The translations under genes were made by a program, and so were the position numbers. A stretch of 64,000 bases of DNA from an uncultured bacterium (lineage in GTDB: Bacteria; Actinomycetota; Acidimicrobiia; Spongiisociales; ZC4RG35). This document shows positions 1-64,000 of the stretch, in pieces. The notes beneath the pieces were generated by a model. The model was not told the origin of the DNA. It was given only the letters and a program-made list of their open reading frames with translations, and did no database searches. The stretch lies in contig CAWGTX010000007.1 in assembly GCA_963825585.1 (NCBI GenBank), positions 1,839 through 65,838 of the forward strand. Direction: 5' to 3'. The stretch's first letter is position 1; every line of letters starts with the position of its first letter.

Positions 1-13
1 CCCGCTGCCGGCC

Positions 14-1876
14 GTGGTGTCGATCGAACGGGCGGTCGAAGCCGACGCCCCGCTGGTGCACTCCACGGCCTCATCGAACGTGGTGGCGACCGTTCGAGCG
101 AAGTACGGCGACATCGACGAGGCATTCGCCTCCGCCGACCATGTCATCCCCTTCACACTCCGCCAGCACCGTGGCGCCTGCGCCTCGATGGAACCTCGCG
201 GCGTGCTGGTGGACCCCTCCGGCGACGGCATCACCATGTGGACCTCCAGTCAGGGGCCCTTCGCCGTCAGGAAGATGGTGGCGGCCTACTACGGGCTCGA
301 GGACCTTCGGGTGATCGCCCCCGACGTGGGTGGCGGATTCGGACCGAAGGGTGGGATCTACCCGGAGGAGTACGTGCTTCCCGCCCTGGCCATGCGCCTG
401 GGCAGGCCGGTCAAGTGGATCGAGACCCGCCGCGAGCACCTGCTGGCAACGAACCAGCAGCGCGACATGGTGAGCAATCTGGAGGTAGCGGCCGCCGCCG
501 ACGGACGGTTCCTCGGTCTGCGCGGACACATCCTCCACGACAACGGCGCCTACGTGCCGTACGGCATCCTCCTGCACATGACCGGGTTCCAGCTCATCCA
601 GGGCCCCTACGCCCTCGGTGCCATGGACATCACCCTCGACGCTGTCGCCACCAACGCCGTCGCCACCAGTCCCATCCGGGGAGCGGCCCGACCGAACGCC
701 GCCTTCATCTCGGAGCGCATGGCCGATGCGGTGGCCCGTGCCACCGGGCTCGACCCGTTCGAGGTGCGCAGACGCAACTTCATTCCGGCCGACGCCTTCC
801 CATACGAGTTCGCCCTCGCCGCCCGGTACGGCGGCAACATCACCTACGACTCGGGTGACTATCTGACCTCGATGGAACAGGTGATGGCCCTCGCCGACGT
901 CGCCGGGTTCCCCGACCGCCGGGCTGCGGCCGAAGCCGATGGACGACTACGCGGCATCGGCGTCGCCTCCTACGTCGAGGACACCGGGCTGGGTCCGTTC
1001 GAGGCGGTGCGCATCCACCTCGAGAGCGACGGCACCGTGGTGGTGTCGGTCGGCACCGGCTCCCAGGGTCAGGGACATGCCACCGTGCTCAGCCAGATCG
1101 CAGCCACCCAGCTCGGCGTGGCCCCTTCGTCGGTGGTGGTTCGAGCGGCCGACACCAGCCTTCCCGGCAACGGTGGCAGCACCGTCGCCAGCCGCACCGC
1201 CGTGACAGCCATGTCATCGGCGCAGCTGGCCGCGGTCGACGTGGCCGACCAACTCCGCAAGCTCGCCGCCGAACGGATGGAAGCGGCCGAGGCCGACCTC
1301 GTGCTCGAAGACGGGTTCGTGCGGGTGGCCGGCCAACCCGGCGCCGAGATGAGCCTGGCCGAGCTGGCGGCGGATTCCGAGATCGCCTCCGACCAGGCCT
1401 TCCCCACCCCCCGTCCGCCCTACGCGTTCGGATGCCACATCGCCGAAGTGGAGGTCGACCCCGAAACCGGCCTCATCACGGTCATCGACTACTCGGTGGC
1501 CCACGACTGTGGCACCGTGCTCAATCCCATGATCGTCGACGGCCAAATCGACGGCGGCGTCGCCCACGGCCTGTCGAACGCCCTCTACGAGCAGGTGTCG
1601 TTCGCCGAGGACGGCCAGCCGTTGTCGACCACGTTCATGGACTTCCGCATCCCCACCGCCATGGAGATGCCGCCACTTAAGAAGGTCCACACGGTGACAC
1701 CGTCGCCCGACAACCCCCTCGGCGCCAAAGGCGCCGGTGAGGGAGGGACCATCCCCGCCGCCGCCGCCGTGGTGGCGGCGGTCGAGAACGCCCTCACCGT
1801 CTACGGGATCGTGGTCGATCGCTACCCGCTGTTCCCGTCGACGGTCCGACGCATGATGGAGGATGCTCAGCGATGA
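14..1876 (+). CDS. Xanthine dehydrogenase family molybdopterin-binding large subunit (CoxL/CutL-like), probably 5'-truncated by the window edge
   Basis: Motifs SMEPRG, VGGGFGPKG, GQGHAT, HDCGTVLNPMIVDGQIDGGVAHG, GAKGAGEGG. Active-site loop is IRGAARP, not the AYxCSFR of form I CO dehydrogenase. Confidence 0.9.
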   Translation: MVSIERAVEADAPLVHSTASSNVVATVRAKYGDIDEAFASADHVIPFTLRQHRGACASMEPRGVLVDPSGDGITMWTSSQGPFAVRKMVAAYYGLEDLRVIAPDVGGGFGPKGGIYPEEYVLPALAMRLGRPVKWIETRREHLLATNQQRDMVSNLEVAAAADGRFLGLRGHILHDNGAYVPYGILLHMTGFQLIQGPYALGAMDITLDAVATNAVATSPIRGAARPNAAFISERMADAVARATGLDPFEVRRRNFIPADAFPYEFALAARYGGNITYDSGDYLTSMEQVMALADVAGFPDRRAAAEADGRLRGIGVASYVEDTGLGPFEAVRIHLESDGTVVVSVGTGSQGQGHATVLSQIAATQLGVAPSSVVVRAADTSLPGNGGSTVASRTAVTAMSSAQLAAVDVADQLRKLAAERMEAAEADLVLEDGFVRVAGQPGAEMSLAELAADSEIASDQAFPTPRPPYAFGCHIAEVEVDPETGLITVIDYSVAHDCGTVLNPMIVDGQIDGGVAHGLSNALYEQVSFAEDGQPLSTTFMDFRIPTAMEMPPLKKVHTVTPSPDNPLGAKGAGEGGTIPAAAAVVAAVENALTVYGIVVDRYPLFPSTVRRMMEDAQR

Positions 1877-3069
1877 GCTACGGACCGCCGTATTGGAGTC
1901 CCGGCGACTTCGAGCAGGTGAACGGGTTCCCCCGCTATCCCCGCCGGGAGATCAACCGCCGGCACAGTTGGGCAGCCGACATGCTCATCGCCCATGAACT
2001 CGACGCAGTCGTGGTGGGCGGGGCCACAGGAGCGCTCGAGACCTCGGTGCAGTACTTCTCCAACTGGCCGAGTCAGGTGCAGTCCTACGTGGTGTTCCTC
2101 CCGGCGGAGACACCCCTCATGTTGGTCCGATTGTGGAACCACCTGCCCGACGCCCAACGGATCGCCATGATCGACGACATCCGCTACGGCGGTGACACCC
2201 CGGCGGAGCAGGCCGAGCAGTTGGCAGGCATGCTGGCGCGACACGGCTGTCAGCGGGTCGGTCTGATCGGGGTGGTCCCCCACGCCGACGTCGAAACGCT
2301 GCGCAGGGTCATCGACGACGTGGATCTGGTGGACCTCAACCCGGCCTATCAGTCGTTCCGGCTGGTGAAGACCGAGGACGAGATGACGTTCGTCCGTATC
2401 GCCTCCCGCATGAACGACGCCGCCACCTCCGCACTCGCCACCGAGTTGAAACCGGGCGTCAACGAGCTCGACGTGGCCCGCATCGTCGAAGACGCGTACC
2501 TGGCACACCGAGCCTGGAACCTGATCCACTTCAGCCTGACCACCCCCATGTCGGACCCGTCGATCGTGGTCCCACACCAGTACCACCCCGATCGGGTGAT
2601 CCAAGCGGGTGACGTGTTCGTGACCGAGATCAGCACCACATTCTGGGGTTACTCGGGTCAGATCCTGCGCACCTACACCATCGGCGGCGGGCCGAACGAG
2701 CGATACGCGCGACTCCATCGAGTGGCTCTCGACGCCTATCACGCCATCACCGACGCCCTCCACCCCGGAGCCACGGTGGGTGAAGTCCTCGACGCCGCCG
2801 AGCTGATCGCCGCTGAAGGCTTCGACATCTGGGACGACCTGGTCCACGGGTTCGGCGGCGCCTATCTTCCGCCCATCGTGAGGACCCGGCAGTCCCGTGG
2901 CGCCACCCACGACGACTCGTTCACCTACCCCGACGGCACGCTATTGGTGGTTCAGCCGAACGTGATCGACGGGCAGGCGGGCGTCCAGGTGGGCAACTCG
3001 ATGTGGGTGACGAGTGAAGGCACCGAGTTGACCCAGTCGTTCCCGACCGAGCTGATCGTGTGCGAGTAG
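1873..3069 (+). CDS. M24 (Xaa-Pro peptidase/creatinase) family hydrolase
   Basis: RLVKTEDE, LKPGVNE, GYSGQILRT, LHPGATVGEV, VHGFG; ATGA overlap with the upstream gene. Confidence 0.8.
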   Translation: MSYGPPYWSPGDFEQVNGFPRYPRREINRRHSWAADMLIAHELDAVVVGGATGALETSVQYFSNWPSQVQSYVVFLPAETPLMLVRLWNHLPDAQRIAMIDDIRYGGDTPAEQAEQLAGMLARHGCQRVGLIGVVPHADVETLRRVIDDVDLVDLNPAYQSFRLVKTEDEMTFVRIASRMNDAATSALATELKPGVNELDVARIVEDAYLAHRAWNLIHFSLTTPMSDPSIVVPHQYHPDRVIQAGDVFVTEISTTFWGYSGQILRTYTIGGGPNERYARLHRVALDAYHAITDALHPGATVGEVLDAAELIAAEGFDIWDDLVHGFGGAYLPPIVRTRQSRGATHDDSFTYPDGTLLVVQPNVIDGQAGVQVGNSMWVTSEGTELTQSFPTELIVCE

Positions 3070-3076
3070 GAGAGGT

Positions 3077-4818
3077 ATGAACACCGAGACCCGTGACGGA
3101 ATGACGATCGACTGGGACGTCGAGATCGTGATGGACGACGGCGTCCCCATGGTCGCCGACGTGTTCCGCCCCATCGAGGACGGGCGTTACCCGGTGATCA
3201 TCAGCTACGGGCCGTACGCCAAGGGACTGTCGTTCCAGGAGGGGTACCCCGATCAGTGGAACCGGATGGTCGCCGACTTCCCCGAGGTCGCCGAGGGTTC
3301 CACCAACAAGTACCAGAACTGGGAAGTGGTCGACCCCGAGAAGTGGGTGCCCAACGGCTACGTGGTGGTGCGGGTCGACTCCCGAGGGACCGGCATGTCC
3401 CCGGGCTTCGTCGATCATTTCTCGCCCCGCGAGACCCGTGACTTCTACGACTGCATCGAATGGGCCGCCGCCCAGCCGTGGTCGAACGGCAAGGTTGGCG
3501 CCAACGGCATCAGCTATCTGGCCATCAACCAGTGGCATGTCGCCGCCCTTCAGCCGCCCCATCTGGCTGCCATCTGCGTGTGGGAAGGCGCGGCCGACTG
3601 GTACCGCGACATGACCCACCACGGCGGCATGGTGTCGACGTTCTGGGCCAACTGGTACGACATGCAGGTCAAGACCGTCCAGTACGGGCTCGGTGACCGT
3701 GGCCCCAAGAGCGTGGTCACCGGACGCAATGTCTGTGGGACCGAGACCCTGGGCGAGGAGCAGTTGGCTGCCAACCGCTCGGACTTCGGTGAGCAGATCC
3801 TCGCCCACCCACTCGACGATCAGTACCACCGCGACCGCTCACCGGACTTCGATGCCATCACGACTCCGCTGCTGTCCGCCGGCAACTGGGGTGGGCAGGG
3901 ACTCCACCTTCGCGGCAACGTGGAGGGATATGTCCGCTCGGCAGCATCACAGAAGTGGTTGGAGCTGCACGGCATCGAACACTGGACACACTTCTACACC
4001 GACTACGGCCGTGAGCTCCAGCTGGCCTTCTTCGATCACTTCCTCAAGGGCGAGGAAAACGGGTGGGATCGCCGTCCGCCGGTGCTCCTGCAGGTCCGCC
4101 ACCTCGACGGTTTCGAGGAACGCACCGAGGACGCATGGCCGATTCCTCGGACCCGGTGGACCGAGCTGTATCTGCATTCGGATCTCACGCTCAGCACCGA
4201 ACCTCCTACCGTGGCGGCGGCGCTCGAGTTCGAGGCGTTGGGGGACGGACTGACCTTCCGGTCCGACCCGCTCGACGCCGACACCGAGATCACAGGCCCA
4301 CTCTCGGCCCGCCTGTGGGTGTCGTCGTCGACCACCGACGCCGACCTGTTCGTGGTGTTCCGGGTGTACGACCCCGATGGCAGCGAGGTCACCTTCCAGG
4401 GTGCGCTCGACCCCCGGGCTCCCATCGCCCAGGGTTGGCTGCGGGCCTCGCATCGGGAACTCGACCCGGAGATCTCCCAGCCCTACCGGCCCTATCACAC
4501 CCACGGGCAGGAACAGCCGTTGACGCCCGGCGAGATCTACCAACTCGACATCGAGCTGTGGCCGACGTCGATCGTGGTCCCCGCCGGCTACACACTGGCG
4601 GTGTCGGTGCGCGGGAAGGACTACGAGAACGACGAGATACCCGACGACGGCAAGGGTGACGATCTCGAGCTTCAAGAACAGGTTCAGCGGCTGCGGACCA
4701 TTCCTCCACGACGATCCCGACCGACCGTCCCTCCGACGTGTACGGCGGTATGACGACGCTCCATCTGGGCCCGAACCGGCCGGCGCACGTGCTGGCCCCG
4801 GTCATCCCCCCGGCCTGA
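3077..4818 (+). CDS. CocE/NonD family hydrolase with two frameshifts near the C-terminus (~4655, ~4725)
   Basis: GYVVVRVDSRG, WSNGKVG, GISYLA nucleophile elbow, GWLRASHR. The C-terminus continues in other frames as FSGCGPFLHDDP and then VYGGMTTLHLGPNRPAHVLAPVIPPA, stopping at 4818. Confidence 0.85.
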
Positions 4819-4877
4819 AACGGGATCCGGACACGGACGGGGGCGAGGTGCACGGGTGCTCGGGCGAGCGAGGTCAC

Positions 4878-4892
4878 ATCCTGCAACATATA
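4878..4892 (+). promoter_or_regulatory. Candidate operator ATCCTGCAACATATA
   Basis: Matches the 15-bp motif recurring upstream of catabolic operons in this window. Confidence 0.65.
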
Positions 4893-4927
4893 GAATCGGC
4901 CCTGGCGACGAAGAGGAGAGGTGCGAC

Positions 4928-5705
4928 GTGATCATCGAGACCGACGCCGGCAACGTGTCCCTGGAGCAGGTCGGTGCCGGACCCGACATCGTGCTGTTGC
5001 ACTCGCTCCTCTCGGACCGCAACGTCTTCGCCCCGATCGTCCCCGCACTGGCCGCCAACCACCGGGTCAACCTGGTCGACCTGCCCGGGTTCGGTTCCAC
5101 GAGTCTGATCGAAGCGGACATGAACGCCTACGGCGACATGATCGGCTCCCTCCTCCAAGCCGGGCCGTACGACCCGGCGACCACATGCATACTCGGCAAC
5201 GGTCTGGGCGCATTCGTGGCTCTGGCCACCGCCATCCGCCACGGATCCGCCTTCGACAAGCTGGTGGTGGCGGGAGGCGGAGCCGGGTTCACCGAAGCCG
5301 GCAAGGGTGCCTTCCGCGGCATGATCGGCGGCGTCGAGCAGGGCGGAATGGAAGGCATCATCGAAGTCGCCATCCGGAGGATCTTTCCCGAGGACTACCT
5401 CGGAGCCCATCCCGACCAGGCCGAGGAGCGCCGAGCCGTCTTGCGGCGCACCGACACGACCGCCTTCGTGGCGGCATGCACCGCTCTGCTCGGTCTCGAC
5501 TACTTCGAGGCCTCGAAGAGCCATCGGCAACCCGACGCTGGTGATCGCCGGGTCGGAAGATCAGGCGACTCCGCCGGCGATGGCGATCGATCTGGCCGAC
5601 CGGGTACCCGGCGCCCGACTCGAAATCATGGAGGGCGTGGCACACGCCCCCCAACTCCAGGACCCCGAAGGTTTCCTGACCCTCCTCCAGGGATTTCTGG
5701 ACTGA
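4928..5705 (+). CDS. Alpha/beta-fold hydrolase (enol-lactonase-like), frameshifted near 5520
   Basis: GAGGAG RBS then GTG; LLHSL, DLPGFG, elbow GNGLG. The C-terminus PTLVIAGSEDQATPP...GVAHAPQLQDP lies in another frame and ends at TGA 5705. Confidence 0.8.
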
Positions 5706-5724
5706 CCGACCGAAAGAGGAATCG

Positions 5725-6594
5725 ATGACCACAGTCGTACGGTTCGGGGGCTACGCACCGGCCGAAAGCACCCATGGGCGCGCCCAGATCCACTTCACCG
5801 AACGGATGACCGAACGGCTCGGCGATCGGGTGGAGGTGGAGATCCTCCACAACGTCATGGACCTGGGACGGCCCGCCACCGACCTGTTCACCATGGTCGA
5901 GAGCGGCGAGCTCACCATGTGTTTCTTCTCGACCAGCTACCTGGGCTCCCGCGTCCCCGAGCTCAACGTGTTGGAACGACCGTACCTGTTCTCGGATCTG
6001 CCCGAGGCCCACGCCGCCCTCGACGGTGAGTTCGGGGCGACGCTCACCGAGGCCACCGAACGACAGACCGACTTCGAAGTTCTCGGCTACTGGGACAACG
6101 GCTTCCGCCACTTCACCAACCGGCTCCGCCCGGTGCGACGCCCCGCCGACGTCGCCGGAATGACCGTGCGACTCCAGCCCAACAGCATGCACGAGGCGAT
6201 GGTTGAAGCCTGGGGCGGAACCCCGATCGCCGTGGAGCTGTCAGAGGGTGTTCGCCTCATCCAGGAGTTGAAGGTGGACGCCCAGGAGAACCCGCTCGGC
6301 AACAGCGTCGCCTACGGCGTCGACAAGGTGCACAAGTACGTGACGATGACCGGGCACCTCTACGGCGCCCGCGGCGTGTACGCCAACCGGCAGATGTTGG
6401 CCGACATGCCGGCCGACATCGCCGATGCCGTCCGCGCATCTGCTCGCGACGCCATCGTCCACCAGCGCTCGATCGCCGCCGACTACGAGTTGGAGCTCCG
6501 CGAGCGGCTCACCGCCCAGGGCCTCGAGTTCATCGACCTCACCCCCGACGAGCGCGAAGCCTTCGTCGCTCCCACCCGCCACATCGGAGCGTGA
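5725..6594 (+). CDS. dctP: TRAP transporter substrate-binding protein (DctP family)
   Basis: LGYWDNGFRHFTN, RPVRRPADVAGMTVR, VDAQENP, TGHLY. Confidence 0.85.
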   Translation: MTTVVRFGGYAPAESTHGRAQIHFTERMTERLGDRVEVEILHNVMDLGRPATDLFTMVESGELTMCFFSTSYLGSRVPELNVLERPYLFSDLPEAHAALDGEFGATLTEATERQTDFEVLGYWDNGFRHFTNRLRPVRRPADVAGMTVRLQPNSMHEAMVEAWGGTPIAVELSEGVRLIQELKVDAQENPLGNSVAYGVDKVHKYVTMTGHLYGARGVYANRQMLADMPADIADAVRASARDAIVHQRSIAADYELELRERLTAQGLEFIDLTPDEREAFVAPTRHIGA

Positions 6595-7484
6595 CCATGC
6601 AGGTAGGACTGATCGGGCTCGGGCTCATGGGCACCGCCATGGGACCGAACCTCGCCAACGCCGGATTCTCCATCACCGGCTTCGACGTCGACGAGGACCG
6701 TTGCGCCGAACACGCCGCCCGGGGTGTCACCATCGTCGACACCCCGGCCGCCGCCGCAGCGGTCGGCACGGTGCTGCTGTCGCTGCCCAACAGCGACATC
6801 GGCCGCCAGGTGTGCTTCGGCGCCGACGGCGTCATCGAGGGCAAGCCCGGCCTGGTGATCGACACCACCACCGCCCGTCCGGCCGACACCATCGCTCTCG
6901 GCGAACGGTTCGCCGGGGCCGGGGTCGGATTCGTGGACGCAACGATGAGCGGCAACGCCGCCCAGGCCGCCGAGCGCGACATCGTCGCCATGGTTGGCGG
7001 CACCGAGGCCGATTTCGAGGCCGCCAGGGTGGTGCTCGAGGCTGTGGCACGTTCGGTCCATCACGTCGGTCCGGTCGGCTCGGGCGCGGTCACCAAGCTG
7101 ATCGTCAACCAGGTGCTCGGCATCCACCGGGTGGCCCTGGCCGAAGGACTGGTGATGGGCGAACGCGCCGGGGTCGACCTCAACCGCCTGCTCGGTGTCC
7201 TCAAGGACGGCGCCGCCTACTCCAGGGCGATGGACGTGTGGGGCCAGCGGATGGTCGACGGCGACCACGTGCCGCCGGCGTCACGCATCAAACAGAACCA
7301 CAAGGACTTCCGACTGATCCTCGAACAGGGCCAGGAGCTGGGCTCCCCCACCTGGCTGGCGTCGACGGTGCGTCAGCTACTCGGAACCGCCGAGGCCACC
7401 GGCCTCGCCGACGTCGACAACTCGGGTGTCATCGAGATCCTCCGCCGGCAGGCGGGAATCGGCAGGCTGCCGACGGAGAGCTGA
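6591..7484 (+). CDS. NAD(P)-dependent beta-hydroxyacid dehydrogenase (3-hydroxyisobutyrate DH family)
   Basis: GLIGLGLMG Rossmann motif, FVDATMSG, GSGAVTKLIVN with the catalytic Lys. Confidence 0.9.
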   Translation: MTMQVGLIGLGLMGTAMGPNLANAGFSITGFDVDEDRCAEHAARGVTIVDTPAAAAAVGTVLLSLPNSDIGRQVCFGADGVIEGKPGLVIDTTTARPADTIALGERFAGAGVGFVDATMSGNAAQAAERDIVAMVGGTEADFEAARVVLEAVARSVHHVGPVGSGAVTKLIVNQVLGIHRVALAEGLVMGERAGVDLNRLLGVLKDGAAYSRAMDVWGQRMVDGDHVPPASRIKQNHKDFRLILEQGQELGSPTWLASTVRQLLGTAEATGLADVDNSGVIEILRRQAGIGRLPTES

Positions 7485-7486
7485 GG

Positions 7487-7527
7487 TGCGTGTTGCGTCC
7501 GACGTCCGACGCAACACGCAACACGCA
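7487..7527. repeat. Inverted repeat built of ACGCAAC heptamers; possible terminator
   Basis: TGCGTGTTGCGTC...GACGCAACACGCA directly after the stop codon. Confidence 0.55.
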
Positions 7528-7709
7528 AGGACCCGCGTCGGGGCGTGCGAGGCTCTGCGAGTGCGCCCAATGCCCGAGCCGGTCTACCCGTCAACGTGTG
7601 GGTGACGCCAATGATGTGGGGAGTCCGACGAGGGAGGGCCCAGACTCCGGCGGTTCAGCCCCCGTCACCCTGACGACCACAGGCGAAGTTATCTCAGCGG
7701 CAGACGCGC

Positions 7710-8018
7710 TCAGCATCCGAGCGCATAACCCACGGCGTCGCACACTCGCCGCATCACGTCCGGACCAACCGATCCAACTCGTTCGGCGAGGAGGGCCTGC
7801 GGCACCGTGTGGACACCGTCGCAATTGACGGCCGACTCGTGATCGATGCCGACCGCTTGATGGTCGATCGGCACCTCGACGGCGAGTCCCCGCATCGAGG
7901 TGGTGACCTCTGCCACGGTGACCAGGGCACGCACGTCGGTCACCTCGTTGCGCGTGAGGATGAGGACGGGGCGCCGCTTGCCGCCCACCTCGGCCAGCCA
8001 GATCTCGCCCCGCCTCAC
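7710..8018 (-). CDS. mazF: PemK/MazF family toxin
   Basis: MRRGEIWLA...KRRPVLILTR...VTTSMRG...SAVNCD. Confidence 0.9.
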   Translation of the reverse strand: MRRGEIWLAEVGGKRRPVLILTRNEVTDVRALVTVAEVTTSMRGLAVEVPIDHQAVGIDHESAVNCDGVHTVPQALLAERVGSVGPDVMRRVCDAVGYALGC

Positions 8019-8224
8019 TCTTCACTCCAGGCCTCGGCCTGGTCCCAGAACGAGTCCGTTTGCTCGGGGTGTCGCAGGTAGGCGGCACGGTCGGACTCGG
8101 CCAGGGCAGCTCTCACCGCGGCGATGACACCATCACGGGCAGCAGCCGAGATGTTGACACCGAGGCTCCGAGCCTGCTCGATGAGCGACTCCTCGAGGGT
8201 GAAGGTGGTGCGCGTGGCAGCCAT
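8015..8224 (-). CDS. CcdA-like ribbon-helix-helix antitoxin
   Basis: RTTFTLEESLIEQARSLGVNISAAAR; 69 aa; GTGA overlap with the toxin start. Confidence 0.75.
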   Translation of the reverse strand: MAATRTTFTLEESLIEQARSLGVNISAAARDGVIAAVRAALAESDRAAYLRHPEQTDSFWDQAEAWSEE

Positions 8225-8231
8225 ACAGGTC

Positions 8232-8254
8232 ATGCTAGCGGCTCGCGCTAGCAT
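8232..8254. promoter_or_regulatory. Perfect inverted repeat upstream of the antitoxin (candidate autoregulatory operator)
   Basis: ATGCTAGCG-N5-CGCTAGCAT. Confidence 0.55.
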
Positions 8255-8653
8255 CATGATGCGCCGACTTCGCGACCCGACAGGGTCGGCCAAGTCTTCG
8301 GCGTACCAATCGGTCGCGGCCTCGACGCGCAGGAGGCCGGGTCCCACCCGAAGGCTACGGGCTTTCCCACAGGAGGCTGGGCGTCCTCGCAAAGCCTCGG
8401 CCGCCCCTACCCGGTCATCGGTAGCCGCACGGGCCATCCGCCCTCACTGGGCGGCCCACACCTGATGGGGCGGCCAAACCAACCGCATCCGGACCCAACG
8501 CGGCTTTCAAGCAAGGGCCGAGTCCCACCCGAGGGCCACGGCGGTCCACACGTGTAGGGGCAACGAGCCTTCCCGCAGGAGCCTGGGCGCCGGCACCCTG
8601 AGAACAACCTGCCCGCAGCACGAACGCGCCCGAACCCGGCGGGACTGCGTCGT

Positions 8654-9841
8654 TCAGACCACGCCGCGGGAGCGGAGATCGGCGATCTCGTCGGGGGACA
8701 GTTCGGCGAGCTCCGTCAGGATCTCGTCGGTGTGCTCGCCCAGCATCGGCGGATGCCGACGGATCGAGCCGGGGGTGCCGTCGAACTTGATGGGCAGACC
8801 GAGCATCTTCACCATGCCCACCATCGGGTGTTCGATCTCGGTGACCATCTCCCGACCCATGGTCTGTGGCGAGCTGAGCGCCTCGGCCACGTCGTTGATG
8901 GGTCCCGAGGGGATGCCAACGGCGTCGAGCGCCTCGATCCACTCGGCCCGGGTCTTCGTCACCATGATCTCGGCGATCAGCCCGTCGATGACATCGCGGT
9001 TGTTCACCCGATCACGGTTGCGGGCGAAACGCTCATCGTCGTTCCACTCGGGATGGCCGAGCAGAGCAGCCAGCTTGCGGAACTGCTCGTCGTTGCCCAC
9101 CGCCACGGCCACGTCGCCGTCGGAGGCGGCGAAGGTGCGGTAGGGCACGATGTTCGGGTGGCCGTTGCCGTAGCGGCCGGGAACCTTGCCCGACGCCAGG
9201 TGGTTGGCGGCGACGTTGGCCAGCATCAGCAGGCCGGTGTCGTGCAGGCTGACCTCGGCCCGCTGACCCTTGCCGGTGACCGAACGGCTTGCGAGCCCGG
9301 CCAACGCCGAAATGGTGGCGAGCATGCCGGTGCAGATGTCGACGATCGCCACGCCCAGCTTCATCGCCTCGCCCTCGGGCTCGCCGGTGATCGACATGAG
9401 CCCGGTCTCGGCCTGGAGGATGAAGTCATAGCCCGGCAGACCCGCCTTGGGTCCGGTGGAGCCGTATCCGCTGATCGTCACCCGTACCGCCTGCGGGGCG
9501 TTGGCGTCGAACCAGTCGGCGTCGAAGCCCCACCGTTCCAGGGTGCCGATCTTGAAGTTGTCGAGCACGATGTCGGCCTTGGGGATGAGCCGGGCCAAGA
9601 CCTGGCGCCCATCTTCCGAGCCGATGTCGAGGGTGACACTTCGCTTGTTGCGGTTCACACCCAGGTAGTAGGCGGACTCGTTGCCGACGAAGGGAGGGCC
9701 CCAGGCGCGGGTGTCGTCGCCGGCACCCGGCCGTTCCACCTTGATGACGTCGGCCCCCATGTCGGCCAACAACATGGCCGACAGGGGGCCGGCGAGCACC
9801 CGCGTCAGATCGAGGACGACGATCCCGTCGAGTGCACCCAT
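8654..9841 (-). CDS. CaiB/BaiF family III CoA-transferase
   Basis: VLDLTRVLAGP, LADMGADVIKVERPGAGDDTR, NRNKRS, PGYDFILQAETGLMS. Confidence 0.95.
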   Translation of the reverse strand: MGALDGIVVLDLTRVLAGPLSAMLLADMGADVIKVERPGAGDDTRAWGPPFVGNESAYYLGVNRNKRSVTLDIGSEDGRQVLARLIPKADIVLDNFKIGTLERWGFDADWFDANAPQAVRVTISGYGSTGPKAGLPGYDFILQAETGLMSITGEPEGEAMKLGVAIVDICTGMLATISALAGLASRSVTGKGQRAEVSLHDTGLLMLANVAANHLASGKVPGRYGNGHPNIVPYRTFAASDGDVAVAVGNDEQFRKLAALLGHPEWNDDERFARNRDRVNNRDVIDGLIAEIMVTKTRAEWIEALDAVGIPSGPINDVAEALSSPQTMGREMVTEIEHPMVGMVKMLGLPIKFDGTPGSIRRHPPMLGEHTDEILTELAELSPDEIADLRSRGVV

Positions 9842-9845
9842 CAGG

Positions 9846-10718
9846 TCAGCGCTGCATCTCTCGGGACTTGTCGGACTGGTTGAGGCCCTCGTCGAAGTTG
9901 TGTTTCCAGGTGTCCAGCTCGGCCTTGCGCTCCTCGCGGAACTTCTGGAAGTTGGGCTTGCGCTTCTCGAGGAAGGCGTTCATGCCTTCGAGCGACTCCT
10001 CGGTGCCCCAGATGTTGGCGAGCAACTCCATGCCGTGCTGCCACGCCGGATACAGGGCATCGGAGTCGTAGTTCAGCGCCACCTTGGTGGCCCGGATGGT
10101 CTGGCCGGAGTATCCGACGATCTCCTGGCAGACGGCCTCGGTCTTTGCCCGCAGCTCCGATGCCGGAACGGCGATGTTGGCCAGCCCGATCTCGGCGGCC
10201 TGCTTGCCGGTCCAGGTCTTGCACAGGAAGATCATCTCCTTGGCACGACGCTCACCGATGAGCTTGCCGATGTACTGGGTGGCACCGACCGTCGGGCAGG
10301 CACCGACTCGAGCGCCGGTCTGGCCGAACTTGGCATCCTCGGCGGTGATGACGAGGTCACACCACAACATCAGCTCGTGACCACCACCGACACAGGGACC
10401 CTCGACCATGGCGATCACCGGGATCGGTAGGTTGCGGATGGTCATGGCCACCTGCAGCATGCGATCGTTCCACATGTACGAGTTGGCCTTGTTCAGCTTC
10501 ATCATGGCGTGGAAGTCGCCACCGGCGGAGAAGGCGCCACCGGCTCCGGACACCACCGCAGCGGCGATGGTGGGGTCTTCACGGGTGCGGTTGAAGGCGT
10601 CGGCGAGCTCGTCGAGCGTCTGCTCGCGGAAGGCGTTCTTCACCTCGGGACGGTTGATCGTGATCCAGGCAACGTTGTCCTTGACCTCGTAGAGGATCTC
10701 GCCGTATTCGTCTGACAC
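9846..10718 (-). CDS. Crotonase-family enzyme, BadI/MenB-like
   Basis: AAGGAG RBS then GTG; ITINRPEVKNAF, AFSAGGD, VGGGHELMLWCDL, KFGQTG, EGMNAFLEKRKPNF. Confidence 0.85.
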   Translation of the reverse strand: MSDEYGEILYEVKDNVAWITINRPEVKNAFREQTLDELADAFNRTREDPTIAAAVVSGAGGAFSAGGDFHAMMKLNKANSYMWNDRMLQVAMTIRNLPIPVIAMVEGPCVGGGHELMLWCDLVITAEDAKFGQTGARVGACPTVGATQYIGKLIGERRAKEMIFLCKTWTGKQAAEIGLANIAVPASELRAKTEAVCQEIVGYSGQTIRATKVALNYDSDALYPAWQHGMELLANIWGTEESLEGMNAFLEKRKPNFQKFREERKAELDTWKHNFDEGLNQSDKSREMQR

Positions 10719-10780
10719 CAGAAGGACTCCTTGTTCTCGCGACTCTCTGCTGGTTGCATTCAAGTCGAACGGTATTCGAC

Positions 10781-10799
10781 ATCATATTTGCTATATGAT
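10781..10799. promoter_or_regulatory. AT-rich palindrome in the divergent promoter
   Basis: ATCATAT-N5-ATATGAT between the divergent crotonase and amidohydrolase genes. Confidence 0.5.
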
Positions 10800-10833
10800 C
10801 GACTGCGGTCATCCAGTGAGAGGCTTCCCAAGT

Positions 10834-11829
10834 ATGTCCACCGACGTGATCGACGTCCATGCCCACATCGTGACGACCGGACTGGCGGACATCGCCCAGT
10901 CGGGCGGCACGAAACACGGCATCGAGTTCTTCAGAGACGCCAACGGCCGCATCACCAGCTCCAGCGGCGGCCAGCAGAAGTCGATCGCCTGGCCCACCCC
11001 GCTCGAGACCCCCGACCAGCGGGTTGCCGTGATGAACGCGATCGGCGTCGACGTGCACCTGCTCTCGCTGACGCCCACCATGCACTGGTACAACCTCGCC
11101 CCCGCCGACGGGCTGTCGCTTGCGGTCGAGAGCAACGACGACATGGCCGAGACGATCGCCGCCCACCCCACCAGGTTCAAGGGCCTCGGCTTCCTCCCGC
11201 TCCAGGACGTCGCCGCTTCGGTGGCAGAGATGGAACGCTGCGTGCGCGAGATGGGCTTCGTCGGCTTCCAGGTGGGCACCAACATCAACGGCATCGACTG
11301 GGACTCCGACGAGCTGTATCCGGTGCTGCAGGCCGCCCAGGATCTCAACGCCGTCATGTTCTTCCACCCCACCCGCGGGCGGGGTGACGGGTTCCTCAAG
11401 AAGTACCACCTGGTGAACTTCATCGGCAACCCCCTAGAGACCACCATCGCGGTGGCGTCGATCATCTTCGGCGGGGTCATGGACCGGCTGCCCGACCTCA
11501 AGGCCGTGTTCGCCCACGGAGGCGGTTACGGCTGTCTCGGCATCGCCCGCATGGACCACGGCAAGGAAGTCCGCCCCGAGTCACGCGGCATGGAGCTGAT
11601 GCCGTCGGACTATCTGCGTCAGATGTGGTTCGACTCGCTCGTCCACGGGCATCGCACCCTCGACCAGGTGATCGACTTCGCCGGGATCGACCGGGTGGTC
11701 CTAGGCAGCGACTACCCCGCCGACATGGGCGAGCCCAAGCCGGTGGAGTGGCTCAACGAGCACCCCACGCTGTCGGAAGCCGACAAGGAGAAGATCCTGC
11801 GGGCGAACCCGGCGCAGCTGCTGGCGTGA
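10834..11829 (+). CDS. Amidohydrolase_2 family protein (ACMSD-like decarboxylase/hydratase)
   Basis: IDVHAH, LPLQD, FFHP, IGNPLETT, AHGGG, LGSDYPADMG. Confidence 0.9.
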   Translation: MSTDVIDVHAHIVTTGLADIAQSGGTKHGIEFFRDANGRITSSSGGQQKSIAWPTPLETPDQRVAVMNAIGVDVHLLSLTPTMHWYNLAPADGLSLAVESNDDMAETIAAHPTRFKGLGFLPLQDVAASVAEMERCVREMGFVGFQVGTNINGIDWDSDELYPVLQAAQDLNAVMFFHPTRGRGDGFLKKYHLVNFIGNPLETTIAVASIIFGGVMDRLPDLKAVFAHGGGYGCLGIARMDHGKEVRPESRGMELMPSDYLRQMWFDSLVHGHRTLDQVIDFAGIDRVVLGSDYPADMGEPKPVEWLNEHPTLSEADKEKILRANPAQLLA

Positions 11830-11892
11830 CGCACGGTGGGGCCAGGTCGACGCCCGATTGGCCGCGGTCCGAAGATGTCGACGGGCTTTACA

Positions 11893-11956
11893 CCCCCCTA
11901 CCCCGCAAGCGTCCGACGGCTCTGCGTCGGCGGACCCTTCCCCCGCAAGCGGGGGA
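11893..11956. repeat. REP-like palindromic intergenic element
   Basis: TCCCCCGC-AA-GCGGGGGA hairpin, preceded by CCGACG..CGTCGG and a partial CCCCGCAAGCG copy. Confidence 0.5.
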
Positions 11957-11983
11957 CAAGATGCCTAGCGGAGAGGCGAAGAC

Positions 11984-12424
11984 ATGGATCGTGAACTGAT
12001 CGACGAGATGTACGAGAAGCGGGGGTACCTGTTCGAGTGGCAGGTGTTGCTGGCCGACGCCGCCCCGGACTTCCTGCGGAGCTTCGACGCCACCTGGACC
12101 CAGGTGAACAGCGACCGGCCCGACGGGCTGCACGTCAAATATCGCGAGCTGGTGTATTCGGTTGTCGCCTCGGTCCTGGGCGAGGCCACCGTGGCCAAGA
12201 ACCACATGCACAAGGCCCTCGACAACGGCGCCACCCGCCAGGAGCTCATCGACGGGCTGCTGGTCGGCTGGACCCCGTCGGGGTCGAAGACGCTCATCCA
12301 CGGGCTGCGGGCACTGGTCGACGTGCTGCAGGAACGTGGCGAGTACGAACTGCCCGACGTCGGATACCGGATCACCGACCGACCCGAACACGCCGAACGC
12401 AGCTTCCTGGAGGACAAGCGATGA
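11984..12424 (+). CDS. Carboxymuconolactone decarboxylase/AhpD-like protein
   Basis: LHVKYRELVY...NHMHKALDNGATRQELID. Confidence 0.75.
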   Translation: MDRELIDEMYEKRGYLFEWQVLLADAAPDFLRSFDATWTQVNSDRPDGLHVKYRELVYSVVASVLGEATVAKNHMHKALDNGATRQELIDGLLVGWTPSGSKTLIHGLRALVDVLQERGEYELPDVGYRITDRPEHAERSFLEDKR

Positions 12425-12810
12425 GTGAGTTGGCAGAAGAGTTCGCCGCCCGCCGCGGCAAGCGATATCCCGCCCATGCCTGGATCTCCGAAGCGTTCCC
12501 CGAGTACGTGGAGACCATGCTCCAGCTCGACGAGATCATCCGCCGTCGGCCCCGCCGCTTCGACGAAAAGGGCCACGAACTGTTCCACATCGTCGCCCTG
12601 TCGGTGATGGGCTCAAACCCCCACAACCAGCCCCATCTCACCCAGCACATCAAGAAGGCGCTGGAGTTGGGAGCTCACCCCGAGGAGATCGCCGAGGCGT
12701 TGATGGTGTGCGTGAACCCGGCCGGTGCCCGGGTGCTCACCTACGGTGTCACGTGCATGCTGGAGGCGATCGAACAGCTGGAAGCCGAAGGTTGGGTGGC
12801 GCCGGAGTGA
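12421..12810 (+). CDS. Carboxymuconolactone decarboxylase/AhpD-like protein
   Basis: FDEKGHELFHIV...QHIKKALELGAHPEEIAEAL; ATGA overlap. Confidence 0.75.
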   Translation: MSELAEEFAARRGKRYPAHAWISEAFPEYVETMLQLDEIIRRRPRRFDEKGHELFHIVALSVMGSNPHNQPHLTQHIKKALELGAHPEEIAEALMVCVNPAGARVLTYGVTCMLEAIEQLEAEGWVAPE

Positions 12811-13601
12811 GCGGGACCGCTAGCGAGGATGTCCTCTACGAGATCGACGACCGGGTCGCCTGGGTCACCATCAACCGCCCTGAGGCCGGCAACGGTCTCA
12901 CCAGCGCCACCTACTCGCTGCTAGCAGAGATGCTCCACCGCGCCGAGGCCGATCCGGCGGCCGGGGTGGTGGTGCTCACCGGTGCGGGTGACACCCACTT
13001 CTCGGGGGGTGGCGACACCAAGCATCACAAGCGTCGCACCTCCAACAACCTCCGCCTCCACCTCGGAAAACTGGCCGAGGTGTCGATGGTGATCCGCAAC
13101 ATGGGCAAACCCACCATCGCCGCCGTCAACGGCCGGGCGATCGGCGGTGGCCACCAGCTGCAGCTGTTGTGCGACATCTCGATCGCTTCGGAGTCGGCCA
13201 TCCTCGGTCAGGACGGGTCGCGGCGGGCAGCGGCACCGTTCTTCTGGGGGTTGCAGCTGCTGTCGAGTTACGTCGGCGAGAAGAAGGCCCGGGAGATGTG
13301 CATCCTGTCGCGGGAGTACCCGGCGGCCGAGGCGCTGGATATGGGGCTCGTCACCGCGGTCGTCCCCCACGCCGAGCTCCGGTCCGAGGTGCGCCGCTGG
13401 GCCGACGAACTGCTGACGCTCGACGCCGATTCGTTGCGGGCTTGGAAGACGGCCCTCAACCATCCGTCCGACCTGAACTACGCCGCGCTGTTCGAGGGCA
13501 GGGAGATGCTGGCCCTGTTCGCCGGCACCGAAGAATGGAAGCTCGGCAACGCCGCCTACGGCTCGGGCGAGCTCCCCGACTGGTCGGAGTTCCGCATATG
13601 A
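12807..13601 (+). CDS. Crotonase-family enzyme, BadI/MenB-like
   Basis: VTINRPEAGN, HFSGGGD, KPTIAAVNGRAIGGGHQLQLLCD, VGEKKAREM. Confidence 0.85.
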   Translation: MSGTASEDVLYEIDDRVAWVTINRPEAGNGLTSATYSLLAEMLHRAEADPAAGVVVLTGAGDTHFSGGGDTKHHKRRTSNNLRLHLGKLAEVSMVIRNMGKPTIAAVNGRAIGGGHQLQLLCDISIASESAILGQDGSRRAAAPFFWGLQLLSSYVGEKKAREMCILSREYPAAEALDMGLVTAVVPHAELRSEVRRWADELLTLDADSLRAWKTALNHPSDLNYAALFEGREMLALFAGTEEWKLGNAAYGSGELPDWSEFRI

Positions 13602-15013
13602 GCGCCACGACATACCGGGTGGAGGGAACCACCGCCCGCATCACCGTCAACGACACGAGGTGGGGTCTCGACACCCACCTCGGCATCCTCGAGGGCCTCG
13701 CCAGAGCGTCGGTCGACCGCACCGTCATCGCCGTGCTGGTGGAAAGTGACGGCCCCGATTTCGGAGTGGGCCCCGACTCCCCCAGCGATCCCGCAGAACT
13801 CAAGGTCCTGCTCGACGCCATCGCTCGTGTCCCGGTGGCCATCCGCACCGGTGGCAAGACCGTGGTTGCCTCGGTGAAAGGCCGATGCCGGGGTGCGGCC
13901 AACCAGTTCCAGATGGTGTGTGACCTCACCGTCGCCGCCGAGTCGGCGGTCTTCGCCGTGGACATGGCGCACGGCGCCGAGCCGATGGCGCTCATCGGCG
14001 GGCAGTTCCTGCCCCGCATCGTCGGTGAGAAGCGGGCCAGGGAGATGGTGTTCCTGGGACGCGACCACGGACCGTCCGACCACAAGGCCTTCGTCAACAC
14101 CGTCGTCCCTGACGACGACTTGGAGTCGGCGTCGCTGGCGCTGTGTGAGGAGATCGCCCGACTCAGCCCCACCTCGCTGCGGATGGTGAAGGCGTCGATC
14201 AGCTTCAACACCGATCTGTTGTTCAGCTCGATCTGGCAGGCGGTGGACTACGCCGTGCTGGCCGCCATCGAGAAGGCGCCCATCCCCGAAGGCGAGGCAC
14301 CCACCCCCGCGCTGGCTCCGCTTCCCGACCGGTTCCAGTCACTCGAGTACACGGTCGGAGAGGGCTTCGCCATCGCCCGACTCGTCGACGGTTCGGTCGA
14401 AGCCGCTCTCGACGAGCTGCTGGCGGTGCTGCGCCACTCCGACAGCGATCCTGACATCAGGAGTCTGGTGCTTCGCGTGGCTTCCGGGTGCGGTTGGGCG
14501 GCGGGCAGCAACGCGGGGGGTGCAGGGGGGTCGTCCCCCCGCACAGGTAACGGCTGGATGGCGGCGCTCGTCACGTTGCGCAACATCGCCATGCCCACCA
14601 TCGTCGTCCTCGAGGGCGAGACCACCGCCACCGCCACCGAGTTGGCGGTGGTCGCCGACCTGGTGGTGGCGGCCGACCGGGCCACCATCGGCATGGCCAC
14701 CGACCGGCCTCCGGCGTGGGGTTCCCAGCTGCTGGCCGGAGCGGTCCGGGAGAGACAGGCCCGCCGCATGGGCCTGCTCGGAGCCAGCCTCAGCAGCCGC
14801 GAAGCCAAGGCGGCCGGGCTGGTGAACTGGGTGGTCGACGGCGCCCGGTTGGACGGGTTCGTCGCCGACCTCACTGCCGAGATTGCCGGCCTCGACCAGC
14901 TGGGGATCCAGGTCGCCAAGTCGGTCCTCAACTACGGGGGCAACATGGCGTACCCGTCGATCCTCGGCATCGACAACCGACGACCGTCACCCACGTCGAG
15001 GTCGCGCGGATAG
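13598..15013 (+). CDS. Protein with two tandem degenerate crotonase domains
   Basis: Domain 1: KTVVASVKGRCRGAANQFQMVCDL, IVGEKRAREMVF. Domain 2: MPTIVVLEG...ELAVVADL, REAKAAGLVNWVV. Confidence 0.75.
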   Translation: MSATTYRVEGTTARITVNDTRWGLDTHLGILEGLARASVDRTVIAVLVESDGPDFGVGPDSPSDPAELKVLLDAIARVPVAIRTGGKTVVASVKGRCRGAANQFQMVCDLTVAAESAVFAVDMAHGAEPMALIGGQFLPRIVGEKRAREMVFLGRDHGPSDHKAFVNTVVPDDDLESASLALCEEIARLSPTSLRMVKASISFNTDLLFSSIWQAVDYAVLAAIEKAPIPEGEAPTPALAPLPDRFQSLEYTVGEGFAIARLVDGSVEAALDELLAVLRHSDSDPDIRSLVLRVASGCGWAAGSNAGGAGGSSPRTGNGWMAALVTLRNIAMPTIVVLEGETTATATELAVVADLVVAADRATIGMATDRPPAWGSQLLAGAVRERQARRMGLLGASLSSREAKAAGLVNWVVDGARLDGFVADLTAEIAGLDQLGIQVAKSVLNYGGNMAYPSILGIDNRRPSPTSRSRG

Positions 15014-15060
15014 GGAACGAGCCGAGGAGTTCGTCTGCAGGGGCAAGAAAGGCGCCTGGT

Positions 15061-15175
15061 GCGAGGGGCGAGGAGCCAGAAAGCGGAAGGGATGACCGCA
15101 CAACGTCAACGCTCACTACACCCTCGGCAGCTCAGGTTCCGGCTCCTCGCCCCTCGCCCCTCGCCCCTCGCCCTC
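15061..15175. repeat. Inverted pair of CGAGGGG/CGAGGAG heptamer arrays
   Basis: GCGAGGGGCGAGGAGCC at 15061; reverse-complement array GGCTCCTCGCCCCTCGCCCCTCGCCCCTC at 15141. Confidence 0.7.
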
Positions 15176-15256
15176 AGCTCCTAGCTGGCCTCGACACCTG
15201 TCCGCTCGGCCTCATCAGACATACCGGCGGTTGAAGATCAGCAGTAGCCTCGACCT

Positions 15257-15676
15257 GTGCGTCCGTCGCCTGGCATCGCAGCGTCAATAGCCCTTGGCAC
15301 CATCTCAGCCCTGCATGTCGCATGGGGCCGCGGCTCGTCGTTTCCGTTCCACAGCAGATCAGAGCTCGCCGACGCCGTCGTCGGAACACATGACGTGCCG
15401 CCGCCGGTTGCGTGCTACTCGGTGGCGACCCTGCTGGCGTGCGGTGCGGGCTTGGCGCTCGACATCCCTATCGGGCCGACCGGGCTGCGGAGGGCCGGGC
15501 GCACGACCGTTGCGGCAGTGCTCACGGTACGCGGGTTGCTCGGTGTGGCAGGCCGGACCGATGCGGTGTCACCGGGCAGCACCTCGCCACGATTCCGACG
15601 GATGGACCGGCGTTTCTACTCGCCACTGTGCCTCCTACTGGCAGCCGGAGTTGCGTCTTCACACAGGCAACGCTGA
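15257..15676 (+). CDS. DUF3995-like small membrane protein
   Basis: ALHVAWGRG, FRRMDRRFYSPLCLLL; hydrophobic helices. Confidence 0.7.
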   Translation: MRPSPGIAASIALGTISALHVAWGRGSSFPFHSRSELADAVVGTHDVPPPVACYSVATLLACGAGLALDIPIGPTGLRRAGRTTVAAVLTVRGLLGVAGRTDAVSPGSTSPRFRRMDRRFYSPLCLLLAAGVASSHRQR

Positions 15677-15733
15677 GCGAGTTTGGATCCGACGTCGATC
15701 GGCGCTCCGGCCGGAGGACAACCAGTCAGGCGT

Positions 15734-16075
15734 TCACGCGCGAAGCACCTTCTCCATCTTCCTGCCCTTGGCCACTTCGTCGACCAGCTTGTCGAGATAG
15801 CGGATCTTCTGCATCAACGGGTCTTCGATCTCTTCGACCCGGATACCACAGATCAAGCCGGTGATCAGCCCGGCGTTGGGGTTGAGCCGAGCGTCGGCGA
15901 AGAAGTCCTCGAAGGTCGTCTCCGCCTCGAGATGATTTGCGAGCTCGGCTTCGTCGAAACCGGTCAGCCACCGGATCACCTCGTCGAGCTCCGCTTGGGT
16001 GCGGCCTTTCCGCTCCACTTTGTTCACGTAGTGGGTGTACACCGAGGCGAAGCTCGTCGTGAAGATCCTGCTCAT
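15734..16075 (-). CDS. DUF2200 family protein
   Basis: [18 protein letters not shown]...[30 protein letters not shown]. Confidence 0.9.
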
Positions 16076-16087
16076 GAGATGAGTGTA

Positions 16088-16125
16088 CGGAGGGGCGAGG
16101 AGACAGGAGCGAGGGGCGAGGAGCC
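16088..16125 (+). repeat. CGAGGGG/CGAGGAG heptamer array
   Basis: GGAGGGGCGAGGAGACAGGAGCGAGGGGCGAGGAGCC. Confidence 0.6.
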
Positions 16126-16190
16126 GAAGACCTCGGCGGCGTGAGCAGTGGAAGCGACTCACAACCCTCGTCTGGTGTATGCTTATTTGC

Positions 16191-16388
16191 ATGCAGAGCA
16201 GTACGAGCGTCCGGATCGACGCCGCCACACACGAGGACTTGAAGCGCCTGGCAGCGGAGATGAACACGACTGTGGGACACACCGTCACCATCGCGGTGCG
16301 GGCACTCCGACAGGACCGAATCGGGGCCGAACTCCATGCGGAGCTTCGGGATGACGAGGTCGCCTGGCTCGATGCTGAGCTCGGGTGA
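16191..16388 (+). CDS. Ribbon-helix-helix antitoxin
   Basis: [18 protein letters not shown]; acidic C-terminus WLDAELG; overlaps the toxin. Confidence 0.75.
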
Positions 16389-16710
16389 CATCGTCGATCT
16401 CGATCTCGGTACGCCGAGTGGTCGGGAAACGGGCTTCGCTCACCCTGCCGTGGTGATCACGGCGCAGCACATCCTCGATGCGAACCCGTCGGTGATCCAC
16501 GTCGTACCCCTGACGTCGACGATCCGCCGATTCGGGTCGGAGGTCGTCCTGCAGCCCGACCAACTCAACGCCCTGATGGTCGAATCGGCGGCACAGTGCC
16601 AGCACATCCGAGCCGTCTCGCCGGGCAGGATCCGAGACGCCCGCGGCAACGTCGGGCCGTTGACTCTGACGCAAATCCGCGAAACGGTCGCCGTCATCCT
16701 CGACCTGTGA
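16372..16710 (+). CDS. mazF: PemK/MazF family toxin
   Basis: [43 protein letters not shown]. Confidence 0.9.
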
Positions 16711-16829
16711 CCCCGGACGAAACCGACCGCGCCATAGTCGAGGGCTACCGTCGGACTCCGCCCACCGAGGAGGAGTTCGAGGCAGCAGTCGCCTCCCTTC
16801 GGCAGGCGATCGCCGAGGAGCCGTGGTGA
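16707..16829 (+). CDS. 40-aa peptide resembling an antitoxin C-terminal segment (fragment?)
   Basis: GTGA overlap with the mazF stop; DRAIVEGYRRTPPTEEEFEAAVASLRQAIAEEPW. Confidence 0.45.
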   Translation: MTPDETDRAIVEGYRRTPPTEEEFEAAVASLRQAIAEEPW

Positions 16830-16975
16830 TCGACGGAGGGCGCTTACGACGGCACGCCCGCATCGTGTGTCGTCGGCTTCGATATCGTTGCGATTGACCT
16901 GCTGACTCGCCAGCGTCAGCGGCGCTCGGCGCAAATGTCAGGCCATCGGGCCGCTCAGCGTCGTATCGTCGACCC

Positions 16976-17389
16976 ATGAGTCTCGAGTGGGAGCAGGTCG
17001 TCGTCGATGCACATGACCCGGTGGCGCTCGGTCGCTGGTGGGCAGAGGCGTTGGGATGGGCCATTGTCAACGATGACCCACACGAGTTCGAGATCCAGCC
17101 GGAACCGGACCGGCTCCCCGGCATCATCTTCGAACCGGTCACACACTCGAAGCAGACCAAGAACCGCCTGCACCTCGACTTCCGGCCTGACGACCAGACG
17201 GCCGAGGTGGATCGACTCCTGAAGCTCGGAGCCAATCGGGTCGACATCGGGCAGGGCGACGTGCCATGGGTGGTGCTGGCCGATCCTGAGGGCAACGAGT
17301 TCTGCATTCTCGGGGAGAGAGCGGCCACCGGGACCGACGACCGGGGACCGACCGAGGATTGGTCGGACTGGACGGAGCCGACCTCCTGA
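16976..17389 (+). CDS. VOC/glyoxalase family protein
   Basis: VVVDAHDPVALGRWWAEALGW, KNRLHLDF, WVVLADPEGNEFCIL. Confidence 0.9.
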   Translation: MSLEWEQVVVDAHDPVALGRWWAEALGWAIVNDDPHEFEIQPEPDRLPGIIFEPVTHSKQTKNRLHLDFRPDDQTAEVDRLLKLGANRVDIGQGDVPWVVLADPEGNEFCILGERAATGTDDRGPTEDWSDWTEPTS

Positions 17390-17402
17390 CACCGCGCTGG
17401 TC

Positions 17403-18305
17403 CTACGGCAGGGCAGTCTCCGGGCCTCTGCTCCAAAGATCCGTCTGGCGGTGTGGCTCGAAGCCGACGCTGCGATAGAGGTGACCCGACGCCGGGTTGT
17501 CAGGGTGGAAAGCGATCGAGATGCGCTCGGCTCCGGCCTGGGCGAGCAGTTCCACGCCGGCGGTGAGGATGTGCCGGGCGAGGCCACGGCGCTGGTGGTC
17601 GTCGTGCGTCCGCATGGGCTCCACCACACCGGTCGCGGTGACCGGGTCGAACCAGAACAGCCCGTAGGCGGCGACCTCATCGCTGCAGTCGAGCACGACC
17701 AGGTCGAGATCCGGGCGGTACAGCGACGTCTGCTGGAGCCGCTGCTCGACATCTGGTCGACGTGGATGGGTCATGTGATGGGGACGCCCGGTCGTGTCGC
17801 TCCGCCTGAGGAGCCGGTAGCCGTCGGGCAAGGGGCTGATCCCGGGTCGGGACCCGGCCTCCATCCAGCATTCGATCATGCCGTCACCCTTCCGTGTGAA
17901 CCCGTGGCCCGACAGCATGCCGATCATCACGTCGTCGGCACGGTCCACCTCGAGCTCGACCGCTCCGATCCCGTTTTCGCCGAGCTGGGCGAGTCCCCGT
18001 TCGACGACATGGGCGACCAACGAGGGATCGGTGTCGGGCATGAGCACCACAACCAGGGTGGGGTCCTCGTAGAGGGCGGAGGACCCGTCTCCGAAGTCGG
18101 TGACGACGAACGCCGCCGCCGGGCGACCCAGGTCGTCGAACCAGAACAGCTGGTCGAAGTCATCGGTGGAGCGCCGCACGCCCCACCACCACTGGAGCTC
18201 GGCCGCCTGGTACGACCCGTGTGTGGGATGGGCGCTGCGGACCCGCTGCAGCAGTGTCGTAACGGCATCCAGGTAGTCGAGACCGACTCGGAGTTCTTCT
18301 CGCAC
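17403..18305 (-). CDS. GNAT family N-acetyltransferase
   Basis: EPMRTHDDHQRRGLAR acetyl-CoA motif, NPASGHLYRSVGF. Confidence 0.85.
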   Translation of the reverse strand: MREELRVGLDYLDAVTTLLQRVRSAHPTHGSYQAAELQWWWGVRRSTDDFDQLFWFDDLGRPAAAFVVTDFGDGSSALYEDPTLVVVLMPDTDPSLVAHVVERGLAQLGENGIGAVELEVDRADDVMIGMLSGHGFTRKGDGMIECWMEAGSRPGISPLPDGYRLLRRSDTTGRPHHMTHPRRPDVEQRLQQTSLYRPDLDLVVLDCSDEVAAYGLFWFDPVTATGVVEPMRTHDDHQRRGLARHILTAGVELLAQAGAERISIAFHPDNPASGHLYRSVGFEPHRQTDLWSRGPETALP

Positions 18306-18417
18306 CGGGCGAAGCTACTTCCGCACGATCGCCGGCTGCCAGCCATTTTCAGCAGGAACGGATGTGGCGGATCGGATGTGAGGCACGCCGGTTTCGTGTG
18401 CGACTTCCATCGCGAGA

Positions 18418-18846
18418 CCGTTGGATCCGTTCACCCCATTGAGCTGTGGGTGCCGTCCTGGCGGAGTGAGTCGTTCGGGTGGGCACTCGCCGTCCTCGGT
18501 ACGAAGAGTTCCAGCGCTGGGAGAACGGCCGGAGCTGCGGAACGGTATCACCTACGTCGTCGGCCGAGGAGTCACGCCACCATGGCGGGAGGCGAGCACG
18601 TCGCCTCCGGCCAGGGGTCAACCACCGGCGTTCCACGCAGGATCGGTCGATGACGTCGAGCGGATCGTCGAGGAGGCGCCGCGACACGGATGGACGCTCA
18701 TGTTCGCCGATCGACACCCCCACGCCGGTGGACCTGATCACTACGCCGCGAGCTTCCTCGAGAACGAGGACGGGTTCGAGATCGAACTGGTCGCCGATTG
18801 GTCCCGGCCCCGACCGAATGTTCGCTGGTGCGGGTCGAAGTCGTGA
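18418..18846 (+). pseudogene. VOC/glyoxalase family gene with multiple frameshifts
   Basis: Pieces spread over three frames: IELWVP, FQRWENGRS, PGVNH/AFHAGS, GWTLMFADRHPHAGGPDHYAASFLENEDGFEIELVA. Confidence 0.65.
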
Positions 18847-18859
18847 TATCATTCGCACC

Positions 18860-19072
18860 ATGACCGATATCCTCATACGGGATGTCCCCGACGAGGTGGT
18901 GGCGGCACTCGATGCCAACGCCCAGCGTGCCGGCCTCACGCGTGCCGAGTACCTGCGGCGGGTGCTCGCCGACCAGCAAGGTCCCGCCGTGACCCGTGAG
19001 CACCTCGAGCGCTTCGCCGCACGCACCACCGATCTGGACGATCCACAGGTGATGGCAGCTGCATGGCGGTGA
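18860..19072 (+). CDS. vapB: FitA/VapB-like RHH antitoxin
   Basis: MTDILIRDVPDEVVAALDANAQRAGLTRAEYLRR; TGATATCA palindrome upstream. Confidence 0.85.
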   Translation: MTDILIRDVPDEVVAALDANAQRAGLTRAEYLRRVLADQQGPAVTREHLERFAARTTDLDDPQVMAAAWR

Positions 19073-19468
19073 TCGGCTGGCTCATCGACAAGTCGGCACT
19101 CAACCGCCTCGCCGCAGCCGGCGACGACTGGCTGCTCCGCATCCAGCGGGGCCTGGTGCGAATCTCGACCGTCACGCTGCTCGAGATCGGCTTCTCCACC
19201 CGCAACGGCGACCGATCACCGCGGCACGCTCGGCGAACCGCCCGTGTCGTTGATGCCGGTCGAACACATCACGCCGGCGATCGAAGCCCGCGCCATCGAG
19301 ATCCAGATGTTGCTGGCAGATCGTGGCGAGCACCGCGCTCCGTCGATCCCCGATCTCCTCATCGCGGCGACCGCCGAGCACGCCCGGCTGACCGTGCTCC
19401 ACGTCGACGAGGACTTCGACGTGATCGCCACCATCAGCGGTCAGCCCATCGAGCGCCTGACGGTCTAG
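19063..19468 (+). CDS. vapC: PIN-domain VapC toxin, frameshifted near 19213
   Basis: WLIDKSAL...[10 protein letters not shown] in one frame; [23 protein letters not shown] in another. Confidence 0.8.
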
Positions 19469-19490
19469 GAGTCCGGTCAATCGCTTCGTG

Positions 19491-19787
19491 TCACCCGCCT
19501 GCCATCGCCCCGATGATCAGGTAGGGCTCGCGGCCTTGCACCACGGCGTCGGGCAAGGGCTCGTCCGGGTCTTCGTTCGAGAGGTCCTCCTCGCAGGCGA
19601 AGAACCGCACGAACGGGCGTCGTCGATCGGTGGACCGGTCACGGATGGTGCCGCCCAGCATCGGATAGGCCGCCTCGATGGCGTCGACCACGGCACGCTG
19701 GGTCACAGGCTCGGCGACGTCGAGTTCGATCTCGGCGCCGACACCGGCCAGGGTGCGGAGATGCTGGGGAAGCCTGACCCGGATCAC
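19491..19787 (-). CDS. MoaD/ThiS ubiquitin-like sulfur-carrier family protein
   Basis: Beta-grasp-sized protein (98 aa) ending in GAMAGG; [15 protein letters not shown]. Confidence 0.85.
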
Positions 19788-20902
19788 GGCAGCGTCTGCA
19801 CCTCGACCGAGTACACCGGTGGAAGGTCACGGACGATCGGCATCCAGGAGTCGCCCGCATCGGCCGAGGCGTACACCTGCCCGCCGGTGGTTCCGAAGTA
19901 CACGCCGCACTCGTCGAGGCTGTCGACGGCCATCGAGTCACGCAGGACGTCGACGTAGCAGTCCTGCTGGGGGAGACCATTGGTGAGCGGCTCCCATTCG
20001 TTGCCACCGGTCCGGCTCCGGTACACCCGCAGCTTGCCTTCCGGCGGGAAGTGCTCGGAGTCGCTGGTGATGGGAACCACGTAGACCGTGTCGGGCTCGT
20101 GGGCGTGGACGTCGACGACGAACCCGAAGTCGCTGGGGAGGTTGCCGCTGATCTCGTACCAGTTGTCTCCGGCGTCGTCGGTGCGCATCACGTCCCAGTG
20201 CTTCTGCATGAATATGGTGTCGGGCCTCGACGGATGCATGGCGAGCCGATGGACGCAGTGGCCGGTCTCGGCGTCGGGGTCGGGAAGCTCATAGGGAGAG
20301 ACCAGACCCCGGTTGGTCGCATCCCAGGTCCCGCCACCATCGTCGGTGCGAAACACCCCGGCGGCGGAGATTGCGATGTGCATCCGCTCGGGCCGGTTGG
20401 GGTCGATGACGATGGTGTGGAGCCCCAGACCTCCCGCTCCCGGCTGCCACCCCGGCGCCGACCGGTGCGTTCGAACCCCGGTGAGCTCGGACCAGGTCAT
20501 CCCACCGTCGGTGGACTTGAACAGAGCGGCGTCCTCGATGCCGGCGTACACCGTGTCGGCGTCGACCGGTGAAGGCTCGAGGTGCCACACGCGGGTGAAC
20601 GAGAACGGCCTCGGCGTGCCATCGAACCACAGGTGCTCGCCCGGATCACCGTCATAGAGAAACTCGTTGCCGACCGGGTTCCAGGTCTGGCCGCCGTCAT
20701 CGGAGCGCTGGATCACCTGGCCGAACCAGCCACCCGACTGCGATGCGTAGAGACGGTTGGGGTCCACCGGCGACCCGGTGACGTGAAACATCTCCCAGCC
20801 GCCGAAGAGCGGGCCTTCGACCTTCCAATCCTTGCGGCGTTCATCCGATGCGAGCACGAAGGCACCCTTCTTGGTGCCGACCAACACCCGCACGTCTGTC
20901 AT
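19784..20902 (-). CDS. BNR/Asp-box repeat beta-propeller protein (WD40/YVTN/sialidase-like)
   Basis: Repeated S/T-x-D-G-G-x-T-W boxes ([35 protein letters not shown]); no signal peptide. Confidence 0.85.
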
Positions 20903-20971
20903 CGGTGTCCTCCTCGGTTCAGACTTCCGAAGCTAGTACCGATCGCGTAGGAGTGCGCCGATGACGGACCG

Positions 20972-20997
20972 AGCGAGGAGCGAGGGGCGAGGAGCCG
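20972..20997 (+). repeat. CGAGGAG/CGAGGGG heptamer array
   Basis: GCGAGGAGCGAGGGGCGAGGAGCCGG. Confidence 0.6.
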
Positions 20998-21048
20998 GCA
21001 AGCGGATGCCCACGATCCGCCCCGTCAGCATTCGCCAACGGGCGACAG

Positions 21049-22125
21049 TCAGACGATCCCGGTAAGCGGGGACTCGCCGCTGACTGCGGGTTGATCGGCG
21101 AGTTGTTCGGTGCTGCAGGACTCGGGTTCGCGGTCGGGGCGCCAGCGCACCATCTTGGTGGTGCCACGGAACCGACCGGCGCTGGCCCAGGTGTAGGCGA
21201 CTTCCACCACCCGTTCGGGTCGGAGCGGGATCCAGGTGTGATCACGCTCGCCCGAATTGCTCCACCGGTTGGGGGCTCCCGGCATCGATCCGTCGGTGTT
21301 GGCGGCCGCGTCCATCCAACTACTCCAGGGATGCTCCGACATATCGGTCAGTGCCAGCGGTTCGAGCTCAGCAACCAGTTCCTTCCGTTGTTTGGCGGTG
21401 AAGCTGGCGGCCACGCCGACGTGCCACAACTGCCCGTCGGGGGCGTAGAGGCCGAGGATGAGCGAGCCCACCCCGTCGCCCGACTTGTGGATCCGGTAGC
21501 CGGCCACCACGCAGTCGGCGGTGCGGTTGTGCTTGAGCTTGAACTGGGTCCGCTTGTCGAACACGTAGCGGTCGCCCTTGGGTTTGATGATGAGCCCGTC
21601 GAGGCCGGCCGCCTCGGTGACGTGGAACCACTCCATCGCCAGCTGGGGATCGTCGGTGGCGGGCGCCAGATGCACCGGCGGTGCGAACCCGCCCGAGACG
21701 CCTTCCAACGCCGTCCGCCGTTCGGAGAACGGCAGTTCCAGCAGCGACAGGTCGTCGAGGGCGAGCAGGTCGAAGGCCACGAAGCCGGCGGGCGTCCGTT
21801 CGGCGAGCATGTTGACCCGGGATTCGGCAGGGTGGATGCGCTGGCCGAGAGCGTCGAAGTCGAGCTTGCCGTCGATGCTGACGATGATCTCGCCGTCGAC
21901 CACACACCGCTCGGGCAGGCTCACCTTGAACGGTTCGAGCATCTCCGGGAAGTAGCGGTTGAGCGGCTTCTCGTTGCGCGAGCCCATCACCACCTCGTCA
22001 CCGTCCCGGAACACGATGCAGCGGTATCCGTCCCACTTCGGCTCGTAGGACACGTTGCCGAGTGGGAGCTCGGGCACGGGTTTGGCCAGCATCGGCTTGA
22101 TCGGTGGCATGACGGGAAGATCCAT
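21049..22125 (-). CDS. ligC: ATP-dependent DNA ligase LigC
   Basis: PPIKPMLAK, YEPKWDGYR, VVDGEI, FVAFDLL, KLKHNRTADCVVAGYR, PLRPERVVEVAY, RWRPDR. Confidence 0.9.
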   Translation of the reverse strand: MDLPVMPPIKPMLAKPVPELPLGNVSYEPKWDGYRCIVFRDGDEVVMGSRNEKPLNRYFPEMLEPFKVSLPERCVVDGEIIVSIDGKLDFDALGQRIHPAESRVNMLAERTPAGFVAFDLLALDDLSLLELPFSERRTALEGVSGGFAPPVHLAPATDDPQLAMEWFHVTEAAGLDGLIIKPKGDRYVFDKRTQFKLKHNRTADCVVAGYRIHKSGDGVGSLILGLYAPDGQLWHVGVAASFTAKQRKELVAELEPLALTDMSEHPWSSWMDAAANTDGSMPGAPNRWSNSGERDHTWIPLRPERVVEVAYTWASAGRFRGTTKMVRWRPDREPESCSTEQLADQPAVSGESPLTGIV

Positions 22126-22185
22126 CGTCTGAGCCTATCGTCCTGCGGTAGCCGAGCCCCCGATCCTTCGCGGTAGCCTCCCCGG

Positions 22186-22854
22186 GTGGCGATCACTCTC
22201 GTTCTGGCCGAGGACAGCTTCCTCATGCGCGAAGGCATCACCGCCCTGCTGGCGCTCGACGACCAGCTCGAGCTGCTGGCCGGATGTGCGTCCTACGACG
22301 AGCTGATGGCCGCCGTCGAACTCCACAACCCTGAGGTCGTGATCACCGACATCAGGATGCCGCCGACCCAGACCGACGAGGGAATCCGGGCGGCGAACGC
22401 AATCCGAACGAGCCACCCGGGCACCGGCGTGGTGGTGCTGAGCCAGTACGTGGAACCCGCCTACGCGTTGAAGCTCTTCGAGCAGGGATCGGAGGGTCGG
22501 GCGTACCTCCTCAAGGAACGGGTCGCCGACCTCGACGAACTGGGTGCCGCCATCCGACGCGTCGCCCAGGGCGGATCGGTGGTCGATCCGAAAGTGATGG
22601 ATGCTCTGATCCAGTCGAACTCCGAGGGAGCCTCGACGATCCTCGATCGGCTCACCGATCGGGAGCGGGAGGTCCTCGCCGAGATGGCGAAGGGCGGCAG
22701 CAACGCCGCCATCGGCGAGGCACTCTTCATCTCTGCACGTTCGGTGGAAAAGCACGTCAACACCATCTTCACCAAGCTCGACCTCATTCCGACCGACGAT
22801 GTGAACCGTCGGGTCAGGGCCGTGCTCATCTACCTCGGAGTTGCGGGCGAGTAG
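22186..22854 (+). CDS. NarL/LuxR family DNA-binding response regulator
   Basis: LAED, ITDIRMPP (phospho-Asp), YLLKE, LTDREREVL...SVEKHVNTIFTKL. Confidence 0.95.
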   Translation: MAITLVLAEDSFLMREGITALLALDDQLELLAGCASYDELMAAVELHNPEVVITDIRMPPTQTDEGIRAANAIRTSHPGTGVVVLSQYVEPAYALKLFEQGSEGRAYLLKERVADLDELGAAIRRVAQGGSVVDPKVMDALIQSNSEGASTILDRLTDREREVLAEMAKGGSNAAIGEALFISARSVEKHVNTIFTKLDLIPTDDVNRRVRAVLIYLGVAGE

Positions 22855-22929
22855 CCCGTGCCAGCACCACCCCCGAATGGCGGGTCAGCGCGGTGGTCGA
22901 ACCCCGTCGCCTCCGCCATCATGGGGCGC

Positions 22930-23304
22930 ATGATGTCTGTGCGAGTGCTCATCGTGGATGATCAGAGGCCGTTTCGAGAGGCTTCGCGGATGGTCGTGGA
23001 AATGACCGACGGTTTCGAAGTCGTCGGCGAGGCCGAGAACGGCGAGGATGCCGTTTCCATGGCGTCGGATCTGCGGCCGGACCTGGTTCTCATGGACGTT
23101 CAGATGCCGGGAATCGATGGGCTCGAGGCAACCCGCAGGATCATGAGCCTCGATTCGCCACCTCGGGTGCTGGTGATGTCGACCCACGAATCGGGCAGCT
23201 ACGAAGAGCCGGCGCTGGCGGCCGGTGCCATCGCCTTCATCCCGAAGTCCGAGTTCAGCATGGACGCTCTGGAAACGTCCTGGGCTGCGGCGGTCGGAAC
23301 CTAG
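22930..23304 (+). CDS. Stand-alone receiver-domain response regulator
   Basis: VLIVDD, LVLMDVQMPGIDG, AFIPKS; no output domain. Confidence 0.9.
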   Translation: MMSVRVLIVDDQRPFREASRMVVEMTDGFEVVGEAENGEDAVSMASDLRPDLVLMDVQMPGIDGLEATRRIMSLDSPPRVLVMSTHESGSYEEPALAAGAIAFIPKSEFSMDALETSWAAAVGT

Positions 23305-25370
23305 GACGTACCGGCGACCGCCGCCGATATCGGCACAATCCCTGTGATGGTGGTGCCGACCCCTGGGGTGGAGTCGATGTGGATGGTTCCTCCGACGGTG
23401 TCGAGCCGGTCGGCGATGCCGTTCAGCCCCGCCCCGAGCTTCACCGTCTCCGGATCGAAGCCGTTGCCGTCGTCGGCCACCTCGAAGGTGAGCGCACCGC
23501 CACGTTCTGAAAGGGTGATGGCGACCGAGGAAGCGTCCGCATACTTCGTGGCGTTCTGCACTGATTCGAGGACCGAGAAGTACACGGCGGCCTCCACCTC
23601 CCGGGGGAACCGACCGCACCCCTCGCCCGAGATGGACACCGGAAGCGCGGCCGATCGCACCTGCTGGCGGATCGCCATCACCAGTCCCTCGGCCTCCAAC
23701 GTGGGCGGATAGATCCCGCCGGCGAAATCGCGCACCGCCTTGATGGCGTCTCCCGCCTGCTGCTCCAACTGACCCAACAGACTCGCGGTCTTCTCCGCCC
23801 CCGACTTCTCCGCCAACATCCGGGTCGGCCCCAACTTCACCTTCAACGCCACCAACTGCTGCTGCGGTCCGCTGTCCAGCGTGTGCTCCAACTCACGACG
23901 CGCCGCATCCGCCGCCACCAGCACCCGCTCACGCGACGCTTCCAACTCGGTCACCTGACGACGCAACTCACCCGTCAGCTGGGCGTTACGCAACGCCAAG
24001 CCCAACCCTGATGCCAAATCGGACAGCAGTCCCTCCTCGGCCGGTGTCACCGCCTCGCCCGCTTCCTTGACCAACGACAATCCGCCCAACAGCTCATCGT
24101 CGTGGAACACCCCCAGCGACCAATCCGCCTCGGGATCTGTGAAGGCATCGCCGCCGTCCAGTCGACGCAACCCCGCATCAGACGGCCAAACCGCCGCCGT
24201 TTCGAAGTGGTCGCCGCGTCGGGTCCACAGGGTCGCCGATCTCGCCCCGGTTCCGTCCACCATCCACTGGGGGATGCGTTCCAGCAGCTCCTCATCGGAC
24301 AGCTCGGACGAGCGATGAGAGAACCGGACCAGGATCTCGTGTGGTGTCGCCCGTTCGCCATAGACCAACCGGTTCGCCCAGCGCTGCAACCGTCGACGCG
24401 CCGGCTGGAAGGCCAACGCCACCACGACCGTCGCCACGATCGACAGCCCGAACCCGGCTTCGCCGCCGAGCAACCGACCCAATCCAACGACAGTGGCCAC
24501 GTACACCCCTCCGATGAACAGCGCCAACCCTCCGAAGGTCACCGACCGGGACAGGATGCGATCGATCTCGTACAACCGAAACCGAAAGATGGCGATGGCG
24601 ATGGCAATCGGAATCGCCAGGTAGATGACGGCGTCGAAGAAGGCGAAACCGCTCTCGTACGCTCCGAGCGGATCGAAGATGCCGTTGGAGATGCCGAGCA
24701 CGAAGTACAGCGCGCAGGCGAATCCGACCCATCCGATCTGTCGGCGTTCGACCGGCTCACTCCGGCGAGCCCTCATGATCAACCTGACTGCTGCCACGAG
24801 GAAGAAGATCAGGATGGGAAAGAACAAGACTTCGACGACTGGCCCCAGTGGATCTGCGATCTCGGCGTCGACGAACGGATGGGGGTAGCCCGAGCCACCG
24901 GGCTCCCCCAGGGCGCGGGGGCTCGCAACCAGTGCCAGGAGCGCCACCATCGACGTGTAGATCGCCGTCGCGCGGATGAACCTACGGTCCCACTCCGATG
25001 AAACCCGCCCGTAGGGAAACAGGAGGATCATCGGCACCTGGATCCAGGTGGCGAACTTGTCGATCGGACTGAACGCCCACGCGATCCAACTGGCGACTTC
25101 GACGTCACCCGCCTGGGCGTACCAGGCCGCCGCCACGTCTGCCGCGTGGATCGCATTCCACAGCACCCCGAGTGTCAAGAGCAGCGCACCAACGACGTTG
25201 CCGGGCTTCCGCACGACGATGATCGCCCCGATCGCCATGAAGGCACCGTTGGCAACGGCTTGTCCCCACGCAAGTGGCGTCCCCAGGAGCACGAGCGTCA
25301 CGGCCGCGGCGAGATACACGACCACTGCGGCCACCAGTGCGATCCGAACGCGTCGACTGAGAGTCGTCAT
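23301..25370 (-). CDS. Multi-TM HisKA_3-type sensor kinase with intact HATPase_c but no canonical phospho-His
   Basis: About 9 TM helices and a GAF-like region; H-box reads RELEHTLDSGPQQ; N box ESVQNATKYA, G1 ADDGNGFD, G2 GAGLNGIADR, STPGVGTTI. Confidence 0.85.
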   Translation of the reverse strand: MTTLSRRVRIALVAAVVVYLAAAVTLVLLGTPLAWGQAVANGAFMAIGAIIVVRKPGNVVGALLLTLGVLWNAIHAADVAAAWYAQAGDVEVASWIAWAFSPIDKFATWIQVPMILLFPYGRVSSEWDRRFIRATAIYTSMVALLALVASPRALGEPGGSGYPHPFVDAEIADPLGPVVEVLFFPILIFFLVAAVRLIMRARRSEPVERRQIGWVGFACALYFVLGISNGIFDPLGAYESGFAFFDAVIYLAIPIAIAIAIFRFRLYEIDRILSRSVTFGGLALFIGGVYVATVVGLGRLLGGEAGFGLSIVATVVVALAFQPARRRLQRWANRLVYGERATPHEILVRFSHRSSELSDEELLERIPQWMVDGTGARSATLWTRRGDHFETAAVWPSDAGLRRLDGGDAFTDPEADWSLGVFHDDELLGGLSLVKEAGEAVTPAEEGLLSDLASGLGLALRNAQLTGELRRQVTELEASRERVLVAADAARRELEHTLDSGPQQQLVALKVKLGPTRMLAEKSGAEKTASLLGQLEQQAGDAIKAVRDFAGGIYPPTLEAEGLVMAIRQQVRSAALPVSISGEGCGRFPREVEAAVYFSVLESVQNATKYADASSVAITLSERGGALTFEVADDGNGFDPETVKLGAGLNGIADRLDTVGGTIHIDSTPGVGTTITGIVPISAAVAGTS

Positions 25371-27463
25371 GAGAGCTCCGCCACCAGTTGGGTGGTCGAC
25401 GACACGGCGTCGATCGACTGGGGTGTCGGGAATCGCGCGGTGAGTTCGATGGCCTGATCCGCCGCATGAATCGAGAGGGTTCCACCGGCGGCGTCGACTC
25501 GGTCGTGGACGACGGTGACGTCGAGGTCTGTCGTTCCTTTCACATCGACTGTCATCACCAACTCACCGGCGAGGCCGGTGAGACCGACCGTCATCTGCGT
25601 CGCTCCCGACATGCGGGCCCGTTCGATCATCTCGAGCACCGAGAAGTAAACGGTCTCCTCGATCGGGCGTGGAAACCTGGCGACGTCATCGGCGCCGACG
25701 GTGAGGGGTATCTGCGAGGTTCGTTCGACCGCACGCAGGGCAGCCTCGAGACCCTCGGACTCCAACAACGGCGGATAGATCCCGTGGGCGACCGCCCTGA
25801 GCGCATCGACCGCCTGTTGGGTCTCCTCGGCCAACACCGACACCCGGGCGACGATGTCGTCGGCGCCTTCCCGTTCGGCGATGGTCCTGGCGATCCCCAA
25901 CTTCACCTTCAACGCGACGACCTGCTGTTGGGCACCGTCGTGGAGATTCCGTTCGAGACGATGACGCTCGGAGTCCTGCGCAGCGATCAGCCGCCGCCGC
26001 GACTCCCGCACCTCTTCCGCCCGCTTCTCCAACTCACGATTCAACGAGATGTTGCGCAACACCAACCCCGCACCGGCAGCGACATCCGCCAGCAAATCCC
26101 GATCGTTCGGACTGATCGGATCGTCGGGCGGTTTGGTGATGCTCACTGCACCGAACACGTCACCCCGATACACCACCGGCCGTGATGCTGTCAGCTCGTC
26201 GTCGACCAGACCACCAACAGAAACCGGTTCGATCGACTGGGATTCCCCACGGAAGAAGACCCCGTCAGGTGACAGCACGTCGTCGATCTTCAACCAGACG
26301 ACCGCCCGCTCGGCACCGGTCCCCTGGGCAAGCAACTGAGCGAGGTCGTCGGTGCCGTTGCCGATCGTCGACTCAGCCAGCCGGGAGGTGAGCTTTGAAA
26401 GCACCTCGTGTGGCGTGGCTCGCTCGCCGTAGACCAGACGGTCGGCCCAGCGCTGCATTCGGTCCCGGACAGGCTCGAACACCACCGCCACCACAGCCGC
26501 CGCCACGATCGGGAGCACCAGACCCGGCCCCTCACCATCCGACCGCCCAACCACGAGCAGCGGCAACACCACCACCGTTGCGTACAAGCCGGCGATCGTC
26601 ACAGCCAAAGCGAGGTAGGTCACCGACTTGGAAACGATGACGTCGATGTCGTAGAGGCGGTATCGGAAGATCGAGACGCTGATCCCGAGTGGTATCAACA
26701 CGATCGCCACGGCGTCGATCAGCAGGAAGGCGCTGTCTTCATTGCCGAGCGGGGCGATGGACACGTTGGCGATGAGAATCGTCAGGTTGAGGACGACTGC
26801 TGCGGCGATCCAGCCCACCTGGCGGCGCTCGATCGGATCGCCGTGACGCAGCCTGAGGACCAGCCTCACGGCGACGAAGTATCCGAACGCGAAGAACAGA
26901 AAGGTCAAGCCTTGAACGACGACGTAGAGGGGTTGAGCGATCTCGCTCGGGACGAAGGGGTGCGGGTACGCCTGGGTCTCGGGTAAGAGTTGGGGGGTGG
27001 CGAAGACGGTGGCGACCGTCACCACGGCCGCGAGTGCCCCGCTTGCCTGGAGGAGCCTCCGGTCTGTCTCCGTGGTGGGCCGACCATTGGGGAAGACCAA
27101 CCAGATGGCGGCGAGCAGCCAGAACGTAGGAGCGACCGGTACGACCGCTGCGAGGGTCATCCAGGCGGCGGCATCAAGACGTCCCGCCTGGTCGAGGGCG
27201 TCGGCCATGACGCCCAGCGCTGTCGACAGGGCCCACAGCGAGCCGTATGCCACGAGCATGAGCCCCAGCCGATTCTCCCGGCGCACCACGATCAGCCCAC
27301 CGACCAGGACGAAGGTACCGAAAGCGGTGAGGGTGGCGATCTCGTAGCTCCGTGACAGGACCAGGGAAACCACGACCGAAACGAGGTAGACGGCCACGCC
27401 GGCACGGAGAAGACGTCTCTGCCGAGTCCGGGGACCGGTGACCCGACCATCCGTCGGCATCAT
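25367..27463 (-). CDS. Multi-TM HisKA_3-type sensor kinase with intact phospho-His but degenerate HATPase_c
   Basis: Paralog of the neighbour (shared RLVYGERATPHE). H-box RLERNLHDGAQQ; N box reads EMIERARMS; no DDGxG or GxGL. Confidence 0.85.
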   Translation of the reverse strand: MMPTDGRVTGPRTRQRRLLRAGVAVYLVSVVVSLVLSRSYEIATLTAFGTFVLVGGLIVVRRENRLGLMLVAYGSLWALSTALGVMADALDQAGRLDAAAWMTLAAVVPVAPTFWLLAAIWLVFPNGRPTTETDRRLLQASGALAAVVTVATVFATPQLLPETQAYPHPFVPSEIAQPLYVVVQGLTFLFFAFGYFVAVRLVLRLRHGDPIERRQVGWIAAAVVLNLTILIANVSIAPLGNEDSAFLLIDAVAIVLIPLGISVSIFRYRLYDIDVIVSKSVTYLALAVTIAGLYATVVVLPLLVVGRSDGEGPGLVLPIVAAAVVAVVFEPVRDRMQRWADRLVYGERATPHEVLSKLTSRLAESTIGNGTDDLAQLLAQGTGAERAVVWLKIDDVLSPDGVFFRGESQSIEPVSVGGLVDDELTASRPVVYRGDVFGAVSITKPPDDPISPNDRDLLADVAAGAGLVLRNISLNRELEKRAEEVRESRRRLIAAQDSERHRLERNLHDGAQQQVVALKVKLGIARTIAEREGADDIVARVSVLAEETQQAVDALRAVAHGIYPPLLESEGLEAALRAVERTSQIPLTVGADDVARFPRPIEETVYFSVLEMIERARMSGATQMTVGLTGLAGELVMTVDVKGTTDLDVTVVHDRVDAAGGTLSIHAADQAIELTARFPTPQSIDAVSSTTQLVAELS

Positions 27464-28764
27464 GTCTGCCTCGGTGGGAAGCGGTGGGCACCGACGGCGG
27501 TATCACGGCCTTTGACCAGCGCCGGCTCCAGCACGTCCGCTTCGGGTTGCCACTCGATCGCCTGCCACGTCGGCTCACTGAGGACCGTCTCGCCGGGCTC
27601 GGCCCACTGCTGCAGCCGCTGGGTGAGGTTCACGGTGTCGCCGACGACCGAGTACTCCAGCCGCTCCTCGGATCCGAGCAGGGCCGCCGCCACCAACCCG
27701 GTCGACAGCCCGATGCCCAGTCCGAAGGGATCAAGCCCATCGGATTCCCACCGCTGATTGAGGTCGGACTGGGCTGTGTGCATGGCGATGGCGGCAGCGA
27801 CCGCCCGATCGGCGTGGTCGGTTTGGGCTACCGGCGCCCCGAACACCGCCATGACGGCGTCGCCGACGAACTGCATGACCGTCCCCCCCTCCCCGAGGAT
27901 GGCGCGGTTCATCGCCGCCCGATGTTCGTGGAGCTGGCCGGCCAGGGCGCTCGGTTCGGCGTGCTCTGCGATGGTGGTATACCCCCGGATGTCGGACATG
28001 AGCACTGTGACGATCAGTTCCTCGGTCTCACCGGGGCGGCGGCCCTCGCCGATGATCTGTGCCGCCACCCCGCCGGGTAGGAGCCGGCCGAGCGCTTCGC
28101 CCTGCTCCCGACCGTCGACTATGGCCCGCTGGAGCATCTTGAGACGGTCGAGACTGTCGGAACGCCCGGCGGCGAGCCCCTCGGCGAGCTTGCCGAACAA
28201 CGCCTCGATGGCGGCGTTGGCATCGGAGGGGGTGGTGGCGAGGTGGGCCGCGATCGCCTTCACCGTCCGCCCCTCGGCCACCAGCCTCAACAACTCCTCC
28301 TCACCGCTCGACAGTGAGCCGTCGGCCCTGACCGGGTTGACCAGGCCCTCGACGATCTTGGAGTCGAGCAGCGACCCGCCGGCCGCCACCTCACGCACCG
28401 CCCGCGCCAGCTGATCGCCTTCACCCACCCGGTCCTTCAGCAGGTAGGCGTATCCGGCGGCGCCCTCGGACAGCAACGAGACGGCGTAGTCGGGGTCGTC
28501 GAACTGCGAGAGGATCACGACGCCGGTTCCCGGGTGGCGCTTTCGGACCTCCTTGGCGGCATCGATTCCCTCACGCGAGAAGTTGGGCGGCATGCGGATG
28601 TCGGTGACGATCACCTGCGGACCGGTGGCCTCGGCGCCGGCCACGAGCTCGTCGTAGGCGCCGGCTTGACCCACGACCTCGAAGTCGTCCTCGAGCTCGA
28701 GCAGGGCCTTGACTCCCTCCCGCACGATGAGATTGTCATCGGCCAGGAACACGGTGATCGGCAT
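27460..28764 (-). CDS. Receiver / LuxR-like HTH / class III nucleotidyl cyclase fusion
   Basis: REC: FLADD, VTDIRMPP, YLLKD. HTH-like: LSSGEEELLRLVAEGRTVKAIA. Cyclase: MSDIRGYT, MQFVGDAVMAVFG, GIGLSTG, EYSVVGDTVNLTQRLQ. Confidence 0.9.
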   Translation of the reverse strand: MPITVFLADDNLIVREGVKALLELEDDFEVVGQAGAYDELVAGAEATGPQVIVTDIRMPPNFSREGIDAAKEVRKRHPGTGVVILSQFDDPDYAVSLLSEGAAGYAYLLKDRVGEGDQLARAVREVAAGGSLLDSKIVEGLVNPVRADGSLSSGEEELLRLVAEGRTVKAIAAHLATTPSDANAAIEALFGKLAEGLAAGRSDSLDRLKMLQRAIVDGREQGEALGRLLPGGVAAQIIGEGRRPGETEELIVTVLMSDIRGYTTIAEHAEPSALAGQLHEHRAAMNRAILGEGGTVMQFVGDAVMAVFGAPVAQTDHADRAVAAAIAMHTAQSDLNQRWESDGLDPFGLGIGLSTGLVAAALLGSEERLEYSVVGDTVNLTQRLQQWAEPGETVLSEPTWQAIEWQPEADVLEPALVKGRDTAVGAHRFPPRQT

Positions 28765-28968
28765 GACAGACCTCTCGGGACGATGGAACGTGTCGCCATC
28801 TTGGCCGGTCACCGGGCGATTGCCCAGCGTGCGGGCTCGCAGTCTCGAGGTGGTGCCAGCACCCATGCGTCGAAGGGCCATCACCCTGGCGCGGATCCGA
28901 CGAGGGGCGCACATTGGGACCTACAACCCGAGCCCGACATCACCGGCCGACCACGAGAGGAGAGGGCG

Positions 28969-29376
28969 ATGAGCGATCTGAAGGCGCTGTCACAGCGCAT
29001 GTACGACGAGATGGCGGCGGGTGCCGACATCGATGCGATGGCAGAGCGGTATCTGGCGGAGGACTACGTCGACCACGAGCTTCCCGGGTCGAACCGCGAG
29101 GCTGCGGTCGAGATGTTCAACATGGCGCACGCGGCGTTCCCCGACTTCCGTATGGAGGTCGTCGAGATGCTGCAGGACGGTGACAAGGTCGTTGCCCGTC
29201 TCAGGATGCGGGGAACCCACCAGGGCGAGTTCATGGGCATACCGGCCAGCGGCAACCCGATCGACGTGGCCGGGATCGACATCAACCAGTGGCGGGACGG
29301 CAAGTGCATCGCCCACTGGGGCGTCACGGACTTCGCGGCAATGATGCAACAGATCGGCGACGGGGCTCCTGCCTAG
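28969..29376 (+). CDS. SnoaL-like ester cyclase (NTF2 fold)
   Basis: AFPDF...GDKVVARLRMRGTHQGEFMGIPASGN...DGKCIAHW. Confidence 0.9.
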   Translation: MSDLKALSQRMYDEMAAGADIDAMAERYLAEDYVDHELPGSNREAAVEMFNMAHAAFPDFRMEVVEMLQDGDKVVARLRMRGTHQGEFMGIPASGNPIDVAGIDINQWRDGKCIAHWGVTDFAAMMQQIGDGAPA

Positions 29377-29400
29377 AGCACCCCGACCAGGAGGCCAGCC

Positions 29401-30405
29401 ATGCGCATCGAACACACCATCGCCACCGTGTCGTGGATCCCATCCGACCTGCTCGAAGGCATGGGCAAGGCGGCCACCCGGATGAAGCTGGCTCATCACG
29501 ATCCGCCGCCGCCCGACGATCTCGGCGACGACGCGCACGCCACGCTCGAGGGGCTGCGGGCCAACGACCGTTTCCGCTTCGCCAACGAGCTGCGGGCCTA
29601 CATCGAGGTCGACGACAGCGGGACCATCACCGATTCCGGCTACTCCGGTGGAGGCCTGATGGGGGCCACCACCGTGGGGCTGGGCGTGGGCTCGATCACG
29701 GTGCCGGCGGTCAGCCTCCCCGACCTCCGGTCAGAACCCGAGGCCGCGCCGGGAGCGGTCCGCTTCACCCAGACCACTGGGGGCAGGACCGGCGCACCCA
29801 TGCCCCGGGCGGTGAAACATCCGCCATTCGTGCAGTTCTTCGCCCCGAACGTGTGGACGACGGTGGAACTGACGATCAACGCCGACGGCACCCACACCGG
29901 CGGCCTGATCGGGGCATCGGGTTTCCCGCGGCATTGGGTGTTCGACGACGGCACCCTGGTAGCCAAGAGCAGCGTGGCGGAGTACAAGAAGTGGATGAAC
30001 GAGTCGTTCGGACGGAGAACGCCGTGGGGTGACGAGGACTCACCGGCCCTCGTCACCGAAGTGGAGACCCTGCTCGAGCGGCAGTTGCAGGAGCGGATCA
30101 TGCGAGGCGACCACAAGCCCGAGATCCGGCGGATCTCCCAGGGAGACACCCTGGTGGAACAAGGGTCGGCGAGCGAGGAACTGTTCCTCCTGCTCAACGG
30201 GGTGCTGGTGGTGGAGGTCGATGGCGAGAAGCTGGCCGAGCTGGGTCCGGGGGCGGTACTCGGTGAGCGGGCGGTCCTGGAAGGAGGGTCCCGGACGGCG
30301 ACGCTGCGAGCGGTGACCGACTGCAAGGTGGCGGCGGTTCCGCCGGACGGGATCGACCGTCAGAAGCTGGTCGAGCTGTCGACGGGCCATCGGCGCGAGG
30401 AGTAG
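29401..30405 (+). CDS. cNMP-binding domain protein with an unrecognised N-terminal domain
   Basis: C-terminal GDTLVEQG, LFLLLNG, LGPGAVLGERAVLEGGSRTATLRA phosphate-binding cassette. Confidence 0.85.
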   Translation: MRIEHTIATVSWIPSDLLEGMGKAATRMKLAHHDPPPPDDLGDDAHATLEGLRANDRFRFANELRAYIEVDDSGTITDSGYSGGGLMGATTVGLGVGSITVPAVSLPDLRSEPEAAPGAVRFTQTTGGRTGAPMPRAVKHPPFVQFFAPNVWTTVELTINADGTHTGGLIGASGFPRHWVFDDGTLVAKSSVAEYKKWMNESFGRRTPWGDEDSPALVTEVETLLERQLQERIMRGDHKPEIRRISQGDTLVEQGSASEELFLLLNGVLVVEVDGEKLAELGPGAVLGERAVLEGGSRTATLRAVTDCKVAAVPPDGIDRQKLVELSTGHRREE

Positions 30406-31250
30406 TGCGGATCCATGTGTGCGGCGTCCGGGGGTCCACCCCGGCGCCCGGCCCCGAGTTCGTTGAAGTTGGTGGCAACACGTCGTGTCTCGCCATCGCC
30501 CACGACGACGAGGACGCCCCTCGCCTGATCCTGGATGCCGGGACCGGCATCCGACGGGTTGACGCGCTCCTGGAGGGTGGGCCATTCGCCGGCACGATCC
30601 TGCTCGGTCATCTCCATTGGGACCACACGCAGGGCCTGCCGTTCTTCCGGAGCGCTGACCGTCCGGACGCCACGACCCGCCTGCTGGTGCCCGAGCAGGG
30701 CGCCCCGGCGATCGACCTGCTCCGGCGGTTCATGTCACCTCCGGCCTTCCCGATCGAACCGACCGGGCTCAACGGTTCGTGGTCGTTCGACTCGATCGCC
30801 GAAGGGACACACGCCATCGAAGGCTTCGAGGTGGTCGCCCGAGAGATCCCACACAAGGGCGGGCGGACGTTCGGGTATCGCATCAGCGATGGCCACGCCG
30901 GCTTCGCCTATCTCTCCGACCACGGCCCGGCGGGCGTGCTCGGACCCGGACCGGACGGGTGGGGGCCCTACCACGAGGCGGCGATGGACCTGTGCCGCGG
31001 GGTCGACCTGTTGATCCACGATGCCCAGCACACCTCCCAGGAACTGCCTACCCAGGCGGCATACGGGCACTCAGCCCTCGACTACCCGGTGGCGCTGGCG
31101 GAACGATGTGGTGTCCCACGGGTTCTCCTGTTCCATCACGCCCCGGGCCGCACCGATGCCGAGGTCTCCGACATCGAACGGTCAATGGCCGACAGAGGTA
31201 CGGTCGCCACCGAAGCGGCTCGCGAGGGCACGACGATCGAGCTCGCCTAG
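30405..31250 (+). CDS. MBL-fold metallo-hydrolase, putative cyclic-nucleotide phosphodiesterase
   Basis: GVRGSTP, GGNTSC, LDAGTG, HLHWDHTQG, LIHDAQ, GHS, LFHHAP; stop/start overlap with the cNMP gene. Confidence 0.85.
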   Translation: MRIHVCGVRGSTPAPGPEFVEVGGNTSCLAIAHDDEDAPRLILDAGTGIRRVDALLEGGPFAGTILLGHLHWDHTQGLPFFRSADRPDATTRLLVPEQGAPAIDLLRRFMSPPAFPIEPTGLNGSWSFDSIAEGTHAIEGFEVVAREIPHKGGRTFGYRISDGHAGFAYLSDHGPAGVLGPGPDGWGPYHEAAMDLCRGVDLLIHDAQHTSQELPTQAAYGHSALDYPVALAERCGVPRVLLFHHAPGRTDAEVSDIERSMADRGTVATEAAREGTTIELA

Positions 31251-31281
31251 GGCCCGAGCCTCGCATCGCTACGCTCGGTCG

Positions 31282-31998
31282 ATGGACGCTCAGGCCCGAC
31301 GATTCATGGACATGCACGACGACGGTTTCTTCGTGCTGCCAAACCCGTGGGACGTGGGGTCGGCGGTGATGTTGGAGAGGATGGGGTTCGCCGCCCTCGC
31401 CACCACCAGCGCCGGGTTCGCCGCCACTTGGGGGCGCGACGACTACGAGATCACGTTCGACGAGTTGTGCGCCCACGTCGAGGTGATGGCGGCGGCCGTG
31501 TCGGTGCCGCTCAACGTCGACGCCGAGCGCCTCTTCGCCGCCACACTCGACGAGGTCGCCGCCAACGTGGACACGTTGCGATCCCTGGGTGCCGCCGGGG
31601 TGTCGATCGAGGACTACGACCCCGTGACCGACGGCATCGACGACATCGCAGTCGCCGCCGAACGGGTGGCGGCCGCCGCCGGTCGAGGCGTGGTGCTGAC
31701 CGCCCGCGCCGAGAACCACCTCAATGGCGTCGACGACCTCGACGACACCATCGAGCGCCTCCGGGCCTATCGGGCCGCCGGCGCCGACGCCGTGTACGCC
31801 CCCGGTCTCACCGCCGAGGCAGACATGGCCCGGGTCGTCGACGAGGTCGGAGCCCCCGTCAATGTGCTGCTGCTTCCCGGCGGGCCGCCTCCCCGCCGCC
31901 TCGCCGAACTCGGCGTCCGCCGCGCTTCCACCGGGTCCACCCTGGCCCGTCTGGCATACGCCGCCGCCGAAGAGCAGGCCCGATCACTGCTGTACTGA
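31282..31998 (+). CDS. Isocitrate lyase/PEP mutase family protein
   Basis: LPNPWDVGSA, ALATTSAG, GVSIED, LTARAE, AGADAVYAPG. Confidence 0.9.
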   Translation: MDAQARRFMDMHDDGFFVLPNPWDVGSAVMLERMGFAALATTSAGFAATWGRDDYEITFDELCAHVEVMAAAVSVPLNVDAERLFAATLDEVAANVDTLRSLGAAGVSIEDYDPVTDGIDDIAVAAERVAAAAGRGVVLTARAENHLNGVDDLDDTIERLRAYRAAGADAVYAPGLTAEADMARVVDEVGAPVNVLLLPGGPPPRRLAELGVRRASTGSTLARLAYAAAEEQARSLLY

Positions 31999-32032
31999 CG
32001 AGAAGTCCTGGTTCCTCCGCCTTCCCCTAATA

Positions 32033-32068
32033 CCCAGGGGGGACGACCCCCCTTCGACCCCCCGCCGG
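32033..32068. repeat. REP-like GC-rich element
   Basis: CCCAGGGGGGACGACCCCCTTCGACCCCCCG nested palindrome in intergenic DNA. Confidence 0.45.
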
Positions 32069-32211
32069 TCCTCGTCGCGACGGATCGCGGGTTGGGCCGG
32101 GGGGTGCAGATCCGAACCGGTACTCCGTCGCCACGTCAAACGGTGAACGGTTTCCGGTCCGCCCTCCGCTGCCATCCTCCGCCTTCCTCTCTATAGACTG
32201 CATCACACATC

Positions 32212-33228
32212 ATGTTTGACCCAACATCGCTCTCCGTCATCGACATGCACGCCCACCTGCTGCCTCGCTCGGCCATCGCCGCCGCCGAGAGCGGGACCGA
32301 CTGGTTCGGCTCACGGGTCGAACGCGACGAGTTGGGGAGACCCCGCATCGTCACCGGCGACTATGAGGTGTCGCTGGGCGGCAAGGTGCACTGGGAGTCG
32401 ATGGAACAGCGCATGCAACGAATGGACGCCGCCGGCGTCGACATGCAGGTGCTGTCGCTCAACCCGATCCTGTTCCGCTACTACGTCGACGCCGGTCACG
32501 CCGTGGAGGGCAACCGGGCGATCAACGACGAGATCGCCGGATTCGTGCACCAGTGGCCCAACCGGTTCGCCGGGTTCGCCGCACTCCCCCTCCAGGACCC
32601 GGCTGCGGCTGTTGCCGAGCTGGAGCGGACGATGGCGATCGAAGGCATGGTCGGCGCCGCCGTCGGCTCCCACGTCAACGGGTCCAACTGGGACGAGCCA
32701 CACCTCTTCCCAGTGCTGGAGGCGGCTGCCGACCTGGGCGCCACCGTGTTCCTCCATCCCTCGGCGTCCCGCCTGAAGGAGGCGTTGCCCCGGTATCACA
32801 TGCGCAATTACATCGCCAACCCCACCGAGACCACCATCGCCATCGGGTCACTGATCTTCGGCGGAGTGATCGAGCGGCTCCCCCACCTCAAGATGATGTT
32901 CGCCCACGGCGGCGGGTACGCCTGCTGGGCGTACGCCCGCTTCGACCACGGCCACGGCATTCGCCCCGAAGCACGCGAGCACATCGAGACGGCGCCGTCG
33001 GAGTACCTGCGTCACCTGTGGTACGACTCGCTCGTGCACGGCTACGGCAACCTGCGCCGGGTGTTGGAAGTCGCCGGCGGCGACCGGGTGGTGCTCGGGA
33101 CCGACTTCCCCGCCGACATGGGCCAGCCCGATCCGGTCACCTGGATCAACGGCAGCGACCTCGACGAGGCCGAGCGCAAAGCGGTCCTCGGTGACAACGC
33201 CAAGAAACTGATCGGGTGGGCGTCGTGA
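32212..33228 (+). CDS. Amidohydrolase_2 family protein (ACMSD-like)
   Basis: IDMHAH, LPLQD, FLHP, IANPTETT, AHGGG, LGTDFPADMG. Confidence 0.9.
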   Translation: MFDPTSLSVIDMHAHLLPRSAIAAAESGTDWFGSRVERDELGRPRIVTGDYEVSLGGKVHWESMEQRMQRMDAAGVDMQVLSLNPILFRYYVDAGHAVEGNRAINDEIAGFVHQWPNRFAGFAALPLQDPAAAVAELERTMAIEGMVGAAVGSHVNGSNWDEPHLFPVLEAAADLGATVFLHPSASRLKEALPRYHMRNYIANPTETTIAIGSLIFGGVIERLPHLKMMFAHGGGYACWAYARFDHGHGIRPEAREHIETAPSEYLRHLWYDSLVHGYGNLRRVLEVAGGDRVVLGTDFPADMGQPDPVTWINGSDLDEAERKAVLGDNAKKLIGWAS

Positions 33229-34163
33229 GCGAGCTCGAGACCTTCATCCCCCAGAGCTCGGCCCGTCTCGGTGAGCTGTTCGGCCGCCTCGACCCCGCCT
33301 TCGAGCAGGTGTGGCGCACCCACCTGGGCCGGCTCATCACCCGACCGGGGCTCGACTCCCGCAGCCGATTACTGGTGCTCACCGCCCAGTACACGGTGTC
33401 GAAGATGCCCGCACAGCTGGAGGAGAACATCGTCGCCGGCATCGACGCCGGCGTGCCCGCCGCCGAGATGCTGGAGGTGATCTTCCAGTGCTACGTCTAC
33501 ACCGGACCGTGGGTGGTGGCGGCCGGGTGCGAGGCGTTCGAGCGGGCGCTGGCCCAGCGCCCCGACGCCGTCAACGACCTGAACGAGCGGATCGCAGACA
33601 ACTCCACCCGCAGTCTCGACGAGGAACGACAGCGGTGGGGTGCCAACGACCAGTCCGATCCCCGCATCGAGCGGTTGCTCGACACCTACGGATGGTGGGG
33701 GTTCTCTACCGGGCTGCGACTCCGTCCCGGCCACCACATCAACCTGGTGGACACCCTCGACGCCCTCGACCCTGACTTCGGCAAGGCGTGGCTCGACTCG
33801 GTGTACGAAGGGATGTACAGCCGCAAGGTGCTGTCCGACCGCGACCGTCTGCTGGCGGTGGTGGGGGCGACGCTGTCGATCGGCGAAACCCACCAGTCGC
33901 GCCGGCATATGCGGGCCGCGCTCCGCGCCGGGGCGACCCCGAAGGAACTGCTCGAGGTGATCATCCACACGACGTCCATCTTCGGTCACCCCCACCTGAT
34001 GCCTGCCGCCCTGGATGACCTCATCCGCATCGCCGACGACGAAGGGAAGCTCGACGAACTGGTGGCGCCCGAGCGGCAGGAGCAGATCCTCGAGATCGTC
34101 TCGGCCCGGGTCGCCCGTCGCGGCGGTATCCAGGATGACATCAGCGGAGCGATCAACTCGTGA
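33225..34163 (+). CDS. Two-domain CMD/AhpD-like protein
   Basis: RPGLDSRSRLL...AEMLEVIFQCYVYTG and RKVLSDRDRLL...HMRAALRAGATPKELLEVI. Confidence 0.8.
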   Translation: MSELETFIPQSSARLGELFGRLDPAFEQVWRTHLGRLITRPGLDSRSRLLVLTAQYTVSKMPAQLEENIVAGIDAGVPAAEMLEVIFQCYVYTGPWVVAAGCEAFERALAQRPDAVNDLNERIADNSTRSLDEERQRWGANDQSDPRIERLLDTYGWWGFSTGLRLRPGHHINLVDTLDALDPDFGKAWLDSVYEGMYSRKVLSDRDRLLAVVGATLSIGETHQSRRHMRAALRAGATPKELLEVIIHTTSIFGHPHLMPAALDDLIRIADDEGKLDELVAPERQEQILEIVSARVARRGGIQDDISGAINS

Positions 34164-35191
34164 GCAAAGGGATCGCCATCCTCGGCTGCGGGGCGATCGG
34201 CTCCAGCGTTGGCGCCGACATGACTGATGCCGGCGAGGACGTCACCCTCATCGACCAGTGGCCCGCCCACGTCGACGCCATGAAGACCAAGGGCTTACGG
34301 GTGGTGATGCCCGGCCTCGACCTCCACGTCCAGCCCAAAGCGATGCACCTCTTCGAGCTGGCCACCGACAGGCCCGAGTTCGACATCGTGTTCCTGGCCG
34401 CCAAGAGCTACGACACCGCCTGGCTCACCCAGCTCATCAAGCCCTACCTGAAGCCTGGCGGCATGTTCGTGGGCCTGCAGAACGGGATGAACGACGATCT
34501 CATCTCGTCGATTCTCGGCCCTGAAAGGGTGGTCCCATCGGTGGTGGAGCTGTCGGCCGAGATCTGGGAGCCGGGCGAGATCAAGCGTGACACCACCCGC
34601 ACGGGAACCTGGTTCGGGGTGGGCGAGATCGACGGCACCACCACGCCCCGGGTGGAGGAAGCAGCCCGGCTGCTCGGCCATGCCGCCAAGGTGGGCATCA
34701 GCGACAACATCCTCGGTTCCAAGTGGACCAAGCTGCTGGCCAACTCGATGACGATGGGCCCCTTCAGCCTGTTCGGGTTGAAGAACTGGGACGCCGCCAA
34801 GCTGCCCGGCATCTTCGAGATCTCGGTGGCGATCGGCCGCGAGACCGTGGCAGTCGGCGCCGCCCAGGGGCTCCGGCTCCAGCCGATCTTCGGCCTCACC
34901 GCCGAGGAGTTCGCCGGGGCCGGCGACGAGGTGCTGGTCACCGCCATGAAGACACTGTTGGAGCACGTCGGCGAGCACTCCATGACCGCCACCGTCCAGG
35001 ACGCCCACAAGGGCCGACGCACCGAGATCGAGTCGATCACCGGCACCGTTGTGCGCAAGGGCCGCGAGTTCGGGGTGCCCACCCCCTACAACGATGCGGT
35101 GCTGGAGATCGCCCTCGAGATCAGCAACGGCAAACGGAAGATGGACCCCGCCAACCTCGATCTGCTGAAGGAGCGGTTGAACATCGCCTGA
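34160..35191 (+). CDS. Ketopantoate reductase (PanE/ApbA) family oxidoreductase
   Basis: ILGCGAIG, FLAAKSYDT, GLQNG, KWTKLLAN, QDAHKGRRTEIESITG, VPTPYN. Confidence 0.9.
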   Translation: MSKGIAILGCGAIGSSVGADMTDAGEDVTLIDQWPAHVDAMKTKGLRVVMPGLDLHVQPKAMHLFELATDRPEFDIVFLAAKSYDTAWLTQLIKPYLKPGGMFVGLQNGMNDDLISSILGPERVVPSVVELSAEIWEPGEIKRDTTRTGTWFGVGEIDGTTTPRVEEAARLLGHAAKVGISDNILGSKWTKLLANSMTMGPFSLFGLKNWDAAKLPGIFEISVAIGRETVAVGAAQGLRLQPIFGLTAEEFAGAGDEVLVTAMKTLLEHVGEHSMTATVQDAHKGRRTEIESITGTVVRKGREFGVPTPYNDAVLEIALEISNGKRKMDPANLDLLKERLNIA

Positions 35192-35212
35192 CCTGGACCG
35201 ACACCACGTGGA

Positions 35213-35597
35213 TCAGGAGCGCACCAGCGTGATGGGACAGGTGGGCCCGGGGGCACCGCCGAGGCGCCGATCCGCTGTGACGAGGGCACATTCGAGAGCC
35301 TCCGCCAGCGCCACATAGGTGGCGTCGTAGCCGGTCAGGTTCTCACGCAACGACCACACGCGGCCGAGCAGGCCTACCGCCGCCACCCGCCCCATCCCAA
35401 GTCTGCGCCAGCGGTCGAGTGCCCGGGCCGCATCGGCTTCCGCCACCGACCCGCGCGAACACCTGGCCGCGCAAGGCGTGGGTCAACTCGGAGTCGATCA
35501 GGTGAGGAACCACGACGACCTCCGTAGCGAGGAGCCGTCGTGCGTCTCCGTCCTTCAGCAAGCCGTAGACGGCGGCTGAAGCGTCGAACACGATCAC
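35213..35597 (-). CDS. vapC: PIN-domain VapC toxin, frameshifted near 35455
   Basis: MIVFDASA...[14 protein letters not shown] in one frame; [30 protein letters not shown] in another. Confidence 0.8.
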
Positions 35598-35815
35598 GGC
35601 CTGGACCGGCCCTCGTCGATATCGGCGAGCACCGAATCGATGTCGACACTCAGGTCGGGGAGGTCTGCCAAGAGATCGGGATTGTCGGCCCGCCGGGAGA
35701 TCCCCGCCAACTCGCGCACGACGTAGGCCGACAGCGAGATCCCCTCACGGGCGGACAGCCGCTCGAGCCGTACCGCAACCTCATCGGGAACATTTCTCAG
35801 ATACAGCGTCCGCAT
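35594..35815 (-). CDS. vapB: FitA/VapB-like RHH antitoxin
   Basis: [36 protein letters not shown]. Confidence 0.85.
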
Positions 35816-36007
35816 GTTGCAGAATGCTAGCTCTCCGCAAGCATCAGCGCCAGACCCTTGCGGGCTTCGTGGACGCCGTGCCCGGAAGCGACGCCACTCG
35901 CATCAGCACCCGTTCGGCCTCGATCCCCGGCCGCTACCGTGCAGATCGCCCCATCCAATAAATCACCGGAACGGTGGATTCCGGCCAGAACGCGCAGGAG
36001 GAACTGC

Positions 36008-36857
36008 ATGCAACCGGCGAAAGCCCCCACGGTTTCGGCCCATGGCGCCGAGATTCCCGTCGTTGGGTACGGCACCATGCAGTATCCCCAGCCCGAGCGG
36101 GCGGTGGAACTCGTCACGCACGCCCTCCTCAATGGATACCGCCACATCGACACGGCCCGCAAGTACGGGTCGGAACATTGGGTCGGCGAGGGCATCAAGG
36201 CCGCCGGCCTACCCCGCCAGGACCTGTGGGTCACCACCAAGGTGACCGAAGAGGACGCCACCGCCGACGCCTTCGCCCGTTCGGTGGAGACCAGCCTGGA
36301 GACCCTCGGACTCGACTACGTCGACCTTCTCCTCATCCACTGGCCGCAGCCACGGGTGCCGCTCGCCGAAACGGTCGGCGCCCTCGTGAAGGCGAAACGG
36401 GACGGACTGACACGCAACATCGGCGTGTCGAACTTCACCGTCGCCCTGCTCGACGAAGCGGTGGCGCTCAGTGACGAACCGCTGATGGTGAACCAGGTCG
36501 AGTACCACGCCTATCTGCGCCAGGACAAGGTCCTCGCTGCGGCCGCCCGCCACGGCATGATCACCACCGCCCACGTTCCGCTGGCGCGCGGCCGGGTCCT
36601 CGACGATCCGGTGATCGTCGAGATCGCCGCCACCCACTCCAAGTCGCCCGCCCAGGTGGCACTCCGCTGGCTCATCCAGCAGCCGACAGGTGGTCGCGGT
36701 GCCACGGGCGCTGGAGCACCACGAGATCGAGGAGAACATCGATCTGTTCGACTTCGAACTGACCGACGACGAGATGGACCGGATCGGCGCACTGCGCGAC
36801 CGGAACATGCGAGTCGTGGACCCCGAGGTTCGTCGCCCGGTCTGGGACGAGGGCTGA
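36008..36857 (+). CDS. Aldo/keto reductase, frameshifted near 36688
   Basis: GYRHIDTARKYGSE, VTTKV, LDYVDLLLIHWP, IGVSNF, NQVEYH, AQVALRWLIQ; C-terminus ENIDLFDFELTDDEMDRI in another frame. Confidence 0.85.
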
Positions 36858-36944
36858 ACAGCGACCGTTCATGGGCAACTCACGAATCACCGAGCCCTCG
36901 AACTGCTCGGCGAAGTCGGCCCACACCGACCTACGCTCGCCGAC

Positions 36945-37509
36945 ATGCCTGAGTTCACGTTCCGTCGGGTGGAGCGATCCGACTTCCCGCTCCTCCGGCG
37001 CTGGCTGCGCCGAACCACACGTCGCCAGGTGGTGGAACCACGAGTTCAGCTCCGAGGCGGTCGAGCGCGACTTCGGGCCCCGCGTCGATGGCGAGGAGCC
37101 GGGTGAGGATCACCTCGCGTTCATGGGTGGCGCAGCCCTCGGGCTCATCCAGTTCCTTCGGTTCGAGGACTATCCCGAATACGTCGAGGAAGTCGAGGAC
37201 GTGGTTCCTGTCCCGGCGGGCGCCGTGAGTGTCGACTACCTGATCGGTGAGGCGGCGCTCATCGGCCGGGGTCACGGGAGAGCCATGCTGACGGCCTTCG
37301 TCGAGAGGATCTGGGCCGAGGAACCCGCCGCCACCTGCGTCATCGTCCCGGTCAACTCCGTCAACGTCGCCTCGTGGAAGGCGCTGCTGGCGGCCGGGTT
37401 CCATCTCGCCGGGCGCGGCGAGATGGAACCGGACAACCCACTCCACGAGTGGATGCACGAGGTCCTTCGTCTCGACCGGCCGGGGTTGAGCCACGTGGAG
37501 ACGGGGTAG
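36945..37509 (+). CDS. GNAT acetyltransferase (AAC(6')-Ib/Acetyltransf_8-like), frameshifted near 37008
   Basis: MPEFTFRRVERSDFPLLRRWL, then EPHVARWW...VDYLIGE..IGRGHG...NVASWKALLAAGF. Confidence 0.75.
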
Positions 37510-37518
37510 ATCCTGCTC

Positions 37519-37743
37519 ATGGATGAACGACCTCTCGAACTCCAGGACGCGCTCGCCGGCCTCGACTATCCGGCTGTGAAGGCCGATGTGGTGGCGCAGG
37601 CGGAACACAACGGCAGCGACGCCACGATGGTGCAGACGCTCAAGGATCTGCCCGAGCGGACCTACTCGGGGCCCGAGGATGTGACCGGGGGCATACGCGA
37701 CCGGGTGTCCGACGAAATGCCTCCCCCTCCGGGTGGCGACTGA
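37519..37743 (+). CDS. DUF2795 family protein
   Basis: LQDALAGLDYPAVKADVV..AEHNG...LPERTYSGPEDV. Confidence 0.8.
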   Translation: MDERPLELQDALAGLDYPAVKADVVAQAEHNGSDATMVQTLKDLPERTYSGPEDVTGGIRDRVSDEMPPPPGGD

Positions 37744-37757
37744 ATCCCGGAGGGGGA
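37722..37757. terminator. GC hairpin at a convergent gene junction
   Basis: TCCCCCTCCGGG...CCCGGAGGGGGA. Confidence 0.45.
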
Positions 37758-37771
37758 AGATCTGGGGGGAG

Positions 37772-38863
37772 CTAGCGGAGATCGACCCTGACCGGCGTAC
37801 TCGTATGGGACGCCTCCTCGATGGCGAGGGTGGCCGCCAGGGTCACCAGCGCTTCGGGACCGGTGGTCAGGTGGCACGGGGCACCCACCGTCAGATGGTC
37901 GAGCCAGGCGCGGGTCTCGTCTGCAATGCGCCCGAACATCTTGCCCTGTGCCCACTCACCGGAGGTTCGGCTGCCGAGGAAGGCGAACTTGAGTTCCTGA
38001 TTGGTGGCGTAGGCGTTGGTGTATCCCTGCTCGGAGAACAACATCTGGTCGCGGTGATCGTCGTCGATGAGGATTGCGCCTTCCGAACCGAACATCTCGA
38101 AGCGGATGCTCTGCCCGGTGGTGGGGAACCCCAGCGGCAACGAGTAACAGACGTCGAATCCGAAGGAGGTCCCGTCGGAATAGGTGACGGTGGCGGTTGT
38201 GACGTCGTCGACGTCGAAACCGTGTTCCCGGAACACCACACCGTGACCGCGAGCAAACGCCTCGACCGGGACGACATCGGGCGCGAGATACCACCCGACC
38301 AGATCGACGAGATAGGTCATGATGTCCATGACGGGCGTGGCGTGGACACTACGACCGAGGATGGCGAGCCCCTGGGACCGACTCGAGTAGACCCGGCTCC
38401 ACCCGCCCACCACGGTGCCGATCTTGCCCTGCTGCACCAGGTCACGCGACACGAAGTACTTCTGCAGGTAGCGGGCGCTGTATCCCACCCGGAGATCCAC
38501 CCCAGCGGCGACCGCCTCTTCAACCATCTTCGTGCCACCGGGAATGTCGAGAGACAGGGGCTTTTCGACCAGCACGGGCTTGCCCGATGCGATCGCGGCC
38601 AGGGTGGCGTCGACGTGGGAGTCCTCGGGAGTCGACACGATGACCGCATCGACCCTGGGGTCGTTGATGACCGCGAACGAATCGTCGCCCACCGCGTCAG
38701 CCTCGGTGGCGGCGCCGAGTCGTTCCGCCGCCGCGCCATCGATGTCGGCGATGCGCAGGTAGTCGACACCGGGATGATCGGTGACGAGGCGGGCTCGGTG
38801 GGTGCCGATCCTGCCGGCACCCACCACGCCGACGCCGATGCTCCGGCGTCGCCCTCTCGTCAC
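37772..38863 (-). CDS. Gfo/Idh/MocA family oxidoreductase
   Basis: GVVGAGRIG, VIVSTPEDSH, GKPVLVEKP; GTGA overlap with the TauD gene. Confidence 0.9.
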   Translation of the reverse strand: MTRGRRRSIGVGVVGAGRIGTHRARLVTDHPGVDYLRIADIDGAAAERLGAATEADAVGDDSFAVINDPRVDAVIVSTPEDSHVDATLAAIASGKPVLVEKPLSLDIPGGTKMVEEAVAAGVDLRVGYSARYLQKYFVSRDLVQQGKIGTVVGGWSRVYSSRSQGLAILGRSVHATPVMDIMTYLVDLVGWYLAPDVVPVEAFARGHGVVFREHGFDVDDVTTATVTYSDGTSFGFDVCYSLPLGFPTTGQSIRFEMFGSEGAILIDDDHRDQMLFSEQGYTNAYATNQELKFAFLGSRTSGEWAQGKMFGRIADETRAWLDHLTVGAPCHLTTGPEALVTLAATLAIEEASHTSTPVRVDLR

Positions 38864-39888
38864 GAGGCGACCCGTGCGGGAATGCCGCCCATCTCGACCA
38901 CGCGGTAGCGCTCGGCCAGTTCGGCGGCGAGCGTGCGACGACGCTCGGGCGGGAAGGCAACCCAGATGCGCAACAGGTGGCGCTTGAGGTCCTCGTCGTC
39001 GTAGTCCTCGAACTCGGTACGGGCGTGGAGGATGGCGTGGTTGTTGATGAACTGCATGTCGCCTTCCTGGAACATCATCGACAGGCGCAGCTCGGGTCGG
39101 TTGCACACCTCCTGGACGAAGTCCAGCGCTTCGCGCTGGATGTCGGTGAGAGCGAGTTCCTCCCCGAAGCGGGTCACGGTGTTGAAGTACTGGCGGCTGG
39201 TGACCCGGGAGGTCACCTTGCCGTCGGTGTAGCTGAACATCGCCGAGGTGTACCAGCCCGGGTCACCTTCGGGCTCCTCACCGCGCCAATCGAGGTTGAA
39301 CGGCTGGTAGAGCACCTCGAGCAGGTCGGGGCGCTCCTCGAGGATGACGTTGTGGACCGTGTCCACCGCCACCAGCGCGCTCTCACCGCCGGACTTGGCG
39401 GTGCGCACGCAGAACAACCCGAGGATGTCGACGGGAAGCTGGTCGGCGTGGAAGTCCATCTTGGCGCTGGTCTGATACCCGCGCACCGTGGGATCGTCGA
39501 AGTTCTTCCCCTCGTCCCGCACGTGGCCGAGCAGGTGACCGCGGGTGTTCTGAGAGATCGGGGTGCCAAGGTTGACGGCGATCCCCCAGTAGATCATCTC
39601 GCATTCCTCGACCGTGTAGCGATCACGGGGCACGCCCCGCACCAGGACCATGCATCGGCCGTTCTCGAGCTGATCGGGGATCGAGTCGAGCAATCCGCCC
39701 ATCGAGGGAAGCTGGAAGTCCTCCTTCCCGAAGGGGATGCTCAGGCCTTTGGCCTGGACGCCGCGGAGTGCGGCGTCGATGTCGGCGATGGCGGCATCGT
39801 CGAGGTGGACGATCCAATCGGTGTCGTCCTGAATCTCGGGACCCACCCAAGCGGACGGTCCGCTGAGGGGTGTGCGGCGTACTTCCAT
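38860..39888 (-). CDS. TauD/TfdA family Fe(II)/2-oxoglutarate dioxygenase
   Basis: GPSAWVG, RGYQT, FHAD (HxD), SGGES, GDMQFINNHAILHART, RHLLRIW. Confidence 0.9.
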   Translation of the reverse strand: MEVRRTPLSGPSAWVGPEIQDDTDWIVHLDDAAIADIDAALRGVQAKGLSIPFGKEDFQLPSMGGLLDSIPDQLENGRCMVLVRGVPRDRYTVEECEMIYWGIAVNLGTPISQNTRGHLLGHVRDEGKNFDDPTVRGYQTSAKMDFHADQLPVDILGLFCVRTAKSGGESALVAVDTVHNVILEERPDLLEVLYQPFNLDWRGEEPEGDPGWYTSAMFSYTDGKVTSRVTSRQYFNTVTRFGEELALTDIQREALDFVQEVCNRPELRLSMMFQEGDMQFINNHAILHARTEFEDYDDEDLKRHLLRIWVAFPPERRRTLAAELAERYRVVEMGGIPARVAS

Positions 39889-39912
39889 GATCGACCTCCT
39901 CGGGGTTCTGAC

Positions 39913-39927
39913 ATCTTGCACGATATA
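39913..39927 (+). promoter_or_regulatory. Candidate operator ATCTTGCACGATATA
   Basis: Recurring motif, upstream of the TauD gene. Confidence 0.7.
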
Positions 39928-39957
39928 TGACTGAGAGAGCAGCGGAGCCGCCGATGG

Positions 39958-41139
39958 TCACTTTTTCGTGACCGCACCCAGTCGCTCCACCGGTGTCGCC
40001 GTGAACATGAGCCCACCAAGCACCAACGGGAGGCCGGCCACCACGAAGGCGAGCCCGTACTGGGAGCTGTCGGCCATGAACCCGAGCACGGTGGGACCCA
40101 CGATCCAACCCAGGTCGTTGGCCATGCGGTAGAGACCGCTGGCGAGCCCCTCTGTGCCGGGAGGTGCCATGTCGCCGATCATGGTCGGCAGCGCCACCGC
40201 AGCCATCCCCGCCCCCACCCCGTTGAGGGCCGCAACGAAGGCGATCTGGGCGGTGCCGTTGGCGAGGCCGTAGGCCGCCACCATGAAGGCCGATACGAAC
40301 ACACCAGCCATCGCCACCGGACGCCGGCCGACGGTGTCGGTGAGTCGCCCGGCCACCGCCATGACGAACAGCGACACGATCGAACCGAGTGAGATGATGA
40401 TGCCGATCTGGCCCGGTGAGAGATTCAGCACGTCATCGGCATAGGCGGGGACGAGGACGTTGGTGGCTCCGGCCCTCACGAAGAAGAGGCCGAACGCCAA
40501 CACCATCACCAGCTTGAAGCCACCCAGGGCGAGCAGCGAGCGAATCGGCTTGGCCACCACCTCCTTGGCGGCGTCTTCGACGATGTCATCGGCGATGAAC
40601 CGCCAGCTGGCCACGACGATCCCGAAGGTGATCACGGCCTGCACGCGGAACGGTGCGAAGATCCCGAACCGGTCGGCGACGAGTCCGCCGATCAACGGCC
40701 CCATCGTGTTGCCCAGCAGGATGCCCGATTGGAATCCGGCGGTCGCCTTGCCCAGTTCGGCCTTCTCGGTCATCACCAGCAGGTGCCGGTTCACGGCGGT
40801 GCCGAACATCGACGAGCCAATGCCCTGCATGAGGCGAGCACCCAACAGGATGCCGAAGGCGGGAGCGACCGCCGCCAACACAGCCCCGGCGGTCTGCACC
40901 ACCCCCCCGGCCGTGCACACGATCCGGGAGCCGTGTTTGTCCGAGAGCTTGCCGGAGATGAGCCGCATGCTCATGCGGGCGAGGGCGAAGGCGGTGAGCA
41001 GCGACGAGGCGATGCCTATCCCCACCCCGTAGTGGGCGGCGTAGGCGGGCAGGGTCGGTGCAACCAGGTTGACGCCGATCACGTTGAGGGCGACGAGCCA
41101 GGCTGCCGAAGAGCCGTAGGAGTGTCGTCCCCGTTTCAC
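39958..41139 (-). CDS. MFS transporter
   Basis: About 12 hydrophobic helices; motif A variants GKLSDKHGSR and GRLTDTVGRR. Confidence 0.9.
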   Translation of the reverse strand: MKRGRHSYGSSAAWLVALNVIGVNLVAPTLPAYAAHYGVGIGIASSLLTAFALARMSMRLISGKLSDKHGSRIVCTAGGVVQTAGAVLAAVAPAFGILLGARLMQGIGSSMFGTAVNRHLLVMTEKAELGKATAGFQSGILLGNTMGPLIGGLVADRFGIFAPFRVQAVITFGIVVASWRFIADDIVEDAAKEVVAKPIRSLLALGGFKLVMVLAFGLFFVRAGATNVLVPAYADDVLNLSPGQIGIIISLGSIVSLFVMAVAGRLTDTVGRRPVAMAGVFVSAFMVAAYGLANGTAQIAFVAALNGVGAGMAAVALPTMIGDMAPPGTEGLASGLYRMANDLGWIVGPTVLGFMADSSQYGLAFVVAGLPLVLGGLMFTATPVERLGAVTKK

Positions 41140-41153
41140 GTCGCATCTGCCAT

Positions 41154-41168
41154 ATCCTGCATAATGTA
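41154..41168 (+). promoter_or_regulatory. Candidate operator ATCCTGCATAATGTA
   Basis: Recurring motif in the 40-bp gap between divergent MFS genes. Confidence 0.6.
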
Positions 41169-41179
41169 TTCTCCAGAGG

Positions 41180-42371
41180 ATGGCGGGTGCAATCCGGGCT
41201 CGACCCGTCCAATTCCTCACGGCCCACCCGATGGCCACCGCCGTGCTGTACGTGACGACCGGAGTACTCCCGCTCTACCTGACGAGCTCTCAGATCATCT
41301 CCCTCAACGACGACCTGGGATTCGAGCGCGGCCCGCCTGGGTCTTGCCACCTCGACGTACTTCGGAGTCGGGGCACTCGCTTCCCCCTATGCGGGCAGGC
41401 TGGTCCAGCGCCGGAGCGCCACCTTCGGCCTCCACGCCGGCTCATTGTTCGCGGCGGGCGCCTGCTTGGTCAGCGCCGCCGCTGGGCGATGGTGGCTGCT
41501 TCCGATCGCCACGGCATTGAGCGGCATCTCGAATTCGTTCATGCAGGTGGGATCGAACATCGTGCTGGTGCGAGTGGCCGCCTTCGAACGTCAGGGCGTA
41601 TCGTTCGGCGCCAAGCAGGGCGCCATCCCGCTCGCCAGCATGCTCGCCGGAGTGCTGCTCCCGGTGATCGGCGTCGCCGTCGGCTGGCGCGTCACGTTTC
41701 TGATGGCGGCGGCGCTGGCGTTGATCACCTTCGCCATCGCTCCACCGGTGCCAGGCGCACCCACCCAGGTGGCGCCACCCGCCGTGCGCACGGGGAAGGT
41801 GCCGAGACCGTTGCTGTTCCTGGCGATCGGCGGCGCCTGCGGCGGTGCCGCCGGCAACGCCGTCTCGTTGTTCGTGGTTCCTTCCGCCGTACACGAAGGC
41901 GTCTCCGAGGCGGTGGCGGGCACCATCCTGGCGGTGTGCTCTGCGATGGTGGTCGGTATCAGGATCGGATCCGGATGGTTGGCGGACCGGTCGCGGAGCA
42001 GCGGTCATCGCGAGATGGCGTGGCTGCTCGGTCTCGGGGTGATCGGGTGCTCGACTCTGGCGGTGGTGTCCGGGGTTCCGCTCTACCTGGTCGCCATGCC
42101 CCTCGCCATGATGGGATCGTGGGGATGGCCCGGCTTGGTGTACTTCACGGTGACCAGCACCAATGCCGACAACCCGGCCCGAGCCTCGGGGGTCGTGTTG
42201 GGCGGCAACCTGACCGGCACGCTGCTGGGTCCACTGGTGGTCAGCCAGCTCGCCGAGCGTGAGATGTACCCGGCGGCGTGGGCGTTCTGCGCCGTCATAT
42301 CAGCCGGAGCGATGACTGCCATGATCCTCAGCAATCGCGCATGGAAACGGGTTGGCGCCGCCGCGGTGTGA
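41180..42371 (+). CDS. MFS transporter, frameshifted near 41326
   Basis: Hydrophobic N-terminus (VLPLYL), continuing in another frame with RQGVSFGAKQGAIP, GWLADR, GSWGWPGL. Confidence 0.75.
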
Positions 42372-42400
42372 GCGTCGCTCCCCCCGGGCGACCCGGTGCC

Positions 42401-42415
42401 ATCGTGCAACATATA
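42401..42415 (+). promoter_or_regulatory. Candidate operator ATCGTGCAACATATA
   Basis: Recurring motif, upstream of the cupin-monooxygenase genes. Confidence 0.7.
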
Positions 42416-42447
42416 GGATCGGATCAACACGTAGACAAGGAGCGATC

Positions 42448-42825
42448 ATGGAAGCCGGCACAGAACTGGTCGACCAAGGCACCTACGACCCCGCCGAGTA
42501 TGCCGAAGAGCTCGAGGCAGCCCCCCACAACCTCGACGTGGGCACGTCGATCCTGTTCGAGAACCACAGGATCCGGGTGTGGGACATCATCCTCAAGCCG
42601 GGCGAGCGCGGTCCGTTCCACGCCCACACCCGCAATTACTTCTGGACCGTGGTCGAGGGTTCCCGCGGCCTCCAGCGGTTCGCCGACGGCACCTTCGCAG
42701 TCCGTGACTACCTCGAGGGCGAGACCAAGTGGCTCGAGCACACCCCCGAGACCGCCCTCATCCACGACCTGGAGAACATCGGCAACACCGATCTCCGCTT
42801 CGTCACCGTCGAACTGTTCGACTGA
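42448..42825 (+). CDS. Cupin domain protein
   Basis: AAGGAG RBS; VGTSILFENHRIRVW, PGERGPFHAH, IHDLENIG..LRFVTVEL. Confidence 0.85.
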   Translation: MEAGTELVDQGTYDPAEYAEELEAAPHNLDVGTSILFENHRIRVWDIILKPGERGPFHAHTRNYFWTVVEGSRGLQRFADGTFAVRDYLEGETKWLEHTPETALIHDLENIGNTDLRFVTVELFD

Positions 42826-42835
42826 ACAACGCTTC

Positions 42836-44029
42836 GTGACAGCACCAAGAGTCCTCATCGCCGGCGGCTCGATCGGCGGTCTCACCGCCGGTCTGCTGCT
42901 CGCCGACCTGGGCTACGACGTCCAGATCTTCGAGCGGTCCAGCGCCGCTCTGCAGGAACGGGGAACGGGGATCGTGGTGCTGCCGATCACCGAGCGTTAC
43001 TTCACCGAGAAGGGCGGCGACGACGACCGGCCCAGCCTCGAGCTGACCTACTGGAGCTACATCGACGGCGATGGCCGGATCACCCACGCCGACGCCGATC
43101 ACTTCCGGTTCTCCGGATGGAACACCGTGTACCGGGCGATGCTCGACGTGTTCCCCCGGGAGCGGTACCACCTGGACTCCGAGATGGTGGGCTTCGACCA
43201 ACGAAGCGACGGAGTGACCCTGCACCTCGCCGACGGCCGCTCGGTCGACGGCGACCTGTTGGTGTGTTCGGACGGGATCGCCTCGACGGCACGACGCATC
43301 CTGCTGCCTGATTGCAGCCCGACCTACTCCGGTTACGTCGCCTGGCGGGGCATCACCGACGAACGGGACCTGAGTGCCGAGACACTCGAGACGGTGCGCG
43401 ACGCCATGGTCTATCAGGTGCTCGACCACAGTCACATCCTGGTCTACGCCATCCCTGATCACGACGGTGACGCCACGCCGGGCAAGCGGACGATCAACTC
43501 GGTGTGGTACCGCAACTACCCCGACCACGGCGACGGCTTCGGCTCCTTCGCCGGGCTCATGACAGGCAACGATGGGCAACGGCGCGCCACCACCATGCCA
43601 CCGGGAATCCTGCGTGATGAGTACGTCGAAGAGATGCTGGCTGCCGCCCGCTCCACCTTGGCGCCCCAGCTGCGCGAGATCGTCGAGAAGTGCCCGGGGC
43701 CGCTCGTCCAGGCCATCTACGACCTCGAGGTGCCGCAGATGGCCTTCGGTCGGGTCGTCATCATGGGCGACGCCGCCTTCGGGTTGCGGCCCCACGTCGC
43801 AGCCGGCCAGGCAAAAGCCTGTGCAGACGCCTGGGCGCTCAAGGAGTCGATGATGGAGACGGACGGCGACATCGACGCCGCCCTGGCTCTGTGGGAGCCC
43901 CGCCAGTTGGCCCTGGGTCGGATGGCGGTCGCCAAGACCAGAGGAATGGGGATCCGCTCGCAGATCGAAGGGGTGATGGAGCCAGGCGATCCGGCGTGGA
44001 AGTTCGGGCTCTGGGAGCCGGGCAATTGA
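42836..44029 (+). CDS. FAD-dependent monooxygenase (2,6-dihydroxypyridine 3-hydroxylase-like)
   Basis: IAGGSIGGL, FERS, SDGIAS, YSGYVAWRG, NSVWYRN, GRVVIMGDAAFGLRPHVAAGQAKA. Confidence 0.85.
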   Translation: MTAPRVLIAGGSIGGLTAGLLLADLGYDVQIFERSSAALQERGTGIVVLPITERYFTEKGGDDDRPSLELTYWSYIDGDGRITHADADHFRFSGWNTVYRAMLDVFPRERYHLDSEMVGFDQRSDGVTLHLADGRSVDGDLLVCSDGIASTARRILLPDCSPTYSGYVAWRGITDERDLSAETLETVRDAMVYQVLDHSHILVYAIPDHDGDATPGKRTINSVWYRNYPDHGDGFGSFAGLMTGNDGQRRATTMPPGILRDEYVEEMLAAARSTLAPQLREIVEKCPGPLVQAIYDLEVPQMAFGRVVIMGDAAFGLRPHVAAGQAKACADAWALKESMMETDGDIDAALALWEPRQLALGRMAVAKTRGMGIRSQIEGVMEPGDPAWKFGLWEPGN

Positions 44030-44042
44030 GGAGAGACCAAAC

Positions 44043-45182
44043 GTGATCGTGGAAATCATCGCTGTCGGAACCGAGTTGCTGATCGGTCAGATCATCAACT
44101 CCAACGTCGCATTCATCGGACAACGGCTGGCCGACGAAGGGTTCGACTCGCACTACCAGGTGACGGTGGGTGACAACCTCGACCGACTCTCGTCGGCGAT
44201 CACCACAGCCCTCGGTCGGGCCGACGCGGTCATCCTCACCGGCGGGGTCGGCCCAACCCAGGATGACCTCACCCGCGAGGCGATCTGCGCCGCCACCGGA
44301 CGCGATATGCGCCGAGACGAGGCCCACGCCCAGCGTATCCACGACCGGATCATGGCCCGGCGCGGGTTCGTGGCCGACAGCGTGTTGAGGATGGCGGACT
44401 ACCCCGCAGGTGCCGAACCGCTCCCCAACACCCAGGGAGTGGCGCTCGGTGTCGCCCTGCTCCAGGACGGCAAGTGGATCTGCGCCGTACCGGGTGTACC
44501 CCGTGAGATGTCGGCCATGGTCGACATGGAGGTGATGCCACGACTGAGGGCCGCTTCCGGCAAGGCGGCCGTCATCCGGAGTCGTGTGCTGCATACATGG
44601 GGATACGGCGAGTCGCAGGTGGCCGAGATCCTCGACGACCTCTACGCCTCGACGAACCCCTCGATCGCCTTTCTCATCTCGGACATGGAGGTGAAGGTAC
44701 GCATCACCGCCAAGGCAGACGATGCAGGATCGGTCGAAGCCCTGATCGCCCCGGTCGAGGCGGAGGTCCGGAACAGGCTCGGCGAGGTGGTGTTCGCCAC
44801 CGACGACGAGACCAATCTCGATGTCATCGGGCGCGACCTCGGTCGCCGCCAGGTCGGCGTGTTCGAGGTGGCAACCGCAGGGATGGTCACCCACCGGCTC
44901 AGCGGCGTGATGGGCTTCGCCGGTGGTACCACAGTGCCGATCGGACCTGACGCCGTGGATCTCGCTCGCCGGGCCGTTGCGGTATTCGGCGCCGAGATCG
45001 GACTGGGGGTATCCGAACCGCGGATCGTGGAAGACTCCGGTGAGCAGGCCACCGAAGTCACCTTCGCCGTGGTCACGCCCGACGGGGAGACCAGTCGCGA
45101 CATGCGCTTCTTCGGGACCGGCGAGAGGGCCCGGTCGTATGCGGTGATCGCCGCACTCCACGTGCTCCGTGAATCACTCTGA
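44043..45182 (+). CDS. cinA: CinA family protein (MocF-like N-terminal domain, degenerate C-terminal domain)
   Basis: IIAVGTELLIGQIINSN, VGDN, LTGGVGPTQDDLTRE, PGVPREM, GYGES. Confidence 0.85.
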   Translation: MIVEIIAVGTELLIGQIINSNVAFIGQRLADEGFDSHYQVTVGDNLDRLSSAITTALGRADAVILTGGVGPTQDDLTREAICAATGRDMRRDEAHAQRIHDRIMARRGFVADSVLRMADYPAGAEPLPNTQGVALGVALLQDGKWICAVPGVPREMSAMVDMEVMPRLRAASGKAAVIRSRVLHTWGYGESQVAEILDDLYASTNPSIAFLISDMEVKVRITAKADDAGSVEALIAPVEAEVRNRLGEVVFATDDETNLDVIGRDLGRRQVGVFEVATAGMVTHRLSGVMGFAGGTTVPIGPDAVDLARRAVAVFGAEIGLGVSEPRIVEDSGEQATEVTFAVVTPDGETSRDMRFFGTGERARSYAVIAALHVLRESL

Positions 45183-45263
45183 CCCGGCCGGGGTCGGGGT
45201 TAGAGGCCCGAACGTGAGACAATGAAACAAGGCCGCCTCTCGGCGGCCGGCCTGGAGGCACGC

Positions 45264-45389
45264 ATGGGAAGCAAGGAAAAGGGCGGCAGAAGCACCAAGA
45301 AGGTGGCCGCCAAGGATCTGAAGCAGAAACGAGCCGACAAGCAGGCCAAGAAGGACTCGGTGGCAGGCAAGCCCACCAAGGTCGTTTGA
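45264..45389 (+). CDS. 41-aa Lys-rich small basic protein (not in the ORF track)
   Basis: GGAGG RBS; MGSKEKGGRSTKKVAAKDLKQKRADKQAKKDSVAGKPTKVV. Confidence 0.6.
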   Translation: MGSKEKGGRSTKKVAAKDLKQKRADKQAKKDSVAGKPTKVV

Positions 45390-45437
45390 TGCCGGCACTC
45401 GCCCCGGCGAACCATCGCCGAAACGGGAGTATCTGAC

Positions 45438-45701
45438 ATGGCGCAACGCGGCCGCGAAGGCATGGCGAAACGCGCCCGAGAACGGGCCCGCCAGGAACGC
45501 CAGGAGAACAAGCGGGCCAAACGTGAGCTCGAGCCGGACGAGCAGTCGGCCGAAGCGATCGACGGGCCCGACGAGGCCGCTCTGATGGAGGAGTTCCGAC
45601 TTCTCAGCGAACGTCATGCAGCCGGACAGGTGAGCATTGACAACTACCTCGAAGAGAAGAAGCGGATCTTCGTGGAGCTCGGGTTGGAGTCCGACGACTG
45701 A
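45438..45701 (+). CDS. Hypothetical protein with a basic N-half and acidic C-half
   Basis: GGGAG RBS; KRARERARQERQENKRAKRE coiled segment; coding-like codon usage. Confidence 0.65.
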   Translation: MAQRGREGMAKRARERARQERQENKRAKRELEPDEQSAEAIDGPDEAALMEEFRLLSERHAAGQVSIDNYLEEKKRIFVELGLESDD

Positions 45702-45789
45702 TTCTGGGCGGGACCGGCTCACACGGTCCGGCTGACATCGTGTCGGGTTTGTTCAAGACGCCGGCGCCGCCGTTTCGTAGGGTCGGGTC

Positions 45790-46368
45790 ATGACCGATCC
45801 CATCGAACTCATCGACGCCATGCTCACGGAGGCTCACCGACTCATCGAAGGTGTCGCGCCTGAACACCTGTCCTCGGCGACCCCGTGTGACTCCTTCGAT
45901 GTGCGTGGCATACTCGACCACATGTGCACGTGGGTGGCCGTCTTCGATGGCACCGCCAACAACCGTGCCCTCGACTTCGATCCTGAGTCCTTCGCCCTCG
46001 ATGCCGGATGGTCGGAGTGGTTCGCCAAGGCGGCCTCCGGCATGGTGGCCGGGCTGCGCCAGCACGGATACGACCGCCCCATGGTGATGACCTCCGACCC
46101 CCTCCCCGGGTTCGTGGTCATCGACATGCTCTCGATGGAGTACATCGGCCACGGGCTCGACATCGCAGTCTCGACCGGCCAGGTCCACCGCTTCACGGTC
46201 GAACAGGCCGAGGCCGCTCTGGCCGCCTCGGAGCGCCTGATCCAACCCGAGTATCGCGGCCTCGGGGAGGGACAGTTCCACCCCGTCGTCGCGGTCGCTC
46301 CCAACGCCAGCGCGTTCGACCGGTTCGTGGGGTTCCTCGGACGGGATCCGGGCTGGTCCCCCGCATGA
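45790..46368 (+). CDS. TIGR03086-like DinB/MDMPI family metal-binding protein
   Basis: ATPCDSFDVRGILDHM, EYIGHGLDIAVSTGQ, DRFVGFLGRDP. Confidence 0.85.
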   Translation: MTDPIELIDAMLTEAHRLIEGVAPEHLSSATPCDSFDVRGILDHMCTWVAVFDGTANNRALDFDPESFALDAGWSEWFAKAASGMVAGLRQHGYDRPMVMTSDPLPGFVVIDMLSMEYIGHGLDIAVSTGQVHRFTVEQAEAALAASERLIQPEYRGLGEGQFHPVVAVAPNASAFDRFVGFLGRDPGWSPA

Positions 46369-46391
46369 GACGGTGACCCAGTCCACGTGGG

Positions 46392-47240
46392 ATGATCGTC
46401 GTCGATATGCCCACGGCCTCGACGTCAGAACATCCCGACCACCGGGCGCACCTCACCGGTACGCACGCGCCCACCCCGCCCATCCATCGTTACGCGCCAT
46501 CCGCGCCCCTGGCCGGCCTCATCCGCAGCTTCTGGATCCCTGAGTGGGATCTGGCCCACGGCGTCACCCAGATCCAACGGGTGTTGCAGTACCCGGTGTG
46601 CCTCATGGTTGTCTCCGACCAGTACGCCAGGTTGTACGGCGTCACCACCGTTCTCTCCCAGGTGGAGTTGACCGGGACCGGGTGGGCGGCCGGAGTGATG
46701 TTGCAGCCGGCGGCGGGGTGGCTCATCTGGAATCAGCCGGTCTCCACCCTCACGGACCGCCACGTTCCGCTCGAGTCCGTTCCGACCTTCGACGGTGCCG
46801 GTCTCACCGATCAGATCCGGGCGATCATGGAGACCCGGTCGGTGGTCACCGGCGCCCACCTCGCGGTGACGGCTACGTATGAACGGACTCTCCGCCACCT
46901 GGGCGAGATCGACGACGAGGGGCACGTGATCAATCGCCTGGTGGAGCAGGTCGAGTCCGACCCTCATCTGGTCAGGGTGGAGCAGTTGGCCGAAGCAGCA
47001 GCCATGAGCGAGCGGGCCCTGCAACGGCTGACCCGCCATCGCCTCGGGCTCACACCGAAGTGGCTCATCCAACGCAGGCGCCTCCATGATGCCGTCGAGC
47101 ACCTCAAGACGGGAGAGGTGGCGTTGGCCAATCTGGCCCACACCCTCGGATACACCGATCAGGCGCACTTCACTCGTGACTTCGCCCGAGCGACCGGGCT
47201 CACACCGGGGGCATACCTGGCGACTCAACCGGGGGTGTGA
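46392..47240 (+). CDS. AraC family transcriptional regulator
   Basis: FWIPEWDL...QRVLQYP; SERALQRL..LGLTPKWLIQRRRL; LGYTDQAHFTRDF. Confidence 0.9.
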   Translation: MIVVDMPTASTSEHPDHRAHLTGTHAPTPPIHRYAPSAPLAGLIRSFWIPEWDLAHGVTQIQRVLQYPVCLMVVSDQYARLYGVTTVLSQVELTGTGWAAGVMLQPAAGWLIWNQPVSTLTDRHVPLESVPTFDGAGLTDQIRAIMETRSVVTGAHLAVTATYERTLRHLGEIDDEGHVINRLVEQVESDPHLVRVEQLAEAAAMSERALQRLTRHRLGLTPKWLIQRRRLHDAVEHLKTGEVALANLAHTLGYTDQAHFTRDFARATGLTPGAYLATQPGV

Positions 47241-47320
47241 GCCGTGTGACCTGCCGGACTGCGGTGGTGCCCGACTCTGTGCCGGACACCACCGCGTCCC
47301 CCCCCGGGAAGGAACCGGGC

Positions 47321-48235
47321 TCAGTCCGGCGAACCGGTGTTGGTGAAGGTGAACACCTTGCGATCGCCGTCGCTGGTCTCGATCGTCACATCGAAGGTCT
47401 CGCCGACGGGAGCGCCTTCGAAGAACACCTTCAGGTCCCAGTGACCCGTCTTGCCGACCTCGACCCGGCCGGATCCGTACGGGGAGCCCACCTCGACCAC
47501 GAGCCCGGTGCGGCCGGTCCCGTAGAAGACGTCGTAGGGCGGGTCCTCATCACACGAGCCGTACTTCTGGGCGGCCGAGAAGGCGAGCACAGCCTCTTCG
47601 TCGTCGCCCTTGCCGTCGTCGCCCTTGCCGTCGTCGCCCTTGCCGTCATCACCCTTGCCGTCATCACCCTTGCCTTCATCACCCTTGCCTTCATCATCCT
47701 TCGGCTTCTCGCCCTCGTTGTCGCCGCCTGCCAGCACCACGGTGACCGAGGCCTTGGAGATGTTCCCAGCCGAGTCGATTGCCTTCAGTGTGGCAACGTT
47801 CTGGCCGGGTGAGAGCCACAGAACGATCGACCACGAGCCGTCGTCGGCAACCGTTGCCTCGAACTCGCCCGCGAACACCCGGGCACCGGGCTCGGTGGTC
47901 CCTTCGAACACCACCTCCCTCTGCTCGAACACCTGTCCTTCGGACGGCGACGAGATCACGATCCCGGGGGCGGACGTGTCGACCGGGACCGTGGTCGTGT
48001 TCTTCGGTTCGCTGGTGGTGGTGGTTTCGGGTTTGGTCGTGGTCGTGGTCTCCGGCTTGGTCGTGGTCGTGGTCTCCGGCTTCGTCGTCGAGGTGGTCTC
48101 GGAGACATCGGCCTCCGGCTGCGCCAGGGCCGGTGGCACTGGTTCGTCGTCCAACAGCCCACCGATCTGGGCGGTCGCCATCCCGGCGACAAGCATCACC
48201 GAGAAGCCGGCGAAGAACATCACTGCTCGTCTCAT
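47321..48235 (-). CDS. Exported protein with Thr-rich linker, Ig-like domain, GDDGK repeats and a C-terminal beta domain
   Basis: Signal peptide MRRAVMFFAGFSVMLVAGMATAQ; KPETTTTT repeats; DTSAPGIVISSP..GTTEPGA. Confidence 0.75.
   Translation of the reverse strand: MRRAVMFFAGFSVMLVAGMATAQIGGLLDDEPVPPALAQPEADVSETTSTTKPETTTTTKPETTTTTKPETTTTSEPKNTTTVPVDTSAPGIVISSPSEGQVFEQREVVFEGTTEPGARVFAGEFEATVADDGSWSIVLWLSPGQNVATLKAIDSAGNISKASVTVVLAGGDNEGEKPKDDEGKGDEGKGDDGKGDDGKGDDGKGDDGKGDDEEAVLAFSAAQKYGSCDEDPPYDVFYGTGRTGLVVEVGSPYGSGRVEVGKTGHWDLKVFFEGAPVGETFDVTIETSDGDRKVFTFTNTGSPD
47601..47700 (-). repeat. In-frame 15-bp tandem repeat encoding (GKGDD/E)n
   Basis: About 6-7 copies of TCGTCGCCCTTGCCG / TCATCACCCTTGCCT. 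Confidence 0.9.
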
Positions 48236-48382
48236 CTTCTTCACTCCCTGTTGTTGCGGCACGGTTCGTACCGCGCCTTCCCCCGCCGGGATCCGGTCCT
48301 TCGACCGCGACCCGGGCGCTGATTCACCGCCAGGCCCCGAGCGCCGCCCCAGCGCATCGACACCTGCCATCCACTACCGGCA

Positions 48383-48414
48383 CACTCGTCTGCGGGCGGC
48401 GGACGGTTTACCGG
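48383..48414 (-). promoter_or_regulatory. Candidate ECF-sigma promoter facing the exported-protein gene
   Basis: CCGGTAAACC-N15-ACGAGTG on the minus strand. Confidence 0.65.
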
Positions 48415-48442
48415 TCCGGGAGAAATCATCGAAAAAGCGCTC

Positions 48443-48475
48443 CCGGTAAACCTGGGACGGCCGATGGAACGAGTG
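48443..48475 (+). promoter_or_regulatory. Candidate ECF-sigma autoregulatory promoter
   Basis: CCGGTAAACC-N16-ACGAGTG on the plus strand. Confidence 0.65.
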
Positions 48476-48494
48476 ACACTGAAGACCAAATCAG

Positions 48495-49043
48495 ATGCTC
48501 GATAGCGCACGAAACCAGCGACGTGTTCGCATGACTTCCGAGGAACCGGTGGTGCTGGGGCTCGAATCGTTCGAGTCCTTCTATCGGCGCGAGTTCCGGC
48601 CGATGGTGGCACTCGCCTTCGCCCTCTCGGGGAGCCGTCTGGCCGCCGAAGATCTGGCCCAGGAGGCGATGATGGTTGCGCACCGGCGCTGGGCCGAGGT
48701 TGCCCGGCTCGAGCGGCCCGACGCCTGGGTTCGCCGGGTGGTGTCGAACATGTCGGTGTCGGCATACCGGAAGCGGGCCTCGGAAGCCCGGGCGCTCGCT
48801 CGCCTTGCCGGACGCCGACAAGAGGTGCTGCCTGCCATGGAGCCGGCAGACGACGAATTCTGGAAGGCGGTTCGCGCCCTGCCCACCCGGCAGGCGCAGG
48901 CCTTGGCCCTTCACTATCTCGAGGACCTCCCCGTTGCCGAGATCGCCGAAGTGCTCGACTGCAGCCCTTCGACTGCGAAGGTCCATCTGTTTCGGGGCCG
49001 CAAGAACCTGGCTGCCGCACTTGGCATGGAGGAAGGGCGATGA
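48495..49043 (+). CDS. ECF RNA polymerase sigma-70 factor
   Basis: AEDLAQEA, PDAWVRRVVSN, LPTRQAQALALHYLEDLPVAEIAEVL..STAKVHLFRGR. Confidence 0.95.
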   Translation: MLDSARNQRRVRMTSEEPVVLGLESFESFYRREFRPMVALAFALSGSRLAAEDLAQEAMMVAHRRWAEVARLERPDAWVRRVVSNMSVSAYRKRASEARALARLAGRRQEVLPAMEPADDEFWKAVRALPTRQAQALALHYLEDLPVAEIAEVLDCSPSTAKVHLFRGRKNLAAALGMEEGR

Positions 49044-49978
49044 TCGATCTCGACGCACGGGCGCGGGCTGCGGCCGATGGTCTGAAGGCCTCGGTCGGGT
49101 CGGCGGATCTCAGGCTGGCGTCGGCGCTTCCCGGAACTGTGACGTCATGGCCACCGTGGGCGATGTTCGCGGCGGGGGCTGCCGTGGCCGGTGCCGTCGT
49201 CGTCGCAACCGTTGTGGATGTGCCGGAGATGGAGGAGCCGGTCACGGCCACGACCGTGACCACCACCGTCGCCGAGTCGACCACCACCGTGGATACGGCG
49301 CCCACCAGTGCGGGAACGGTCCCGCCGGCTACCGGTGCGCCTGTCGTCACCGCTCCAGCCACGACGGCGCCCACCCTCGACACCACTCCACCACCGATCA
49401 CCATCACCGATCCGGCCGATGGGAGCGAAACCGACGAGTCCAGGATCACCTTCCGGGGCACCACCGAGCCGGGAGCCAGCGTGTTCGCCGGCGACTTCGA
49501 GGCCACGGTCGCCGACGACGGCTCATGGTCGATCGTGCTGCTGCTGTCGCCTGGTGAGACCACGGCCCGCTTCGTCGCCGTCGATGCCGCAGGGAACGAG
49601 GCGTCGGCGTCAGTCACCGTCACCCTGATCGTCCCCGAACCCGAGACCACCACAACGACGAAACCGAAGGACGAACCCGAGACCACCACGACCACCAAGC
49701 CGGTGGAGGAGGAGGTGGCACCCTTCACCGCCGTCGCCTCCTTCGGGGTCTGCGCCGAGGAACCCCCCTGGGACGTCTACTTCGGCACCGGCGAGCCCGG
49801 GACGGCGGTACAGATCACCTCGCCGTACGGTTTGGGCAGCACGGTGGTCCGCTCCGACGGATCATGGGAGGTCAAGGTGTTCTTCCCCGACGCCCCGATC
49901 GGCAAGTCCTTCGACGTGACCGTGACCGACGAACTCGGCCGCACGAAGGGCTTCGGATTCACCCACACGGAGGCGTAG
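49040..49978 (+). CDS. Putative single-pass anti-sigma factor with an Ig-like ectodomain
   Basis: ATGA overlap with the sigma gene; short cytoplasmic N-terminus, one TM helix, Thr/Pro linker, ectodomain paralogous to 47321..48235. Confidence 0.7.
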   Translation: MIDLDARARAAADGLKASVGSADLRLASALPGTVTSWPPWAMFAAGAAVAGAVVVATVVDVPEMEEPVTATTVTTTVAESTTTVDTAPTSAGTVPPATGAPVVTAPATTAPTLDTTPPPITITDPADGSETDESRITFRGTTEPGASVFAGDFEATVADDGSWSIVLLLSPGETTARFVAVDAAGNEASASVTVTLIVPEPETTTTTKPKDEPETTTTTKPVEEEVAPFTAVASFGVCAEEPPWDVYFGTGEPGTAVQITSPYGLGSTVVRSDGSWEVKVFFPDAPIGKSFDVTVTDELGRTKGFGFTHTEA

Positions 49979-50055
49979 ACCGGCAACTCGACACCGGCGC
50001 CATACGTTGACGGCGCCGCAGGCGGCCGTTCCGGAACCTGTCCCCGACGAGAAGA

Positions 50056-50075
50056 GCCCCCGGCGGACCGGGGGC
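50056..50075. terminator. Hairpin between convergent genes
   Basis: GCCCCCGG-CGGA-CCGGGGGC. Confidence 0.5.
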
Positions 50076-50099
50076 CCTCAGCACTCGGGTGCACGCCGC

Positions 50100-51170
50100 T
50101 CAGCTGGAGGCGACCGCTCCCAGCGCTTCTGCGATGTCGGCCTGGGACAACGGAAGCTCCACCACCTGGTTGCGCTCGGCCGACAGGTCGGCGGCCAGGT
50201 AAACCTCCATCGTCTGGCGGGCCAGCCGGGGCTCCACCATCACGTCACGATCGAAGGCCACCGCCTCGAGGAAGTGGATGGTCTCGCGCTCCATGGGACC
50301 GGCGTAGACGTGATCCACGTACTCGCCGGGCATGGTGGAGAGCGGGAACTGCACACCCTTGTCGACGGTGTTGAAGATGATGTCCTTGTGGGACGCATCC
50401 ATCAGCAGGGCTCCGTCGGTGCCCAGCACCTCGATCCAGGTCGAGGCGAAGTTGGGATAGCCGGGGGGTAGCGACCATCCGCCGCCCACGTTCACCACCA
50501 CGCCGTCATCCATGGTCACCGTGATGTACTGGACATCGGGCACGCCCTGGTCACGACGTGCGCCCCACGCCACCTGGCTGTAGACACGCACCGGGCGGCG
50601 TGGCTCGAGCAACCAGAACGAGAAGTCGAGGTCGTGGGTGGCCTCCATCGCCGCCGGCGACAGCTTGGTGCGGCTGCCGATCTTGGCGCCCAGCGAACGG
50701 GCGATGTGTCGGCTCACCAGCACGCTCACCGGATCACCCAGCGACCCGTCGTTGAGGCTCCGCTTGGCGAGCGCCTGCTTGGCGTTGAACCGCTGCGAAT
50801 AGCCGATCGTGAACTTGAGTCCCTTGGCCTCGGCGATCTCGATCAGCTCGTCGGCCTCTTCCAGGGTGATGGCGATCGGCTTCTCGAGCAGCACGTGCTT
50901 GCCTGCCTCGAGCGCCGCCTTCGTCATCGGGTAGTGGGTGGTCTCGGGGGTGGCCGAGATCATCAACACCTGGATGTCGGGGTTGGTGATGAGCGCCTGC
51001 CAGTCGGTGGTGGCGGTGACCGCACCGGTCATCGCCGCCACCTCGGCCAGTCTGGCCTCGTTGGTTTCGGCGATGTGCAGATCGCCCACGAGTGCGCTGT
51101 TGGCACAGGCCACGGCGCGGATGCCTCCGCACCAGCCGGGACCGATGACGCCTACGTTGAGTGGTTCCAT
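50100..51170 (-). CDS. Gfo/Idh/MocA family oxidoreductase
   Basis: GVIGPGWCG, ISATPETTH, GKHVLLEKP, EATHDLD. Confidence 0.9.
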   Translation of the reverse strand: MEPLNVGVIGPGWCGGIRAVACANSALVGDLHIAETNEARLAEVAAMTGAVTATTDWQALITNPDIQVLMISATPETTHYPMTKAALEAGKHVLLEKPIAITLEEADELIEIAEAKGLKFTIGYSQRFNAKQALAKRSLNDGSLGDPVSVLVSRHIARSLGAKIGSRTKLSPAAMEATHDLDFSFWLLEPRRPVRVYSQVAWGARRDQGVPDVQYITVTMDDGVVVNVGGGWSLPPGYPNFASTWIEVLGTDGALLMDASHKDIIFNTVDKGVQFPLSTMPGEYVDHVYAGPMERETIHFLEAVAFDRDVMVEPRLARQTMEVYLAADLSAERNQVVELPLSQADIAEALGAVASS

Positions 51171-51195
51171 GAGCCGGGTCCTTTCGTCGTCTGGT

Positions 51196-52314
51196 CTAGG
51201 TGAGGTCGGAGGGTTGGATCGGCAGCTTCACCGGGAGACCGGTTCGGGCCGACTTGTCCATCGCCATGGTCAGCAGCAGGTTGCGGTGACCTTCGGCGGC
51301 GGTGGCATGCGGGGTCTTGATGCCGGTGGTGAGCTTGTTGTACCAGGTCAGGGTCTCCTCGCGCATCGGGCCCCACAGCATCCCGTCTGAGAGGTCTCCG
51401 GGCGGATAGCTGCCGATGAAGTCGACGTGCCGGGGCGCCGGCGGCTTGAAGCCCTTGGATGTGTATCCGGCCGGCTGGCCAATCTCCGAGGCCAGGATGA
51501 CGTCGCGGTGGGTGTCCTCGATGTCGATGACGCCCTTGGTGCCGACGATGCCGATCTCGAGGCCGTACACCGCTCCCGGCCACTCGGTGGGCAGTGCCCA
51601 GTTGATGTTCATCGAGAAGATCGTGCCGTCGTGCATCGTGAAGACACCGAACGTGGCGTCCTTGGTGCCGAGCTCGGCCAGCGTCTTGTCGACCGACCGG
51701 GCGTACACCTCGACCGGCTCCTTGCCCTCCAACAGCCACATCGACATGTCGAGGCTGTGGGTGCCCGACACCACCATCGGTGTGAGGTTGCCCCGGTCCT
51801 CGGTTTTGATGAGGGTGGCGATCGGCACCATCCGGTTCATGAACGCCCGGGTGACCACCGAGGTGACCTCACCGATCTGGCCGTCGCGGAGCCGCTGTTT
51901 GACGGTGAGGAACCGGCGACGGAACCGCTGGGTGTAGCCCATGACGGCGTCGATGCCGTTGGCCTCGATGGCGGCGAGCACTTCGGCCGACTCGTGGGGG
52001 TTGGTGGCGAGGGGCTTTTCGATGAAGAGCGGCACACCCCGCTCCACCGACAGCATGATCGGCTCGACGTGTTCGTTCTCGGCGGTGGCGACGATGACCG
52101 CCGTCACCTCCGGACGGGCGAGCAACGTCTTCACATCGGTGGTCACGAAGTCGGCGTTGACGTCGGCGGCCAGCTTCTGGGCGGTCTCCTCGTGCATGTC
52201 ACACAGGCCGATCCACCCAACGGCCCGGGTCTCCCGAGCGAGCACCGCCCGGATGCGCCCAATGGTGCCGCACCCGATGATGGCGAGTCCAATGGGTTCA
52301 GACATGTCCGTCAC
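51196..52314 (-). CDS. Gfo/Idh/MocA family oxidoreductase
   Basis: IIGCGTIG, LFIEKP, GYTQRF, SGTHSLD. Confidence 0.9.
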   Translation of the reverse strand: MTDMSEPIGLAIIGCGTIGRIRAVLARETRAVGWIGLCDMHEETAQKLAADVNADFVTTDVKTLLARPEVTAVIVATAENEHVEPIMLSVERGVPLFIEKPLATNPHESAEVLAAIEANGIDAVMGYTQRFRRRFLTVKQRLRDGQIGEVTSVVTRAFMNRMVPIATLIKTEDRGNLTPMVVSGTHSLDMSMWLLEGKEPVEVYARSVDKTLAELGTKDATFGVFTMHDGTIFSMNINWALPTEWPGAVYGLEIGIVGTKGVIDIEDTHRDVILASEIGQPAGYTSKGFKPPAPRHVDFIGSYPPGDLSDGMLWGPMREETLTWYNKLTTGIKTPHATAAEGHRNLLLTMAMDKSARTGLPVKLPIQPSDLT

Positions 52315-53375
52315 TCCAATCCGAGCAGTCGGGCGGCGTTACCGCTGGTGATGGCGGCCAGCGCCGCCAGGTCGTCTCCCACCGCACGGGAGATGAGGCC
52401 GACCGGGTCCACCTCGCCCATGTCATAGGGGTAGTCGGTGCCGAGCACGATGCGCTCTGCGCCGTACTTCTGGATCAGGAACGACAGCTGGTCCTCGGCG
52501 AACACCATCGAGTCGAGGTAGAACTGCTTCATGTACTCGCTGGGCGGCTTGGGCAGCCCTTCGCGTACGTCCGCCCGGGCGTGATAGGCGTGATCCATGC
52601 GAGCGGCGTAGGCGGGGAGGTATCCGCCACCATGCACCAGCACGATCTTGATGTCGGGATGCCGCTCCATGACACCGTTGAAGATCAGGTGACCGGCGGC
52701 GAGTGTCGCTTCGATGGGATGGCCGAACACGTTGATCATGTAGTGGTGGCCGAGACGCGCCTGGTTGTCGTGGCCGTTGGAGTGGATCACCACGACCGCA
52801 CCCAGCCGCTCGACCTCGTCCCAGAACGGCTCGAGACGCGGGGCGGAGAGCTCTTCGTCCTCGACCCGGGTGGCGACCTGGATGCCGGGGAACCCGAGGT
52901 CGGTGACGCAGCGCCGCAGCTCGGCGATGGCCATCTCGGTGTTCTGGAGCGGCATGTTGCCCATGCCCATCAACCGGTCCGGTGCGGCGGCCACAAGGTT
53001 GGCGAGGTCGTCGTTCATGCTGGGGAAGACGTCGGCGGCGACGTCATCGGCCGCCCAGTAGTACATCTGCGGGGGGAAGTGGGCGACGCACTGGATGTCC
53101 ACGCCCATCTTGTCCATGTCGCCGAGGCGAACGTCCAGCGACTCCATCTGGGGCCGAATCGACGCCATGTGCTTCTTGTTCACCTCGCGGGTGAGGTCAC
53201 TTCCGATGGTGAGCGACACCTTGCCGCGGCGATCCGCCTCGGCGTGCATCCGCTCCATCACCGGCTTGCTCTCCCAATGGCAATGAAGGTCGACGACACG
53301 ACCGGTCTTGCCGTTCCGGGCGCCGGAGCCTCCCCCGGCGGGCATGGCAGCCCGGTTGACACATGAGATGAACAA
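52311..53375 (-). CDS. Amidohydrolase_2 family protein (ACMSD-like)
   Basis: AGGAGG RBS then TTG; VDLHCH, MPLQN, FGHPIEAT, VHGGGYLP, LGTDYPYDMG. Confidence 0.9.
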   Translation of the reverse strand: MFISCVNRAAMPAGGGSGARNGKTGRVVDLHCHWESKPVMERMHAEADRRGKVSLTIGSDLTREVNKKHMASIRPQMESLDVRLGDMDKMGVDIQCVAHFPPQMYYWAADDVAADVFPSMNDDLANLVAAAPDRLMGMGNMPLQNTEMAIAELRRCVTDLGFPGIQVATRVEDEELSAPRLEPFWDEVERLGAVVVIHSNGHDNQARLGHHYMINVFGHPIEATLAAGHLIFNGVMERHPDIKIVLVHGGGYLPAYAARMDHAYHARADVREGLPKPPSEYMKQFYLDSMVFAEDQLSFLIQKYGAERIVLGTDYPYDMGEVDPVGLISRAVGDDLAALAAITSGNAARLLGLE

Positions 53376-53402
53376 ACTCAGTCCTCCTGAACTCAACGCT
53401 CG

Positions 53403-53417
53403 ATCCTGCAGGATATA
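53403..53417 (+). promoter_or_regulatory. Candidate operator ATCCTGCAGGATATA
   Basis: Perfect palindromic core ATCCTGCAGGAT. Confidence 0.75.
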
Positions 53418-53447
53418 TGTTATCGGGCGGGAGCGTCGGGGCGAAGC

Positions 53448-54341
53448 TCAGGTTGCGGGGACGATGGTGGGGACGTCTCCGGTGTCCGGGCCGGGACCCC
53501 AGGCGCCGATCTCATCGGCAACGTCGACATCGGCGTTCATGAGGATCTCGACCGCCCAGGCGTTGAACAGGTCGGGTCCCTGGCTCTCCACCCCATAGAT
53601 CAGGACCTCCTCGCGTACCGAGTCGGCCGAAGGGGCGTCACGCTCGGTGACCTTGGCGACGAAGATGGCACCGTCGCCGGCCGGTCTGGCATAGGACACT
53701 CCGACCTCGCCATCGAGTGCCACCGGCGCCAGTGCCTGACCGTGATCGATGGGCGAGGCACACCCCATGTCGAGTCGCGCCGTACGGTCCGGGTAGACAT
53801 CGAAGATGGCGTCGAGGTCTTCGCCGGCGTCAACCCGTGCCTGGATGTCGGGTACCAGCTCGGCGTCGGCCAGGTTCAGGACCACCATGCACACCCGCGA
53901 GTTCACCGAGAGGAATCCCCGGTACGCCTCGTCGAAGTCGAACCCGTGACCGTCGGAACGGACGAGCTTCTCTTCGAGCTCGCTTCGGATCACATCGAGT
54001 TCGGCTTCGAGCATGATCCGGTCACGGGTGACGCCCCGCTCCTGGAGCACCGCATCGATGTCCTCACCCAGCCCCCGAGTCCGATTGTCGAAGGCCTCGG
54101 TGAGCTCGGCCTCGGGGACGGCATACTGGAAGTCGGCCTGCGCCCCGGCGGTGAGCAGCCGGTGGAGCACGAGCAGGTAAAGGCTCGATGCCCGCTCCTC
54201 GACCACCGTCGAGTCACCGGCGGCGTTGAGAGCGCTCAGCTCATCGGCCGACACATCGACACCGTCGACCGTTGCCACAACCCCGGGAGCGGACGTACAG
54301 GCGGCGAGCAGCAGCATCAGGGCGACGATCGAAGATCTCAT
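53448..54341 (-). CDS. Lipoprotein, SurA/PrsA foldase-like
   Basis: Lipobox LLAAC; VVATVDGVDVS; helical body; C-terminal ADVDV..IGAW. Confidence 0.55.
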   Translation of the reverse strand: MRSSIVALMLLLAACTSAPGVVATVDGVDVSADELSALNAAGDSTVVEERASSLYLLVLHRLLTAGAQADFQYAVPEAELTEAFDNRTRGLGEDIDAVLQERGVTRDRIMLEAELDVIRSELEEKLVRSDGHGFDFDEAYRGFLSVNSRVCMVVLNLADAELVPDIQARVDAGEDLDAIFDVYPDRTARLDMGCASPIDHGQALAPVALDGEVGVSYARPAGDGAIFVAKVTERDAPSADSVREEVLIYGVESQGPDLFNAWAVEILMNADVDVADEIGAWGPGPDTGDVPTIVPAT

Positions 54342-54563
54342 GGATCGCCGATGGTATCGACCGAGACCGACTGTGCACTCGCTCCTCTGGTTCCGGGCAC
54401 TCAACGAGACCGAGCTGACAGGGACCGCCGACCAGACCTGTCCGGGGATGGTCAACACGTCGACAGGCCAGGACCCGGACTCCGGTCCTGTTGACCCGTA
54501 GACCCGTGGACCTGTCGACCGCTCTGCGAGTGGATCCACTGCCCCATCCCCAGCTGGTCGACC

Positions 54564-55082
54564 TCAACAGGCGTCGCAGGCGCCCATGATGAACCCGAGC
54601 ATGGTGTAGTACCCGACGGTGGCTGCGAGTTCGACCACCCCACCGTCGCCGAGCAGGTCCTTTGCCCGGGCGAACGTCGCGTCGGACACGGTTGCCGTCC
54701 CGCTCAGCTCGTTGACGAAGTCCATGAGCGTGGCTTCGGCATCGGTCAGCACCACCGAGCTGCCCTTCTCGAGATAGTCCATCACCTCGGGCCTGACGCC
54801 GGCCTTGCGGGCGAGAGGAGCGTGACTGTCCCATTCGAAGGCACACCCGAGGGCGATGGCGGCGGTCACGATCACCAGCTCCCGATCGTGATCCGAGAGC
54901 GACGACTCGTAGCGGATCTTGCCGCCGAGCTCCGCCATCGGCTGGGCGATACCGGGTGCGTGCAACATCACCTCGTAGGGGCGGATCATCGAGCCGCGGC
55001 TCTCCACCACCCAGTTGAAGGTGGCCCGCTGGTCCTCGGTCATGTCGTCGGTCAGCTCTGTGAACAAGCGGATCCGTGCCAT
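54564..55082 (-). CDS. Carboxymuconolactone decarboxylase/AhpD family protein
   Basis: PYEVMLHAP, IRYESSL...RELVI...FEWDSH...ARKAGV, VVELAATVGYY. Confidence 0.85.
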   Translation of the reverse strand: MARIRLFTELTDDMTEDQRATFNWVVESRGSMIRPYEVMLHAPGIAQPMAELGGKIRYESSLSDHDRELVIVTAAIALGCAFEWDSHAPLARKAGVRPEVMDYLEKGSSVVLTDAEATLMDFVNELSGTATVSDATFARAKDLLGDGGVVELAATVGYYTMLGFIMGACDAC

Positions 55083-55083
55083 C

Positions 55084-56145
55084 TCAGCCTCCGATTCGGA
55101 ATAGACGATGCGCGTTGCCGCCCACGATCAGATCGCGGTCGGTCTCCGTCAGGCGGGTCTCGGCGACCATCGCCAGCGGATCGGTCAACCCCATGTCGAA
55201 GGGGTAGTCGGTGCCCAGGAGCACCCGATCAGCACCATAGTTCGCCACGAGCTGTTCGATCATGCCCGGGTCGAAGACGGTGATGTCGTAGTAGAGCTGC
55301 TTGAGGTACTCCGACGGGGGACGGTCGATGTGCTGACGCAGCTCGGGCCGGTGCTTGAAGGCGTGGTCGGTCCGGGCCGAGTAGAAGGTCAGGTACCCGC
55401 CACCGTGCACCACCAGCATCTGAAGGCGCGGGTGTCGCTCGAACACGCCGCTCAGAATCATCCGGGTCACCGTCAACGTCGACGACAACGGCATGCCGAT
55501 CACATTCACCAGGTAGTAATCGGTGAGGCGTTCCGCCTGGGTGAAGCCGGCCGGGTGCAGGATGATCACCAGCCCCAACTCCTCGAGCACCTCCCAAACG
55601 GGTTCGAACCGGGTGTCGTCGAGGTCGAGCCCGTTGATGTCGGCGCCCATGTAGACGCCCGGGAACCGGTACTCAGCAGCCAGTCGACGGGCTTCGACCA
55701 CGGCCGCCTCGGGATGGTTGAACGGGAGCGTCCCGATCCCCACCAACCGGGCCGGGTCGAATCCGGCGAACTCGGCGATCCTCTCGTTCTGGAGTGCTGC
55801 CACCCTGGGCGAGAGCTGGGCGTCGGCCCAGTAGAAGTAGTGGAAGGGGGACAGACCCACCAGCTGGCAGTCGAGACCGAGGGCATCCATGTCTGCCAGT
55901 CGGGTTTCCGGATCGGTGTACTTGGCCGCCGTCAGCTTGTAGAACTCGGCGTTGAGTTCCTTGGTCATCGGCGACGAGAAGAACGTCCGAGGATCCATCT
56001 CCGGCTTGAAGTGGGGCGCCGTGAGCTCTGCCGACTCGGGGACGAGCATGTGGGCGTGCACGTCGACGGTCCTCACCGGCGGCTTGGGTACCGACGAAGG
56101 CCCCCACCGCTCGGCCCATCCCTGGGGTGTGGTCAGATCTGCCAT
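55084..56145 (-). CDS. Amidohydrolase_2 family protein (ACMSD-like)
   Basis: VDVHAH, ILHP, IGMPLSST, VHGGGY, LGTDYPFDMG. Confidence 0.9.
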   Translation of the reverse strand: MADLTTPQGWAERWGPSSVPKPPVRTVDVHAHMLVPESAELTAPHFKPEMDPRTFFSSPMTKELNAEFYKLTAAKYTDPETRLADMDALGLDCQLVGLSPFHYFYWADAQLSPRVAALQNERIAEFAGFDPARLVGIGTLPFNHPEAAVVEARRLAAEYRFPGVYMGADINGLDLDDTRFEPVWEVLEELGLVIILHPAGFTQAERLTDYYLVNVIGMPLSSTLTVTRMILSGVFERHPRLQMLVVHGGGYLTFYSARTDHAFKHRPELRQHIDRPPSEYLKQLYYDITVFDPGMIEQLVANYGADRVLLGTDYPFDMGLTDPLAMVAETRLTETDRDLIVGGNAHRLFRIGG

Positions 56146-56146
56146 G

Positions 56147-57037
56147 TCACTCCTCCGGTACCCGCCCGATCCCCGCCCGACGTCGTATGACCTCGATGGC
56201 CGAGGAGTTGTCCTTGTCGGCCAGACCCCGCGTCTCGCCCTCGTCGAGCGCCGCCTCGACCAACCGGATGTGATCGGCGGGCGCACCCAGTCCCACGGCC
56301 TGTTCCAGGATGAGCTTGGAGTCCTTGTGACTCTGACGCAGACGGGCGTTGGGGCGCTCGTGGTCTCCCGCCACCATGCGATCGCCCCACAGATCCATCG
56401 CCTTCGAATAGGCGGCACTGTCACGCAACACCGCCAGCGTCGACTCGAGACCGAGCCCGGCCATCTCGGCCACCACGAGCCCTTCGGCCAGCGACGCCCG
56501 GTTGACGGCGAGCACGTGGTTGACGATCAGTTTCATGCGCGCCCCGGAGCCCACCGGTCCGACGTGGTGGTGGGACCTCCCCAGCGCCTCCATGACCGGT
56601 ATCGCCTGGCGGTAGGCGTCTACCGATCCGCCGAGCATCATCACCAGACCACCCTGCTCTGCCACGGCGGCGTTTCCACTCACCGTCATGTCGGCGTATC
56701 CGATCCCCAACGCCGCCAGTCCTTCGGCGGTGGCCATGGAATCCTCGGGCCGCCCGGTGGTGGCGTCGAGGACGAGCAGGGGCCGGTGCGAGGACGAGGC
56801 AACACCGTTCGAACCGAGGCACACCTCGCGGGCGATGTCGGATGTGAGCAGCGACAACAGCGCTATCTCGCACCCCGTCACCGCCTCTGCCGGTGACTCC
56901 GCCGGTATCCCACCCATCTCCTGGAACGCAGCCATCGCATGCGAGGAGATGTCGAACCCCCGCACCTCGAAGCCCGCATCGATCAGCCGCCGAGCCAGTC
57001 GCGAGCCCATGATCCCGAGACCGATGACGGCAATCAT
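56147..57037 (-). CDS. NAD(P)-dependent beta-hydroxyacid dehydrogenase, paralog of 6591..7484
   Basis: VIGLGIMG, DMTVSGN, GSGARMKLIVN, AAYSKAMDLWG. Confidence 0.9.
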   Translation of the reverse strand: MIAVIGLGIMGSRLARRLIDAGFEVRGFDISSHAMAAFQEMGGIPAESPAEAVTGCEIALLSLLTSDIAREVCLGSNGVASSSHRPLLVLDATTGRPEDSMATAEGLAALGIGYADMTVSGNAAVAEQGGLVMMLGGSVDAYRQAIPVMEALGRSHHHVGPVGSGARMKLIVNHVLAVNRASLAEGLVVAEMAGLGLESTLAVLRDSAAYSKAMDLWGDRMVAGDHERPNARLRQSHKDSKLILEQAVGLGAPADHIRLVEAALDEGETRGLADKDNSSAIEVIRRRAGIGRVPEE

Positions 57038-57066
57038 CGCTGGGACCCCTGGAAGTGAAGCCCGGT

Positions 57067-57309
57067 AAGAACGTAGAACGTAGAACGTAGAACGTACCGC
57101 TCCCCTCCCGGCAAGTTCGTTCGGGGTCGGACGTTCTGCGTCGAACCGTGTCGCCACCAGGTCCGTCACTATTGGGTACGCCTCTTCTGCTGCGCAGTTC
57201 ATGAGAACGACCCCCCGTGAGAACGATCACCGCGCACCATCGCAACGTCAGCCTGACGACGTGCTGACAGCACGAGGTTCGATACGTTGTACGTTCTACG
57301 TTCTACGTT
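57067..57309. repeat. Inverted AGAACGT heptamer arrays bracketing about 185 bp of non-coding DNA
   Basis: (AGAACGT)x4 at ~57068-57095; TACGTTGTACGTTCTACGTTCTACGTT at 57283-57309. Confidence 0.8.
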
Positions 57310-57338
57310 GAACCGCCCAACCACCGGAAAGCCCGACA

Positions 57339-58211
57339 TCAATCGAACCGGTAGAACGCGCTCGGATTGTCCACGAAGATCGCTTGCCTGATCGCCGGGT
57401 CCGGTGCCCACAGGGCCATCTGCTCGATACAGTCGGCGTCGTTGGGCTGGGCGTTGAACTTGTTGGGGTGCGGCCAGTCGCTGCCCCAGAACAGGTGGTC
57501 GGAGTTGGCTTCGATGAGGGCGTGGGCCAGCGGGACGATGTCGGGCCACGGCGGCCGATCGCCGACCCGCAGACGGTTGGGACCCGACAACTTCACCCAG
57601 GTGTTGCCCTCCTTCACGAGGTCGACGAGGACCTGGAACGGCGGGAAACCGACGCCTTCGGCGGCGGGCATGTAGGCGAAGTGTCCGATGGTCACCGGCA
57701 CGGGGAGTGAGCGGAACAGCGGAGCGAGCTCGGGAAGCGCCTCACCCATGAACAGGAACTCGAGATGCCATCCAAGCTCAACGATGCGGTCGGCGAGCAC
57801 CGGAACGTCGTCCATGGAGATGGGCATGCCGCCCTTGTTGTCGAGGTTGAGCCTCACACCTCGCACGCCGATGCGATCCATGTCGGCCAGCTCATCGTCG
57901 GTCACCGACATGTCGAGCGCCACCACCGCCCGTGCCCGGTCGGGGATCTCGGCCATGGCGTCGAGGATGGCGGAGTTGTCGGTCCCGTACACCGAGGGCT
58001 GGGTGAACACCACCCGCTCGATGCCGAGCTGTGAATGCATGTGGAGCATGTCGGCCAGCGTCGAGTCGGGCGGGTTGTAGCCACGATCGGCCGACAGGGG
58101 GTATCCGGTCACGAAGACGTGGGTGTGCGTGTCGACCGCCCCGTCGGGGAGCTCCAGCGTCGACTTCCGCGGATTGCGGTCAGGCGGAAGGCAGGTGGGG
58201 ATGTCGCTCAT
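57339..58211 (-). CDS. Amidohydrolase, LigI/2-pyrone-4,6-dicarboxylate lactonase-like
   Basis: LPDGAVDTHTHVF, TQPSVYGTDN, GVRGVRLN, WVKLSG, WGSDWPHP. Confidence 0.85.
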   Translation of the reverse strand: MSDIPTCLPPDRNPRKSTLELPDGAVDTHTHVFVTGYPLSADRGYNPPDSTLADMLHMHSQLGIERVVFTQPSVYGTDNSAILDAMAEIPDRARAVVALDMSVTDDELADMDRIGVRGVRLNLDNKGGMPISMDDVPVLADRIVELGWHLEFLFMGEALPELAPLFRSLPVPVTIGHFAYMPAAEGVGFPPFQVLVDLVKEGNTWVKLSGPNRLRVGDRPPWPDIVPLAHALIEANSDHLFWGSDWPHPNKFNAQPNDADCIEQMALWAPDPAIRQAIFVDNPSAFYRFD

Positions 58212-58241
58212 GTCGCTCCTCGTCGGCGGGTGGGAGGATCA

Positions 58242-58256
58242 TATATCCTGCAGGAT
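58242..58256 (-). promoter_or_regulatory. Candidate operator ATCCTGCAGGATATA
   Basis: Identical to the 53403 site; upstream of the LigI-like gene. Confidence 0.75.
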
Positions 58257-58276
58257 CAGGCGTGCGAGGCTGCTGA

Positions 58277-58930
58277 TCAATGGGTCGCGAAGGGCAGCGC
58301 CAGATGCTCGAGGGTGATAGACACGGCCCGTTCCACATCACCGGCCCGAAAGGCGTCGAGCAGTTGCCCGTGATCCTCGTGTGCCTGCTCGACCAACACT
58401 GGGCGAGCGTCGAGCGCATTGCTCACAAACATCATCGTGAGATCCTGGAGGCTCGAGATCATCGCGATCAGCCGCTTCGACGGCGTTGCCTGGTAGAAGG
58501 TGTTGTGATATTCCCTGTTGTCCTGCACCCACTGGTTGCCACCGGCACCGGGGTCCATCCGCTGGAGCACCTCAGCGGCCCGACTGAGTATCTCCGGCGT
58601 CATGCTCTCCATGGCCTCACGAACGGCAAGTGGCTCGAGCACCTGGCGGATCCGGACGATCTCGCGCATGTCCTCCTCGGTGACGGCGTTGACGGTCCCT
58701 CCGCGATAGGAGTCGAACTGGACGAGACCCTCGAACGACAGCTCACGGAGCGCCTCACGGACCGGTGTGGTGCTCACCTCCATGCCGGCGGCCACCTCGG
58801 CCAGACCCAGACGGGTGCCGGCCCGGAGCTCACCGTTGAGGATGGAACGGCGCAGGGTCTCGGCGACGAACTCGGCGGCGGTCTGCGGGCGCCGACGCGC
58901 CTGGGATGCGAGCACTCCATCACCGGCCAT
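58277..58930 (-). CDS. GntR family (FadR/FCD) transcriptional regulator
   Basis: LRRSILNGELRAGTRL...VSTTPVREALRELSFEGLV; FCD motifs RQVLE, NREYH, EDH, LEHL. Confidence 0.95.
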   Translation of the reverse strand: MAGDGVLASQARRRPQTAAEFVAETLRRSILNGELRAGTRLGLAEVAAGMEVSTTPVREALRELSFEGLVQFDSYRGGTVNAVTEEDMREIVRIRQVLEPLAVREAMESMTPEILSRAAEVLQRMDPGAGGNQWVQDNREYHNTFYQATPSKRLIAMISSLQDLTMMFVSNALDARPVLVEQAHEDHGQLLDAFRAGDVERAVSITLEHLALPFATH

Positions 58931-58957
58931 CGAACCGCTCCACGATCAAGCCCTCCA

Positions 58958-59827
58958 TCAGCGAACGGGGTTGCGCAACGTGCCAACGCCATCCACCGAC
59001 ACCTCGACGACGTCGCCGGGCTGGAGGTAGATGGGTGGGTCGAATCCGATGCCCACACCGACGCCGGTGCCGGTGGCGATCACGTCACCGGGCTCCAACG
59101 TCATCACCTCGGACAGGGTGGCGATCAACGTCGGAACGTCGAAGATGAGCGCCGAGATCGGGGCCTCCTGTCGTTTCTCCCCGTTCACGTGAGTGCGAAG
59201 CCACGACTGGGTGATGTCGGGGAGTTCGTCGGTGGTGGTGATGCAGGGCCCGATCGGGCAGAAGGTGTCGGGGCTCTTGCCGACGAACCACTGGATGTGC
59301 CGCTTCTGAAGGTCACGGGCGGTCACGTCGTTGACGACGGTCCAGCCGAACACGTGCTCGAGTGCGTCCTCTGCCGAGACGTTCCTGGCGGCCTTGCCGA
59401 TGACCACGCCCATCTCGCCCTCGTAGTCGGTGGTGCCGGTGGGGTCGTTGGCCAGCACGATGGCCTCGTCTGGGCCGATCACCGAGGTGGGCGGCTTGGT
59501 GAAGATCATCGGATTGTCCGGGATGGTCTGCTGGGTGGAGGCGTCGAAACCCGAATCGGAGAACTCCTGGGCGTGGTCGCGGTAGTTGCGACCCACCGCG
59601 AAGACGTTCTTGCGCATGCGGAGCGGGGCCCTGATAGTCACATCGACCAGAGGGATCCGTGTTCCTGCTGCGACTGCTGCCGAGACCCGGTCGAGATCCC
59701 AATCGGCGATCAGATCCACCATGTCCGTCGGGAGCCCCGAGTCGCCGGAGGCGAGGTCGATCACGGAGTCTTCGGTCAGTGCGCCCAGGCGGTCGGCGCC
59801 GTCATGGTGGAAGGTCACGAGTCTCAT
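58958..59827 (-). CDS. Fumarylacetoacetate hydrolase family protein
   Basis: VGRNYRDHA, IFTKPP, DYEGEMGVVIGK, NDVTARD, GKSPDTFCPIGP, PGDVIATGT. Confidence 0.95.
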   Translation of the reverse strand: MRLVTFHHDGADRLGALTEDSVIDLASGDSGLPTDMVDLIADWDLDRVSAAVAAGTRIPLVDVTIRAPLRMRKNVFAVGRNYRDHAQEFSDSGFDASTQQTIPDNPMIFTKPPTSVIGPDEAIVLANDPTGTTDYEGEMGVVIGKAARNVSAEDALEHVFGWTVVNDVTARDLQKRHIQWFVGKSPDTFCPIGPCITTTDELPDITQSWLRTHVNGEKRQEAPISALIFDVPTLIATLSEVMTLEPGDVIATGTGVGVGIGFDPPIYLQPGDVVEVSVDGVGTLRNPVR

Positions 59828-59840
59828 AGGTCATGCATCA

Positions 59841-59855
59841 TATCTGTTGCACGAT
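59841..59855 (-). promoter_or_regulatory. Candidate operator ATCGTGCAACAGATA
   Basis: Recurring motif upstream of the FAH-gntR operon, consistent with autoregulation. Confidence 0.65.
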
Positions 59856-59906
59856 CCGCAGGCTGGAGGGACGCCCATGGTTGCCGTTCCAGGGTGTCCT
59901 GGCGGA

Positions 59907-61130
59907 TCACGGCCGCGAGTTCACCCGGCGACGGATCGGGCGCCACACCAGGCTCCCGATCGTCACGGCCACCGCCGCTGCTCCGAAGGTGAACCGCGGA
60001 CCGAGGCCCTCGGACGTGAACGACCCGGTGGGCGGTCCGATCACCTGCGCGATCCGCACGAACGTCACCCAGGTGAGCACCATCAGGCCCCTGTACACGG
60101 TCCCACCCATGGTGGCGGCCCGATCCTGTGCGAGTGGGATGAACAACCCGAAGCCAACGCCTCCGAGCCCGAGGCCGAGCGCCACGGCCCACCACGCAGG
60201 AGCGAAGGCGGTGACAGCAGCCCCTGCCGCCATACACCAGAAGGCGATCGTCACCACGTTGGACCCGGTGCGTTTGGCGCGTATGCGCCCGATCTGCACG
60301 GCGGCGACGACACTGCCCACCTGGAAGGCGGCGATGATCAGCCCCCGTCCGGCCGATTCGATGCCGAACTCCGAGTCGAGGAAGAGCGGAGCGACCGTGT
60401 AGCCGAACCCGTGCAGGAGCACGGTGGTGGCCACGGTGGCGACCAGCACCCCCAGGAAGTCCGCGAGCTGGCGCTTCTCCCGCAGCATCGCCACCGCCGA
60501 CGCGAGATGGCGAAGTGGCGATTCGACATTGCGTGTCGGATCCGATGGCATCCGTGAGGCCCACATCGCCAACGGGTACCCGATCAGGAAGATCAGGAAC
60601 GGCCGGAAGACTCCTCCTGCGCCGATCGTGCCCGAGGCCACCGGTCCGACCATGTTGACCACGGTGACGCCGGTCAGGTTCCATCCCATCACCTTGGTGC
60701 GTTCCTTCCCCTCGAACAGGTCGCCCACCAGCACGATCCCGAGGCCGAGGATTCCCGAGGTTCCGACACCCTGGAGGAAACGGACGCCCACGAGGGCCCA
60801 GTAATCACGAGCCAGGAACCCGGCTGCACCGAAGGTGGCGAATATCAGCAGGCTGGCCAGCACGACGCGTCGTCGCCCGAGCCGGTCGGCCAGATAGCCG
60901 ATCAGCATCGACAGCAGAACCCCCGGCACCGACACCGCTGCCTGCACGACGCCGATAGATCCCCGATCCACACCGAGGGCGTCCGCCAGGTCGGGGAGGA
61001 GCGGCGAGGTGATAGAGAATCCGAGCGTTCCCATGGCTCCCACCGAGATTGCGATGGCGAGCCGCTCCCAACGCGAGGCTGCCACCCCCAGGGGATGGTG
61101 CCATGCCCAATTCGATCTCCGTTCCGACAT
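59907..61130 (-). CDS. MFS transporter
   Basis: Motif A GYLADRLGRRRV, RFLQGVG; about 12 TM helices. Confidence 0.9.
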   Translation of the reverse strand: MSERRSNWAWHHPLGVAASRWERLAIAISVGAMGTLGFSITSPLLPDLADALGVDRGSIGVVQAAVSVPGVLLSMLIGYLADRLGRRRVVLASLLIFATFGAAGFLARDYWALVGVRFLQGVGTSGILGLGIVLVGDLFEGKERTKVMGWNLTGVTVVNMVGPVASGTIGAGGVFRPFLIFLIGYPLAMWASRMPSDPTRNVESPLRHLASAVAMLREKRQLADFLGVLVATVATTVLLHGFGYTVAPLFLDSEFGIESAGRGLIIAAFQVGSVVAAVQIGRIRAKRTGSNVVTIAFWCMAAGAAVTAFAPAWWAVALGLGLGGVGFGLFIPLAQDRAATMGGTVYRGLMVLTWVTFVRIAQVIGPPTGSFTSEGLGPRFTFGAAAVAVTIGSLVWRPIRRRVNSRP

Positions 61131-61290
61131 CTGCCCGCCTCTGCACTCGAGATCCCTCGCCAACCCGTCAACAGGTGACGTTCAACAGTCCGAGCACGAT
61201 CAGACCGAAGGATGCCGGTCCGGTTGACTCGTAGACCGGTTGACTGGTCGACCCGATCGGCGAGGTGCGCCCGACCGACCCATCCTGGTA

Positions 61291-61305
61291 ATCATGCAGG
61301 ATATA
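61291..61305 (+). promoter_or_regulatory. Candidate operator ATCATGCAGGATATA
   Basis: Recurring motif upstream of the amidohydrolase gene. Confidence 0.7.
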
Positions 61306-61330
61306 TTCGATCTAACCCGGAAGGAGCCAC

Positions 61331-62320
61331 ATGGTCATCGACGTCCACGCACACATCGGCCTCGAGGCCGGCCTCGACGAAATGGCCCAGGTATATCCGG
61401 AAGGAACGCCCCGCCTGGTCGAACGCAACGGTGGCCGGTACTTCGAGTTCCCCAACGGGGTGGTGAACGGTCCACTCCCACCCGGTATGGTCGACCTCGA
61501 CCACCGGATCTCGGAGATGGACGAGGCGGGCGTCGATCTGCAGATCGTGAGCGTGCGACCCCAGATCTTCTCGTATGCCGCCGGAGCCGAGCTGGTCACC
61601 AAGCTGGCGGCAATCCAGAACGAGGCGATGCTCGACACCATCGCCGGCCGTACCGACCGGCTCCAGGGGATGCTCTCGCTGCCGTTGACCGACGCTGCCG
61701 CCTCGGTTGCCGAGATCCGTCGCCACGTCGACAACCCCGCCGTGCGGGGGGTGCTCCTCGACTCCAACATCGGGGGCATCAACCTCGACGACGAGTCCTT
61801 CGATCCGGTGTGGGCGGCCCTCTCGGAGGCCAACCTCCCCGTGCTGGTCCACCCGTATCAGGCCGACGTGGCCGGCCAGGAGCGGATGACCCGGTACTAC
61901 CTGTTCAATCTGATCGGCAACCCGCTCGACTCCACCATCGCCCTCGCCTCGGTGATCTTCGGCGGTGTGCTCGACCGCTACCCCAACCTGCGCTGGTGTT
62001 TCGTGCACGGCGGCGGCTACGCCCCGTATCAGCTGGCCCGCTGGGACCACGGCTGGAAGGTGCGCAAGGAGCCCAAAGCCCACCTCGACGAGCCGCCCTC
62101 GACCCGGTTCGGTCGCCTCTTCTTCGACTCGCTCACCCACTCCGCCGGACCACTCCACCTGCTGGCCGACATGGTCGGCTGGTCCCAGATCATGGTGGGT
62201 ACCGACTACCCCTTCGACATGGGCGACATGACCCCGGTCGAGTCGATCGACCGGCTCGAGCTGGACGACGAGGAGCGACGGGCGGTCCTGTCGGGCAATG
62301 CGGTACGATTCCTGAGATAG
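61331..62320 (+). CDS. Amidohydrolase_2 family protein (ACMSD-like)
   Basis: IDVHAH, LVHP, IGNPLDST, VHGGGY, VGTDYPFDMG. Confidence 0.9.
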   Translation: MVIDVHAHIGLEAGLDEMAQVYPEGTPRLVERNGGRYFEFPNGVVNGPLPPGMVDLDHRISEMDEAGVDLQIVSVRPQIFSYAAGAELVTKLAAIQNEAMLDTIAGRTDRLQGMLSLPLTDAAASVAEIRRHVDNPAVRGVLLDSNIGGINLDDESFDPVWAALSEANLPVLVHPYQADVAGQERMTRYYLFNLIGNPLDSTIALASVIFGGVLDRYPNLRWCFVHGGGYAPYQLARWDHGWKVRKEPKAHLDEPPSTRFGRLFFDSLTHSAGPLHLLADMVGWSQIMVGTDYPFDMGDMTPVESIDRLELDDEERRAVLSGNAVRFLR

Positions 62321-62321
62321 C

Positions 62322-62426
62322 CGGGGGCGAGGAGCGAGGAGCCGGCAGCAGCCTCCAATTGGGGACAGAATCGACCCTCTGGCGGTCGATTCTGTCCCCA
62401 GTTGAGCTCGTAGCTCGTAGCTCGTA
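62322..62426. repeat. Composite intergenic repeat: CGAGGAG heptamers, 17-bp perfect hairpin, (AGCTCGT)x3
   Basis: TGGGGACAGAATCGACC-N7-GGTCGATTCTGTCCCCA at 62360-62400. Confidence 0.8.
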
Positions 62427-62436
62427 TCCTTCACCG

Positions 62437-62925
62437 ATGACTCGATCTGCTCGCAGTCCCGACGACAGCTCGGTGGCGTTCGCCCGCATCATGACCCAGC
62501 TCGACGCCAACATGCTCGGCAACGTCCACGGCGGCGTGATCATGCGCGAGGTGGACTCGGCCGCCGGGACCGCCGCCATCCGTCACGCCGGGAGGCCGTG
62601 CGTCACCGCCGCTATCGACGAGCTGTCGTTCCTCGGTCCCGTCCACGTCGGCGACATCCTCCACGTGTCGGCCCGGGTCAACGATGTCGGCCGCACCTCG
62701 CTCGAGGTGGGCGTGAAGGTCGAGGCCGAGCCCCTGGCCGGCGGCGAGCGACGCCACACCACCAGCGCCTACATCGTCATGGTCGGGCTCGACGAGGAGG
62801 GACACCCGGTCGAGGTGCCCGGTCTGATCGTCGAGACCCCAGACGACGAGCGCCGCCAACGCCAGGCCCGCATCCGTCGCCAGATCCGAGCGGAGCGTTT
62901 GGATCGAATCCGCGCCCACGACTGA
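62437..62925 (+). CDS. HotDog-fold acyl-CoA thioesterase (YciA-like)
   Basis: DANMLGNVHGGVIMREVD, CVTAAIDELSF, VGRTSLEVGVKV. Confidence 0.9.
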   Translation: MTRSARSPDDSSVAFARIMTQLDANMLGNVHGGVIMREVDSAAGTAAIRHAGRPCVTAAIDELSFLGPVHVGDILHVSARVNDVGRTSLEVGVKVEAEPLAGGERRHTTSAYIVMVGLDEEGHPVEVPGLIVETPDDERRQRQARIRRQIRAERLDRIRAHD

Positions 62926-62987
62926 CCGCTCCAGCGAGAGGACCTCTGGGCGCTTTCATATCCAAACGACCTCGACACCTTCGAGCA

Positions 62988-63509
62988 TCAATCGAGTCGC
63001 AGGCTGCGGTGGATGTCTTTCATGAGGAGGACGAGATGGAGAGGGTCGCTCGGGGAAGCCTCGAAGCCAGGGACGAGGTGGAGATAGAAGCTACGCGCCT
63101 GTTCACTCTCAGCATGGACGATGAGACCACGGCATCCGATCGTGGCTCCGAGCTCGGCAACTCTCGCGATCACATCCTGGAGTAGTCCGGCACCAAGCCC
63201 ATGGCCCTCGTGATCGACGTCGACTCCGAGACGGGCCAACAACGCAATCGGCTGTCGGTACCGCCCGGCACCTCGGCGCAGCCGCGCAGGGGCGTCGTCG
63301 AGGGCGATGCTCCCCATCGACCATGCGTAGTAGGCCACTACCTCGACCGAATCCGGCTCGGTGACGACGAGCACTTTGGCGGTGCCAACCGAATGGGGCT
63401 GGCGGGCGTGATCGTGGAACCACGACGTCTGCTCGGGCGAGCGGCACTCGAAGCCCTCGAGGGCGTCCCCGGCATCGAGGAGCCGAGGGTGCCGGTACCG
63501 GGCCGCCAC
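62988..63509 (-). CDS. GNAT toxin (TacT/AtaT-like)
   Basis: FECRSPEQTSWF, VVAYYA, PIALLARLGVD, GHGLGAGLL, VHAESEQARSFY. Confidence 0.85.
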   Translation of the reverse strand: MAARYRHPRLLDAGDALEGFECRSPEQTSWFHDHARQPHSVGTAKVLVVTEPDSVEVVAYYAWSMGSIALDDAPARLRRGAGRYRQPIALLARLGVDVDHEGHGLGAGLLQDVIARVAELGATIGCRGLIVHAESEQARSFYLHLVPGFEASPSDPLHLVLLMKDIHRSLRLD

Positions 63510-63790
63510 TATTCGACGAACGGCGACGGCCGCTCCATCAACTGGCGTAGTCCGTCGACATCGCGGGGTGCCCGATCGTTGATCGCTTCCCAGGCGGCCA
63601 GCATTGCGCCGTCGAGAACGAAGTCGGTCCGGTCTGCGAGCACCCGATTGGCAGCCACGGTGAGCGTCGAGGTGACGAAGCTGGTCAGATCGGTGTTCAA
63701 CGCCGCTACGGCGCGATCGATGAGGGCACGATCTTCGGTGGTGGCCCTCACCTCGATCCGTTCACTCCTCGCCCGTTTGGTTGGCGTCAT
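63509..63790 (-). CDS. DUF1778 antitoxin (TacA/AtaR-like)
   Basis: SERIEVRATTEDRALIDRA...ANRVLADRTDFVL; TGTACGG direct repeat upstream (~63805-63821). Confidence 0.85.
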   Translation of the reverse strand: MTPTKRARSERIEVRATTEDRALIDRAVAALNTDLTSFVTSTLTVAANRVLADRTDFVLDGAMLAAWEAINDRAPRDVDGLRQLMERPSPFVE

Positions 63791-63887
63791 CGTGCATCAC
63801 TCATGTACGGACACTGTACGGCCACGGTGGAACTACAACAACCCTACCGAGCAACGACGAGGGACCAGGCCGTACCCGGCGGGCCTA

Positions 63888-64000
63888 CTAGAGCTGCTCC
63901 ACGTCCATCGGCTGCCCACCGGCCGAGGCGCTCCGACCCATCGCCTCCATCACGGCCACCACCGCGAACGCCTCTGGACCGCCGGTTTCGGGCTGGGTAC
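63888..64000 (-). CDS. 3' end of a probable Gfo/Idh/MocA oxidoreductase (partial)
   Basis: ...QPETGGPEAFAVVAVMEAMGRSASAGGQPMDVEQL* resembles the family C-terminal helix. Confidence 0.5.
   Translation of the reverse strand, partial: TQPETGGPEAFAVVAVMEAMGRSASAGGQPMDVEQL

What the first reader, a model, noticed from the sequence alone, without database searches (positions are those of the whole stretch)
47321..49978. ECF sigma/anti-sigma pair with a divergent exported paralog of the anti-sigma ectodomain and twin promoters
Seen: the membrane protein downstream of the sigma gene and the divergent signal-peptide protein share near-identical segments. Examples are GTTEPGA(R/S)VFAG(E/D)FEATVADDGSWSIVL and GSCDEDPPYDVFYGTG versus GVCAEEPPWDVYFGTG, plus SPYG and W(D/E)xKVFF. 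The intergenic region holds two outward-facing copies of CCGGTAAACC-N15/16-ACGAGTG (48383-48414 minus, 48443-48475 plus), shaped like ECF -35/-10 elements. Inference: the sigma transcribes itself and a free copy of its sensor domain, which could act as decoy, ligand shuttle or homotypic partner in a feedback loop.
Basis: partly seen in the sequence, partly recalled or inferred. Interest (0 to 1): 0.7.

Follow-up and report, generated by a model that had tools for sequence, protein, structure and literature searches.

The report
Anti-sigma sensor with cysteine-paired secreted twin
In many uncultured Acidimicrobiia, a sigma factor likely switches on only its own operon and one secreted protein that copies the outer domains of its likely membrane inhibitor, and because the two proteins always keep or lose the same cysteine together, the secreted copy likely docks on the sensor through a disulfide bond so that the cell would monitor its own product.

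Summary
Observation confirmed and extended. An ECF sigma gene is followed by a one-helix membrane protein (A). A divergent signal-peptide protein (B) repeats A's two Ig-like outer domains (42% identity). The twin motif is RTAAACC-N16/17-CG(A/T)GT. It lies upstream of 116 of 117 sigma genes and 102 of 116 B genes in relatives, also when B is unlinked. This genome has only these two strong sites, so the predicted regulon is sigma-A plus B. The family occurs in 143 of 399 genomes of the order. Adjacency is kept in only 11 of 22 sigma-bearing relatives. A and B are old, separate lineages. New here: one cysteine in the terminal domain is present in both partners (84 pairs) or absent from both (6 pairs, 5 lineages), never in one alone. 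This suggests A-B disulfide pairing or a shared ligand. B persists without the motif in genomes where the sigma was not found, so it is probably not just a decoy. Binding was not tested. The scan has noted the same sensor-plus-secreted-twin design before on other DNA (Clostridia, sulfur oxidisers). Verdict: new variant of a known kind.

The parts
47321..48235 (-). Gene B: secreted paralog of the A ectodomain, 304 aa. Signal peptide, Thr/Lys/Pro/Glu-rich linker, Ig domain, acidic repeat linker, terminal Ig-like domain.
48170..48235 (-). Predicted signal peptide of B (residues 1-22, A-x-A site). The -3 Ala is nearly invariant in 56 aligned B proteins. Judged by sequence pattern; no predictor was run.
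47732..47983 (-). B Ig domain (PF09136 Glucodextran_B, 36.2 bits, cut-off 27)
47336..47590 (-). B terminal domain (CTD), no Pfam match; carries the protein's only cysteine, Cys228 (codon 47552-47554)
48384..48411 (-). Predicted promoter of B: -35 GTAAACC (48405-48411), 16-nt spacer, -10 CGAGT (48384-48388)
48446..48474 (+). Predicted promoter of the sigma-A operon: -35 GTAAACC (48446-48452), 17-nt spacer, -10 CGAGT (48470-48474)
48495..49043 (+). ECF sigma factor, SigE(Streptomyces)-like. The start may be the ATG at 48531: in G002 and G003 the first ATG lies 1 nt after the -10 element.
49040..49978 (+). Gene A: putative anti-sigma, 312 aa. N-terminal helix (residues 4-21), one membrane helix, Thr/Pro-rich linker, Ig domain, linker, CTD.
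49160..49222 (+). Predicted membrane helix of A (about residues 41-61), rich in Ala/Gly/Val
   Evidence: hydropathy
49376..49633 (+). A Ig domain (PF09136, 43.2 bits; best structural match glucodextranase 1ulv, Z 12.3, rmsd 1.8, 83 aligned)
49715..49972 (+). A terminal domain (CTD): predicted Ig-like beta-sandwich (mean pLDDT 95.9); carries the protein's only cysteine, Cys238 (codon 49751-49753)
47261..47295 (-). Strong hairpin after the B stop codon (-32.2 kcal/mol), no U-run; possible terminator
50053..50078 (+). Hairpin after the A stop codon (-19.2 kcal/mol), no U-run; possible terminator shared with the convergent oxidoreductase gene

Best explanation
The ECF sigma likely transcribes just two units, its own operon with the likely anti-sigma A and the secreted protein B, and A likely senses B directly, its terminal Ig-like domain pairing with the same domain of B through a predicted Cys238-Cys228 disulfide. 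In this model B is the output, a cell-surface protein with a role of its own. While enough B is at the surface, A would be paired and stable and would hold the sigma at the membrane. When B is lost, damaged or its thiol is altered, unpaired A would be cut (the genome encodes site-2 proteases). Released sigma would then make more B and more A, closing a negative feedback loop. Shown: the anatomy, the motif distribution, the two-site prediction, the cysteine concordance and the separate A and B lineages. Inferred, with my odds: motif is this sigma's promoter ~0.9; A is an anti-sigma ~0.85; A and B touch through the terminal domain and the cysteine ~0.5; pairing represses rather than activates ~0.7; release by proteolysis ~0.7.
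For: Promoter: motif upstream of 116 of 117 sigma genes and 102 of 116 B genes; background 1e-4 per 200 nt. Only 2 sites score in the range of true sites in G000 (26.3 and 24.1; next 17.2; true sites 19.9-28.8). 0 of 12 assessable B genes in genomes without a detected sigma orthologue carry it. Anti-sigma: all 22 genomes with the sigma orthologue among 61 also have the CTD family, and none of the 33 without it has the orthologue. A has a conserved N-terminal helix. A similar N-terminus precedes unrelated ectodomains next to paralogous sigmas (by eye; profile hits for two of them). One genome has sigma and A fused in frame (L106). The ECF39 description lists one-helix putative anti-sigmas in position +1. 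Pairing: 84 pairs gave 78 both-Cys, 6 neither and 0 discordant; 6 more pairs, all from one genus, were both-Cys. The 6 losses fall in 5 lineages, 4 of which were placed among Cys-bearing kin in the tree. In two lineages A and B stay in their own clades, and in one of these different residues replace the cysteine (Ser in A, Gly in B). In B proteins with tandem CTDs the cysteine is mostly in the last repeat only (38 of 43 multi-repeat proteins with a cysteine). Genomes with co-loss keep DsbB or VKOR (5 of 5 testable). A-B identity within a genome exceeds expectation more in the CTD (+0.036) than in the first Ig domain (+0.017). Site-2 protease present.
Against: The cysteine is also kept where the partner was not found: in most B-only genomes and in several A-only ones. 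So it must have a partner-independent use, such as a homodimer or a ligand. Concordance fits a shared ligand equally well. The G002/G003 loss may be gene conversion (mixed A+B clade, support 0.92). Four of the six Cys-less pairs (three lineages) are also unusually divergent overall, so relaxed selection on the whole system may contribute. The P0053/P0211 pair is inferred from identical contig count, contig length and sources, and from sister positions in the tree; it was not read from DNA. Kin are not independent, so the nominal chance figures (1e-5 to 1e-7) overstate. No function of B is known.
Confidence: 0.42

Rival explanations
1. Shared-ligand sensor and effector. A and B do not touch; both bind the same outside ligand (a metal, an electrophile or oxidant, or a surface polymer) using the cysteine. 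Ligand on A releases the sigma, and B then mops up or presents the ligand. This resembles BlaR1, whose sensor is a beta-lactamase-like fold, and RsgI, whose sensors are carbohydrate-binding modules.
For: Explains the concordance, the cysteine kept in partner-less genomes, the CTD-biased within-genome similarity, the expansion of repeats in B or A, and B surviving without the sigma. Precedents seen in passages: PMC5957439, PMC12203970.
Against: No ligand-binding family was matched; the best structural matches are generic adhesin and S-layer Ig repeats (Z 9.6 or less). Internal repeats mostly drop the cysteine, which is odd if each repeat adds a binding site. Several single-residue losses in otherwise typical domains would each need a change of ligand.
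Confidence: 0.3
2. No functional link at protein level. A senses wall or mechanical stress through its disordered linker and Ig stalk, B is a surface or structural protein that shares ancestry, and the joint cysteine loss comes from occasional gene conversion and relaxed selection.
For: Conversion signals exist: mixed clades for G002/G003, L102 and L193. Cys-less pairs are often divergent. A-only systems with up to six CTDs exist. A disordered-region sensing model is published for RsgI (PMC9732909, start of abstract in a search listing only).
Against: 0 of 90 pairs are discordant. A and B are otherwise long-separated lineages (101 of 106 A proteins in one B-free clade). In the G061 and P0053/P0211 losses the partners are not more alike than usual (36% and 52-53% against a median of 48%).
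Confidence: 0.18
3. The motif is read by another sigma or is an operator, or A is not an anti-sigma but simply a membrane-anchored second copy of B in the same regulon.
For: No binding or transcription data. No anti-sigma profile matches A's N-terminus. The same motif precedes a more distant sigma in G012 and G398, so cross-talk between paralogues is possible.
Against: The motif tracks this sigma's presence across genomes. It has ECF -35/-10 geometry close to the CAACC/CGTC reported for ECF39. No sigma-70-type promoter was found in the region. The second SigE-like sigma of G000 has no high-scoring site upstream.
Confidence: 0.1

Closest known systems
ECF39 subgroups with a +1 one-helix putative anti-sigma (Casas-Pastor et al. 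2021, PMC7826278; passages and supplement part 12 of 36 read)
   Same: Actinobacterial SigE-like sigma; +1 single-pass membrane protein with a sensing ectodomain; conserved autoregulatory promoter with an AACC core and a CG-starting -10.
   Different: The promoter is RTAAACC/CG(A/T)GT, not CAACC/CGTC. The ectodomain is two Ig-like domains, not PASTA or WD40. The part read mentions no secreted copy of the ectodomain and no Acidimicrobiia ('Acidimicrobi' had 0 hits in the main text and the held, cut supplement).
Streptomyces coelicolor SigE-CseABC (passages of PMC8999054 and the PMC7826278 supplement)
   Same: Closest named sigma family by profile (TIGR02983, 119 bits); an exported protein modulates the system.
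   Different: Controlled by a two-component system and the lipoprotein CseA rather than an anti-sigma. Here the neighbours are AraC and Gfo/Idh/MocA genes, and the predicted regulon is two promoters.
SigI/RsgI of Clostridium thermocellum (passages of PMC12203970)
   Same: Single-pass anti-sigma whose outer domain is a module type also used by the exported proteins it controls; release by proteolysis.
   Different: SigI is a different sigma type with a carbohydrate ligand and a broad regulon. It has no dedicated full-length secreted copy of the ectodomain and no shared cysteine.
BlaR1/BlaZ of Staphylococcus aureus (passages of PMC5957439)
   Same: The sensor domain is a structural homologue of the effector class and binds the same ligand.
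   Different: A repressor/protease system, not a sigma. The sensor resembles class D enzymes rather than being a paralog of its own target.
PilS-PilA product sensing in Pseudomonas aeruginosa (passage of PMC6058289 citing Kilmury and Burrows 2016; the primary paper was not read)
   Same: Works-like analogue: the regulated surface protein contacts its own sensor to autoregulate its expression.
   Different: A histidine kinase with an intramembrane contact; sensor and product are unrelated proteins.

Membership tests
ECF (group 4) sigma factor | sigma2 and sigma4 domains only, small size | tested here: met
   PF04542 36.9 (cut-off 24), PF08281 67 (25.7), TIGR02937 68.8 (42.9), 182 aa, no sigma3 family hit
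NCBIfam TIGR02983 SigE-fam_strep | score above the curated cut-off | tested here: not met
   119.2 bits against 141.55; still by far the best family
ECF39 | assignment by the group's own profile or tree | not testable with these tools
   ECF group profiles are not in the libraries held
ECF39 | Actinobacterial origin | tested here: met
   Close homologues and loci are mostly labelled Acidimicrobiia or Actinomycetota; a minority of MAG titles name other taxa
ECF39 | +1 one-helix putative anti-sigma, or a linked two-component system | tested here: met
   +1 single-pass protein; no two-component genes among the immediate neighbours
ECF39 | promoter usually CAACC (-35) / CGTC (-10) | tested here: not met
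   RTAAACC / CG(A/T)GT. Related but distinct, so filed as ECF39-like and not as a member.
Membrane anti-sigma factor | short cytoplasmic N-terminal domain plus one membrane helix, co-transcribed with the sigma | tested here: met
   Helix 4-21 (pLDDT about 86), hydrophobic segment about 41-61, ATGA overlap
Membrane anti-sigma factor | binds and inhibits the sigma | not tested
   No experiment and no complex prediction; indirect support from the in-frame fusion in L106
Zinc anti-sigma (ZAS) | HxxxCxxC motif in the cytoplasmic domain (motif recalled) | tested here: not met
   A has a single cysteine, Cys238, in the outer domain
Known Ig-domain families for the CTD | sequence or fold match to a named family | tested here: inconclusive
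   No Pfam or NCBIfam hit on the CTD. Atlas best score 0.85. Foldseek had no hit at E<=0.001. VIA best Z 9.6, rmsd 2.4, 89 aligned to adhesin repeat 6xi3, tied with S-layer 7ptp at Z 9.5.

The most novel reading that the evidence does not exclude
A bacterial receptor-and-soluble-twin circuit: an anti-sigma factor reads the level or state of its own secreted product by forming a covalent, tip-to-tip disulfide with a paralog of its own ectodomain. The ECF switch then has a one-gene output. It would be a homotypic, disulfide-gated product-inventory sensor, and the best-sampled case of a sensor-plus-secreted-twin design that has arisen repeatedly with different domains.
Probability: 0.35. Interest if true: 0.8.

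Novelty: new variant of a known kind. Interest (0 to 1): 0.57.

Why it matters
For most ECF anti-sigma factors the input signal is unknown, and the anti-sigma-type ECF39 subgroups are described only as putative. This system offers a complete, minimal and testable circuit: a sigma, a promoter consensus from 218 sites, a candidate anti-sigma, a single target, and one residue in each partner whose joint gain and loss predicts the contact. If the A-B disulfide is real, it adds a mode of envelope signalling, product sensing by a covalent homotypic contact, that recalls receptor/soluble-receptor pairs of animals. The promoter is absent elsewhere in the host genome, so sigma, A and promoter are also a candidate orthogonal switch. 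Limits: the hosts are known from metagenome assemblies, and B's biological role is unknown.

Tried and rejected
Expression: no RNA holder was listed; this is not evidence either way. Recent duplication in this genome: rejected, since A and B sit with their own classes. The careful Ig tree did not finish and the CTD tree failed; FastTree was used instead. One protein, L127, was mislabelled B and corrected to A from then on. Single-domain trees resolve the classes less well (best split misplaces 48 of 228 for Ig, 13 of 228 for CTD, 5 of 228 for both together). Loss of disulfide machinery as cause of the cysteine co-loss: rejected for G002, G003, G061, G295 (DsbB) and G019 (VKOR). Thioester (Cys-Gln): B has an invariant Gln five residues before the cysteine (55 of 55 against 8 of 55 in A), but it persists in Cys-less repeats and co-varies with a Phe/Tyr column, so it is read as structural. 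Inter-chain covariation: Cys-Cys ranked 6 of 7225 column pairs; the rest is too weak to use with 55 pairs. Larger regulon: none in G000. Extra exact motif hits in relatives were about as frequent as the reversed-pattern control, and most of the 28 loci inspected lay inside ordinary genes. Neocarzinostatin-type chromoprotein fold (Foldseek top row, E 1.2e-3): not in the VIA top 50, treated as a generic Ig match. No solved close relative of the sigma (best SigH, E 1.8e-9). PrsW not found in G000 with PF13367. Partner of the Cys-less B of G804: not found in that 66%-complete assembly, so not counted. Rows dropped before the motif count: genes with under 200 nt upstream, L127 and L325 (A proteins), L257, L258 and L285 (start not called); duplicates were collapsed. 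Literature: no paper on this system among. The library lacks most subscription papers, and the ECF supplement was cut when stored, so group descriptions or tables that I could not see may bear on the novelty claim.
Full report
Observation. B (47321-48235, minus) and A (49040-49978, plus) align at 42% over 243 columns. The sigma has only regions 2 and 4; its best family is TIGR02983, below cut-off. Homologues are labelled mainly Acidimicrobiia.

Anatomy. The AlphaFold model of A (86 sequences, mean pLDDT 80.8) shows an N-terminal helix (4-21), a low-confidence region containing the hydrophobic segment, a disordered Thr/Pro linker, and two beta-sandwich domains at about 113-198 and 225-311. The first is a PF09136 Ig domain. 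The second (CTD) has no Pfam match; folded alone it is a confident Ig-like sandwich (pLDDT 95.9) with only generic adhesin and S-layer matches. B has the same two domains behind a signal peptide whose -3 Ala is nearly invariant. Each protein has exactly one cysteine, at the equivalent CTD position.

Distribution. The CTD was found in 28 of 61 relatives, 143 of 399 genomes of the order and 7 of 401 sampled across the phylum. Two of the distant hits are sigma-A pairs with Cys-less domains. Among the 61, 21 genomes have a sigma at 200 bits or more and one more has it cut by a contig end. All 22 have the CTD family, and none of the 33 CTD-negative genomes has it (best 171 bits). In 11 of the 22, B is divergent from the sigma as here; in 10 it lies 5-18 kb away or on another contig; in 1 no B was found. 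So the regulatory link is conserved but the adjacency is not.

Promoter. Footprinting gives RTAAACC-N16/17-CG(A/T)GT, upstream of 116 of 117 distinct sigma genes (the miss is the second piece of a split gene) and 102 of 116 B genes, against 1e-4 per 200 nt in G000 (A-starting variants seen). The pattern was derived from these loci, so the count is descriptive. The independent tests are three: unlinked B genes carry it; it is rare genome-wide; and it is absent from 0-of-12-positive B genes in genomes without a detected sigma orthologue. Most of those orphan B genes share another upstream element ending in GATAAT, which resembles a housekeeping -10 (by eye). A weight-matrix scan of G000 finds only the two window sites in the range of true sites. 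The consensus is related to, but distinct from, the CAACC/CGTC given for ECF39 (PMC7826278 supplement, part 12).

Is A an anti-sigma? This is inferred, not shown. Support: +1 position with overlapping stop and start; short N-terminal helix with conserved L4, D5, A8, R9, A11; one membrane helix; similar N-termini on unrelated ectodomains next to paralogous sigmas; an in-frame sigma-A fusion in one genome, which could also be a stop-loss or assembly error; and the published pattern for ECF39. No profile names the domain.

History. On both domains together, 101 of 106 A proteins form a clade without B (228 proteins, FastTree), so the duplication is old. Within-genome A-B identity exceeds expectation by 0.036 in the CTD and 0.017 in the Ig domain (55 dereplicated pairs). 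Most of the excess is shared with the nearest relative (0.026 and 0.012), so it is lineage-level. Local conversion is likely in a few genomes.

The cysteine. In 84 genomes or contigs with both genes, 78 have the cysteine in both, 6 in neither and 0 in one only; after dereplication at 75% identity the counts are 51, 5 and 0. Six further pairs of one genus are both-Cys. The losses are G002/G003, G061, G295, G019 and the P0053/P0211 contig. The last pairing is inferred. The first may be conversion, and G002/G003, G019 and G295 are generally divergent. G061 and P0053/P0211 show no sign of conversion, and P0053/P0211 is not unusually divergent either. Disulfide-forming genes are kept in these genomes. 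When B carries two or three CTDs the cysteine is usually in the last only (22 '--C' and 16 '-C' against 4 'C-' and 1 'C-C'), which suggests it must sit on a free end. Against a strict A-B-only role: B-only genomes keep the cysteine, and 12 of them have an extra cysteine pair; A-only systems are mixed.

Mechanism. Best reading (0.42): B is the single output, and A monitors it by a homotypic tip contact fixed by a disulfide, with A-A and B-B dimers also possible. Unpaired A would be degraded and release the sigma; a site-2 protease is encoded, PrsW was not found. Rivals: a shared ligand bound through the cysteine (0.30); no protein-level link (0.18); wrong sigma or not an anti-sigma (0.10). No binding evidence of any kind was obtained. 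B's survival in 15 genomes without a detected sigma orthologue, under another promoter, argues that it does something by itself; some of these assemblies are only 81-89% complete.

Comparison and novelty. It works like a standard ECF/anti-sigma switch, with sensor-effector kinship as in RsgI or BlaR1 and product sensing as in PilS-PilA (passages read; also 23, 27, 85). It is ECF39-like but not filed as a member. Eight searches found no description, within the library's limits. Earlier unchecked notes of this scan report an anti-sigma with a secreted ectodomain twin in unrelated bacteria with other domains; none matched this sequence. I did not test them. They suggest the design recurs and is not unique to this locus. 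Verdict: real feature, new variant of a known kind, interest 0.57.

Noticed in passing
L347:2478-3541 and L348:1046-2387 (G012): A more distant sigma (118 bits) carries the same promoter motif, has a +1 membrane protein with an unrelated, Pfam-less ectodomain, and a second motif copy precedes a secreted L,D-transpeptidase-domain protein (PF03734). A sister switch with a cell-wall target.
   Followed up: partly
L344:2988-3721 (G055) and L365 (G132): In two genomes of one genus the motif precedes a DUF1269-family membrane protein (PF06897 confirmed for G055); a possible alternative target in a family where B was not found.
   Followed up: partly
L328-L333, L336, L337 (family f9): A proteins without the first Ig domain but with 3-6 tandem CTDs; no B was found in these genomes. 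One (G147) has a cysteine in every repeat.
   Followed up: partly
L106:5485-6885: Sigma and A are in one open frame, while close relatives have them separate; a natural hybrid or a stop-loss.
   Followed up: partly
L057, L059, L061, L389-L396: Orphan B genes share a different upstream element (AGGTCG..CCCAT..GATAAT, by eye) and an extra cysteine pair in the CTD; apparent rewiring after loss of the sigma.
   Followed up: partly
L353 (G040:C112:15000-27000): Tandem cassettes of SigE-like sigma, membrane protein with repeat ectodomain, and small secreted protein; at least two complete, and the search found three sigma hits here.
   Followed up: no
G000:C6:1213565-1215813: Second SigE-like sigma of this genome (about 50% identical) with a 509-aa membrane protein of unrelated ectodomain; no high-scoring copy of the motif upstream.
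   Followed up: partly
window 48236-48378: The predicted 5' leader of B is about 140 nt here and in G001, against roughly 45-60 nt in most relatives; not folded or examined.
   Followed up: no
window 47597-47703 and 47990-48109: 15-nt and 24-nt tandem repeats encode B's acidic and Thr-rich linkers; copy number varies among close relatives.
   Followed up: partly
window 50100-58211: Cluster of Gfo/Idh/MocA oxidoreductases (one confirmed by Pfam) and, by eye, amidohydrolase-like, carboxymuconolactone-decarboxylase-like and dehydrogenase genes; probably aromatic or sugar-acid catabolism, unrelated to the switch.
   Followed up: no
P0119-P0122: The same Ig domain occurs in other secreted proteins of similar style, followed by a different C-terminal domain (PF01464 transglycosylase SLT listed for P0122).
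   Followed up: no
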